Assembly: GCA_964247055.1 (NCBI GenBank)
Contig: OZ176054.1
Location: 8,742,001-8,806,000 of the forward strand
Reading direction: 5' to 3'
Length of the DNA stretch: 64,000 nt
Origin: Paragordius varius
Lineage: Eukaryota > Animalia > Nematomorpha
Part shown: in pieces, positions 1 to 64,000 of the stretch
Position numbering within the stretch: the first letter of the stretch is position 1
How the letters are laid out: each line of letters opens with the position of its first letter
Translations under genes and position numbers: made by a program
Notes under the pieces: generated by a model
What the model saw: only the letters and a program-made list of their open reading frames with translations
Database searches by the model: none
Told to the model about the DNA's origin: nothing

Positions 1-58
1 GTATTAATTATATTATGAAAATAGAAAAACATTATATTTTTGTGGTTAATAAATATAG

Positions 59-3000
59 GTAATGTAAAATCGGTCAGTTACGCAAACATTAAAAAAATAT
101 GTACCGTTATAACCGAAACTCTGGGATGCGGTCCGGATAATTGGACCAAACTAGCCATCGCTATTGACATTGTGAAAGAAATTGTGGAAAAACATGATGT
201 ATGGATTGAGGGTAAATACCAATTTAACCGCGATGACCGCCAAAATAGTATGTTTGACGACGATGTTTCAGATTCAGTTTTAACTGATGGTGGTTTCGGT
301 ACTATGATGGGAGCGTCCAAAAAATCAATGGATAAATTCTACATGATCATTGAAAAAGACGTGAATCAAGAAGATTTTATTCAGGTAAAGCGTTAGGGGA
401 CCTATGAATCGTAAAACACAATAAAATATTAATTTAGAAATCTTTAAAATTATTATGACGTTTATTGGGAATAAATTATTCTTAACTGTTCCGATTGAGA
501 TTTAGTTTACCAATTTAAGTTTTGTGGTACAAAATTATCCTAAAATTTGATCGTCTATTTAAAAAGAAAATTAAAGTGAGTATAAGTTAATTAAAAATAA
601 AAAACATAATATATTCTTTTTCATCTTAAATTTTTTAATAAATAGAATTTATAAAGCAAAAAATATTCCCGAAAGTGTTAAATGTGTATCAATGCATCTT
701 GGTATACTACTTTTAAAATCAAACTATTGAAATATTATATTAGGGCCGTATGCCAGACAATCCCTACAGTTCTTTGGAGGAAGGTTTGGGTCCAACCATG
801 AAGGATATCAAAAATAAAATATGCCGTGATTGTGAACTATTTGCCTTGTTAGATGATGATAGTTGTATGGAGTTATTGGTCGATAACAAAATAGTTAACC
901 TATCATTAAGGGTCAAGGTAAAAACAAATATTTTTTCATAAAGAGTCCTATTGCCACCTCCCCGCGGTGTTGGTTGGGGCATGAAAAGGCGCTAAAGGCG
1001 CCAGTTTCTAATGACCTGTAAAATCATTAGTTGTACACAAGGGCATGTGTTACGTAAAAAATCGCCTCAGAATATGAATTACTTCGTGGTACGAAAACTC
1101 CGAATTCGGAGTCTTACTCTTTATGATGATGATGGAAGTAATGATTTTTATTGTTTCCAAAAAATATATTTGCCCAATTCCTCAGTGTAAATCAATATAA
1201 TTAGGTTCTTTTAGATTTAATTCTTAAATATGCGTTTAAAAATTATGTGATTGTTTTACAATACTAATTGGAAGCTAATAAATGAATAATTCAAATATCA
1301 CCCAAAACTCATGTAACATTGGTTAAAACGGTTGATACTAAAAATATCAAACTTTTTTACACTATGGATCAATTTTTTTATTTTTGAAAATTCGTTATTC
1401 TAAAAAATTTTGATTCATTTTACAATAGGATGTATATCAAAAGGTTTGGCGAGTTACACACCCAAACTCTGATACAATGGTCGTTATATACCGTATTCGG
1501 GGTTTATTAGGTGATGCGACTGAAACATTCATTGAAAGTTTTGATCCCATTCAAGATAAAAGGGAAAATAGTAACGAATCAAAAAATGATAACAAAACTA
1601 TACCTTTGAAAGATGTACAACCAATGAATACACTCGTTTTGGTTTTGAAAGAATCTCATTTTGCCGGATTTTTGCTTACTGTGTAATTTATTTAAAATTA
1701 GTATCATTGAATATAATATGTTAGCAGTTTGATAAATATGTGACAAATAAATTAAAAAAGAGCTCTTAGAGACATAAAATTAATGGAACAATTTTTAAAT
1801 TTTACAAAGTTATATTTCAATGCCGCAATCGATTGAATAACATGTTGAACGTTTTCTTAACAATTAATCTTATATTTTTTAATTTTATTAGAGTATTGTA
1901 TTTCTAAAACCCAATATGGTGTTTATCGTATCTCAATATTATGTATAATCATATAATGACAAATATTTCAAAAGATGATCTATATATATTATATTATTAT
2001 TGAGATGCGGTTTCTTATGCATCAATTAATCATTTTTATTTAATATACTATTTATATTCGAATCAATAGTTTTATTAAATTATAAAATTTTAACATATAT
2101 GGCTTTAGCATAGATTCTTTGCAGGAACCCATGAAGTTTTCCAACCTTTTGTTTAACACGCTGAAAATCATTAAATTTATAACGAAACCGTCTAATAGCC
2201 AAGATTTTGACAACAATGACGAGAATATAATCCTTGATACACTAAACATTATCTTTAAGCTAATAAGCTTATTTACAAGACAAATAGTTAAAGGTTCATT
2301 GAGATCGGGATCGCAAACTATAAATACAAATAGGTAATCTTAGGTTATCATGTTTGAATTCAATAAATATAAAATATAAGGCAGTCACATTTAATACTAA
2401 AAGTTTGTCATTTTTATCTCCAAAATGTTTTTAAAGTATTATTTATTTGTTTAATTAACTTTGCCATTCAAAATATAGACTTGTTTTTAGTGTTTTTAAA
2501 TAAAAATAATTTGGCTTTTACTTTTGTTTTACCATTTTTAGTTTTTTTTAAAAAAGTTAAAAATCTATATTTTTACAATATTTTTTAGATCATCTTCACC
2601 ATTGTTAAGTTATACCGAAAATGCTATTGATAAAACACGTGATGGCTTGATTAAAATATGTTTGGAAATTGCTTTACAGATTATGGAATATAATATCGAA
2701 GGCAACGTAAGTCATTCATGTTCAATAATTTAAATTAATACTAATTATTTTTATACAATTTTAATACCATATAAAAAATTTTTTTTAGCTGACATTAAAT
2801 CCTGAATGGATCAATACCATGCTCTACAACATTGAATCCCTTGAAAATATAAGTCAAAACAATGCTTTAATAGAAAAATTGATTGCATTATTACCGTATA
2901 TGTTGATTGGGGCAAACAAGGCTATGATATTTGCAACACTTAATCACTACAATAATTCATTGAATTTTGAAATGTAAGTTTAATTTTCACTATATTGGTC

Positions 3001-6000
3001 TACACCATATAATTGATTTTCTTTTGATTAATATTGAGGTTGATTATAGCACAATAATAAATTATAAATGTTATATTAGTTAAACCATTTATAAAAGGAA
3101 TTTACGATTGCTATGTAAATATTTTTGCAGTTGTTCTAAATTATAAAATTTTTAATGAACTAAAAAAAGAAATATAAATTTTATTCAACGAATAATTAGA
3201 AGCATGCATTATATATATAATTAATAGGCAGAGACGGAGTAACAAATTAGATAAAATATTTATTACCATTTTAATTCCATTGTGTAAATTTACCCTAAAA
3301 ATATTACTATAAAATATACAATATAATATAAATGTTAGATATGATGCAGAACAACCATTGTCCATGACTCAAAAATTTGACGATTTATGCATATTCCTTA
3401 ACTCATGCCTAAAGGTGTATGAAAATGAATCATCAAAACATCCCCGTGTTAGCCATGATTCTTTCTCCCTACAAATCTTTTTACATAATTTAATAAGCCA
3501 ACAATTACACATGAGTGCAATGAAACAAATTTCAAACAATAACCCTGATATATTAGAAAGAGATGGGATTATAATACAAGCTCTTACTTACATAAGTGGT
3601 AGGGCAGGACATCAGGATTGGAAAAACATTGTAACGGCTAAATTCCCTTCCTTATCCTATGTCCTAAAATTACTCAATACGTTTTATCAAATGGTTTCGA
3701 TTCAACAAATGCCAAAGTATCGAGAAATGCTTCAAAAACGGACAGATATAACGCCTTTCGGTATGACATATATATGTAAAATAACAATCCTTATGATGTA
3801 TTTTGCTGAATTTTTTAAGAGATGGTAATTAGTATAATAGATCAAATCATGTTTGTGAATATAATAAATTTCTTTATTCTATTTGATACTTTATTATAAT
3901 GATGTTACCACTGTAAACATATAAATTACATGGTATTATATATAATTTTAAACACATTAAAATCAGAAGTATTTTAAATTGCCTACATAAAAACTTAAGT
4001 ATGCATTGTTTTATATAAACATATTACAATATTTTATATAGTTTTGCCTGACATAACTCCTTTAATTAAATTGTTACATAAATTGGAACAAGCCTCAACA
4101 GAAGATAGATTGGGTACTTTAGCTGAAACTTTAATGAACACGCTCCTTAAGAGTGATCCTTGTATGCAAACAAAGGTATAAAAAATCTAATTTTTCTTAC
4201 GTTATGGCTAAATTTCTCAATTAATATATCATTTACAGTTCAAATTCACCCTTAAACAATTCAAATTCACCCTTGAACAATTCAAATTCACCCTTGAACA
4301 ATTTAAATTCACCCTTTAACAATTAAAATTCACCTTCGAACAATTCAAATTCACCCTAAAATAAATTATGTATTTTTTAAGATTATATATTAATTATATT
4401 TTTTTATATTTTTTTAAAAAAAAATTTTGTATGTATTTAAAATAATACTGAAAAAATAATAAACTTTGTCATATAAATTATATTTAATTTTAATGATGAG
4501 TTATATTAGACAGAAATTTCATAATTTTTTTTAGGGTGAATTTGAATTGTTCGAGGGTGAATTTGAATTGTTCAAGGGTGAATTTGAATTGTTTAAGGGT
4601 GAATTTGAATTGTTCAAGGGTGAATTATTGTTTAAGGGTGAATTTGAACTGTAAATGGTATATTAACATGTGATTGGTATTGTTTTTAATTTTTTTTTAG
4701 ATTGAAAATATTCGAGAGCAAACTAAACACGATCGAAAAAAAATAGCAATGGCCAAACGTAATAAAAGACTTGAATCTCTTGGAATGAAAGTCATTAATT
4801 AATTAAAATCTAATATATTTTAAAAATTGAGTTTTGATATTTTTTGTCACGCATCTACTAAAGTATTATACATACAGTGAATCCCTCATAATGTCCCTAA
4901 TCGTGTGAGCTCGCTTAATATCCGCATTATATGGCTCTTTTTTAAATTTAAAAATATTTAACAAATTTTTCATTTTTATTATTATTATACGGGCATTAAA
5001 TAAATTTAAAAAATAATTTTTTAACCAATTTGGGCTTTTATATACTCACAAATTACTAAGTTAGTGGGAAGGTATATATATAACTTCAGTCAATTATATC
5101 CCAAAAACTACGACCTTAATCGTAAAAGTGTATGATAATCATTGTTTATAACGAAAGACTAATTACGGGGGTCATTTCAGGGGTCCACTGTATATAATGG
5201 GACAGGTTAATATTTTCAAAAAATTATACGGGCTTAGGTTTTGACAAATTTAATGATATATACAGTTTGATATTCAATATGTGTTGATTTATTCGCGAAA
5301 TATATAATATTCATTCAAACGTTGCATAATAGACAAACACTAAGGGTCAGGTCTTGGTATCAACCAAAATTGTGTCCCCTTTGTCAGAAGAAACTGGATT
5401 TGTATGCTGCATTTGCTTTGAGGGATATCATTTTCAACCAAACAAGGTTTGATTTTATGGGCTTTTTTTACGCAACATAGATTTATTAAATTTAGTTAAA
5501 TTAAATTTTGTTTGTGATAAAGGTTTTGGGGATCTATAATTTATTACGCAAAAATGAATGGATAAACCTTTCCCAAAGCACCAAACGTATGGCATTTATA
5601 AGTTTTTCGAATTTCAATCTTGTCCACATTGATTGCCATGCAGATTCTATCAAGTATATTAATATATTTGATAAAAAATTTGGTTTTTCCAAGATCGGAA
5701 CGGGAAACGTTTTTGCAGAACTGGAACCATTAACTTTTTTGAGACAGTTTTGGTGCTAAAAATATTTTTTTTAAAGTTTTATGTCAATATTGTTTGCTTT
5801 TTATTTAATGGTTATAATCCGTATATTTGCTGTTTAATGCTTATATTTTTGCTAATAAATTATTGTTGATATAATTAAGCTTTGAAACTCTAGGTAAAAG
5901 CATTTGACTAAGACAATAAATGAAACCATTTTTTCGCACAACAAAAATGAACTAAGACCGGAACCAAATATTCTCGCAAATATTGTTTGAGACCAAGTCC

Positions 6001-9000
6001 AGAGACAAAAAAAATCATTTACCAAAAAAATAATTCTGATTACAACATTTTCTTATATATTATTTATCGATACACTTAAAAGACAAACAAAATGCCGCAA
6101 TGAATGGGAAGGAGCTACGCTAATAAATTCCAACATAGCGTGCAACGCATTATTACCTTTGTGGGGCGCAACAGTTAGCGAAACGTCATTTGCACAAGCA
6201 TTAAATAAGTAATTACTTTTTTGGAAATGTATGGTTAAACAATATATTTTAATTTTCCCAAATAATTAAAAATATCAATTTTATTTTATCTTATTTGTTG
6301 TTCTAGATTCTTTAAAAGCGTTCGAGATGCCTGTGGTATAAAAGATGTTACATATGAATATTTGTTTCACGATATAAAGGGTATATTACAAAGATTTGCA
6401 ATTGAGAAGTATTTTACCGATGATCAATGTATTGGTTCGAAAGAAAGTAACCTCAAGATAATTCCATATCTTCTAAGCGTTGCTTGCTACTTAGTGATTC
6501 AGTAATTAATTGGTTAATTATATGTTTTTAAATAATTAATGATTTGGTAGAAATAACCCTTTTACATTAAGCATAAATAATTAAATATTAATTTTTAAAA
6601 TAATGAGGTATAACAATTTATAAGCTATTTGATTAATGCTATACTACAGCTACTGATTTAATATCTTTCTTTTGAGAATCATTTTATCACTTTCTTATAA
6701 AGCATATTTTACGTTCCAATATTTTAATTTATATCTCAAATATGTTTTGCATTGTTAGACACAACCTTTTATCCAACATTGAAAGTAATCTAAAAACATT
6801 TTTGGAGATTTATTCACAACCGTTTGCTTTCGATAATTATAATATTAATTCAAATGATGAAAATCAATCGTCAACTTCAGCTAATAATACCAGTATCTCA
6901 ATAACGGATTCCACTCTAAATAGGAGTACGCTGGAGGAAACTTTGAAAAATTTATATGTTGCAAATCATGATGATGTATATTACTACAGTGTAACCGCCC
7001 TGTTGTGTAAACCCAAAGCATGGTGGCTAAATCAAGGCCATCGATTACTATACATTTCTTTAATGACACACTACTTGCGACACGAGATATCCAACCCAAA
7101 GGATCATGATAATCAAATAAGTTTTCAGGGGTAAATTTTTAAATATTGAAAAAAAAAGTTTTTATTTATATTGTGTGTTTAATAATAGGAACAAATTTTA
7201 ATGATTTCATAATGATAATTTTTTCTAGATTTTGCCGATTTACAGCCAATTGGGATAATATAAAACCACCCGTATTATTTCATCTATTGTGTCAAGGCTT
7301 GTGTAATATAGTAATGCAGGTATACAAAGTTAGCTTAAAAAATGTAGTTTAATTTAATCAGCACATTTTATCATTATGTATCAATCCAAGTGTCGGCAAC
7401 CTTTTTGGAGGTGACCCGTTTTCAATATAGAAATTTGGGTCAGCCCTACGCTTAAAAATATAATAAAATTAGTACTCTATGCCAATATAATAGTATATTA
7501 ATAAAATGAAAAAAATCTTAACATTTCATGCTACATAATAATAATGACAATGTGTCTATTAACAATTTTACACTCCTTTTTAATTAAAAACCCAAAAATT
7601 TGAGATATCATTTTTTTTAGCTAATAATTTATAATTACACTAAACAACAAATTTTTCTGCCACTCGAGTGTTTTGCATTTCCTGATATTTACTATCATTT
7701 TAACAGTAAATCTGAAATAATTTCACTAAGAATTTTGTATAATATGATTTTTTTATGGTTATGCGCCCTCTTTATTAAAATTTACTAAAAAATGCTTTTT
7801 TTTGAAAGTATACAAAAAATGCCCATTTGTAATATATCATTCGAAAGAGTAATAAAAACTCTATAAAATGCATAATAATATGTTTTGCATCGATAGTTAA
7901 TATTGGACATAGAGCGTATAACTTAATATTTTTTAAAACTAATGGATGAAATTAGCTCAAACTTTGGGTAGATGGCAAGGAACCAAAAAAGATATCACAA
8001 TAAAAATTATTGATTAAACGCTTATTTATTGCTTTTATGTCATTCCAAACAGCCATTTTTAATTTTATTTTTTTAGAAAAATACCATAATATTAATATTA
8101 TTTTCTTTAGAAATCTTATAATTTCCAAATTTTAACGACTAGAAATATAGTTTAAGGTATTCAGTCATATATTTACAGCTATAACTATGCATTTCAGTAT
8201 CCATTAGCTATAATTAGAATGATAATCTTTATTAAAAAAGCAAGCAAAAACTTTTTAAAAGATTTTTTTTTAATTAAATACTAAGGTAACCCTAATATTT
8301 AAATTAAAAAAATTTACATTTTTATTTAGTTTGTCTGTGAAAAATTTTGACTTATTTAAAGGTTGAAAATTTTGACCATATAAAGGGATATAACTTTTAC
8401 ATCAGGTTGTTAAATGACTTACTACTGTTCAGATTCAGTTTTTTGCGCTCTTTCGCATGATATTATATACATGGCTCTATCTAAAACTTTTAATTTTGAA
8501 TTTGAATATTAAATCGGGGCAAAAATTTTATATTAATAAAAATTCTTAGGTATTAGACTAATTTTTTTACAGATTTATGTGCCTATTTTAAATTTACAAG
8601 AATGGCACTTAAAAAAAGATTTGTTGTTTAGTGTTATTTTATTGATTTATTAAAAATTCAATGTGCTTTCTGTTCTATAATATACTTTGATAATTCATTT
8701 AATTCTGGTTGTTTTCGATACTAATATTCTCAACAAGGTTTGCAAATTTTATCCGTATACAAAAGTATCTGGTGAAATGAATAAATGGTAAACTTTCTGA
8801 AAAATTGTCATTATTTAAAGGCTGCGTTTCGGCAGGCCTACGGTTAAACTTAAATTTAATTTTTTAAAATTTAAATTTGGCGAGCCAAGTTTGGATCGCG
8901 ATCCTAGGTTGCCCACCCCTGTATTAATTTATTATATATATATATATATTATAAATTTACATTTTGATATTTATCGTTCAACATGATATAAGATAGCTAA

Positions 9001-11022
9001 ATAAATCGAAATGTGTCGACATTCTATGCGTAATAAAAAATATATATTACTATTTTAAAATCTGTCAAACTAATTTTTAAAAGTTTGAATGAGAGGATGC
9101 ATTGAGCCATATTTTGATATACTAAAAATATACATTTTGATGATTTTATGGTTTATAAAAATTAGATAGAAAACATATTTCTTATATGTAGTTTATAAAT
9201 ACGATATTATATTTAAAAAATTGACTAATTTATTGTAGCATATTAATTAATGTGACCAGATATTTTGAACTTTGACGCAGTACAAAATTAAAACATACTT
9301 TGCCTGTTTTTACAACATCGGTGTGATATATTACAGTTTCCACAAAAAAATATCCTAGGAAAATATCAGGATTATCATGGTGCTTTTGGTTAACCTTTAC
9401 GAGTTATTAAAGAAAGTTTTTTACACTTTTGTGATAAGTGCTCCGTATAAAATTGCAAAAGGTGAGTAATTTTTTCAAACATATGTTTTGGTGAAAGCTA
9501 AATGCCTTTTTTAAAAGATATCACTAAAATATTATATAAACTACACATAAAAAGCAAAACAATATTTTTAAAAATTTTAAATTGTTAGATGTGGGTTCTG
9601 AAAGTCTGAATTTTTTTGGCTCTTTCAAAATGGACTGTTTTAAAAACGCAAAAATTCCGACATTGTGTAATAATTTTAAATATATGCAAAATTTTGATAT
9701 GGGCTAAATATATTAATGCATACTTTCAAAATTTAATTTTTAGTGGTATTTTGTTGAAGCGCACTTCCTATTTTGTGCATGATGGAAACGATATAAACGG
9801 TTGAGATGTTATACCATTTATATATATGATTCGATAATGCTAAACATTTTTCTCACTCAGAATTGAGATACTCGTTAGTTTTCTGTTATATAAAAATTGT
9901 CTTTTACAAAATTTCTCCAAAATTTGCTAGCAAACGAACCTTTAAGTTAAAATTCTTTACCTATTATACCTATTCGATCATGCTTAAAATAGTTTAAAGT
10001 ACGCTTCAACAAAACATCCCGAATTTATTTAATCAAAAAAATAAGAAAATAAAAATTAAAGTTTAGGAAAAAAAATTAAGAAATATTATAACTCCCACCT
10101 AATGAGTATAGACGTAAAAACTATTTATTTTTTAAATACAAAAAAAGTTATTTCGTAATCATGTGCCATATATAATAAATTTTATATAATATGTTACGGG
10201 AATAACAATTTTCCGTTTGATATTATAACAAAAAAACTTTCTAAACCTGATCGATTTATTAAAATATAATAAATTAATTTTGCTAATTTAAATTTTGAAG
10301 CACCTCTTTTTGCGGAAGCCCTGAGTAAAAGAGCCATTAGCCTGAATCTTACGGTTGAGTCCGCGATTTATAGTTTCGCCACTGCAGGCTACAATCTTAA
10401 GCGGTTTGACCGATCCAAAACCCAAATTTATAGTTTTTTCCGCAAAATAAACATTTCTTTACAAATTATGTGGTTATTTTTAAAGAGAGTATTAAATTAA
10501 ATTCTAAAATATTTTTTTCGAATAAATAAAAGGATAAAATATTATTTTTCATTTCAAAAAGCAGTACAAAAGTGGGCGCAGTACAGGCGCAGCTTTTTTC
10601 TGAAAACTCAGTACTGTACTGCGAAATACAGCCTATCTGGTCACATTAATATTAATGATAGATAGACGCCAAATTATTAATTATAATTGATAATTCTGTA
10701 TCTATATAGATTTATAAGGAAATTAGTTTTTATATTTACCATTTTATTGTAGGATGCCATAGAAGATGGAGTGCTTTGGCTTTTCGCTTTAAGCAAGTAT
10801 TTGCAAAATAACGATGAACAAATCATTAAAAAGTGTCAGAATTTATTAGTTTTATTTGATAAATGGGTAACTGCAAAGTCTGTGGACAACATTTATTCAA
10901 CGCCAAAGGGTAAGTTAATTTATATAGTAAAAATGTTAGCCAAATATAATATATCCCAATTTTCCATTGTAGATTTCATTGACAACACAAAGAAGCTCTT
11001 AGAAAATTTTCCGAATACATAA
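59..11022 (+). CDS. UBR4: E3 ubiquitin ligase UBR4/p600, C-terminal portion (5' part lies outside the window), multi-exon
   Basis: Spliced translation matches recalled UBR4 C-terminal motifs: EDFIQ|[24 protein letters not shown]; [19 protein letters not shown]; [18 protein letters not shown]; [22 protein letters not shown]; [14 protein letters not shown]|VLGIY; [10 protein letters not shown]; [22 protein letters not shown]; [13 protein letters not shown] exons read: 59-384, 744-917, 1429-~1680, (1680-2113 unresolved), 2114-2333, 2589-2706, 2789-2973, 3339-3760, 4042-4175, 4701-4790, 5333-5446, 5523-5653, 6083-6208, 6307-6501, 6759-7130, 7229-7319, 10753-10909, 10973-11022 (TAA). Confidence 0.93.
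4225..4662. mobile_element. Foldback-like TIR element with 21-bp tandem repeats in both arms, in a UBR4 intron
   Basis: Left arm has ~6 copies of ttcaaattcacccttgaacaa and the right arm carries the reverse complement. Termini are tatatcatttacag / ctgtaaatggtata, TA-flanked, with an AT-rich ~150-bp centre. Confidence 0.85.
4875..5190. mobile_element. Tc1/mariner-type MITE
   Basis: Imperfect TIRs cagtgaatccctcataatg / catttcaggggtccactg, with TA on both sides (4873-74, 5191-92). Confidence 0.7.
7387..8921. mobile_element. Non-autonomous hAT element (probably with nested repeats) in the 3.4-kb UBR4 intron
   Basis: TIRs caagtgtcggcaacct / aggttgcccacccctg. Flanks tatcaatc and tattaatt match at 6/8, consistent with a decayed 8-bp TSD. 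Confidence 0.6.
9248..10648. mobile_element. Non-autonomous hAT element
   Basis: TIRs taatgtgaccagata / tatctggtcacatta. Identical 8-bp flanks atattaat at 9240-9247 and 10649-10656. Confidence 0.75.
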
Positions 11023-11044
11023 TATAGTGCAATTTATTAGATTC

Positions 11045-11065
11045 AATAAATGTCGTACATTTATT
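11045..11065. terminator. Opposed polyadenylation signals between UBR4 and RPS29
   Basis: AATAAA on + at 11045-11050 (23 nt after the UBR4 stop) and on - at 11065-11060 (28 nt after the RPS29 stop). A further - strand AATAAA lies at 11038-11033. Confidence 0.5.
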
Positions 11066-11092
11066 AATTAATATAAAATTTTACATATGAAA

Positions 11093-11284
11093 TTAATCAA
11101 GCTAAAATTAATATGGTAATACCTTCACAAATCCAATATCATTTGCGTATTGTTTGAAACATTTTCTACACAAATTTAATCCATATTTTCGAATTAATCC
11201 ATGAGGATTTGCGCACGCTCTACATTCTCTCGATCCTTTTCCAAACTTTCTTGGGTGGCTATACCAAATTTTATTTAGTCCCAT
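11093..11284 (-). CDS. RPS29: 40S ribosomal protein S29 (uS14); exons 11284-11123 and 11101-11093; 21-nt intron
   Basis: Translation [54 protein letters not shown]|LD* has the CxxC...CxxC zinc motif and the canonical GFxKLD end. Too short for the ORF track. Confidence 0.96.
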
Positions 11285-11530
11285 GTGTAAATTATCGGAA
11301 ACACTTTATAACACAAGGTATATTAAAAGATTTTTATTTTAAATTTTAGTTTTGTATAGTAACACAAAGAACATCCGCTATTATAAGACTTAAATAAATA
11401 CCAAATTAAAATAGTAGGTACCCGCGATTTTTTTACTAAATACTGTCTTAATTTATTATATATGCTTCGCTCCAAATAAAATAATTAATGTTGCATGATT
11501 TGGCGTACTATATCTTATAGGAAATATTAA

Positions 11531-12112
11531 CACTTCGATTCAAATTGGGGTATATAAATACCCCAGACTTAATTTAAATTAATATTTTTAAAAAACTACT
11601 GAAGAAAATGGTCCCAATTTAAATTTATGCTTCTATTCTAATAAATATTATATAAATATGCCAAAATATCTTGATAAAATTTTGTTTTGAAAAAATAGCT
11701 CCATCTCAAACTACTTCGACGCCATTTTTATTTTACAAAATTTTTGCAAAATATCGTCTTTATTTAATTATAAGGCTAAAACTAAAGCTAATTTTTTATA
11801 TAAATTACATCTAACATTGATAGAAATAGAAAAAGCGGTTTAGTTTGTATAATTTTTCAATTTTACAATTTGACACATGTCACGTTGACGAAATTTTTAC
11901 CTTTCGGTTTTAGCTTAAAATGTGTAATATCAAGTATTTTTGAATAAAATTTTTTATATATTTCGGTTTATTAATGTTATATAAGTGCAAAATTTTGCCA
12001 TGGTTTCGATTCCTTCCATACTTTTTAAAGTATTTGATTTTAAACAGGCCTGGGGTATCCAACTACCCCAATTTTAATCGAAGGACTAAAATGAGTGTGT
12101 TGAATCCAAGTG
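11531..12112 (+). mobile_element. TTAA-specific MITE (~580 bp), piggyBac-like, full-length copy
   Basis: TTAA on both sides (11527-30, 12113-16). Ends cacttcgattcaa / ttgaatccaagtg. A 20-bp inner IR (cttcgattcaaattggggta) starts 2 nt from the left end but lies 29 nt inside the right end. Confidence 0.85.
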
Positions 12113-15100
12113 TTAAAAAGCATTTAGAGTAATAGGCCGAATTCGATAATTTTTTTAGCTTCAGACGCATCTTCATAAAGAAGAATTTACAAATGTTAAA
12201 TGTAAAGAAATCCTCATCACACATTTTTTTTTCTATAAATATTTTTAAATCGCCAATACAATAGTCAAATAAATATATATTAAAATGTAAATTTAATTTT
12301 AATAAGTATTAAAATTGAGAGAATTACGCATTGTATTTATGAAATTTATTAACAAAATTAAGCTGAAATGCGTACAAATAAAAATATGTAAAAGTCGAAA
12401 ATTAATAAATATATATTTTATATTTGTGCGCATTTCAGTTAATTTTTTTTATTAATTTTAATAAAGTTTTCAGATTACATTTTACCAGCCAAAATTTCTT
12501 TATTTTTTTTAAAATCTGTTTATTTAAAACGTGTTTGGAGCTATCAACATTTAAACTCTATAGATATTAAAATTATCTCATACAAAAATGTCTAATAATT
12601 AAATTTTAATTAAAAAACTACAAGTAGTTTACATATGGGCTGGGATATAAACTACCCCAATGTGTCACCGTGGACAAAAAAGCCATAAAGTGTTATGTAG
12701 ACAAATATATAAATTTTACTTTTAAAGATTCACATCAATCTACTTTGTCGCCATATTTCAAACTTTTTTTTGTAAAATTTTTTGATTCTACGGCCATATA
12801 TATTAACTCTTCGTCTTAAATCGGGGGGAGGGGTATTATATTCTGATGAAATACATTTTCTGATAAAAATATATCAGTAATATCATGGTGAAAGTTATAT
12901 ATGCTTTTGTGGTAAGAACTCCATATCAAAAAATAATGCGCACATTTTTAAATAAATTTTTGGTGATATCTTATGCTTCATCTAAATCGTTGATTTTTTT
13001 AAAAATAAACAAAAAAATGCCATTGCGCGATAACTCGATATTAACTAAAAATATTTTATAACAATGCATATTTTTTCAAAAATTTTTAGCAAAATCTTAA
13101 CCTCACTCGTACTGTTTTGAGGCATGATGGAAACGATTAAAAAACATTTTAATATATTATTACCACTTTTTCTATATAATTAGGTGCTGAACAGTCTATC
13201 ACCTCGCTGATCAAACATTCGCTCAGCCAAAAATTTTTGCTAAATTTATTATATTACGAAAATTACTTAAATTGAATAGTAAACCCTTTAAGACCCAACG
13301 AACCCTTATTGAATGGGCAAGTTTTCATACATAGATGCAAAAATGCCAGGATCGTGCGATATAATTTTTATTACCCCTCCGATTATTTTAAAAATTATAT
13401 TTTTTAATTTTAAAAAAATTGAAGCTTATGTTTTGAAGCATGATGAGCGATAACACATTAGGTTAAGAAAAGACCACTCTCTATAATTTGATGCTGCAAT
13501 AATATAACCTCAGAATGAAGATTTCGTTCGTTTTGAAATTTAACTTGGATAATTCGTAAGATTTTAAAAAAATGCCCAAATTCGAAACCCAAAGAATTAA
13601 TTAATTGATATTCTGACGTGATAAAAAAGGGTTTTTATTTTAGTTTGTATACCGTTTCCGTCAACAAATATTCGTTGAAGTTTAAATTTTTTAGCAAATA
13701 ATCATTTTTCATAATAGTTTTGCCATCAGCAATGATTTAACAACATTTTAACTTTTGTGGTAAGTGGTCTATATTACCCTAAATTCAGAAGGCATGGCAA
13801 AATTTTTATATTATTGTGCAAAACATAAAATTATGTTATAGTAATAAATTATGCATATTAGTTTCTGCCAACCAATTTTATAACTAGCCAAATAAAAGAA
13901 ATGGTTTATTAAATGTTAAAAATATAAAAAGTCGCAATATCTTATGCTATATATAAAAATTAGTGAAAGCCTAATGCTTTATTCCAAAAAAATATTATTT
14001 TAATAATATTAAATGTGAGCTCCGCAAGTCTCAATTTCGGATATCAAATTAGTCAATTCTCTCATAACAAACGCAAAAGTACCGAGATTGCAGGATAACG
14101 CCTTTAAATATATACTATATTATGTCACCAAATAAATTATTTTTTGAAAAACGCCTCCATTTCCGACCAAGAATAACTGAAAAAATTCCTTATCTTATTC
14201 TTTAAAAAAATTATATGAGCAGCTCCAAACCAGGCTGTGAATTAAAAATTAGAGAAAAAACTTTATATAATAATTTCTAAAATTAAATAAAAATTTGTAT
14301 CTCAATCATAAATCAAATAAATAATTAATAATATCCCTTTATTTTTTCTTCTCTCAAAGATTGTGATGTTTTATAGTCATCAAAATCATCATTATTTTCG
14401 ATAAATACGTTAATTTCTATATTATCATGAAAATATTTGGTATACAACATGCAATAATTAATTTGGGAATTTATTCAAATTTTACTCCAATTTTAGCACC
14501 TTATTGGAAATCTACGTTTAAGTTGCCTAAACACCCTCTCTATAATAATATGTTCGGAGCTGTGAGGCTAATTGAACATTGTTTCTCGTCACATTTTTTA
14601 AAAGGCGTTAAGAGCTGAGGCGATATAGGATACCCATTATCTCCAAGCAAATATCCATCCCTATTCTATCTTCCTAAATGCTGATATCCTGGAATCGTGA
14701 ACAGATCATGGCCATACCATAAACGAATGCTATAGCACTCCAACACATTACATGTTATTTCGACATTTATGTGATATGCTCGTTATCTATTAATATAAGA
14801 GTCCCCATATTGGGTCGAGTTTATCTCAAAATGTGAACAATAATAATAACCTATAATTATAGGTGATTTAAACCTGGTTAACCATGCGGCTTTGACAAAA
14901 GAGATTTCCTCACTTGTTTTTAAAATTCGATCCATTAGTCTAACTTTGCAACAATTTTCTCTAAAACCTTAGGTATTATTTTGCAAACAGACGTGTAATG
15001 AATACCAAAATCGTGTGATTAACCAACTTAAAATCCGGGATTTCCATTAAAACGCCAGAACATTTCCATTTTCATTTTAGGGCAGGGGTTCTTAAACTAT

Positions 15101-17361
15101 GGGTCGCGACCCCATTTGGGGTCGCGAGTGATAAAAATACAATTTAACAAAGAATGTTTTTTAACTTGTAAAATTATTGTTATAAAAAAATAACAATTTT
15201 TGTATATATATATATATATATATAATATAAAAACATCTGGTTCCGAAAAACTGTTTATACCAGCATTTCTCTTCCGAACATAGCTATTTCACATGTTTTA
15301 ATAAAGATTGAAGAAAAGATTGTCTTTGATAACGTCTTTTGTGAAAAAACAATTATATTTGCTCTTCTAGTTTTAATTTGTCAGTGCCCTGTGTAACGAT
15401 TTTAGTTTTCTTTTTATTCGGTAATTAATAATCAAATATAATCTGCAATTGTTATTTTTATATATTTATTGTATTTTAGGATAAAAATAATTTTTGCCCA
15501 TGGATAAATGGCTGTTAAATAATGACGCATATATTAATCCAACAAATTCTTCTCAGTCAGGACAAAGTATTGGAAAAGAGACATCTAATGTGCGAAAAAG
15601 AAAATATGATGAGTCTTTTCTTCAATTTAGCTTCACATTTCAAAATTGTAATGGTAAACAACCTCTTTCTTTGATATCCAATAATTTATTGGCTTCGGAG
15701 AGTATGAAACCATCAAAATTAAGAAGACATTTTTAATCAAAACATGTTTCGTATGTCAATTAACCTAAAGAATATTTTGAAAAACTGTGTATATCAAATC
15801 AAGAAAAACATCTAAAAAATTATCACCGTTAATGAAAAATGTTTACTAGCATCTTATGAAGTCATACTGTATTGCTAAAAATAAAAAGCCGTTTACCATT
15901 GGCGAAGATCTTGTGTTACCTGCAGCTATTATAATGGTAGAAATACCCATGGAAAAAAATATGGCGATGATATTCGAAAAATTCCTTTGTCAAACGACAC
16001 TAAATAGAATTTCTGATATTAAGAAGGATCAATTAATACAACTTATGACAAGAAAGAAAGCCCAAAATTTTCGCTTCAGTTTGACGAAACAACTGATATT
16101 ACTAAATTGGCTCAGTTGTCAAGTACGTTTAAAAGAAAGCGTGGAGGAAGAATTGTTATTTTGTTGTCCTATGGAAGACCATACTACAGGGAAAGACATA
16201 TATCGTAAAGTGGATGAATTTTTTAAAGCAGGAGGTTTAGAATAGAATTGCTGTGGAATATGCACAGATGGTGCAAGAGCGACGACGGCAAAAATATCTA
16301 TTTTAAATCATTAAGCTGCTCATTATGATCATATAACTTTTACTCATTGCCTTATTCACCAAGAGGCTCTTGCAGCAAAAATAATAGCACCAGAATCTAA
16401 CGATGTGCTTCAGGATGCTGTTAAGGTCATAAATTTTATTAAGAGCCATGCCCTTAACATTCGCTTATACTCAAATCTCTGTAAGGATACGGATTCTAAC
16501 TACACAACTTTGTTATTACATGTAGAAGTAAGATGGTTGTCAAGAGGTCAAAGATTATTATTATTATTAAAGCACGAGATCGAAATATTTTTAACTGATC
16601 CAAAATGTGAATTTGCTGCTTTTCTTCAAAATGACTTGTGGCTATCCAAGCTCTGTTATTTGTCAGATATTTTTGCGAAGTTAAACGATCTTAACTTGTC
16701 TCTTCAAGGAAAAGATTGCGATATATTTACTTCAAACGATATTGAAAGTTTTATTAAAAAGATCAGCATTTGGAAAAGTAGAGTCGAAAAAAATTCGTTC
16801 AAATGTTTTCCAATGTCGACAATTTTCTAATTGAAAAAATTTGTAAAAGTTTTATTACAAAAACTATTATAAATCATTTAAAAGCGTTAGAAATAAAATT
16901 TCGGGCAAACTTTATCGAAAATATTGATTTACAAAAAATAGTTTGGATTCAAAAGCCGTTTTGGTTTGGCTTAAGTGAGAATGATCATTTGCCACTTAAA
17001 GCTCAAGAGGAATTTGCTGAGCTCTCGTGTGGCTTAAACTTAAAACTAGAATTCCAACAAAAGTCCTTGACTGAATTCTGGATCGGAACTAGAACTGAAT
17101 TTCCCACAATCGCCGATATGGCCTTAAATGTACTTCTGCCATTCCTCACCACATATTTATGTGAAGTACTTTCTCAGCTTTAACACACATTAAATCCCAA
17201 TATCGTTCAGTGATAAAAAATGTTGAAGAGGTCTTACGTCCAGCAGTTTCAAACATTAAACCAAGATTTGAATTGTTATGCAATAAAAAACATCGTACAT
17301 CTCATTAAACTTTAAAGTAATTTTAATTTAATAATTACCACGCATCTACTTGGATATATTC

Positions 17362-18345
17362 CAGGGCTTCAAAAGAAAAATAAATCAATATTTTTTGATA
17401 TATATTATTTATGTAACAATATGCACATGCTTATTAAAATCTATAAATTTAGTATTCATTTTGAAACAAAAAATCTAAAATTGAAATTTGCACAAACTGT
17501 TATAGAAATGTTTTTATTTTAGTTTCGAAAACAAAATGGATTCTGACCGTCCTAATCGAATATATTCAAGTGCTGCGTGGTAAATATTAAATTAAAGTTT
17601 AGGTAAAAATTTAATGAGATGGATGTACCTGTTTTTTATTGCATAACATCAAATCTTGGTGTAATGTTTGAAACTATGTAAAACCTCTTCATAATTTTTT
17701 ATCACTGAACGATATTGGGATGTAATGTTTGTTAAAGCTGAGAAAGTAACTTCACATAAATATGTGGTGTTGAATGGCAGAAGTACATTTCATGTCGGCG
17801 ATTGATTCAGTTCTAGTTTAGATCCAGAATTCATTCAAGGGATCTTTTTGGAATTGTAGTTTTAAGTTTGAGCCACACGAAAGCTTAGCAAATTCCTCTT
17901 GAGTTTTAAGTGACAGATGATCATTTAAGCCAATCCAAGGCTTTTGAATCCAAATAATTTTTTTGATATCATTTAATATAAAATATGTCAGGAAATGTAT
18001 TTCTAGCGCTTTTTAGTGATCTACAATAGTTTTTCAATATAAGTTTTCAATCGATTTTCTTAATTACAAAATTGTAGATACTGGAAAACATTTCAAACGA
18101 ATTTTTTTCAACTCTACTTTTCCAAATGCTGATTTTTTTAATAAAACTTGCAATTTTATCGCTTGAAGTATATATATGCATATTTTTCAGTGAAGATGCA
18201 AGTTGGGATCGTGCAAAAATATCCGACAAATAACACTTGGATAGCCACAAGTCATTTTGAAAAAAAAGCAGCAAATTCTCATTTTTATTCAGTTAAAAAT
18301 ATTTCGATCTCGTCTTTCAATAACAATAATTATTTCGGTTTTAAG
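17362..18345 (-). mobile_element. Truncated sister copy of the same hAT family inserted in inverted orientation inside it
   Basis: Begins with TIR-like cagggcttc at 17362. 17400-17510 is the reverse complement of the host 3' subterminal region (19170-19300). 17560-18345 is the reverse complement of the transposase 3' half (FFQNDLWLSKCYLSDIFA, IASFIKKISIWKSRVEKNSF). Confidence 0.85.
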
Positions 18346-18408
18346 AGATGGACAATAATATATGTATTTTTTATACTCTTCTGATTCATAGTAAATTTAT
18401 ACAATATA

Positions 18409-19163
18409 CTAGCGTAAATCTCGTGCTGCTGCGCAGCACGAGGAAGTCCTTCGGACTTCTGGGGGGGGGGACATTTGAAATAAGGGACAATAAGATCCAC
18501 ATATGTGGATTATTTCGAAACATTATTTAAATATGATTTTATAGGAATTTTAAAACGGTGCATTCATACTAATATATTGTTTACTTGGGGTAAAAATAGA
18601 TTTAAAAAATTATTTTTGTGGATTTTTTTTTAAAAAAAATGGCATTTTACGGGAGGAGCGAGTAAAAAGAGGGCGTAAATCAAAAATGCGAAACGACTAT
18701 GTTCGGCGCAATCGAAAATAAGTAAACCAAAATCATATTTGAAATTGAATGGTCCAACACGTTTTCCAAAAAATTGTCTCAAAGACACGATTTTTGTGGA
18801 CTTTGTTTTTTAAAAAAATGGCATTTTACTGGGGGAGCGGGTAAAAGGAGGGCCTAAATCAAAAAAGTGACTCGACTATGTTCGGCGCAATCGAAAATAA
18901 GTAATCAAATATTTGAAATTGAATGGTCCAACACCTTCTCCGGAAAATTGTCTCCAAGACACGATTTTTGTGGAGTTTTTTTAAAAACCGTTTTTTACAC
19001 AGGGTGGGCCCGAACTAGGAGCCTAATTCAAAAAAAGTGCGAAGCTATTGTTGGGGCATTCATTAATGATTATATTTTTTCGAAGTTTGGATTTGAATGG
19101 GTCTACCGGTTTTCCGGTACCAGACCACAAAGCCATCATTTTCCATTTTTATAAATATATAGA
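18409..19163 (-). mobile_element. Non-autonomous Helitron (755 bp)
   Basis: On the - strand: host A | TCTATATATTTATAAAAATG ... hairpin ctcgtgctgc-gca-gcagcacgag, short spacer, CTAG | T. No TSD. Internal ~175-bp tandem repeat (starts near 18613, 18791, partial at 18965). Confidence 0.88.
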
Positions 19164-19885
19164 TTATAATAATTGGAATATTTGTGCAAATTTAATTTAT
19201 GATTTTTTATGTTTCAAAACGAATTCTAAATTTATATATTTTCATATGCATATGTATATTGTGTCTTAATAAATATATCATCAAAAAATATTAATTTTTT
19301 CTTTTATATTTATTGGGGTCGCCAAGAAATTTGCGATCATAAATGGGGTCGCGACTCACAAAAGTTTAAGAAGCCCTGTTTTAGGGGATTATTTCCCTCT
19401 CTCATCTTAGAATTATCTTCCGAAAAATATTTAGTAATAAAATCAATAGGTTAATTTCCAAATATCGAGAGTTTTTTACATAAATTTTCAAGAATATGTC
19501 CTTTAAAATTTTTTCATTTATAAGATATTCAAAATCCATATTAACAAAATATATAATTTGTCACCTATTAATTGGATTGATTTTTATGTATATTAAAATA
19601 AATACCTTTATAAAATAAAAAAATTCAATAAATGCAAAACTAGCCTAAGCTAGATGGTACATAGCAACCTTTAAAAAACCAATATAAAATTAGGTTGGAA
19701 AAAATTTTATTCAAATAATGTTTATATAATTTTTCAACATAATTACTAGATAAAATTAAAAAAAACTATTTTATTCAATCGACATCTTTAATATATATTT
19801 GTCATAGTGAATACTAGGTAATGAATGAAAACATATATTCAATCGAAACTATTTTTGCATTTATTGGGTTTTATTAATTTCACAA

Positions 19886-20176
19886 GAGTGTTCAACACGA
19901 GGCCTGGCGGCCGTATGGGGTCATACCAAACTTAATATGCGTCCCTTGGAAATTCAAACTGCAGAAATATACTTACAAAATTTTACTATAATTATATTTC
20001 TAAAACAATTGATAAATTTATCCGATAAGCTAGAACTAGAAAAAATGTTATATTGTTTTGCATTTTACCGTTTGAAGTTTGAAATTTATTAAATTATTAA
20101 TGAATGCCCATTATTTCAGATGTGGCCTGCCACAAAAAATCCCGCCCGCGAAACCATTTGTGTCGGACATCCCTTC
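19886..20176. mobile_element. Short hAT-type MITE (CAGxxGTGxCCAAC family)
   Basis: GC-rich termini caagagtgttcaacacgaggcc / gtgtcggacatcccttctg. The interior is shared with copies at ~30870, ~41955, ~47523 and 53877. Confidence 0.55.
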
Positions 20177-20185
20177 TGTATCAGA

Positions 20186-21190
20186 ATATATAACATTTGC
20201 ATTCCAACAGTGTCCTTGAACACTTCAAAATGGTCCTTGAACATTTCAAGTAGCTACTAACACTTCAAGTTGGTCCTTTAACTATACAATTTGCATGAAG
20301 AGTGTCCTTAAACTATTTCAATTGCTTAAACATTTCGAGTTGGTCCTTAAACGTTACAAGTTGGTCCTTAAAATTTTTAATTTTGGATTTAATCATATTT
20401 TTTAATGGATATTTTTTTGATTTCTAACCTATTTTTATTTATTTATTTTATATTTATTCAATTAAAATAAAATATTTTATCCAAAAACCACATTTAAACT
20501 ATTTTTTCCAATTTAATAAAATCACTAGCTGGCCCTGTCACGCTTCGCTGTGACCTAGACTCATCGATAATTATTCTTAATAATTTGTAATAAATAGAGT
20601 AATGACGATAAAAAAATAATAAAAAACATATTTAATAAAAAGAATGTCTTTAATTAATTCTTTACGGGTTTTTGCATAGGCTCGGATATAGTTTACTCGA
20701 AATTGACCATATTAAGAACTATCCCTTATAAAAGTTTTAAGATTTTCGTTTACGAAATCATGATTAAAATTTTATTTTGAAATTGTGTACACAGCTGGGA
20801 TCAAGGGATATAAAAAGTAAATAATCTGTGGCCCCTTTTTCATGGAAAGAATGATATTATAAAAATTCCCAATTTTTCTATTTTACTTTATTTATTATAT
20901 ATTTATTCATTATCTATAATTTTTCATTCAAAAACTACTATTATGTTTCAAAATTTTTCCAAATCAACAAAATTATAATTTATGAATGTTTTTAATTTCC
21001 ATAACCCATAAGCTATATATTTTTTAATTTACTATATTAATATTAAAAATATTTTTTTAGAAATCAATAAGGATTGACTGTTTCTGAATGAAAGTTGATA
21101 TTGATTCAAACTCTCGCAACATAAAGAGAATAGGTTAAAAACGTACACGGTTTGATTGCTAAAAGTTAAAAACAAATTAAAAACATTTTT
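20186..21190. mobile_element. Degraded foldback element of the ggtccttgaacacttcaagtt family, interrupted by a Helitron; right arm missing
   Basis: Tandem 21-bp units at 20210-20370. The interior is collinear with the 25585-26209 copy on both sides of the 20525 insertion. Confidence 0.65.
20525..20920 (-). mobile_element. Second Helitron-like insertion (3' end clear, 5' end uncertain)
   Basis: The - strand ends in hairpin gtcacagc-gaa-gcgtgac followed by agggccagCTAG|T. The right boundary is inferred from resumption of host foldback sequence; the expected TC start was not found. Confidence 0.55.
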
Positions 21191-21921
21191 ATTTTGTTTT
21201 AATTATATTTTATCGATATCATTTATTTTATTTTTAGTTCATCCATTAAAAAAGATACTGCCATGTATCGAAAATTTTGGATATAATTCAATTTAACCAA
21301 TTTTAAGAAAATTCAATCCATTGAAAAAGATACTACCATGTATCAAAAATTTTGGAAATGTAATTAATTTTACGAGAATTAAAATTATTTTAACTTAAAA
21401 ATAAAAATGTTTATACTCTTTTATATGATGATATTACACGGTTTTCATTATTCTCGACAAATAGTAAAAAATAGAGTTTCATAAAACAAACACAAAATTT
21501 ATGAATTAGATAAAAATATTTTTTCCCCGTCGGTTAATTGAAAACGTTTAAAAAAGGAAAACTACTCATCGTGATATATATAAAATAGCCGACATAATAA
21601 TGGCCGTCCCAAAACAGCAAGCTTTATAAGAACTAGGCGTATAAAAATACAAAATAAGCCAATTGATGTTTAAGCGACAAGCCAATCTGTTTAATTCATT
21701 TTTTTAGTGAAAAGCACCTTTATTTATAAAATAGGGAAATATTAATCAATATTTATGCGTTAAAAGTAAAATTTTTCAACATATTTTCAATTTGAGTTAT
21801 ATTTATGTAGAGCTCCTAAAACCAAGCCACAAAAATGTTAAATTTATTTGATAGATTTTAAAATATAACTATAATGTAAATTTATGTCGAAATATATTGT
21901 GTAATTAACAACTCACACCTA

Positions 21922-21928
21922 TATAAAA
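21922..21928 (+). promoter_or_regulatory. Candidate TATA box for BORCS6
   Basis: cctaTATAAAAgg lies 37-43 nt upstream of the ATG at 21965. In AT-rich DNA, so a chance match is possible. Confidence 0.35.
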
Positions 21929-21964
21929 GGCAACATGCTAATTATCATAAAAAAGTTATAACAT

Positions 21965-22429
21965 ATGGAAGAAAAACACCCTGATGATTTTCCCATAGAT
22001 TTGGAATTTTTAAAGAATTTGGATAATGAAACCCATAAAATATCGGAAGACATAAATAAACTTAATGATATATTAAAGAATGATATAGCCAAAGTAAATT
22101 TATTTTAATCCATAGATAACTAATACAACTCAAGATTCATATCAGGTTTATCATGATGGAGCCGTTGACGCATGTAATTCCATCGACTCTCTATAAAAAC
22201 AATGTATGGAATGATGGCCAAAATGGAGGAATTAACTAAGTCTATGGAACCAATTGGTAGGCTTGCTTTAGAAGCTAAAGAAATTCGTAAAATGATAGAT
22301 TTATGCGAACGTAAATTAAATCAAAAAGAATCGTCAAAAAAAGAGAATAATGATGTCAAAAATGAGGAAACAATATTTCATCCATGCCCAACATTTATTA
22401 ATAAAGAGAGTAAAAATGATAGTGACTAA
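21965..22429 (+). CDS. BORCS6: BLOC-1-related complex subunit 6 (lyspersin, C17orf59/DUF2365); exons 21965-22093 and 22116-22429; 22-nt intron; one apparent 1-nt deletion near 22190
   Basis: Translation ...ISEDINKLNDILKNDIAK|ITNTTQDSYQVYHDGAVDACNSIDS[frameshift]IKTMYGMMAKMEELTKSMEPIGRLALEAKEIRKMIDLCE matches the recalled BORCS6 motif (YRDSVD...VDMSIKGMYTLMARCEELDRSMQPI..LA..IRDIKR.LD). Confidence 0.85.
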
Positions 22430-22430
22430 A

Positions 22431-23009
22431 TTACACTAATGGTTTCCATGGAATAATTATATTTTTGTATATTTCAACTTCCAGTGTTCGCATATTTTTA
22501 TTATTAAACTCCAAACTTGCTTTTTTTATTTTAATTCTATTTGCATTATACATTTCTGGATTGTCAATATTTTGATTAATTATTACATCTATTTCATCAC
22601 CATCACACACCTATAAGTCAAAATTAATAATACTTCATAAGCCTTTTTGTTTGCGATAGATTCATTTACTAAAATTTTAGCTTCCAAATATTTATCATCT
22701 ACTTTTCTAATTTATTAACATATTTAAACTTTTTTGAAATTTCCAAACATTGCTTGATTATACCATCCAACCTTAAATTATGAACTTGAAGTTGTTTTTG
22801 AACTATAGTATCTATTTCATTTTCATCATCATCTACTATATCGTTTTTTTCTACCTATAAAATAATTTATATATTACCATTTTTTTCTTTTGACGATAAA
22901 TTATAGGGGTTTGGTTATAAGGCTGCAAAATATATCTACTATTTATCGAGCTAGTAAAAAAATAATTATGGTTTGATCGTAGGAGTTTAAAGAAATTTAA
23001 AAAATGCAT
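22431..23009 (-). CDS. MTRES1: Mitochondrial transcription rescue factor 1-like S4-domain protein (169 aa); exons 23009-22878, 22854-22730, 22706-22634, 22610-22431; three 23-nt introns
   Basis: The spliced ORF is open from ATG to TAA. It has a presequence-like N-terminus, an acidic patch, then VHNLRLDGIIKQCLEISKKKVDDKYLEAKILVNESIANKKAYEVCDGDEIDVII, which aligns without gaps to the recalled MTRES1/C6orf203 S4-like core (VQSFRYDVVLKTGLDIGRNKVEDAFY...LNEEKLWKKSRTVKVGDTLDLLI). Confidence 0.82.
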
Positions 23010-23062
23010 TGATATTTGTGTTTTACCAATAAAAGGTTAATTACATGGGAAAATAAAAATTT

Positions 23063-23230
23063 AAACATTTGGATACAACACATTCATTTTAGTACTTCGA
23101 TTCAAATGGGGGTAGTTAAATACCTCAGGCCTGTTATATTAAATTCGTTAAAAAATATGGAAGGAATCAAAACCATAGAATAATTTTGCACATATAACAT
23201 TTAAACCGAAATATATAAAAAAAAATTAAA
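23063..23230 (-). mobile_element. Partial TTAA-MITE (right end only)
   Basis: ttaaacatttggatacaacacattcattttagtacttcgattcaaatgggggtag is the reverse complement of the family right end. Confidence 0.75.
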
Positions 23231-23234
23231 GCTT

Positions 23235-24032
23235 ATTTAATGCTAAAAGCGAAAGTTGCTGACGATACTATACTGCTGTCAAATTCAGTGAACAACCTAA
23301 AAAAACTCTTAACAAAAATTTTAAATGAATGTCATAAATTTGGACTGACGATCAACTTAAAAAAACTAAAATTATGATTATAAACGCTCCCACTATAACA
23401 ACTTATCCTTTGACAACCAAAAATAAGTAGTCTCCCAATACACTTAATTAGGCATTCTTATAAATACGACTAACAGCACCCCCGACATCAGAAGAAGAAT
23501 AGGAATTGCTAAGACAAAAATGATAAAATATAATACACTATGGTCGTCACACGACATCAAACTCAAAACAAAAATCCGATTAGTTAAATCCCTAATATTT
23601 CCTAGCATGCTATACGCGTCAGAAAGTTGGAAAATAAAAAAGAATAACGAAAAATACATTAACGCCTTCGAAATGTGGTGTGGCGGAAGATACGTCAAAT
23701 CACTTGGAAAGACAAAATAAAGAACTTCGTAATCCTTGACAAAATAAATCCCGAGATACACCTGATTAGCATGTGCCTCAAAATAAAATTATCATACTTT
23801 GATCACATTACCAAAGCTAATGACTTGGAATTCCAACTTATGACAGGCAAGGTCGAATGATCCAGGAAACATGGACGCTGCAAGATGCGCTGGATCGAAA
23901 ACCTAACCAAAGATACCAATCTCTCTTTACAACAGCTAACATCACTTGCTTACAATCGAATAAACTGGAGAAAATATACCTTCGAAAAAGCAATAAATCG
24001 ACAACGATCTTTGCTATAATAATAATAATAAA
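23235..24032 (+). mobile_element. 5'-truncated RTE-like non-LTR retrotransposon remnant with (TAA)n tail
   Basis: RT motifs across frameshifts: ADDTILL, GLTINLKKTK, DIRRRIGIAK, KTKIRLVKSLIFPSMLYASESW, AFEMWC. Ends ctataataataataataaaat. Confidence 0.85.
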
Positions 24033-24036
24033 ATAG

Positions 24037-24557
24037 CCCAGACTATATTTAAATTTATATTTTTTAAACAATGGTCCCAATTTAAATTTATGCTTCCATC
24101 CTAATCAAAATTATATAAATAAGCCGAAATATCTAAATAAATTTGGTTTAGAAAAAAAATCCATATCAAACTACGTCGACGGCATTATTTTACATTTTTG
24201 CAAAATATCATGTTTATTTAATTTAAAATCTAAAATAAAACCTAATTTTTCATTTAAATCACATCTAACATTGATAGAAAAAGAAAAAATGGTTTATTTT
24301 TTATAATTTTAAAATTTAGCTTATTCATATATGTCCTGTTGACTAAATTTTTACCTTGAGGGTTTATCTAAAAATAATTATTATCAAGTATTTTTAAATA
24401 AATTCTCATATATTTCGGTTCATTAATTGTGCAAATTTTTGCCAAGGTTTTAATTCATTCCATATTTTTGAATTATTTAATTTTAAACAGGCCTGGGGTA
24501 ACCAACTACCCCAATTTGAATCAAAGGACTAAAATGAATGTGTTGTATCCATGTGTT
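24037..24557 (+). mobile_element. TTAA-MITE copy lacking its first ~30 bp
   Basis: Collinear with 11531-12112. Ends tgttgtatccatgtg|TTAA. Confidence 0.8.
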
Positions 24558-25584
24558 AAGCGCCAACCATATAATACCGACAAATATTGCATATGTTTTA
24601 ACATCTATTTATTATTCTAAATCACAAAATGCTTTTGCGGATCTGATATAAATTGCAGGTAAAATGGCTAATGCAATTTAGTATAAAAGAGAGAATATTT
24701 TTAAAAACTCTAATTTACAATCCCATATATTTATTTTATTTTAAATCTGATTTATCAGGATATCATCTGAAAAGATCTTTTCATATGTATCTTAACTTCA
24801 TTCTCTTTTGGGTAGTTATATACCCATAACTATCTAAATGATTATAACTATGTAAAGGTGCCAAATTTAAAAATATGTTCTTTAGTTTTTTAGCTGCATT
24901 CTTTAAAACTTTTTCAAAAATTTTATAATTGTAAAGTAATCCGATCTCAAACTTTTATGCCATCTAATTTGCATTTTATTCGCTATCAACAAGCAATTAA
25001 ATGTATATTATGAAAAATGTAAATAATTAACCCATTCAAATGGCATTGTGTTAAAATTTTTTTGATATTTATTGATTTCATAATCAGCTGTTTGTTTCAA
25101 ATTGTGTCTTGGAGTCATCAATGTTATAATATTCTGGAGTTTAACCAAAACTTTTAAAACAATAGTTTATTTACAAATATCTTTGTGGTATACTAGTCCA
25201 ATATATAATTGTTGCTAAAATAATTAAAAGGTAAAGAGTTAAACATTTATTTTATAATATGCCGACTAGCATGTCTTTTAAGGAAAACAGTAAAGATAAC
25301 TTGCTAAATATATTTGGCACATCTTGCCAATTCTTAATATACCATTTTGTGAGTTTCTTTTAATGGTTTCTGAGGAATCTTATAAAATCAAAATTCTCTA
25401 AGAAGATGTGCCCAATAAAAACCGAATTGCAATAATTGCTAAATATATTGTATATATATATGTCATAAATTCAGCAAGGTTCAAGTCCTTTTTAATATTA
25501 AGGCCAGGTAAGTTTTTTAAAAAAATAAATTATTTTGATTCCATATAGAATATATCACAAATATTTTGTCACTATCATTTTATA

Positions 25585-26209
25585 TATACCATTTGCACTT
25601 CAAGAGTGTCCTTAAACATTTCAAGTTGTTCCTTAACATTTCAATTGGTCCTTGAACATCTCAAGATCTTTTTGAACACTTCAAGTTGGTTTTGAACGCT
25701 TCATAAGGTCCTTGAATACTTTAAGTTGGTCCTTAAAATTTTTAAATTTGATTCAACCATATTTGCATGTATTTTATATATTTTATTATTTTTTAATCTA
25801 ATTTTCTTGTTTATTATATATTTATTGATTTAAAAATAAATTTTTTAATCAAAAACCACTTTCTTATTTCAAACTTATTTTTTTCCAATTTAACAAATTT
25901 TTTTAAATGTTTTTATGAAAAACTGTAAATAATACAGAAACTTATATATTTTAATTAGTTGTAAAAATTTAAATATCCAAAATAATTTTAAGAAATTTAT
26001 AAAGATATACTGTTTCTCAATGATTTTATGTTAGATAACAGAAAATAGGTTAAAAACGATAAAATACATAAATGATTAACGATTTGATTGATAAAAGTTA
26101 AAAACAAAACAAAAACAAAGGACCAACTTGAAGTGTTCTAGAACCAACTTGAAATGTTCAAGGACCAACATGAAGTGTTTAAGGACATTCTTGAAGTGCA
26201 AACGGTATA
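25585..26209. mobile_element. Foldback element with 21-bp tandem repeats in unequal arms
   Basis: Termini tataccatttgcacttcaag / cttgaagtgcaaacggtata. Unit ggtccttgaacacttcaagtt occurs ~7 times on the left and ~4 times on the right. Confidence 0.8.
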
Positions 26210-26382
26210 CCTACTGCTGAAGACCGACAACAAATTGTTTTTTAAAAAGTCTGGTTGTGAACTCTTGTTTTTATTCTGACAGTTTTAATAAATTTTGTTA
26301 TTTTTTATTTAATGCAGCCATAATATCTACAATTTAAAATCTTCATAATTTATTGGCTAATCAAAAAGAATTTATCAATAAT

Positions 26383-29300
26383 TTATATATCTATAAATAT
26401 TAATATCATGAATAACAAATAAATACAGCTGGTAATAGATTTGTTAATAACCAAGAAAGCACCATTACACAAATCCTTGTTATTGCAACAGTATAATTGT
26501 ACTTCACCTAAACAGAAAATTGAATAATAATATAAAAATTTCAGGTATGTTTTTACCAGGGCTTGAATCCGGTTCAAAAAAAGTGGAACCAGAACCGGGT
26601 CGGTTCCTGAACAAGTGGACGGAACCGCGTTGGTTTTTAAAAATTTTGCGGTTCCGGAACCGGTTCTTTAGATAAAGGACCGGTTCCATTTTCGGTTCCT
26701 GACTTTTGATTAAATGATTTACAAAGTTATTATTATAATAATAAAACCAAGGTATTAACAATTTTGAATCAAACAATTTATTATAAATTGCCAAATGTAT
26801 AGTGAAAGAAATATAGTGTAGCAATAAATTAAACAAATTGTAAAAATATAATAGGAAAATAAGATTCGGAAAATGTTTGTATAAGTACAAAGGTATAAAT
26901 TGAGAGTTAAATTAAGTTTGGCATCTAAAAATTCTTTATTTAACTTTAAAATTATTGCACCAAGAAATTCGCTCGTCAAACTGCTTCTCAGGTCTGAAAA
27001 TAGAAAATTAAGGGTGAAAAAACTCTTATCAACGAGACCTATATATACGAACATATGTGTTATAAATAGACTCGACTTATGACTATTACTTTTTTAAGAA
27101 GAGCCGAATCGCCTAAAATTCAGAGAGTATCGCTACTATAATATCAGACGCTTAGTTTTAGGTTTAAAGTTTGAAGTATGAAATATGTAGTGATACAATC
27201 AAATTTAAATAATAAAATAAAATTTTTATAATAAAAATCATATGGGAATCAGTAATTAAGGGTATGGAACCGGAACCGGGTTGGTTCCTGAATGGTTGGG
27301 ACCGGAACCGCGCTGGTTCCATCCCAATGGAATCGGTTCTTGTTAAAATCCCAGGAACCGGGTTCCGGTTCCAGGCCCTATTTTTTACTCATCAGACAAT
27401 AAATGAGACTTTAAAAGTATTTAAACTAAATATGTTTAACTTTTTATATGAGATTTTTGCAATAGATCTAAATCAATACGCTACAAAATGACATAATGAT
27501 GAAAATTGGATAGAGTCTTTTAGGTTATTAAGCTGCCTAAAAACCATTTCTTAGCCAAGCAATAAATATGAAAAATTTAATAATATTTTATAAACAATGT
27601 ATGAAATTTTGGACATTAAATTAACATCAGTTAGGTTAGGGCAGGGGTGTCCAACACAAATGGCTTGAAGAGCCACATTTTTGACCTCAAAATTCCAAAG
27701 AGCCATTTTTTATTTATATTATTCAAAACATAGGTAACAAATAAATTTATATTAACACATAGATGTGCTAAATATAAAAAGAAAATAAACAGTATAAATA
27801 TAATAATGCTTTGCTAATTAAATTATATCAATGTGTAAAAAATAGATAAAAATTCATGGATATGGAAAACTTATTGCAATTCGATAGTATGACTAGAGTA
27901 GACTGTGGCGAATTTAATCGCCAAAATGTAACCTTATTTATTCAGACAGCGAGTTTATCATGAGGGGAATGCATGAAATTATAAAATTTGTTAAGTATTT
28001 CGCGCGATACAAGATCACGATGAATCAAGCGATGGACCTGACTTAAAAGAAAGTACATAAAAGCACATATAAAATAGCATCCTCAATTGATAGTCTCTGC
28101 AAAAGAAATGTTACCTTCTTAAAGGGAGATGATAATCATGCAATCTAAAATGTATTGAGTTAAATATGAGCGTGTCTTGTTTGATAACGATTGGTGCCCA
28201 TACACAATGGGAAAAAACAAGGGTAAGATGGAAACCGATGCCATAAATATGATCAAATATATATAATGCATTGACACCAGAAAAATCTCTGTGCACATGA
28301 ATAATAAAAATAAAAGAAATAAATATTTTTCATTGCATAACTAAATTTTTGATGGGATATTTGTTTTGTAATTTTTTTGCTTAATTTATTGAGATCTATA
28401 TCAATATTTAATACAGCACAATTCATTCTCCAAGTCATCAGTTAATAAAGAACGTGAAAGAGATTTTGTGTATTTCATTTTAGAAAAAAAAACTTTCACA
28501 AAGATAAGTGGACCCAAAAATACAAATTAATCATTGTGCAAAAATTCTTAAATTAGGAAATTTATCAAACGTTATATATTTTTTATAAAATTCAATTTTA
28601 TTTGTTTGCCCAAATAATAATATTAATTCATTATTGGATTGCAAATCTAGTAATTCCATTTGTAAACTAATAGGAGCGTTGATAGCTTCAACGTAGAATG
28701 GACAACAAAATAAATCAAATATTTTTTCATATTTTGTCATATCCCCGTATCGATTATTAAAAGCTTTTGGTAATATGTTAATTTGATCTGCATATTTAAA
28801 AAAATCGTTAGTTTATTAGCTTTAAATCTATTCAATTCTGGAAAATGTTCAGCATTATTTTTTTTAAATGGCATTCAAATAACGTCAATTTTTACAAAAC
28901 GCTTTAATATGGTTATTCGCATCAACAATTGAATTATCTTTCTTTTGCAAGGATTCATTTGATTAAGTTTTTCGGTAATATCTACGGAAAAGCATAAATC
29001 TGACAACCAATCTTCATTGGATAATTCCTCTACCAAATAATTTCTGCAAGAGAAAAATATTTATTTCTTTTAATAAATAATAAAACCTTTTTAGACATTT
29101 CCCTCGACTAAGCCACCTTACATTTGAAAAAAATATAAGATCTCCATATTCTAAATGAATTTCTTTTTATAACTCCTTAAAATGCCTATGCTTCACATGA
29201 GATTTTATAAAATTAACTAGTTTAATAACAACGGTCATATCATTGTCCAATGTCAGAGCATGTGCGCAGAGATTTTCACGGTGAATCATGCAATGCATTA

Positions 29301-32300
29301 TATATATATGGTCAATATGAATACCATCGGATTTCATCTTATTTAACAATAATTTCACGCCCTTGTTTTTTTCCCATCACAGCTGGGGCACCATCTGTTG
29401 TCAAACAAGATAGCGCCCTCATATTTAATTTATTGTCCTCAATACATTTTAAAATTGCATGAAACATATCATCTCCCTTAGTTGTATTTTTCATCGGAAG
29501 TAAGCCTAACATATCTTCTGTATAATTAAAAAATTCATTTATTCCTCGAATAAAGACTACTAATTGTTATATGTTGCTTATATCTGTGCTTTCATCAAAT
29601 GACAAGGAATACGCCACAAAATTTTGAATTCTTTCTTTTAGGGAAAGTTGAAATTCTTCTGCGATGTCTGTAATTCGTCGACACACAGTATTGCGCGAAA
29701 GTCTTATACTGGATATTAATTCAACTTTATTAGGCAAAACACATTTTATAATTTCCAGTACGCATTCCTTTAAAACTCATCATCAGAATAGGCTTCATTT
29801 TTTTGGCGAGTAAATTGGCAACAATATAACTTGCCTTTACTATCGGATAAGGTTGCGTGAATGATATTGGTTGGAGATTATTAATAATGCATGGTATTGG
29901 CATGTCTTTTTAAATTATATTCGCGAAACCCGTTTGTCGTAAATTTGCAAATAAGGCACTCCGCTTTGTTGAAAATTTGAGTAAACCCATATTTTGATAC
30001 CCAGTCGGGATTGTATTTTCTAGTTACTTTTTTAGATTTATGCATATTGAAAGCTGAATAAATTATTTTAAATACATTTGCAAGTAATTTAATGTTCTGG
30101 ACATTATAATTCCAGTATTTATGAAAGCTAAATAAATTATTTTAACTACCTATTTTTTTTGCAAGTAATTTAATGTTTCAATGGACCCAAATTATAATTC
30201 CGGTATGAAAGCTAAATAAATTATTTTAAATACCTATTTTTTGCAAGTAATTTAATTTTTCAATAGACTTAATTATAATTCCCAGTATTGGTATGAAAGC
30301 TAAATAAATTATTTTAAATACATATTTTTTGCAAGTAATTTAATGTTTTAATTTAATGTGAAAGTTACATCTTGAAGTTGGAAGTAACATGCAGGAAAAA
30401 ATGTGTTTTATAAAAATTAAATGAATGCGATGATAGATATTTATAATAAAGAATTTTATTAAAAATTTCTAAAAATAATTTAAATGTCAAAATAAAAATG
30501 CATGTTTACATATAAAAATTTTTTTAAAAAAATTAGAAATTATTTTTTTTAAAAAATTTTTTTTTTTCAAAATTTTCAAAGAGCCACTTAGAATTTTCAT
30601 GAGCCATTAGTGGCTCGCGAGTACCGTTGGACACCCCTGGGTTAGGGCAACAATTAAATTAGGGTCGATACACACTATTATGTGTCTTAAGCAGTAAATA
30701 TATATGTTTACATTTTAGAAGTACGATATATTGATATTCATTGATAATTGATATAAAACAATTTTCGGTCGCCATAAAAATGTCCAAAAAAGAATTTGAT
30801 TGTATAATAGAATAGAGTCGTTTTGGTAATTATGATAATATGAGAAATAAATTTTAATATAAGTATTAGGACAGATGTGTTCAACATGCGGCCATCCGCG
30901 AATAATTATGCTTGCAAAAAATTTGAAAAATATCAATTTAAATTATATGCAAAAAATGAGAGATTATTTCGGCCGTTGAATGTTAACATACCACATTTTT
31001 TTAGCTGGGCTTAAAATATTATGGGTTTTTTAGGGTAAAAATATCATTTTAATGTTGTTTTTCCCAATAACTTGCAATAATTGGTAAAATAAATAGGGGT
31101 TATATCTGCCTTAACTGTTTAAATCTCTTGTGTTTAATAAAAATTTATTAATATCATGTTTACATTTTCTTCAAATACGGCCCTTTGGTTATTTGAGTCA
31201 ACGGACGCGCAGTCGAACATCCATAAAATGGTAGCCTAAAATCATGCTATAAATTAACACGCGATTACAAAAAAGTGGATACAAATTTATAAATTTATAG
31301 TCATAAATACACCATAATATGTGATTTAAAATCAAACATCGGTAAAACAAAGAAGCTTTAGATAATTGGTCAAAGCTGGTAATACTGATGAGGCATTACG
31401 AGAGATATCGAAAAACTATTATATTGTTTACAAAAACAGTTAAAAGCATTCCATCCAATGTAATGTATCCGGAAATATTTGATTTTGTTTTTGATCAGAT
31501 AATTGTGGAAAAAAATAATTGTTTTGAACCACCCTACTTTTCGCAACTTTTTTGCTGATTACCTATCCATTAATCAATTAAGACTTTTATATAATTAGGT
31601 AGTCATGTCAATGAAACAGATAATTAAATTTCGCCAACAATAAAATAGAAAATAAAATATTTACAATTTATTAAAGGTCAAATAAAGCCCAAATAATTAT
31701 ATATGAATTTATTTGTGTTTTGATCAAGATTATCTCAATAACGCTTTGATTCAAAATGGGGTATCTAAATACCTCAGAGTATATTTAAGTTTATGTTTTT
31801 AAGAAACTACTGAAAGAAACGGTCCCATTTTAACACTTGGATACAAACATTCATTTTAGTACTTCGATTCAAATTGGGGTAGTTAAATGCCCCAGACTTC
31901 TTAAAAATTAAATTCTTTAAAAATATGGAAGGAATCGAAACCATGGCAAAATTCTGCACTTATACATTAATAAACCGAAATATATAAAAAATTTTATTCA
32001 AAAATACCTGATATTACGTATTTTGAGTTAAAACCGAAAGGTAAAAATGTCGTCATCGTGGCATATGTGCAATGATAAAATTGAAAAATAATACAAAATA
32101 AACCGCTTTTTCTATTTCTATCAATGTTAGATGTAATTTAAATAAAAAATTAGCTTTAGTTTTACCCTTAAAATTAAATAAAGACGATATTTGCAAAAAT
32201 TTTGTAAAATAAAAATGGCATCGAAGTAGTTTGACAAAGAACTTTTTTTTCAAAACAAAATTTTATATAGATGTTTTGGCATATTTATATAATTTTTCTT

Positions 32301-35300
32301 AGGATAAAAGCATAAATTTAAATTGGGACCATTTCCTTCAGTAGTTTTTTAATAATCCTAACTCAATTTTAGTCTGGGGTATTTAGATACCCCAATTTGA
32401 ATCGAAGTGTTATACGTATGCTTCTATCCCAATAAAAATTATATAAATAAGCCTAAATAATTAATCAAAATTTAGTTTTAAAAAAAATATCATATCAAAC
32501 TACATCCACGCTATTTTTATTTAACAACATTTTTGTAAAATATCGTGTTTACACACTTAAGTTATGTTAAGTATTTTTGGATAAATTTTTTTATATATTA
32601 TTTATTAATGATATATAGGTGCAAAATTTTGCCTTTCGATTCCTTCCATATTTTTTATTGAATTTAATTTAAACAAGCCTGGGGTATCCAACTACCCTAA
32701 TTTGAATCGAAGGACAGAAATGAATGTGTTGTATCCAAGTGTTACTTTTAACACTTCGATTCAAATTGGGGTGTCTAAATATCTCAGACTAAATTTAAAT
32801 TAAAATTTTTACAAAACTACTGAAGGAAACGGTCCCAATTTAAATTTATGCTTCTATCCTGATAATTATTATATAAATGCCAAAAATATCTTGATAAAAT
32901 TTTGCTTTGAAAAAAAAAGTTCCATCTCAAACTACTTCGACGCCATTTTTATTTTACAAAAATTTTGCAAAATATCGTGTTCATTTAATTTTATGGGTAA
33001 ACTAAAGCTTATTTTTTATATAAATTACATCTAACATTCATAGAAATTGAAAAAGCGGTTTATTTTGTATTATTTTTTAATTTTACAATTTGACACATGC
33101 CACGTTGACTAAATTTTTACCTTTTAGTTTTAGCTCAAAATAAGTAATATCAAGTAAAATTTTTTATATATGTCGGTTTATTAATGTTATATAAGTGCAA
33201 AATTTGCCATGGTTTTGATTGCTTCCATACCTTTTAAAGTATTCAATTTTTAACAGGCCTGGGGTATCCAACTACCCCAATTTGAATCGAAGGACTAAAA
33301 TGAGTGTGTTGTATCCAAGTGTTAAAGCTAAAATCGAAGTTAATTTTTTTACATCCAACATTAATAAAAAGAAAAAAAGTGGTTTATTTTGTATTATTTT
33401 TTAATTCATTTAAGGCACACATGTCATGGTGACTAAATTTATAACTTGAGGTTCCACCTTAAAATAAGCAATGTCAAGTTTTTTTGAATAAACATTTTTA
33501 TATATTCGGTTTATCAAAGTTATATGAGTGCAAATATTTACCATGGTTTCGATTTATTCCGTATTTAAATTATTTAATTTTAAACAGGCCTGGGGTATCG
33601 AACTACCCCAAATGAATGTGTTGAAAAATATTATGTGATTAAATGTGACCTTTTGATGTGTGGTACCGGCTAACGCATCAATGTGGGTAGTCTTGTGAGA
33701 CTGAAACTCTTGTGCAGACTGAAACTGTCAAGTTAATAAATCTTGTTACACCCCTGATACTGAAAATGTTAACTCAAATTGATTTTGTTTTACCCCTGAT
33801 AGTGTTACTGATCCCATTCAGGCTAGAATCCAATACAATGTACAACCACAATGATTTCTAACTTATTGAAAGAATTATAATAACTGTGACTAACTGGGCT
33901 CTTGAAGATGAACTGATGAAAGCGATAAGGATTACGCCCTGAAACCTTGAATACGTATATATTGTCATTCATATAAAAGGTAATTCCTACGATCATCTTT
34001 TAAAATCATTTATCATTAAAATTATCTTATCCATAGACATTGTGTTTTTTTATAAGTAAATACCTAGTCAGACATGAATCTAATTTTATTTGTATAAATT
34101 TATTCATTAATAATTCAATAAATCTATCTCTGGCTTTAATTTCTTACGCTCTTACACCTCAATTAACACTTGGATACAACACACTCATTTTAGTCCTTCG
34201 ATTCAAATTGGGGTAGTTGGATACCCCAGGCCTGTTTAAAATTAAATTCTTAAAAAAATATAGAAGGAATCGAAACCTTGGCAAAATTTTGCACTTATCT
34301 AACATTAATAAACCGAAATATATAAATTTTATTCAAAAATACTTTATATTACATATTTTAAGCTAAAACCGAAAGGTAAAAATTTCGTCAACGTGGCATG
34401 TGTCAAATTGTAAAATTGAAAAATTATACAAACTAAACCGCTTTTTCTATTTCCATCAATGTTAGATGTATTTTATATAAAAAATTAGCTTTAGTTTTAC
34501 CCTTAAAATTAAATAAAGACGATATTTGCAAAAATTTTGTAAAATAAAAATGGCGTCGAAGTAGTTTGAGATGGAGCTTTTTTTTCAAAACAAAATTTTA
34601 TGAAGATGTTTTGGCATATTTATATAATATTTATCAGGATAGAAGCATAAATTTAATTTGGGACCGTTTCCTTCAGTAGTTTTTCAAAAATATTAATTTA
34701 AATTTAGTCTGGGGTATTTAGATACCCCAATTTGAATCGAAGTGTTAAAGAAGTAAAGGGTATAGCGTCGGAAGATCGTTGGACACCTGCCGTCAAGGCA
34801 ATTCCTACCCACCCGTAACGCATTGAGCTTCAGAGCGGGGAGACACATAGGAGGTTGGGTTTGACGTTAGTATTTACTTTAAATAAATGGATTGATGTTA
34901 GGTGTGTTATTGTAAGTTAGAATAGTTAATTAGCTATATAAGCAATATTTGACTCTAAATAACCGTACAAACAGGGTTGTGATCCTTATTCCACAAAAGT
35001 CAAATGTACAGTTAATTTTAAGCTCTTATCTTTGGTGTGGAAGGGGTCTTCATTTGCTTCTAAATGAGTGTGGCCTTTAAGGTTGACCAATTTTGGAGAT
35101 ATTAGACATTCGTCAACGTTACCCCTTCGTGCGACCATGCTTTAGTTGTACCTTCAGCTGGGACCTAACCCGGGATAAGTGGTCGTTAACCTTGCTCTAA
35201 GCTAAACCAAAAGAGATGTCGGAGATTGGTAACCAGCCCTGCTCAAATTTCAGCGGTTCCAATATTGCTTCCCAGATGTCATTGCCCACAATGATTGGCA

Positions 35301-38300
35301 AATAGTCTCGTCAGAGTCAAGTCTTGCATGATTTAGGTACATTTTGTTTGTAGGATACCTGTGGGAAACAGTCCACATTATTAACTAACTCTAATGATAT
35401 AGGTGTTTACCATTAAAACATTTATTTGTAAATGTTACATCCATACTAACGGATTTTGAGAGTTTAAAATATAATTTTATTTACCTTATCCAGCAGTGGG
35501 AGTCAACATTAAATTACCAACTTCGTAATTACACCATTCTCTCTGGAAAGGTATCCAAGTCCTCAAATATCAGCCGTTCCTATGTCATCGTCATATAGCA
35601 GGGAATGAGTTTGGCGTTGATCTCCAGCGGGATAGGCTTATAAGTTTTGGTGAGTTTCCTCGTTGCCGGGAGAGCTCATACGCAATATGTAAAGATGACA
35701 TTATGATCACATAAAATTATAGATTATAAGGCATTGCCTAATCTATCAATTATAGTTTACCTGACGGTGATTTCCAAGTAGGTACCGATTTCATAAATGT
35801 AATCTACATCTTTACTCTGATTTCATACTTTAAGGTGCCGATTATTGATATGATTGCGGAGTCTGGTGGCTTTCCGTGAGGATGTTCCACGTCACCTCAG
35901 TCCAGATGGTTGTAGGAGCGGCTTTAGTCTTCTTTTCCAGTCTTTTTTGGACTCTTATGGCATGTTTCGTGTATGCCTCCTCGTTGATTTTTTGCCAGAA
36001 TCGTTTGTTGGATGTCCTTTTCCGTGTCTTTTGTTTAGATTGCCGAATGAAGGTTTCTTTACTAATCTTAATCCTTGAGCGTTTTTTGAAGCCACGCGAA
36101 CCATGTTACGTGTCCAATAGGGTTTTTTGGTATTATCATTAATATACCATTGTAGTGTATTGTTGGGGTTACAATGTTGTGGCGAAGACTGTGTTATAGA
36201 ATGTTAGGTCGCATCAATGGTGTAGCTTCTTTTAGAGGTATTATATCCGTTAGGGTCCAGAGATCTGCGTTTGATATCATTTTGTTGTCGTAGAAGATGT
36301 GGCCTGTTATGTACTCTAAGATTTTATTGATGAAGACCTGCATTTTGTTGATAGCTCTTGCATTTCTCGGCCAGATTGCCGCTCCAAACGTCAGTCTAGT
36401 GAGGATTAAAACCTTGAAAATTCGTACTTTTAAGTTAGTAGATATTTTAGACTTCCATAACTTACATAATTGAAAGTATATGAATTTAGTTGAAGCCAGC
36501 ATCTGTGTGATGCTTTCGCCTGTGCATCCGAGGGGCGTTATGCATACTCCTAAGTATTTGAAGTTCTTTACAACCTGGATTTCTTCTCCTAAGATGTTAA
36601 TGTGTTGAATTGATGATTCTCCTGTAATGATAATCTTTGTTTTCTGGAAGTTTAGTAGGAGTTTATTCTTTTTGAGTTCTTCAATCAAAATTATTAGTTT
36701 GTTTTCGAAGACTTCTCTTTAATCGGCTATAATACAGATGTCGTCTGCATAGCATAAGGTTTGGAATAAGGAGTGGTTCCCGGTGTGAAGCTTTTTAATA
36801 TTATCATGTTGAAAAATTTTGGTGACATGGGGCACCCCCCTTTGACTCCACATGTTGGGTATATCGTTTCCGATTTGCCTCCGTCCTAACCGATTCTGCA
36901 GTTAGTTTTGAGGAGGACGCTTATCATAAAATTTTTCCAATCTTCGGTGTTTGAATGTTGAATATGCTTTGTTATCTGGGAGCGATCGACTTTATCGAAC
37001 GCTTTGCTTAATTCGGAAAAACCTATCCATAATTGGTGATTGTAGATTAGGCTTTTTTCAATCATTATAACAAATGGGACAAAGAGGTCCATCAAGCTGC
37101 GTTCTTTTCTAAATCCACATGTGGAAAAGTGCATGGTATCATCTACCTCTTTTATTCTGTTTAGAACTGTGTTCCAAATATGTGATTGCTAACACGTTCT
37201 TCAAAGGAAATAATCATGGCCAAACACCCACATCTCACGGGAAAAATGTCCTTCCAAATATCCAACAATTAAACACCGAAGATTGGAAAGATTTTATGAT
37301 AAGCGTCCTCCTCAATAACTGCAGAATCGGTTTGGACGGAGGCAAATCTGCGATATACCCAACATGTGGAGTCAAACAAGGGTGCCCCATGTCGCCAAAA
37401 TTTTTTAACATGAAAATGACGCAATTAAAAAGCTTCATATCGGGAACAACTCCTTATTCCAAATCTTATGCTATGTAGACGACATCTGTATTATAGCCGA
37501 CTCAAGAGAAGTCTTTGAAAACAAACTAATGATTTTGATTGAAGAACTCAAAAAGAGCAACCTTCTACTAAACTTTCAGAAAACCAAGATAATCATTACA
37601 GGAGAATCATCAATTCAACACATAAACCTCTTAGGAGAAGAAATTCAGGTTGTAAAGAGTTTCAAATACTTAGGAGTATGGATCACGCCCCTCGGATGCA
37701 CAGGCGAAAGCATCACACAGAGGTTGGCACCTAGATTCATATACTTTCAGTTATGTAAACTATGGAAGTCTAATGAAATATCTACTAATTTAAAAGTACG
37801 ATTCATAAGGTCCTAATCCTTACTAGACTGAAGTTTGGAGCGGCAATCTGGCCGAGAAATGCAAGAGCTATCAACAAAATACAGGTCTTCATCAATAAAA
37901 TCTTAAGGTACATAACAGGCCACATCTTCTACGACCACAAAATGATATCAAACGCAGATCTGGACCCTAACGGACATACCTCTAAAAGAAGCTACCCATT
38001 GATGGAACTAAGCATCCCATCACATAGTCTTCGCCATAACATTAAAACCTCAAAAAACCATGCACTACAATGATATATTAATGATAATACCAAAAAACCC
38101 TATTGGACACGTAAAGGCACATGGTTTGGGAGGCTTGAACAAACGCTTAAGATTAGTGAGGAAACCTTTATTCTGCAATCCAAACAAAAAACATGGAAAA
38201 GGATATAAAACATCATCCAACAAACGATTATAGCAAAAATCAACGAGGAGGCATACAAGAAACATGCCATAGGAGTCCAAAAAAGACTGAAAAAGAAGAC

Positions 38301-41186
38301 TAAAACCGCTCCAACAACCATCTGGACTGAGGTGACGTGGACATCCTCAGTGGAAACCACCAGACTCCGCAATCATATCAACAATCGGCACTTAAGGTCC
38401 GTAATCAGAGTAAAGATGATACTTTTATATTACATTTATGAAATCGTTAACCACTTGGATTATTTTATATGCCCTCTAATCACCGTCAGGTAAACTATAA
38501 TTGATATAGGCAATGCCTTATAATCTATAATTTTATGTGATGTCATCTCTACATATTGCGTTGGTTTTAAGCTCCCGGCAACGCGGAAACTTATAAACCT
38601 ATCCCGCTGGAGATTAACTCCAAACTCATTCCCTGCTATATGACGATGACATCGAAACGGCTGATATTTGAGAACCCGGATTTTCCAGAGAGAATAGTTT
38701 AATTGCGAAGTTTATAATTTAATGTTGACTCCCACTGCTGGATAATCAAACTTATATTTTACACTCTTAAAATCCGTTAGTATGGATGTAATATTTACAA
38801 ATTAATCTGTTAATGCGCCTATATAATGTGGACTGCTCCCCCCACAGGTATCCCACGAAAATGTACCGCTGAAAACCTAAATCATGCAAGACTTGACTCT
38901 GACGAGACTATTTGCTAATCATTGTGGGACAATGACATTCTGGGAAGCAATATTGGAACCGCTGATATTTGAGCAGGGCTGGTTACCAATCTCCGACATC
39001 TCTTATTAATACTAACTTGCAACAACACACCTAACATGAAGGCATTTATTTATGTATGTAGATACTAATGTCAACCCAACCTCCTATGTGTCTCCCCGCT
39101 CTGAAGCTCAATGCGTTACGGGTGGGTAGGGATTGCGTTGACGGCAGGTGGCCGACGATCTTCTGACGCTACACCCTTTATTTAGTTACTTGTGATTAAA
39201 CATAATATCCAAAAAACCAAATAGTATTTAAGCAGCGGCTCGACCCTATTTGGCTTCGATGCAAAATACTCACTTCAATTAATTTTTTAAAACGGATAGG
39301 ACCAACCGTATCTCTTTTGACATGCCATATCATCTTTAGTAGCTAAACTGCTTTCTATATGTTTGCAATCCTAGTCCCATCCCGCTTATATGGGTATGTA
39401 TTTAAGCAAACTTTTTTTTAATTCAAATAATTGCGCTTTCAAAATATATAGCCCCGAAAAATAAAGTTGGCTAAAAAAGAAATCAGAATACCCAGCTATA
39501 ACCTCAAACAGATCAAATTTTTAAATTTATGTTAGGCGGTTGGCAATAAAATCAAAATGATTAAAAAATAATCACTTAAACGACCAAAGAAAAATTTTGA
39601 CATAGTAAAAAATATTTGTGTAAAATACCATGGATGTTTGTTGGATTACCTTCAATTATATCCCGACATTGGAGTTGACATGTTCGAGCTATGGTCCAGA
39701 TATCAGCAACATTTTTGTAAATTATTTTCTGTATTATATTTTAATGGTTTAATCAAATAACCCAAGTTTGATATAATATATTGTGAACCAAATATTCTCT
39801 TCCAATAAATAATCGTTATTTTTATGGGTTTATTTTATGGCTCACAAAGTGTTATAAAAAGATTATATATATCTATATATTTACCATTTATTGAAAATTT
39901 GTATTAAAGCAATTTATCTAAGTTACGTTTAGCGGTACCATTATAAAAATACAGAGTTTTATGTATTTGTAATGTGAAAAAATTATATACAATTAATTTA
40001 ACCCCGTTATATACATATTTTTGCTTGTTTTGCAATTTTAAAACTTGGGTACATTTTTGTAAAAAACACAATTTTAATTTAACATAAATTTGAAAGGAAT
40101 ATTTTAATCAAAATTTTGAGGTGATAGAAATGTTCAGCATCATCGAATTATACAAAAAATGTATTTATAATGTTTTTAACGCGTTTTTATACGTTTTCAT
40201 TATGCAAATCGTTTGATGTACACTGAACAAAATTTTGCAAAATTATTTTTTTGAAAAAATTATTAGTTTATATGAAAATTTAACATATATTATTTTATCG
40301 CACTATCCCGACATTTCTGCGTTTGAGGGCTAGCCGATTTTAGGAAAAAAATTGTGTCATTTGGATCCCACATCTAAAAATTAAATTTTTTGTAAACATG
40401 TTTTTGCTTTTCATATGTAGATAATATATTTAAGTGATATTTTTTGGTAAGCCTCTAGCTTTTAGCAAAATATATTTATTTAAAAGAATGTGCGCAAATT
40501 TTGCCATTATCTCATATGGAACATTCAATATAAAAGTCCTAATTACTTTCTTAAATTGCTCTAAGGGCCAAAACCAAAGGCACCATAATAATCTAGATAT
40601 ATTTTGCTATCAGAATATATATTTTATCAGGTTTATATTTTGTGGACGCTGTGTAATGTGTTGTGAAAAAAGTTATATCTATTATCCTGCGCATATAAAA
40701 ATAAACACTTACCGCACAATATCCGTAACAAGTATTGGTGTCCAGACCTCTAATATTGATATTGTTTCCCTTATCAACGATTTTGTTGATCCAACGTTCA
40801 GCAAAATGCATTGGTTGAGAAACTTCTGAGTTTGGCGACAATACCGGACAATTAAATAAATACGAATAATTTGATATCAAAACATTTTCTTCTGGCATAA
40901 AATCCTGTATTCTTAAAACAGATTTGGGTTTTCGCAGAGTGACATTTTTTTCTGTTAAATTTGGCTGATCATTAGCGACAGCAATTTTATTTTTGTTTGA
41001 TTTTAATAATTGAATACGTTTTATTTTAGCCAATTTAAGTTGATATATTGGATTTAATTTCCAACCTGGAAAATAACCACATGAATAACATTCAAGTTGC
41101 CCAACTTGAGATGATCCTTCCACACCAAACGGAGGTCTGTATGTTTTAGGTATTATGGAAAATATAACCCATGCCCAAATGGACAT
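26383..41186 (-). CDS. GPI-anchored Ly6/uPAR (three-finger) protein; exons ~41137(5' end unresolved)-40713, 39728-39650, 26507-26383
   Basis: Splice phases match (0 then 1). The joined translation LECYSC...NC...TCYGYCA|KIIYKNVADIWTIARTCQLQCRDIIEG|EVQLYCCNNKDLCNGA plus a hydrophobic tail gives the full 10-Cys LU pattern with a terminal CCxxxDLCN and a GPI-type signal. The start codon/signal exon was not identified. Confidence 0.8.
26557..27380. mobile_element. Non-autonomous hAT-like element with multiple GGAACCGG subterminal motifs
   Basis: TIRs cagggcttgaatccgg / ccggttccaggcccta. Flanks gtttttac / ttttttac (7/8). Clustered ggaaccgg/ccggttcc motifs at both ends. Confidence 0.75.
27642..30639 (-). 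mobile_element. hAT (Buster group, GTF2IRD2/EPM2AIP1-like) transposon, decayed, copy 1
   Basis: TIRs caggggtgtccaac / gttggacacccctg with identical 8-bp TSD ggttaggg. Minus-strand transposase relics (MHKSKKVTRKYNPDW, LSFDESTD, TDGAP, MHCMIHRENLCAH). ~88-bp tandem array at ~30050-30350. Confidence 0.92.
31740..33620. repeat. Cluster of nested and tandem TTAA-MITE copies
   Basis: A + copy (~31740-32741) is interrupted at an internal TTAA by a - copy (31834-32409). A full + copy follows (32752-33321, TTAA both sides), then a partial + copy (~33335-33620). Confidence 0.85.
34167..34744 (-). mobile_element. TTAA-MITE, full-length copy
   Basis: TTAA at 34163-66 and 34745-48. Reverse complement of the 11531-12112 family. 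Confidence 0.88.
34754..37165 (-). mobile_element. RTE-like LINE, 5'-truncated, frameshifted (left arm of palindrome)
   Basis: RT motifs GFRKERS..D, SKAFDKV, GVKQGCPMSP, CYADD, NFQKTK, FKYLG and LTFGAAIW, followed by ~1.1 kb of 3' non-coding sequence. Confidence 0.88.
37165..39180 (+). mobile_element. Second copy of the same RTE-like LINE, head-to-head with the first (right arm)
   Basis: Starts with an endonuclease-like fragment (LELCSKYVIANTFFK), jumps to RT at ~37255, and is then the reverse complement of 34754-36970, ending at the same 3' terminus (cgctacacccttta). It lacks ~280 bp present in the left arm (~34930-35210). Confidence 0.88.
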
Positions 41187-43582
41187 TCAGATTTTTTAAA
41201 TAATACTCGTAATCAATTAGAATCGAGAAGATAATACGCAAAAAAACAAATTTTTTTAAAATTTTAAAACACTCAATAATAACTAAGGTTTATTGAACTA
41301 AAAATGAAATAACTTTTTTCTTTGAAACCAGAAATTCAAAGCGTGAGGCATGAAACAATGCATGACCAATATATGTTATTCATCAGAGTTAACAATAAAA
41401 TGTTTAATAGAAAAACCAAAATGAAAATATATATTATTCTATAATTTTTGGTAAGAGCACTGCTACTAAAAGTATATACTTATGTTGGCATACCATATTA
41501 TTTAAATTTTAGTGCATAGAACATTCTCCTGGGATTTTTGGCAGAGAACAAGTTATGATAAATAACGGAAATAATAATTTCAATATATATTGAAGTAAGT
41601 AAACATTCGTAAGAAAATAAATATTTAACAAAAACTTACAATAAATATAATTGGATTCATCAAAATTTAAGAAAATATTCATTAAATATAGTCCAAATCG
41701 AAATTTCTTTTGTTGAATAAAATTGAATAATGGAAATAGCATTTTTGTCTCGCTTTGTTTATCCTATTTCTGCTAGAAGCGCCTATCAAAAAACTATTGT
41801 ACACTTTTAAACCTATTCCGATCTGAAAATTTTAACTATAAAACAGGTCCAATTAAAAATTGGTAGCTGTAATCGGATTGATTTTAAGGATAACAGTACC
41901 TAAACGAGTTCCTTTAAATTAATTACTGTTTGAAAAAGAGGTGATATATTTAAATCTGGGTTGGCCAACATGCCCCCCAAGAAATTCGAAAATCCGTAAA
42001 TTAGAATAATATAATCAAAAAATTTTAATAAAATTGATATTTCCTAACAATTTTTTTAAATCAATCTTACCAATTGGCAAGAACTAGAAAAAAATGCTAT
42101 ATTGCGTTTGCATTTTCTATTTTTTCAATCAAATCTAATAAATTCCTAATGAATGCCCATATACTTTTCGAATGGGTTCATTACTTTTTAGGGTAGTTTT
42201 ATATCCCAGAGCGATTTGAAATTTGAATATCTTAAAAAGTATTCATTATTTAAGCCGAAATAAAAAATATGCGTCTTTAGTCTTTTTAGCACATTATACA
42301 AAAGAAAAAAAACTAAAAAGCAAAAAATTCCTCACTAACTTTAAATAGTTTCTAGGCCACATTTTTATTTTAATATCAGCTGTTTAGTTAAATCGTTTTG
42401 GAGCTGTCCCCATTAGCCTATGGAAGTCGCGAAACTGTAAAAGATAGCTTATATAATACATGAGAACAATGTTTGATAAATAATCTTTAACTAAATTAAC
42501 TTCCAAAAATGTAGTTCATTTACAAAATTGAGCTCTGGAATATAAAACAACCCCAAATTGTAAACTAGGACAAAAATGTGAAACCGTATTAAGAGTTAAA
42601 AAAGTAAGTTTTCACTTTTGTGGTAAATCCATTGCAAAATTAACGCACATTATACGAAAAATATTTTTGTTAAAAGCTAAACAAAATAGTGTGTATAAAA
42701 TATATATAAAATCGAAACAATGTTTGGATTATTTCTCCAAAATAAGATCAAAATACGCTATAATAACTTAATTTTAATAAACTGCAAAAGGTTGTACATC
42801 TTTTAATGTAATCGGCAAAAATTTCGAAATAGCACGAAGGCAATAGATCGCCGGACTATAATAGAAACACGTATAAAATTATATTTTCGCGATGTCTTAT
42901 ACTGATAAATGGGTGGGCAATAATAAAGATGTGTCTATTTCTAAATGTCGTCCATTATGTAAAAGCAGAAATAAGCCGATTGAAATATTAGAATTGTAAT
43001 ATGGTCATTGATATACTATTTGTTTATTCGCAATAGCTACGATCAATATTCCTTTAGGGTCAAATCGGACAAGATATTTTGCAGAAATTATCCATATAAC
43101 ACCAAATTGTTATGTTTGGCGATAGAATAACATATTCCATTAACATATTTTTTTATGTAATTTAATTTTTGTAATATGGCACACTTAATATTAATTTTTA
43201 ATTTATTGAGTTTCATCATTCTTCATCATTTTCGCTATTCCACAGCTTCAATGTAAGTATTTGGTGTATTTTTCAATTATCTACCTAATAATGAGATATA
43301 TTAATTACCACACTTTTAACCAATGATGTTCCCTTAGTTTATAAATTAATATCCTGTAAAATTAACCATAAATTTTTTTAACTCACTTACCCTGTATAAA
43401 TTTTTAGCCCTTGTCAAATTGCTAAAAAGGAATAAAATTTAATAATCGGCCTTTTATATGCAGATCCATCCAGATGCACTAATGATGGTTTACTATAGAA
43501 ATAGTATGAAAATATTAACTAAGAAACAATTAGAATTAAACACCCAGTAAGAACGAGAGATAGGCCATTTCAGTATTTGAAA

Positions 43583-43730
43583 AGGGGATTTAATTTACAT
43601 GTTTGTTGCCATGTATAAAATTTTCATTTTTAATAGTCACATCTTTAAAAATGGTAATACAGTGTTGAATTAGATATGTAACTAATTAAATGAAAAATTT
43701 CAATATGGCAACATTGTAAATTAATCCCCT
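43583..43730. mobile_element. Small hairpin MITE
   Basis: Long imperfect inverted repeat aggggatttaatttacatgtttgttgccatgtataaaattttcattt / aaatgaaaaatttcaatatggcaacattgtaaattaatcccct. Confidence 0.55.
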
Positions 43731-44279
43731 ATTAGCTATATAAACACTAAGATGTCCTATGATAGCACTTGTTCTTTAGTAAGAATATGAATGTAAAACC
43801 AAAATAAGCAAAATAGTTTTATCATTATTTATTTTATATCCAATATAAAATGAATCCGTTCAAAACAAGTCCATTTATAACTGAAAACATATGTATTCAA
43901 TAAAAAATCTTGACAGCATGACATACTGTTGCCTCTAAATGAGTGCTAAAATGATTTATAAATTTTGGACATATTAAACCAATGCCGATTCATTACCCTT
44001 TCGTATTCCCTACACATGGGACACTAGGGCAGGATAATAAAATAACCGGCATGGCCTATTGGCAATATCCTAATTTTTAAGATAACCTGCAACTCAAAAA
44101 ATTGATTTGTCACTCTCATCGTCCCTAAAAGAATACATCTCGTCAGTACCGCCCCCTGGTCCGTATTTAAATTAATTATCTCTGAAGCAGAATTGGTGGT
44201 TTTAGGGGATATAAAAATTATTGAATCGGCATTATTTATTTGTAAAAGGATTATTTTAACTTTTTAACCCTTAATTTAG

Positions 44280-45154
44280 TTATTTGAACACCTTTAAGTG
44301 TGACTGCGAAAATACAATATGTTCGCGTTCACCTTGTCGATTAGGCACATCCTGGGATTATTGTCATTGTTGTGAAAAATGTTTGAAGGTAACATTATTT
44401 AATTCTTAAATGTTATAAAAAAATCATTACTAGAAAGTTAATATTACCTTTAATAAGTTATTATTAAGCCTAACTAAATTTATAGAGAGTGTTTTGAAGG
44501 CGAACTTGAATAAAAGAGAATATAATTATTTCTATCTCATGCACCCAATCTATATATCTGGTAGAAAAAGGATTTAAGATTCTCAAGGTTTTTTTTGGTT
44601 TTACGAGTAATTTAAGAAAGTATTTTGGTAATTATTAAAAGTCAAAAAGTTGCAAACAGCACATATGTTATGTTAATTTATTTAGTGAAAGCTTAATGCC
44701 TCTTACCAAATTATTTTGTTTGTGTATATTACATACTCTAAAAATTAAAATACAGTTTGATTTATTATTTTTCAAATGACCGTCGAATGCACATTTTTAG
44801 GATCCGTTAAAATAAGCCAGTGTTCTTAAAATAAACGCAAAAAAGCCGATATTACGCGATAAGCATTTGATGAATGACACAAAAAAACTTGGAAAATTTT
44901 GTCACACTTTTAATATACATACATATTTAACAACGCTATTTGAATGGTTAGGATGTAGGACAAAGCTGCAATGGTTATTACAAGAGTGACGGGGATTGCG
45001 CCCCTGGACTCTACTGTACTCTGCCCATTGATAAAACTAACCCATTATCGTTTCCCGGGTTTTGTGAAAGGCCGATCCCTACCGCCAAAATTATAGCTAA
45101 TTGGGTAATGCACTACCATTTTAGCAAGAGTTTATCTTAAATTTAATACTTTAA
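44280..45154 (+). CDS. Single IGFBP N-terminal-domain secreted protein; exons 44280-44388, 44952-45104, candidate last exon 45125-45154; first exon unresolved (candidate 43758-43777)
   Basis: FKCDCENTICSRSPCRLGTSWDYCHCCEKCLK|DVGQSCNGYYKSDGDCAPGLYC...GFC reproduces the IGFBP/IB domain cysteine pattern (D.C.CC..C...G..C.......C..GL.C). Both exons are GT-AG and in phase. Confidence 0.8.
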
Positions 45155-45527
45155 TTCACTAGGTCAGAACAGTCAGTGAATGGAATATTTTAAAATAAGA
45201 TTTATTTTATTTATTAAATGGGAAGAAATGTAATATTTTAAATATAATTAGACGATATCTCAAAGAAACCTTACAATGAAAACTCGATGAACCCAAATGT
45301 TAGCACTTATTTAATGGTTTACAACTAATGATTTCTTTTTAAAATAGAATAAATAATCATTTATTTTTTATAATGCGTCTAAATTTACTCATTTATAGTT
45401 TTAATACAATGTTGTGAAATTTTATTGTCTTTTTTAAGGAATAAATACTATAAATAATACAGGATTGCCTGTGGATGTTAATTTTTGCCACACATAAAAA
45501 ATTTCAAATCGAATGTTAAGGATGATA

Positions 45528-45789
45528 CAGTAACGAGGCACTATGGGCCATATCTGTATTTTAAATGGCTAAAAGGGTATTTTATTTACATGTCTATTGC
45601 CATTTATAAGATTTTTCATTTCATTTATTAATTGCATATTTTATAAACACTGTATTATTTCCTTCCAATTTTCAAAAAGGTAACTAATAAAAACGATAAA
45701 TATCATACATGGGAACATACATGTAACTTAAATACCAGTTTAGCCATTTAAAATACACATATGACTTATAATAATAGTGCTCGTTACTG
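45528..45789. mobile_element. Tc1/mariner-type MITE
   Basis: TIRs cagtaacgaggcactat / atagtgctcgttactg with longer internal inverted similarity; TA on both sides. Confidence 0.75.
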
Positions 45790-45907
45790 TAATATTTTCT
45801 ATTATCACAAAAAACTGTAAAATATCAGAAGGTTGATTTTTGATTATGTTCTACCCATATTTTATTGGAAAAATAAATAGAAGATTATTGGCCCTCGTTT
45901 CTCATTT

Positions 45908-48900
45908 TTACCACGCATCACATTTTTGTCGTCTGACTCCTTCCGGTTTGCATCCGAAAGCTCTCTGGAAATCATCGGAATTTGCTACACTTCCAAGGAT
46001 ACGGAATTTTGATGGTGGATGTACAAAGTGTATCATTTGTTGCTTAAAATATTCTTCGTTTGCCAGGCCCCATTCGCTCTAATACGAAAAATAAAAAAGT
46101 TTTATCGGGAAAATTAAGTTTATCGGATTCCTCAATTAATTATGGTGGGATAAAAATACAATTTAACCAATTAGTTCTCGCAATTAAATGATATTTTTCC
46201 TGTACTATTACAAAAAATTACTGGTTAAATTGAGTTAACCAAAAAACAGGTTATAATTAAAAATGAATTGCCTTCATGAAAAATTTATACAATGTTGAGT
46301 CGGTGTTAGAAATAATAGGTTTTATTCAGAAAAGAATATTAATAGTACTTGGGCATATGAGACAAAGTATAGTTGATCTTGATTTAGAGGAACGTCATGG
46401 AATGGCATATCATGGTTGTCAAATTCAAGCATTGAACTTACCGACTATAAATATTATTAATAAATATAATAATAAATGTAATTAAAAAATTTTATGATAC
46501 AATAAAAAAATTTTTATTACGACTCTTAAAAGTAACCTTTATTTTTACAGTCAAAAAAATATATTTTATTATATTCCCAATTTAAGTTTTTATTACACGA
46601 TGGGAATTGCATCTCTAGTTAAACATTTTCGGAAAGATTTCGTAAATATGAGGAAATTAAATATTTATCATCTGATACATGAACGTCACTATAAAAATAA
46701 TGTGCTCTGAAGCAATTTTTCGCAAAATATATGAGACCAAATAAATAGTTCCAGTTTATATTTTCACTTTCTAAAATTGAACCACCGACTCTATAATACA
46801 CCTCCAAGCAAAAATATTGAACAGTTTTTAGTAAATTAGTACTATAAAATATATAATCATTTTCAGTTGTGATCGTTTCGATTAAGTCATAGCAACGCGT
46901 CAAAGGGACAACCAGTGCACTATATATATAGTGTCTAATTGAAATATGCAACTTGTGCAATTTTAATTTTATTGGATGCAACACCAGCTTTCTGAACCCA
47001 AAATAATTTGTAATTACAATTACGTTGCACTGGGGCGAAAAAAACAAAAAAATATTTTTGCCAATTAGTTGGTAAAAATGTGATGATAGAATTTTTAGTT
47101 ATGGCTTTTAAGTTGTTGGATATTAAAAAATACATATTTTCTATTCTTGAATTGGTTTAATATTTTAATAGTAGGTCCAAACGCAAAAATCTGGTTTTGT
47201 GTTAAATTTGCCATAGAAATATATGGAAATGATGCTATTAGCTTTCATATAATGGAAAGAGGCAACTTATTTTTTTCATATTTTTGATTACGGTACTTTG
47301 ATATTGGCTACAAAAGTAACTTTGCTGTTTTTACCAATAAACTATTGTGTTGCCAATCGACCTGGAATAGTATGAATAAGCCAGCATTAACGTGCATATT
47401 GTAAATTAACCTTTTAATAAAATGGTAAAAAATATTGTATTGTTTTGATATATATTTTTTTCCATGCATTACTAAATAAGTCAAATTATAAGATATTTTT
47501 AATATTACGGTTCCAATGTATACAGAGGTGCCAACATGTGGCCTTCCGAGTTGTGCGACCCATGAAAAATTTGGAAATCCATAAATTATAAAATGCTCAC
47601 AAAATCTTAATGAAATTGATATTTCTTAAACAATTTTTCTAAATTAGTATATCCAATTGGCAAAAACTAGAAAATTTTGGTAAATTGTCTTTGCTTTTTA
47701 CAGTCTTATGTTTGAAATCTAATTAATTAATGAATGCCCACATATATTTCGAATGTGGCCCTCGAAGCCATTTTGGTTGGATACCTTTGGTGTAAATACA
47801 AAGAATTAATGAAATGGAATTCCCCAAAAACTTTCTTTAATCAGATGTAGCCCGGATTTATCCAGTAATTTTTCACTATATGTCCGTATATATACGAATT
47901 ATTCTAGATCTAAAAAAACAAATTTAAAATATCTATAATTTATGCCTATACCATACCAACCCATTTAGTATTTATAAAATGGAGTACATATTTTATTATG
48001 ACTTTAAAATATATACCTTGTATCCAATGCTTAAGCCAACATTGTCTGCTACGTTTTCAACGATCGAACCAGGATTGAGCTGTAAAAAAAATACCAAAAT
48101 TAAAAATTAATAAAATATTATAAATTAATTCAAAATACGGCGGAATGATTTTCAATGGCTGTTTTATTTAATTAGAATGGAAAAAATGTAAAAACCTTTA
48201 AGTTGCCTTGTCTAAATTTATCATATTGTTCCTTAAAACATTTTTCCCGTTTGACAAGATAATGCGTCCCTTGAGTGCTAATGATTGATTGATATCTCCC
48301 ATCAACATCATATATGTCTATCAAAGATTAAATAATCAAAAGGACTTATTTTAATTATTTAAATTAACATTTATAACAAAATTTAGAGTAATGAAATAAA
48401 TACCGAGCAATTTAGCAATTACTATTTAATTTTATAAATGCCCTTGTTAAATAAATTAATAATATTGTGTTATATCTTGTTTCAATTATTCGAAATATCA
48501 GCTACCACCAAGAGCCATTTTACTGCTATTATGGAATGCGAGGCTTAAAAATAACTATGGTTTAATACAGGGGTGTCCAACACAAATGGCTTGAAAAGCC
48601 ACCTTTTCGACCTCCAATACATTGATAACAAATAAATTTATAATATTAACATATAGATGTGCTAATTTTCATATCAAAAAGAAAATAAACAGTATAAATA
48701 TAAAAATGCTTTGCTAGTTAAATTATGTCAATGTGTAAAAAAAAGATAAAAATACATGGATATGGTAAACTTATTGCAATTCGATAGTATGACTAGAGTA
48801 GACTGCGGCGAATTTAATCGCCAAAATTAAACCTTTTTTTCTAATAAAAATAAAAGAAATAAATATTTTTCATTGCTTAATTAAATTTTAATGGGATATT

Positions 48901-49821
48901 TGTTTTGTAATTTTTTTGCTTAATTTATTCAGATCTATATCAATATTTGATACAGCACATCTCAATTCTTTCTCGAAGTTTGCATCATTTAATAAAGAAC
49001 GTGAAAGAGATTTTGTGTATTTCATTTTAGAAAAGATAAGTGGACCCAAAAGCACAAATTAATCTTTGTGTAAAAATTCTTAAATTAGGAAATTTATCAA
49101 ACGTTATATATTTTTTATAAAATTCAATTTTAGTTGTTTGCCCAAATAATAATTTTAATTCCTTATTGGATTGCAATAGTAATTCCATTTGTAAATTAAT
49201 AGGAGCGTTAATAGCTTCAACGAATGGTCAACACAATAAATCAAAAATTTTTTTATATTTTGTCATATCCCCGTATCGATTATTAAAGCTTTTGATAATA
49301 TGTTAATTTGATCTGCATATTTAAAAAAATCGTTAGTTTTACCAGCTTTAAATCTATTCAATTCTAGAAAATGTTCAGCGTTATTTTTTTAAATGGCATT
49401 CAAATAACGGCAATTTTTTACAAAACGCTTTAATATGGTTATTCGCATCAACAATTAAATCATCTTGCTTTTGGAAGGATTCATTTAATTGATTTATTCG
49501 GTAATATCTACGGAAAAGCATAACTCTGACAACCAATCTTCATTGGTTAATTCCTCTACCAAATAATTATTCTGCAATAGAAAAATATTTATTTCTTTTA
49601 ATAAATAATTAAGCCTTTTTAAACATTTCCCTCGACTAAGTCACCTTACATTTGAAAAAATATAAGATCTCCATATTCTAAATGAATTTCTTTTTATAAC
49701 TCCTTAAAATGCCTATGCTTCACATGAGATTTTATAAAATTAACTACTTTAATCAACGGTCATATCATTGTCCAATGTCAGAGCATGTGCGCAGAGATTT
49801 TCACGGTGAATCATGCAATGC

Positions 49822-49864
<43 letters not shown>

Positions 49865-52800
49865 TCAATATTAATACCATCGGATTTCATCTTATTTAAC
49901 AATAATTTCACGCCCTTGTTTTTTTCCCATCACAGCTGGGGCACCATCTGTTTTCAAACAAGATAGCGCCCTCATATTTAATTTATTGTCCTCACATTTT
50001 AAAATTGCATGAAACATATCATCCCTTAATTGTATTTTTCATCGGAAGTAAGCCTAACATATCTTCTGTTTTATTAAAAAATTCATCTATCCCTCGAATA
50101 AAGACTTCCAATTGTGATATGTTGCTTATATCTGTGCTTTCATCAAATGACAAGGAAAACGCCACAAAATTTTAAATTCTTTCTTTTAGGCTTCTATATC
50201 TGTAATTCGTCGACACATAGAATCGCGCGAAAGACTTATACTGGATATTAATTCAACTTTATTAGGCCCAACACATTTTATAATTTCCAGTACGCATTCC
50301 TTTACAAACTCACCATCAGAATAAGGCTTCATTTTTTTGGCTAGTAAAATGGCAACAATATAACTTGCCTTCACTATCGGATTAGGTTGTGTGAATGAAA
50401 TTGTTGGTTGGAGATTATTAATTTTTAAAGATTCTAATTTTACTATTATTTCTGTAGTCATTAATCAAATCCAAATGCATGGTATTGGCATTTTTTAAAT
50501 TAAATTCGCGAAACCCGTTTGTCGCAAATTTGCAAACAAGGCACTTCGCTTTGTTGAAAATTTGAGTAAACCCATATTTTAATTCCCAGTCGGGATTGTA
50601 TTTTCTAGTTACTTTTTTAGATTTATGCATATTGAAAGCTAAATAAATTATTTTAAATACCTATTTTTTGCAAGTAATTTAATTTTTCAATGGACCCAAA
50701 TTATAATTCCCAGTATTGGTATGAAAGCTAAATTATTTTAAATACCTATTTTTGCAAGTAATTTAATTTTTCAATGGACCTTAATAATAATTCCCAGTAT
50801 TGGTATAAAAGCTAAATAAATTATTTTAAATACCTATTTTTTGAAAGTATTTCAATGTTTCAATGGACCCAAATTATAATTCCGAGTATTGGTATGAAAG
50901 CTAAATAAATTATTTTAAATACCTATTTTTTGCAAGTAATTTAATGTTTTAATTTAATGTGAAAGTTATCATCTTGAAGTTGGAATTAACATGCAGGAAA
51001 AAATGTGTTTTATAAATGATTAAATGAATGCGATGATAGATATTTATAATAAAGAATTTTATTATAAGTTTTTAAAAATAATTTAAATGTCAAAATAAAA
51101 ATGCATAATTTACATATAATTAGTAATTATTTTTTTTTAAAAAAATTTTTTTTTCAAAATTTTCAAGCCCCTAGTGGCTCGCGAGTACCCTGTTGGACAC
51201 CCCTGGTTTAATAAATTAGCACTTGAATCACATTTATAATGTTGTTTTCAAAATTTATATGCACACAATTTGTCATTCTCAACTATATATTTTTTATGTT
51301 TTGACATTAATTATTATGTATCAAAGGAATGTAAAAATTAATTTTATACTTTGGGAGTCGAGGGAATGCATAATTTCATGAGCGATCGTAGCACCGATGC
51401 CTCCATAATTTAAAGTGCTATATTAATATATCACATATTAACATATAAAACGAATCTTAAATTCGTACTTTGTTAATAGTTAATAATGCATTAAATCTAG
51501 CCGTTCTGAAATTTTCACAAAAATTACAGTCGTAATTAAAAATTTAAAAATAATCACCATATTAGTTCCATATAAAGTCATATAATAGAACTTACTCTGG
51601 ATATGAAACATGGAATAATGGAGCCTTAAACAATCCAGCTGGTATACCTGTTTTATAAATAATAATAATTTATATAAATTATTATTTGTCCAAAAAAAAG
51701 TTATTGTTTAAATAAATATATATTTTTCTAAAATAATTACAAACGGTTTTAGCGCTGTAAACGTATTGAGCGTTGGCCTCAAATGCCGTAATGTACCAAT
51801 CCCTATATATATTTATAATATTCATTTTTTGCTTTCATTCAATATTTATGATTTTTTGCAAAATATTTTCATCTATCAATAAAATCGGTAATAAAAATAT
51901 TCACTATGATCAATGCCGAATAAATGTAATACTTGGAACGAATCAATCTCTATTTATATATGATTACTTATGGTAAAAAGTTTAGGTTTTAAGATACGGT
52001 CTGTATAAAATTAATTTAATATTAGCTATTTTAACTAATATAATATTTGTTATATTTAGTTAATCTATTGGAATATTTACCATATATCCTAGTTAAAATG
52101 AAAAATATTTTCCAATAAAACTAAACAAACATATAAAATATTATTAAATACAAACCAAAATCAAAAACAGGTGACCAAAACTTTAATTTGTTTAAAACAA
52201 TAAGATCTTACATTACATCCTCATGTTTAGTTTTGAGTAATTCATAATAGTGTTTCCAATAATAAGTTTCGGCCTGAACGACGTTTTCATGGAACGAATC
52301 TCCCACAAAATCATACTATATATCATGTATTTGATTGTATTAATAATTTATGGTTTGAAATTTGAGAACATGCATGCATTACATAATATTATCATCATAA
52401 AATATTTTTACCTCTTTAAACCGTTCCTCCAAGAATGTATTGTTTTTCGCAGCCCTTGAGCCGCCAATTTCCAGCCTAATCCGATTTATCTAGTTGAAAA
52501 AAATAATAGCTCTCAAATGCCAAAAATTGTATTATCGTATCGATATATTCTCATTAACGAGATCATCATAATTGAATTAAAACCTTTAAAATTAGTTTAT
52601 GATTAATTATGAAAAATCATATTGTTTTTAAAAGTATATATTAACAATTATTACCGTTCTAACTAGGATCGATTTATCTAGATTCGTTAGACTATACAAG
52701 GTTCTAATTGTGTACGATAGCAAACGACGAATGCGTAAGAACATGCCGATTGTCTAAAACGATTGAATTAAATTTGTAAATTAAACATTGTTATAATTTT

Positions 52801-55800
52801 AACATATTTGAATGTCTAAGCAATGCTAATCATTAATGAAATTTTAAACTCAAAAAAGAGTATAAATCACAAAATAGTATCCTAGTCTTTCTCAAATGTG
52901 TCCATTAAAATTAAGTAAAAAATATGCGTCTGGCTCCATTAATTGAAGCATATCAGAATTTTTTAAAGATAAAAGCTTTTTAAGATGTTTTATTTACAGA
53001 CCTATTTGTAATGAGGGAGTGCTTTCACAAATATATGCAATGGGCACCACATATGCTCACTTAGCAAAGTGCTCATTAACATACATTTAATTTATCTAAT
53101 ATATATTTAACAGTATTAGCTTTTAGTTTAAACAAAAATGATGGTCTTATGAGCCGATTGCGATTCGTTAATTACACACATACAATGTGTTACTATTTTT
53201 AAGTTTTAGCTTAATGAAATATGCCTTCCATCATAATAATATCAAATCAATTTTTTGTTTGATACGGAAATCCTTTACCAAATACTTAAATTTAAAGTAA
53301 TAGAATTTTATATGAATTACTTTTGGTAGATTGTTCATATGTTAGGATATATTTAAATACTGCCTTAGATTGCTAGCTTAGCTGAACAAATTAATAATTT
53401 TATAACATTAAAACCATATTATGATATTTTATGTGACATATTTATGAAAGATTAATAATTTACTTTTGAATATTCCTCTCGGTTAAAAAAATTTTTCTCA
53501 TAGATGTTGGAAATGGCGGATGGCATAAAATCTTCAACAGCGCGAGCACAATACTTAATATCCATATCATCCCATCTAACTTTGGTGAAGTATTTTAACA
53601 TTTTACGCTTCAAATCTTTAATATCTTCAGGCATGTATTGTACATAATGATCCACCACACCATATAAGAAATAATCATTTAACATTCTATTATAAATAAA
53701 CGGTAAAACATGACAGAAAACAGATTTTAAAATTTTTTGAGTTAATTCACAAAAGATAATAATATACTAATGTCCTATATTCTAAAAATTTTGAAATATC
53801 ATTTGACATTATTTTATCAAAAAATAAATAACTATTTATTAAATATACATTCTGCTACTTGTTTAACGGTTAAAACCAGGAGTGTCCAACAAGCGGTCCA
53901 AGGGCCTTATGCAGGCCACCAAAATATCGGCAGCACTCCAGATATTTCAAATACAAAATTTTACGAAAACTAAGTAACCGATTTTCTAACAAATACTCTA
54001 AAAAATATTTACGAATTTTGGCAATGAACTAGAAAAAATGTTAAAATACATAAAATTTATACAGTCTTATAAATCTAATAAAATATTTGTTCAACACCTA
54101 TATATTATGCGGCGGCCCGCCAGGATTTTGATCTGAAAATGCAACCTGCGAAGTCATTTTTGGGCACTGCTGGTTAAAACTAAATAAATTTTTTATGATT
54201 TTTATTATGTGTAATAAAATAACAATTTATAATATATATATAAAAAATATATTTAATAATTTTCATTGAAGCTAATGCGCGCAAAAGAAATTCGGAATTC
54301 AACCTTTTCTACATAAATGATGTATTACTTCCTTAGAGTTGTGAACCACAAATTTAAACTACAATATTTTTAATTTTAGTATATATATTGTTTAAACGGT
54401 CTAGCTTAAGAAAATATTTGTATTATAAAGAAGTCCTAAATCAATAGGATAGAAAAAATAACGAGTAGTCAAAATTGTTGTTATACAATAATATTTGTTT
54501 TTCTCCAAAGGATGCAGCCCAATTATTTAGAAAAGAGCGTTTATTTGATTTGCAGGGGCATAGTAAAGAGGAATGGAAGGGACTTATATATGCCCACGGC
54601 GCCAAAATTTGAGGGGCGTTGAAATAAGATTTTTAATTTAAAAAATATATGTACCGAGCGCCGCGAATTCTCCTTACTTCACTCTTGATTAGCAGGCATT
54701 TGGGTTATAGTATTAATATTTTTAAGTACCTTGAAAATGTTGGCTTGGATTTAGCGAATTTCAAAAATCGATGCAATCCATCCATGTAAGCCATGTCTTC
54801 GAGGATTATCATATTTTTATGCATGTTAACATTGTATTTGCCGAAAACATCATTGAAATATTCTCTCCATTTTATCTAAAAGTATTATTTTTTTTAAGAT
54901 TTTATTTTTCGAAATTTTTTTATAAACGTTAAAATATTTAATATTTTTATGGTTTCAATATATGAGACCATATATAAGATTATTGAAAATCTTAATTAGT
55001 TTTAATGAGTTTTCCTATATTTCACCTGATAAAATAAATAAAATACCGTGGTATAGAAAATATCCATCGTTTTTATCTGATATGGAATATATTCGTATTG
55101 ATCAGTCGTGGCTCTAGCTTCTTCGTAGATCTAACGGGAAAATTATTGTTTATTCATAAAGTAAAATATCTATTGAAAGGCATTTTTATTTTACACACGA
55201 AATTCAAATTGTAATAATGAATAAACTAATTAATATATTGTATGATATAGTATTATTCATATGCTCTGGATACGTTCCTAATTTATTTTATTAGCAATAT
55301 ATTTTAATTATTAAATTTTATTTGCAATCAACCGCACTTTATTCAAAAAACATTTATTTATGAAAGGCCAAATATTTTAGTGATATTTCTACCAACTTTT
55401 GTTCATACCTTAGCCAATTCACTTTCGACTTCGAAAATGCCCTCGACCGTATCCTCATCATAACCAAAAAAGGTGTTCATAACAGCATTCATATATTTCT
55501 TGTACTCAGTCATGAGTCCTTCATCATCATAATAGCTGGCAAATTTTAGCCGAGGTGTAGCCATGGTTAAAAGTATCATATGATCATTACCTTCTAAATG
55601 ATTGTAACGGATATCTATGTTGAATAGCGGATTGGTAGGGTGTAGTTCTGTAAGGAGTCGTTGAAAGTTCCAATCATTCATAAGGGCATTCATTGATCTA
55701 TCGAATTCCTCCGTATTACCAGATATGATAGTATCTTGCAGCGGTTTCCAATCAGTGGTGTATAAAATTTTTCGAAGCCAAAACTCCCGCAACTCGGGCG

Positions 55801-58338
55801 TTAGATGCTTCGATGAACGACGAGCCATACAAGAATCATAAAATCGCTTGGCTTTCCTTTCGAATTCGTATTTAAATGGGTAGCTATCATCTAACAATAA
55901 TAATATCAGTCAATATAAAAATTAAAAATTAAGCCAAAGCCCACTTGCAAATATTCTCACATCATTTCTAAAAATCGACACATTTTACAAACTCTTATTA
56001 GAAAAAACAAAGAGGGTGATTCTATAGATAACACATTAGTTAAACGTGAAAAAATGACAAGGGAATAAATGGAATTAAAAGCAATAGTGAACCTTATATA
56101 TGGAAAAATAAAAATGGCAAATATAGGTTACCCGAGCCACTTAGTGTATTAAAACAAATTAATAATATATAGACAATCCATTATTTTTACAAAGTTATTT
56201 GTTCAGTTTATTGGCTCTTTTATTTTTATTAGTGATCACTTTTAATAATGTTTACTGTAATGTAGCATCGATAATAAAAATTAAGACAAGCTTTAAATAT
56301 ACTTCAGGGTGGAACTACGAAAGAAACCGGTTTCGTTGGATAGGAATCACCCGATTCCGGTTCTAAAATATTAGAAACCAGCCCCGTTCCGGTATAATTT
56401 AAATTTGATTATACGATAACATTATTTCTGGTTTCCCATCAAAATGGAATTTGTTAATTTTTAAAAATTATCATATGATAACAATTTTTCGTATCGATGG
56501 AAATGGAATTACCATAACAATTTTTAAATAATTCCTTTATACTTAACGAGATATATCCAATTATTTTCTAGATTTTTGCAATCGATAGATTATGACCATT
56601 TACCTTAATGAGAAATAACTTTCAAAACCATAAGTTTTATAATGGAGTCTCATAAGTTGGGAAAGGGAAAATCAGATAAATTTATTCAAATTAGGCTTTC
56701 TTTTATTTTTTACTTTAAAAATTTTAAAGTAACATCTACCTTAAAGTAAATTATTAATTAAAAAAAATATGCTTTGATTTACGATCGTTCATATTTTGGT
56801 TAATGTTATTATAATAAAAATTTTATATGAATATTTAATCAATAGTCAGAAACCGAAATGGAACCGGTTTCGAAACCAATTCCGCTTGTCGGAAGTCAGG
56901 CCGGTTTTGGTTTTTATTTTTTCGGTGCGTTTGGAAGCCTTACATATTTAAATTCAACGAGGAGTTTGATTACAAAAATGTTTGATGATCAACTTAATCT
57001 TCATTGGTAACGTTTTGTATAATTTTTCTCCCAACTAATGTGTTAGATTTTAAAACTATACTTTATGAAAATTACAACCGTAGTGAAAGTTGTATTTACG
57101 CGATAAAAATAAATATAGTAAAATATTATAGGTATATTTTTACTTTTATTACGCTATATAATGTTTGACGAAACAGGAAATATTATATCTTGTTATAGTT
57201 GTGTGACCTTTAATGCTTTTATCAAATATTTATTCAGCAATTGCTAATATTAATCGCATTAAAACATTTTTAACACATTGCATAATTACGAATGTTTTTT
57301 GTATATACAATGTCATACAAAAAGGCTGATAACTTATAAATGTACAAAATTACAATACCCCTCTTTCCGCCCTGGTGAGAAACATATTTAATTTGAAACG
57401 ATTGCAATCTTAACAAAGGAAAGTCCATGATAAAAGCATTATTAGAGACGCTGTTTATTTGAAAAGTCTTTCATATTATTACTGTTTCTCATATTACAAT
57501 GCAACGTATATCATAAAAATATTTAAATAAGGTGAAAAAATCCAGGTATTTTAATTGAAATTTTTTAAAAATTATTAAAATTTACTCTTTATGCATAATT
57601 TTTAGTCGATTAGGATTAAATTTGGTTTTAATAAGTAAATTAATCAAACTGATATTGTCACAATCAAACTATAAATGTAGCCACTCTTTAGCTAATTTTG
57701 GCCTTAAATGTATAATAGTTAGTTAAAATTTGAAATTTTTTTTGTAATTTTATGAATTGATTTAAAAGCCATTCAATTACGTATTTTTGCAAAAGTAATT
57801 TGGGCACATAATATGTCAAGGAGGGTAAATTTAAAAACAATCAAACAAAATGTCATAAAATTTTACAATCATTGTGGCTTATTAGTATTAAATTGCAAAA
57901 GTTAATTAAGTAAGAAAATTTTATACCTTATTTTACCTGTAAGTAGGGTAAGTTAACAAAACACACATTTATTTTTAGCAATCTAAAAAATTTGAAATCT
58001 TATAAACACACAACAAAAGCAACTAGAAAATTAATACATATCTTTGATGAAAAGTATATTTGCGTTGATTAGCCTAAATAAAGGATTTTAATATTCAGCC
58101 CCAAAAGATGTATTTTAAATATACTTACTTAACAATTTATACAAGTCATAGGCGTTGGCTAAATTAACGTTTTCTATGGTAGAAAAATATTGGGCTGACT
58201 GAGTGAGATTATGTTTGTAGGAGTCCTCCAAACCACCACAAGCATAATTGAAGAAATCATTACACGGTGATTCTGAAGACTTAATACCAGAAAGGAGGAG
58301 TTCTTTCGAACTTATACGATACGGATTGTTACCATAAA
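45908..58338 (-). CDS. M13 family zinc metalloendopeptidase (neprilysin/ECE-like), 15 exons identified, N-terminal exon unresolved
   Basis: Phase-consistent GT-AG exons: 58338-58129, 55890-55409, 55130-55047, 54875-54730, 53686-53464, 52753-52655, 52489-52412, 52315-52212, 51802-51741, 51647-51596, 51417-51350, 48317-48196, 48079-48017, 46444-46349, 46078-45908 (2060 nt). Motifs SPCNDFFNYACG, KAKRFYDSCM, ANAQY, PAGL, NYGGIGATIAHEIMHSLD, ENVADN, QLYFVSYAQ, HPPSKFRILG and CDAW*. Confidence 0.93.
48568..51205 (-). mobile_element. GTF2IRD2-like hAT transposon, copy 2, in the M13 intron following the HExxH exon
   Basis: Same TIRs as 27642-30639, with identical 8-bp TSD gtttaata. Collinear decayed transposase and an ~88-bp tandem array at ~50634-50950. 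Confidence 0.92.
49824..49862. repeat. (TA)n microsatellite inside the transposase reading frame
   Basis: t(at)19 here versus t(at)5 at 29299-29309 in copy 1. Confidence 0.95.
53877..54172. mobile_element. 296-bp hAT MITE in an M13 intron
   Basis: TIRs caggagtgtccaa / ttgggcactgctg with identical 8-bp TSD gttaaaac. Confidence 0.85.
56305..56940. mobile_element. Degenerate element related to the GGAACCGG-motif family
   Basis: Clusters of aaccgg/ccggtt motifs at ~56320-56395 and ~56850-56910. TIR and TSD are not convincing. Confidence 0.4.
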
Positions 58339-59429
58339 CTAAAACAAGATATTAAATATAATAAAATGTAAAGTTATTTATTATTGAAAAATATACCAAA
58401 TCCAACTAATAAAATATGAAAATAAGTATCCCTTTGTCAAATGTTAGAAAATTGACTTTTACAATCAATCGCTTCAATATAATACAATTGTTAATTGTTA
58501 TTTGCCAATTATTATAACCTATTTAATCGTTAACATTTACGCAAGTTTATCAAGCGCAAAACTGACAATAATTCGTTTAAAATAGTTAATTTATGTTTAA
58601 ATCTGATGTTATATTCGCTATCTATGTAAAAACGCCATATCCAACAACCTTGAAACCAGTCTTCAATTATAAGGTGTTTTCTCACACATTTAATCTAATT
58701 AACATTTAACGATACAATTAAAAATTTAAAAGTATTAATTTTATATGATATCTAGTAATTTTCCTCAATCTAAAACAACAAACTTATTTGAGCTACACAA
58801 CATTTTTAATAATATTTTAATTAATTTTGTATTAGGTGACATTTAGAAGATAATGAATGGCTTAAATATGATTAAAAACGTTTACCACAATTGGGAATGT
58901 AACAAATAATACTAAAGATTATTGCAATCCATTTTGGTGAGGAAAACATAAAACTTATTTAAAGTAGCGAATAAAAGTAAGAATTTTAAAAAATCAACAA
59001 GAATGTAATTAATCTAGAATAAAATTTGGATGTAAAATTTTAAAATAAAAGATTGGATGCACTAAACACTTAAAAACTAAATATTTATAGGAAAGAATAT
59101 TATTTATTAAATAAAAAATGCAAATCAATATAGTCGAGAAAAATAATTCGCAAAATTAAAAACAAAAAAAAATTGTGAATTAATATTTCCAAAAAATAAT
59201 GATAAATGTTTATTCGTAGTCGTTTTGGGCTCTCTTGACAAACTATAGTATCTCAAATTTTATTAGTGAAAAAGGGGGTCGTCAAGGTTAAAAGTTAAAT
59301 ATAGATAAAAACGAAGGATATATATAAGGACATTAGTACACTATATTAATTTACTAAGCTTACTTACACAGTGTACAAAACAATATTTGTTAAGAAAAAA
59401 GCAGCGTGATAACTCCGAATTTACATAAA

Positions 59430-62400
59430 ATACTAATAATTTGAACAATTCAAAAACAATTTATTGTTATATATCATGAAAAATGATTGTTTATATAGAT
59501 TATTTTCATCGATTCGTGGGACAGAACACGGAAATGAATATAATATTATTGTAATGCATTTAAGTATAAAACAATTTGTTGAAACATGACGCATGAGTTA
59601 TTTGAAATGTTATTTATAAAACAATTCATCGAATCATGATGACGCACGTGTCAAATGTTATTGTGTAATAAAAAAGTGCACAAATATTATAACATATCAT
59701 TTCCCCTCGCTTTAGGAAAATCGATCAGGGGCTTTACGTTCTCTGAGAGGATAACGTCTTTCTTGTCTTTCAGAAGTTGTTTTCGGCTCATTAACTACAT
59801 CCGCTGCATCTGTGATTTTTTCTGGTAAATTACTGTCAAGTGGGACCTCAACCGACTTTTTCAATTATTCTGTTTTCGTTGAATTTTATTACCACATCTG
59901 TCTGGTAGGATAACAATCTAGTTCTATCAATAACTTTCCCTTTCTTCCATCCCATTGATGTTTCATTTTTTATTAAAATCGGTTCACAACTGACAAATTC
60001 CCGCAAAGGAGCATTGGTACTATAATCAGTGAAATCTGATTGTACGGTTTGTAACCACGATAAAGGAGTACAAATCTCTCTTTTTTGTAATGAACAAGGG
60101 GTTACCTTGGTGGCACTATGAATTGCTATTCGATAACTCCATAGAATAGTGTTTATAGTTTCTTGCGGATGCAAGTCAGCACGCTTTGTAGCTTTGTATT
60201 TGGTTTTAAGAGTATAAATTGATCGCTCCACCAAGCCATTCGTACGAGGATGATAAGGACTAGACGTGACATATTTAATATTTAAATGTTTTAATCTGTC
60301 CTCAAATTCGTAAGAAACAAAATATGTTGCATTGTCGCTTACTAATATTTTGGGAAAACCAAATCTAGCAAACAATTTTTCTAAACACTCTAAAATTGCC
60401 TTGCTTGTGACTTGTTTTATTGAATCAACTTCCACCCATCAAAAGCTGTCAATTGTTACTAACCAGTAAAACCCATCAATAGGACCTGCAATATCAATAT
60501 GAATTCTTTCCCATATGGCGGTATTGAAATTCCATTTGTACGTAGGGTTTACCTGGATGTTGGGCTTATACCTTTGAAATTCGTCACATGTTTAAGCAAA
60601 TAATTTTTTGGTCCAAATTCGGCCAATATACAGTGTGACGCGCGAGGGATTTCATGGTATTTATCCCCGGGTGCCCAGTATGAAGAAAATCAAGAATTTC
60701 TGTTTGCAATGAATTGGGAACTACTAGTCTGTCTTCCAAATAAACTAAGCCATATGATGTTTGAAGAAAGTTTCGAGGTGATTGGTAATCTTTAGGATCT
60801 GGATCATCCCAATTGTTGGAATTTAATGCAATTTTTAATTTTGGAATAATAGAATCCTTGTTACATAGGTTAATAACATGCTTTTTATTGATGTTAAAAT
60901 TGCTCATCGATAAAAACCGAATTTTTTTAGCTACTATATCATCATCGTCTACTTCGGAATCTGATTTTATTGCTAATCTAGATAAAGGGTTGGCTAAATT
61001 CTGAACTCCTTTATTAAATTCAATTGTGTAATCATAGCCCGATATTTTATAGATCCATCGTAGTAATTTTATGTTGGTTACCCCGGCTAAATTTCTATTT
61101 TCCCCAACTAATTTAATCAAGGGTTTGTGATCCGTCAAATAAATGATCTTCCATATATGAAAGAATGGAATTTTTGCACAGCGAATAAAATCGCTTTTGC
61201 TTCCCTTTCAATGGTAGAATAATGTTTTTCAAAATTTAAACATTTTATTGATGCGTAACAAATGGGTCGTTTGCCTTCATCTGTTACGTGGAATAGAATA
61301 GCTCCTAAACCTTCCATCGAAGCATCAGTTTCTATTAATAATGTCCCGGATTATATGGAATCAATTCTACAAAGTTAGATATTAGTTGTTTCGATAGCGA
61401 AAATTGTTTATCATGTATGTCCTCCCATTTCCAGGGCTTTTTGTTTCCAGTCAATGTGTGTAAAGCACTAATGACTGGATGTAATCTGGGTATGAATTTC
61501 TCATGAAAGCTTAGTAATCCCAAATAAAAACGTAATGTTGTTTTATCCTTAGGAACCGGGCAGTCTAAAATTGATTTGATTTTCTTATTTGTGGGTCTAA
61601 TACCCTTTCGAGATATTTCGTAGCCCATGTAGAATACTTTTTCCTTAAAAATTTTTATTTTATCTAGTTGCAAGCGGAATCCGGCATGTTCAAGTTTTTT
61701 TCAAAACAAGCTCAAGATTTGCTTTGTGTTGCATATCTGTATCGCCCGTTATTAAAACGTCATCTAGGTATGCACATCCTGGGCAATCATCCAGAATTTG
61801 ATCCATAATACGTTAATATCATCGGAGTATTTGTAAGCCCAAACGGTAGTCGTCTATAAGTAAAGTAGGCTCTGTGTGTAGTAATCGTTAGAATATCAGA
61901 GCTTTCCTTAGCAACAGGTAGCTGTAAGTAAGCATCCCTGAGATCTAAAACTGAGAATGAATGTCCATTTCCAATTTTACTCAATAGTTGATCAAATGTC
62001 GGAATTATATGGGAATCTTTGGATAAATATGGATTTATCGTTACACGATAATCAGCGCAAATGCGAACTTCCCCATTGGATTTCAAAACGTTGACAGTTG
62101 GTTGACCAACAAATTGGAGTTGTTGTTGGATCAACTGGTTCTATAATTGCTAAATCTAACAATCCGTCTAATTCGTTTTCTACCAATGGTTGTAATGAAA
62201 GAGGAACTCTTCGGCAAGGAAAACATTTTGGTTTTGCATCCGGAATCAGAAAGATTTTAATTGGATTTCCGTTGAAACAACCAAGTTCATTTGAAAGTTT
62301 TGGAAATCTGTTAATCAGATCCATATTATCATAATCAAAATTAATATTATAATTAACCTTTTGGAAATGGCAAATTGTAAGCTTTTATCCATGGTAATCC

Positions 62401-63545
62401 AAAAATCGGATCGAAATATCCTTTTGTAACGACACATGGTAAAGTTATTTGTTTGTGAAACGTCACATTAACCATCTCCCCATAATGGGAATCTTATTAT
62501 TGTCATATGTGGTAATTTGATCGGACCACGTTAATTTGGGACAACCAATCTGCCTCCATATTTGTTGATTTATGAACAGTCAGAAGTGTCGAAAAACCAT
62601 AATTCTAGGGGTAGTGCCCGCTTTTATAGATCTAATTTGATCTAAATTTCTTACCAACTTTGTTTTGCACATTGAACTAAAGTGGTTAAAGTTGTTATAT
62701 TTGTAACAATTTTCCAAGCAGGGCATTTGTTCTTTAGAGACAATTCACAATTGGGACAATTAATTTTGTCATTATTATTGTACTTTTCCTTTTTATTATT
62801 ATGATCTTTGCTGACCTTTACTTTATTCACAGTGGCTGATAAATTCTCAGCTTCCTCAAAACTGAGGGTAGGTCAACTAACATTTGTAAAGTTAATGGTG
62901 TTTCACCCATTTTGCCTAAGGGATATAACGTGTAGCTCTCTTTCCAATCTTGGTTAGTTGAATGAGGCCTACAATAAACATAACTCTTATCTTGTTGGAA
63001 ATATCAGAATCAAAACCTGCATTATCAGCTAGGATTTTTAATCTTTCCAAATACGACAAAAACGGTTCATTTTCCCCTCGACGAATACGATAAAATTCGG
63101 ACCGGTTAATCCATAAGCTTTTATCCGGCGCATATATCTGGACCGCTATTTTAAAGATCTCTGGCCATTCTAGAGCATCTATGTTGTCCGGATATAATAT
63201 GTTTTCAATTTTGTTCAAAATTTTTATTCCACCAAATGCAAGGAACAATTTTTTCACGGCATCATTAGTGATCGGTATGTCTCTGGCTAGTGAAAGCAGG
63301 ATTGGCACCCACACATAATTGGTATGTCTCATCAACAAAAAGAAACGTTCGATGTGCTTGACGTAATTTTTGAAATTCAATGATTCATCAAAAGGCTCCA
63401 GAACTATCCGATTTATGGGGTTTTGTGCATTATTAAATGTGAATTTGGAATCTTCCATGTAAGGAATAATTTTCCTCGTCGCCAATAATATTTTGAACAA
63501 TACAAAAACAATTTATTGTTATACAGTAGCGTATGCAGTAAAAGA
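59430..63545 (-). mobile_element. Ty3/Gypsy LTR retrotransposon (Mag/K02A2.6-like), degenerate
   Basis: Order on the - strand: PBS-like TGGCGACGAGG (63484-63474); gag from ATG 63458 with a decayed Cys knuckle near 62680-62760; protease remnant; RT (ICADYR, LDLRDAY, YLDD, FYMGY); RNase H (EREAKAI, TDHKPL); integrase (HTGHPG, HIDIAGP, VSDNA, HPRTNGLVER); PPT aaagcgaggggaaa followed by TG at 59699. Many stops and frameshifts. Confidence 0.92.
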
Positions 63546-64000
63546 TTGTTAGTGCAAAATAATCTTAATGACACAAAACTGGGGGATATTATGGATATGT
63601 TTATAAATAAGACTGAATGATAATCAATATATGAAAATTGAGGACATTTGGTCGGCACATTTGGTATTGAAAAGCTAATACATAAAATTTTTGTGAGAAA
63701 TATTTATGATGTTTTTTATTGAAAATTTATTGAATGTTTATGCATACTCAGAGGAAAATGAAGCCACAATACCAAATATTCAACAAACTTTCTAGAAATG
63801 TATTACAGGATATATCCAATTTAGATAACGTTACTATAAGAGATAATATTATTTAACATGTTGCATTAAAATTATTGTTCATATATATTTATTTCACAAT
63901 AGTATTAATAAATAGATATTTATTATTATAATATATGGTTTTTATTGTTGCACATTTAAGAAAACATCATTGTTAAAAATATCATTGTGTAAAATCTTTC

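Follow-up and report, generated by a model that had tools for sequence, protein, structure and literature searches.

Very short spliceosomal introns are best known from unicellular eukaryotes: those of Paramecium are about 20–30 nt long and those of chlorarachniophyte nucleomorphs 18–21 nt, and in Paramecium introns with a length divisible by three (3n) are known to carry in-frame stop codons. Animals, to our knowledge, were for a long time believed to lack introns shorter than about 30 nt. Introns of 15–16 nt are on record for Stentor (cited in PMC13644364), and among 51 genomes animal introns of less than 30 bp were found only in the Myxobolidae and in Dicyema, where the 5′ site is reduced to GTa (Hadjez et al. 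2026, PMC13644364). In the literature that we found, these myxobolids and dicyemids are the only animals for which introns below 30 bp are reported, and our search for literature linking hairworms with short introns returned none.

The micro-introns that we describe here in the horsehair worm Paragordius varius share much with these systems. Those of myxobolids and Dicyema japonicum are also GT-AG introns, of about 20–29 nt, which lie at conserved positions between conserved ribosomal-protein exons (RPS13 is the example given in PMC13644364), and as in P. varius their 5′ site is reduced to GTa or GTw and A residues occur a few nucleotides ahead of the AG. The settings differ, however. Myxobolid and dicyemid genomes are compact and fast-evolving and a tiny intron is their median intron, whereas P. 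varius, with ribosomal proteins that appear to be well conserved and DNA that we judge to be rich in transposons, carries its tiny introns beside introns of 67–341 nt in the same genes. The 3′ site of the P. varius micro-introns also retains a T-rich run, unlike that of the myxobolid and dicyemid introns, and whereas the latter are supported by Iso-Seq (PMC13644364) the P. varius micro-introns are known here from DNA sequence. The introns of ciliates (Paramecium, Stentor) and of nucleomorphs fall into the same size class, but these ciliates and the chlorarachniophyte nucleomorphs represent unicellular systems whose introns are almost all tiny, while P. varius is an animal with two classes of intron length.

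Results

A candidate 21-nt intron near the end of RPS29

The RPS29 (uS14/eS29) gene is located on the minus strand of the window, by which we mean the whole 64-kb stretch of DNA that was analysed. Its first coding exon (11123..11284, minus; ATG at 11284–11282) comprises 54 codons, M1 to K54, and ends in ...DIGFVK. There follow a candidate 21-nt GT-AG intron in phase 0 between K54 and L55 (11102..11122, minus; gtattaccatattaattttag) and a terminal mini-exon, CTT GAT TAA, which specifies L55, D56 and the stop codon (11093..11101, minus). Exon 1 matches the Pfam family Ribosomal_S14 (PF00253, S14p/S29e) with 46.9 bits (E = 2.2e-12; curated cut-off 27) and contains the zinc-knuckle cysteines of the CxxC...CxxC arrangement (C21, C24, C39 and C42). 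A word-based protein search with exon 1 gave 76–78% identity with arthropod RPS29; it returned no hairworm sequence and no identical protein, the top match being at 78% (arthropods). An Rfam scan of the 64-kb window produced no match.

Conceptual translation with the 21 nt excised gives an RPS29 of 56 amino acids (54 + 2) with the canonical KLD end, which is also the C-terminus of the animal RPS29 homologues that we retrieved. The original prediction, that 21 nt separate GFVK from CTT GAT TAA and that removing this GT...AG stretch restores the canonical ending, is exact in its sequence and coordinates and agrees with these homologues. With the 21 nt kept, the frame continues through GFVKVLPY to a TAA at 11110–11108, giving a 58-amino-acid open reading frame, just as had been anticipated for a retained intron. 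An exact look-up of this unspliced reading frame found no record, a result that is uninformative. The 21 nt are a multiple of three and retention alters only the last two residues, so that even an unspliced mRNA would yield a near-complete protein; for this reason the frame by itself does not strictly require splicing.

A class of micro-introns in other genes

Test genes were located in the same assembly with Pfam profiles. Their junctions were anchored on conserved peptides and every GT-AG solution was enumerated; a junction was kept only if there was a single solution or if conserved sequence chose among the candidates. Six genes yielded 20 obligatory GT-AG micro-introns of 23–29 nt whose removal restores the conserved proteins, and for each of them no other GT-AG pair achieves this. 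Eight of them are in RPL3 (28, 24, 24, 26, 29, 26, 26 and 24 nt), four in RPS6 (23, 25, 27 and 23 nt) and two in RPL15 (23 and 25 nt), with no ordinary introns listed for these three genes. The remainder are in RPS8 (25 and 27 nt, with ordinary introns of 70 and 142 nt), RPL13 (24 and 25 nt, with one ordinary intron of 341 nt) and RPS3A (23 and 24 nt, with ordinary introns of 67, 125 and 128 nt). RPL3 thus appears to have micro-introns only, and RPS8, RPL13 and RPS3A mix theirs with introns of 67–341 nt. Four further micro-introns, of 22, 23, 23 and 23 nt, were found within the 64-kb window, bringing the verified set to 24 (20 in ribosomal-protein genes and four in the window), with a range of 22–29 nt and a mode of 23–24 nt. 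At 21 nt the RPS29 candidate is the shortest of all, one base under the shortest verified micro-intron (22 nt).

The verified micro-introns have a 5′ site cut down to GTW, a T-rich 3′ end followed by WAG, and an interior with about 8% G+C. Many of those in ribosomal-protein genes contain stop codons or shift the frame and, since these genes are essential, must be removed. Every other verified micro-intron of 3n length (7 of 7) contains an in-frame stop codon and the RPS29 candidate makes this 8 of 8, a pattern like that of Paramecium for which shuffling gives a joint chance of about 0.03.

Splice signals and the mini-exon

The RPS29 21-mer begins with a reduced 5′ site, GTATTA, and ends in TTTTAG. 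Within it is a TTAAT of the YTRAY type, with its A at +15 and 6 nt from the 3′ end, and a TTTT directly ahead of the AG. A YTRAY with its A 6–9 nt from the 3′ end is present in about 10 of 25 micro-introns, and such motifs arise easily at about 90% A+T. The interior G+C of the 21-mer is 12%, against a micro-intron mean of 8%. Its splice-site score is 12.2 bits, compared with 5.8–15.5 bits for 22 verified micro-introns each left out in turn, which places it in the upper half of the verified set; as high a score is reached by 4 of the 208 GT-N17-AG 21-mers in the window (about 2%). A 27-nt alternative that begins at the GT of the Val53 codon and leads to ...GFLD was rejected. It loses the conserved VK, and its third intron position is a G, which is unseen in the verified micro-introns.

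The motif that the mini-exon forms is rare. Among the 128,000 positions of the window (both strands), the 11-mer AG + Leu + Asp + stop has two occurrences, one of which is the RPS29 site. It is the sole such site up to 5 kb downstream of the donor, and within 3 kb downstream no other match was found even to a looser pattern of AG + [LFYMIV][DRQENK] + stop. The chance that AG + Leu + Asp + stop would fall 18–30 nt past a donor is about 1–2 in 10,000. There being no alternative LD-stop within 5 kb, and a convergent gene lying downstream, the conserved C-terminus of RPS29, if it exists, is encoded by the exon 21 nt away.

Intron positions in RPS29 genes of other taxa

Genomic loci of the retrieved RPS29 proteins were analysed by exact spliced mapping. 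An intron at CDS position 162|163, in phase 0 between K54 and L55 and followed by a mini-exon of 6 coding nucleotides plus the stop codon, was present in four other taxa mapped: the salmonid fish Salvelinus alpinus (243 nt, GC-AG), the horseshoe crab Tachypleus (211 nt), the springtail Orchesella (110 nt, two loci) and the fungus Blastocladiella (58 nt). Position and phase in all four are identical to those in P. varius, whereas the lengths, 58–243 nt, contrast with the 21 nt of the hairworm. Among the metazoans compared, the terminal intron is thus kept in fish, horseshoe crab and springtail, and by the same mapping the mite Leptotrombidium and the nematode Ditylenchus lack it altogether. A further intron, at 62|63 in phase 2, is found in all mapped taxa except Ditylenchus; it is retained in the four taxa that have the terminal intron but is missing from the P. 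varius gene. Several over-long public RPS29 models (from an ant, a pike, a horseshoe-crab isoform, Mitosporidium and an environmental contig) depart from the family exactly past GF[KV]K, and some of them go on with V, as though reading into the GT.

That the 162|163 intron is shared by three animals and a fungus argues that the terminal position is ancestral, older than the split between animals and fungi, and by the same comparison the other old intron (62|63) appears to have been lost in P. varius. The original prediction gave vertebrate RPS29 an intron at the terminal position, and the Salvelinus gene bears this out. The accompanying suggestion, that an ancestral intron had shrunk and not that a new one was gained, is strengthened by the same position in Tachypleus, Orchesella and Blastocladiella: with the position shared between orthologues, shrinkage is far more likely than gain.

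Copy number, alleles and genomic reads

RPS29 was found to be single copy when the entire 110.6-Mb assembly was searched in all six frames. DNA contigs from two public runs, X1 and X2 (one sample), carry the same RPS29 locus including the 21 nt, plus a second allele; the contigs of run X3 (a second sample) do not cover the gene. The contigs of the four public runs X1, X2, X3 and X5 are genomic DNA and run unbroken across intron and intergenic DNA, as DNA must. All six allelic differences within exon 1 are synonymous (five at third positions and one AGA to CGA), where random change would be expected to yield about 20% synonymous differences (P ~6e-5). The RPS29 gene is under purifying selection. 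There are no allelic differences in the 21 nt and the mini-exon, a stretch that is too short for this to have much meaning.

Very high-copy repeats are situated on either side of RPS29 (window 10300–10656 and 11524–11800). Their summed DNA contig depth is 1e5 to 5e6, against about 400 on unique DNA, and they contain many internal rearranged joints. A 310-nt contig from run X5 (organism B, another study) matches window 11232–11377 exactly over 146 nt, corresponding to the upstream region and the first 17 RPS29 codons, and then diverges within RPS29 exon 1. A chimeric unitig is one possible explanation, a rearranged copy in a relative another.

Neighbouring sequence and other observations

An AATAAA hexamer that is a possible polyadenylation signal is found 28 nt past the RPS29 stop codon (11060..11065, minus), and a second copy is at 11038–11033 (minus). 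At 26% G+C this hexamer is frequent by chance, and the two copies merely fit a short 3′ UTR and prove nothing. A convergent gene on the plus strand ends with a TAA at 11020–11022, 70 nt from the RPS29 stop. Between the two genes AATAAA is present on both strands (plus 11045–11050, minus 11065–11060), which suggests that the 3′ UTRs of RPS29 and the convergent gene overlap. An 18-nt GT...AG stretch in the last exon of the neighbouring gene (10910–10927, plus) was considered as an intron and rejected; it contains no stop, keeps the frame and looks coding, so there is no reason for such a call. In a BORCS6-like gene (window 22094–22200, plus), a second frame change occurs near 22180–22200, past a 22-nt intron, for which no GT-AG solution was seen.

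The G+C content of this DNA is about 27%, which resembles that of Gordionus montsenyensis (26.9%). Open reading frames at window 15494–17183 are presumably remnants of a hAT-type transposase; a Pfam search with them gave no match. A retroelement at window 59848–63500 has an integrase and a weak gag-like match. Elsewhere in the assembly, a second locus matching Ribosomal_S8e (C5:3841366–3842071) contains an internal stop and may be a paralogue or a pseudogene, the main RPS8 gene being on contig C4.

The mitochondrial contig (C44:5980–10320) contains zero-spacer palindromes of 262 and 194 nt. The 194-nt palindrome sits within a frame that is open under the invertebrate mitochondrial code and whose N-terminus resembles, as we take it, that of ATP6. 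Coding palindromes in mitochondrial DNA have been described as a hallmark of Nematomorpha (PMC6649704), and together with the base composition they support the assignment to horsehair worms; the apparent conservation of the ribosomal proteins and the transposon content would speak against a myxozoan or a dicyemid. A search with a piece of COX1 returned fragments of at most 79% identity and no named relative. On the same contig, 72-nt hairpin units are repeated in tandem ahead of COX1; the palindromes and this array together occupy positions 53–314, 770–1472 and 4064–4257 of the piece. A COX1-like fragment with several stops on a nuclear contig (C1:10612280–10612597) probably derives from mitochondrial DNA copied into the nucleus.

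Discussion

We consider it very likely, on the sequence comparisons above, that the stretch at 11122–11102 (minus) is a genuine U2-type GT-AG spliceosomal intron, in phase 0, in a single functional RPS29 gene, and the intron is probably constitutive. An ancient terminal RPS29 intron would have shrunk to the lower edge of the 21–29-nt micro-intron class of this genome. Its excision would join ...GFVK to the LD-stop and so produce the canonical 56-amino-acid RPS29, and the A at +15 in the TTAAT motif is a possible branch point. Spliceosomal removal of the 21-mer, and the efficiency of that removal, are both things that we infer.

The most serious competing explanation is that most or all transcripts keep the 21 nt. 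The intron would then have shrunk below the limit of the spliceosome and the protein would end in GFVKVLPY (58 amino acids), leaving the GT, AG and LD-stop as a recent relic; a milder form of this explanation envisages partial retention and two C-termini. It draws on the length, since 21 nt lies below the 22–29-nt range of the 24 verified micro-introns and could be under what this spliceosome handles well, and on the frame, which stays open for four codons before the stop and gives a product that lacks only LD. Very short introns can also splice inefficiently, those of microsporidia having a median splicing efficiency of about 25% (quoted in PMC13644364), and for this reason some retention of the RPS29 intron is possible. 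Against habitual retention, the GT, the AG, the Leu, the Asp and the stop codon are all intact at the exact ancestral junction (chance about 1e-4), the retrieved animal RPS29 proteins end in KLD, and the splice-site score is on a par with those of the obligatory micro-introns. In-frame stops are, moreover, the rule for 3n micro-introns at sites where retention would be lethal. In the seven others retention would wreck essential ribosomal proteins, so the stop in RPS29 gives no hint of a second isoform; it appears to be typical of its class and provides no evidence for a designed VLPY isoform. On balance we regard retention as the usual fate of these 21 nt as unlikely.

Two other alternatives were considered. 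If the true terminal exon lay elsewhere, past an intron of ordinary size such as the 58–243 nt seen at 162|163 in the other mapped taxa, then the LD-stop 21 nt away would be a coincidence. However, the scans downstream of the donor found no other AG + [LFYMIV][DRQENK] + stop within 3 kb and no other AG + LD + stop within 5 kb, and the downstream DNA is occupied by the 3′ end of the convergent gene, whose stop is at 11022. A distant exon is accordingly placed by us among the very improbable readings. Processed pseudogenes of RPS29 are common in other animals, and the locus might be a pseudogene or the product of misassembly (a spurious 21-nt insertion, for instance), with a working gene elsewhere. 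Nothing in the data was found to favour this. It is the only copy found by the six-frame search of the 110.6-Mb assembly, the 21 nt recur in independent DNA contigs from runs X1 and X2 of one sample, and the two alleles differ by synonymous changes only. We consider this last explanation to be the least probable of all.

If the RPS29 intron is indeed spliced, a 21-nt intron in an essential and highly expressed gene of an ecdysozoan would be a clean case of extreme shrinkage without loss, and would put a low limit on the intron size that an animal spliceosome can handle. Its position can be traced to the common ancestor of animals and fungi and is the best-documented ancestral position among the micro-introns. 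Since RPS29 is abundant in any RNA sample, the whole class could readily be tested on it. In practice, genes in these genomes will be broken or missed by gene finders and aligners that do not allow introns this short. The BUSCO score of Gordionus is 71.6%. As a tentative proposal, which we hold to be possible but doubtful, horsehair worms may have an abundant and unpublished class of introns of 21–29 nt beside ordinary and kilobase-long ones, concentrated in housekeeping genes and with RPS29 at its lower size limit. Common tools for gene prediction and completeness assessment do not model such lengths. On this proposal, annotation artefacts would explain some of the low BUSCO completeness, and some of the universal metazoan genes reported as missing from Nematomorpha would not really have been lost.

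Follow-up and report, generated by a model that had tools for sequence, protein, structure and literature searches.

The window analysed here, a stretch of 64,000 nucleotides, carries on its minus strand a MTRES1-like gene whose coding sequence is interrupted by three GT..AG segments of 23 nt each (22877-22855, 22729-22707 and 22633-22611). Removing the three segments joins four exons into a CDS of 510 nt, comprising 169 codons and a TAA stop. Exon 1 (22878..23009) is 132 nt long and holds 44 codons, beginning with the ATG at 23009-23007 and ending on a second ATG; it is followed in phase 0 by intron 1 (22855..22877, 23 nt), which starts GTAATA, ends TATAG, is 91% A+T and has an A at position 15. 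Exon 2 (22730..22854, 125 nt) encodes an acidic linker and then the start of the MTRES1_C, or S4-like, domain with its RLD motif. Intron 2 (22707..22729, 23 nt), in phase 2, runs from GTTTAA to ATTAG and has the element TTAAT at positions 12-16. Exon 3 (22634..22706, 73 nt) encodes the middle part of the S4-like core and leads in phase 0 into intron 3 (22611..22633, 23 nt), which starts GTATTA, ends TATAG and has TTGAC at positions 13-17, with the A at position 16. Exon 4 (22431..22610) is 180 nt long including the TAA stop at 22433-22431, and contributes a GDEIDV motif together with the C-terminal half of MTRES1_C. The coordinates, ends and frame of the three segments, and the single 169-aa ORF that their removal leaves, are those of the initial annotation. 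Its claim that retention of any single intron breaks the frame is likewise borne out by translation, which reaches a stop codon within about 10 codons when intron 1 or intron 2 is kept and within 15 codons when intron 3 is kept. The adjoining BORCS6 gene lies on the plus strand and is convergent with the MTRES1-like gene on the minus strand; a single base separates its TAA (22427-22429) from that of the MTRES1-like gene (22433-22431), and the 3' UTRs of the two genes must therefore overlap in antisense.

Without splicing, the longest ATG-initiated ORF at the MTRES1-like locus is 52 aa. In dinucleotide-preserving shuffles (n=300) with up to three GT..AG removals, the best ORF did not exceed 96 aa when only 23-nt removals were allowed, or 121 aa when removals of 20-26 nt were allowed, compared with 169 aa in the real sequence. 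Because the G+C content of the window is only 28%, long open frames are very unlikely to arise in it by chance. A loose search of the real window, with removals of 18-30 nt and up to four of them, returned many spurious spliced ORFs of at least 100 aa, most of them in transposon debris. The stitching of open frames was rejected as a stand-alone criterion, since under such loose rules it is too permissive and produces many false ORFs in the real window. A dynamic-programming search further showed that a different third intron of 20 nt, at 22608-22589, likewise keeps the frame open, over about 169-170 aa. As this alternative stays open, the ORF criterion alone cannot fix the position of intron 3, and homology decides the matter.

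The domain match was assessed with a 63-aa stretch that spans junctions 2 and 3 of the spliced product. This stretch matches the Pfam family PF25818 (MTRES1_C) with 41.3 bits against a cutoff of 27 and an E-value of 2.2e-10, and its residues 3-62 fall on profile positions 6-65, an equal count of 60 on either side and hence no net gap. Its best match in the PDB is human MTRES1 (7a5h_G, residues 139-195, E 4.1e-4), with which 57 aligned residues pair gap-free and the GD.ID motif is matched to human GDTLD. The MTRES1-like identity given in the initial annotation, and the gap-free S4-like core which it expected once intron 2 is removed, thus hold against both the curated profile and the human protein. 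Exon 4 by itself aligns over residues 4-54 with positions 53-102 of the 103 in PF25818 at a sub-threshold E-value of 0.044, and the joined exons span positions 6-102 of the profile. Exons 1, 2 and 3, each taken singly, gave no MTRES1_C match in searches of Pfam, the PDB and the Atlas. The generic S4 RNA-binding domain PF01479 stayed below its gathering score (16.2 versus 22.8 bits) and aligned over profile positions 27-48 only, so that the specific MTRES1_C model fits far better. A search of exon 4 against a library of protein representatives, in which the query gene is itself absent, returned 0 matches, and a search for homologous proteins with the 63-aa domain stretch returned none.

These alignments bear on each junction separately. 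The Pfam alignment is colinear across the junction of intron 2 under both models of intron 3, and intron 2 is therefore supported whichever of the two is used. In the rival model the gene is real and spliced, and its third intron is the 20-nt segment 22608-22589, so that in the product ...AYEVLLILTYRYVIIN... replaces ...AYEVCDGDEIDVIIN.... This model offers an open frame of about equal length (169-170 aa), and 20 nt falls inside the range of intron lengths proposed for the genome. Its product scores 26.2 bits, however, in an alignment that ends at profile position 50, which is the junction itself, as against 41.3 bits and an alignment that runs on to position 65; it would also delete the GD.ID motif that pairs with human GDTLD, and the segment begins GTGTGA and ends AATAG, without the combination of GTA start and TAG end that we associate with the five supported introns of the window described below. 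The segment 22633-22611 is preferred as intron 3 because it scores 15 bits better and keeps the GD.ID motif, and we regard the 20-nt model as very improbable. Intron 1 falls in a non-conserved region of the protein, where the frame and the RNA provide the evidence.

Taken as a sequence match, the alignment across junctions 2 and 3 supports the assignment of the predicted product to the MTRES1-type S4-like RNA-binding proteins. The resemblance to human MTRES1 (C6orf203; 7a5h chain G) consists of the gap-free S4-like domain. The human protein is longer, at 240 aa compared with 169 aa, and the N-terminal region of the MTRES1-like product, which is basic and free of acidic residues, has no detectable similarity to it. 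A composition count of the exon 1 product finds 7 K+R, 0 D+E and 6 S+T in 44 aa, and this basic N-terminal stretch is likely to be a mitochondrial presequence, through which the product would be targeted to the mitochondrion. In human mitochondria, stalled large ribosomal subunits carry MTRES1 together with mtRF-R. By analogy, the product most likely has the role of its human counterpart, that of an RNA-binding factor of the S4-like type on stalled large subunits in the mitochondrion, and a function of the MTRES1 type is consistent with a lineage that retains its mitochondrial genome.

The 23-nt segments are present in the DNA of several samples and are not an assembly artefact, since DNA-like contigs from three runs carry them. 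The depth of runs X1, X2 and X4 is even, at about 350-840 (2-20 in X2), as expected of whole-genome DNA. Record 7 of X1 covers 22638-22805, including intron 2, with 0 gaps and 0 mismatches; record 21 of X2 covers 22329-22720, including intron 3, with one extra letter somewhere within that span; and record 28 of X4 is colinear over 22508-22897, through all three introns. Indels in the DNA that would open the frame without splicing, which the initial annotation had named as an outcome that would count against it, were not encountered; the DNA contigs carry the segments. Polymorphisms of the CDS in the DNA runs comprise one synonymous change (22542, in exon 4) and three conservative ones (V/I, G/S and I/V), and two expressed alleles of exon 1 (records 11 and 12 of run X14, described below) differ in the presequence region (22875-22983) by an in-frame indel of 3 nt. 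Among the X1 DNA contigs listed, there is a break between 22624 and 22638. A length polymorphism of intron 3, of 23 or 24 nt and located in its 5' half, is possible; an allele of 24 nt, if true, would keep the frame on retention.

Runs X2, X6 and X7, which carry the labels of three other organisms and come from other studies, also hold the locus, and the copy in X2 has roughly 98-99% identity and only a low depth (2-6x). A parasite inside host samples would give such a pattern, as would mislabelled or mixed material. The flanks at 20500-21400 and 23067-24576 consist of very high-copy repeats, with a summed word depth of 0.2-2.3 million versus about 350-840 for single-copy sequence, which fits a highly repetitive genome.

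Run X14 shares its sample with the DNA-like run X4 and has zero depth between genes; its library type is not on record, and from the coverage pattern we infer that it is an RNA library. Two allelic X14 contigs (11 and 12, of 116 and 113 letters) match the window over 22983-22875 and then end in unmatched letters, which are given by number (7). As intron 1 and exon 2 both begin GTA, spliced RNA is expected to match as far as 22875 and to diverge there; the divergence at this position fits the splicing of intron 1, where unspliced RNA would go on matching. The X14 depth is 0 over 22463-22764, and no X14 contig lies on 22431-22874, although such holes prove nothing; direct RNA coverage at junctions 2 and 3 is thus nil. 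The MTRES1-like transcript is present in X14 at a depth similar to that of BORCS6.

A second micro-intron lies in BORCS6 itself, on the plus strand at 22094-22115. It is 22 nt long with GT..AG ends and is present in the X4 DNA and absent from X14. The junction formed by its removal is colinear with the Pfam profile, positions 3-34 preceding it and positions 37-61 following it. The corresponding X14 contig has 413 letters on 21937-22370 (434 nt), with 23 gap positions. The depth of X14 is 168.9 in the bin 21859-22009 (349.4 x 73/151) and 349.4 in the bin that follows the second; in the bin 22010-22160 it is 298.5, which equals 349.4 x 129/151, and X4 is flat there at 351.3. The reduction to 129/151 means that exactly 22 nt are missing from the bin that holds the predicted BORCS6 intron, with the gap placed to within that 151-nt bin. 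This 22-nt intron is the best-supported micro-intron in the window.

The BORCS6 frame is broken further downstream, at 22178-22193 (plus strand), where the Pfam alignment runs through positions 37-61 up to 22190 and then continues through positions 62-100 in the +1 frame. One added base near 22191-22193 would rejoin the two frames. Besides the 22-nt skip, the X14 contig of BORCS6 has exactly one extra letter, somewhere within 21937-22370. The pattern suggests a 1-nt deletion in the window, of assembly or allelic origin, rather than a broken BORCS6 gene.

A third gene with an intron of this kind is RPS29, in which 21 nt with GT..AG ends (11102-11122, minus strand) lie just ahead of the last two codons. 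Removal of this intron changes the end of the protein from ...GFVKVLPY* to the canonical ...GFVKLD*, and the upstream exon (54 aa) is 76-78% identical to arthropod RPS29 (insect, mite and horseshoe crab). The proposal in the initial annotation that the genome has a class of micro-introns is strengthened by these two genes, BORCS6 (22 nt) and RPS29 (21 nt), which carry introns of the same kind, and by the presence of the BORCS6 segment in X4 and its absence from X14.

The five introns (three in the MTRES1-like gene, one each in BORCS6 and RPS29) were compared with a background of 647 GT..AG 21-23-mers in the window. For patterns that were chosen after looking at the introns, a TAG 3' end occurs in 5/5 (background 0.34) and a GTA 5' start in 4/5 (background 0.31); three of the five, which are 23, 22 and 21 nt long, have TTAAT at positions 12-16 (background 0.014), and the remaining two have ATTAT and TTGAC at that place. 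All five are rich in A+T (81-91%). They appear to share a yUnAy-like element; its A, a putative branch point, is the 15th or 16th base of the intron and precedes the AG by 6-9 nt. Rfam and tRNA scans of the window returned no match of any kind, and thus no snRNA genes.

A rival view would make the MTRES1-like locus a pseudogene in decay, or a product of indel errors in the assembly, with the three 23-nt introns as a coincidental stitching of frames. In its favour, the window is AT-rich and rich in transposons, loose stitching makes many false ORFs in it, and the adjoining BORCS6 gene, as read in the window, is off frame by 1 nt. Against this, the shuffles never came near 169 aa; two of the junctions are colinear and gap-free both with human MTRES1 and with a curated profile; independent DNA-like contigs match the window across the segments; the RNA-like run contains the transcript, covered about as deeply as BORCS6; the polymorphisms are synonymous, conservative or in-frame; and the segments match the RNA-supported BORCS6 intron in length and in their end motifs. 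We consider this explanation very improbable, slightly more so than the 20-nt model of intron 3. That the segments are kept in the mRNA and bypassed by programmed frameshifting, translational bypass or RNA editing has nothing specific in its favour beyond junctions 2 and 3 being simply without direct RNA evidence, and is extremely unlikely, given that translation into a retained intron 1 or 2 meets a stop in about 10 codons or fewer, that GT..AG ends and a branch-like element are what splicing predicts, that the RNA-like contigs diverge at the donor of intron 1 and that the BORCS6 contig is without its 22 nt. We therefore conclude, with high confidence, that the MTRES1-like locus is an intact, expressed nuclear gene with three genuine spliceosomal GT-AG introns of 23 nt, all of which have to be removed for the 169-aa frame to be read. 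The partial RNA support and the identification of the gene as MTRES1 are what is new here.

Longer introns are present in the same window. Two exons of a neprilysin-like M13 peptidase lie on the minus strand at 55406-55897 and 53455-53685, and correspond to positions 56-195 and 266-337 of the Peptidase_M13_N profile, respectively; a search for homologous proteins with an M13 exon found nothing. Between the two exons lie 1.7 kb of sequence, and about 70 positions of the profile are unaccounted for; at least one further exon, together with ordinary introns, must therefore lie in that 1.7 kb. It follows from this spacing that introns of several hundred bases or more coexist with the micro-introns. 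The initial annotation had placed introns of 3-13 kb alongside the micro-introns; the coexistence itself stands, and it stands for introns of several hundred bases or more, as given by the M13 exons. The window also contains the remains of an LTR retrotransposon at 59851-63500 (minus strand), in which an rve integrase core, an integrase H2C2 zinc-binding domain and a weak Gag p24 match lie in successive ORFs.

Our analysis suggests a model for the removal of these introns. The micro-introns would be part of a genome-wide class of 21-26 nt, usually with a GTA 5' end, a TAG 3' end and a yUnAy-like element, and introns 2 and 3 of the MTRES1-like gene would be removed from the RNA as intron 1 and the BORCS6 intron appear to be. 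Removal would be carried out by the ordinary U2-type spliceosome, as has been proposed for other micro-intron lineages; these lineages keep U2 and U2AF, according to the recent myxobolid study (PMC13644364). In this model, GTA is all that would be left of the 5' splice site, the A at position 15-16 may serve as the branch point, and the acceptor would be the first TAG 6-9 nt downstream of this A. As 23 is not a multiple of three, a retained copy brings a premature stop, and errors of splicing would thus be visible to quality control. We think it somewhat more probable than the contrary that the genome represents a third, independent animal lineage, an ecdysozoan one and probably that of a horsehair worm, with obligatory introns of 21-26 nt, in which, unlike in dicyemids and myxobolids, the same spliceosome also takes ordinary and multi-kilobase introns in neighbouring genes and measures the short ones by a ruler from the 5' end, with the branch A always at 15-16 and the first TAG at 6-9 nt beyond it.

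Should the genome prove to be that of a horsehair worm, it would bring an ecdysozoan lineage into the micro-intron group, one with introns of 21-26 nt beside normal and long ones. It would then provide a natural system in which one spliceosome recognizes both extremes, and in which the minimum distance between branch point and 5' splice site, and the role of length as a signal, could be studied. Standard gene finders and read mappers usually set the minimum intron at 20-30 nt or more. Genes such as the MTRES1-like gene will be broken by annotation because these settings are too high, and short-intron genes broken in this way may contribute to the gene losses and low BUSCO scores that are reported for such genomes.

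To our knowledge, it was for a long time assumed that animals cannot have introns shorter than 30 nt. Such introns have been published for Dicyema (PMC6736024) and, by Hadjez et al. in September 2026 (Mol Biol Evol, PMC13644364), for myxobolid myxozoans; the survey of 51 animal genomes in the latter study gave no case beyond dicyemids and myxobolids. The initial annotation had cited dicyemids as animals with introns this short, which remains correct, and the myxobolids have to be added to its account (PMC13644364). Our literature search, which was incomplete, found no report of such introns in Nematomorpha; the kind of element is thus known, and the lineage appears to be new for it. The genome looks ecdysozoan.

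A close likeness to what is seen here is found in the myxobolids. According to the study of these animals (PMC13644364), the median intron is 27 bp in Henneguya salminicola and 22 bp in Thelohanellus kitauei and Myxobolus rasmusseni, and these are parasitic animals with GT-AG introns of about 20-27 nt, a 5' signal cut to GTa and no polypyrimidine tract. The conserved A residues of myxobolids and Dicyema lie farther from the AG in longer introns, according to that study, and the pattern in our small sample matches this, as TTAAT keeps positions 12-16 whether the intron is 21, 22 or 23 nt long. The two cases differ in that RPS29 here is 76-78% identical to arthropod sequences, which does not look like a fast-evolving cnidarian parasite, and in that the short introns of H. 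salminicola have short neighbours, whereas the same window here holds introns of at least several hundred bases. Other myxozoans, represented by the Kudoa assemblies, have longer introns, and an initial assignment of the genome to dicyemids or myxozoans was dropped. Dicyema japonicum, likewise a parasitic animal, has a genome rich in repeats, introns below 30 nt and a mean intron of 38 bp (Lu et al. 2019, PMC6736024); its GC content is 36.7% compared with 28% in the window, and dicyemids are fast-evolving spiralians, whereas the best RPS29 matches here are arthropod. Ciliates, a very distant lineage, resemble the present case in their narrow intron lengths (about 25 nt in Paramecium and 15-16 nt in Stentor, as cited in PMC13644364) and in the way that lengths which are not multiples of three, or in-frame stops, reveal retention; they are without long introns alongside. 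In base composition and repeats, the likeness is with the horsehair worm Gordionus montsenyensis, the genome of which has 26.9% GC and a high repeat content, close to the 28% GC of the window.
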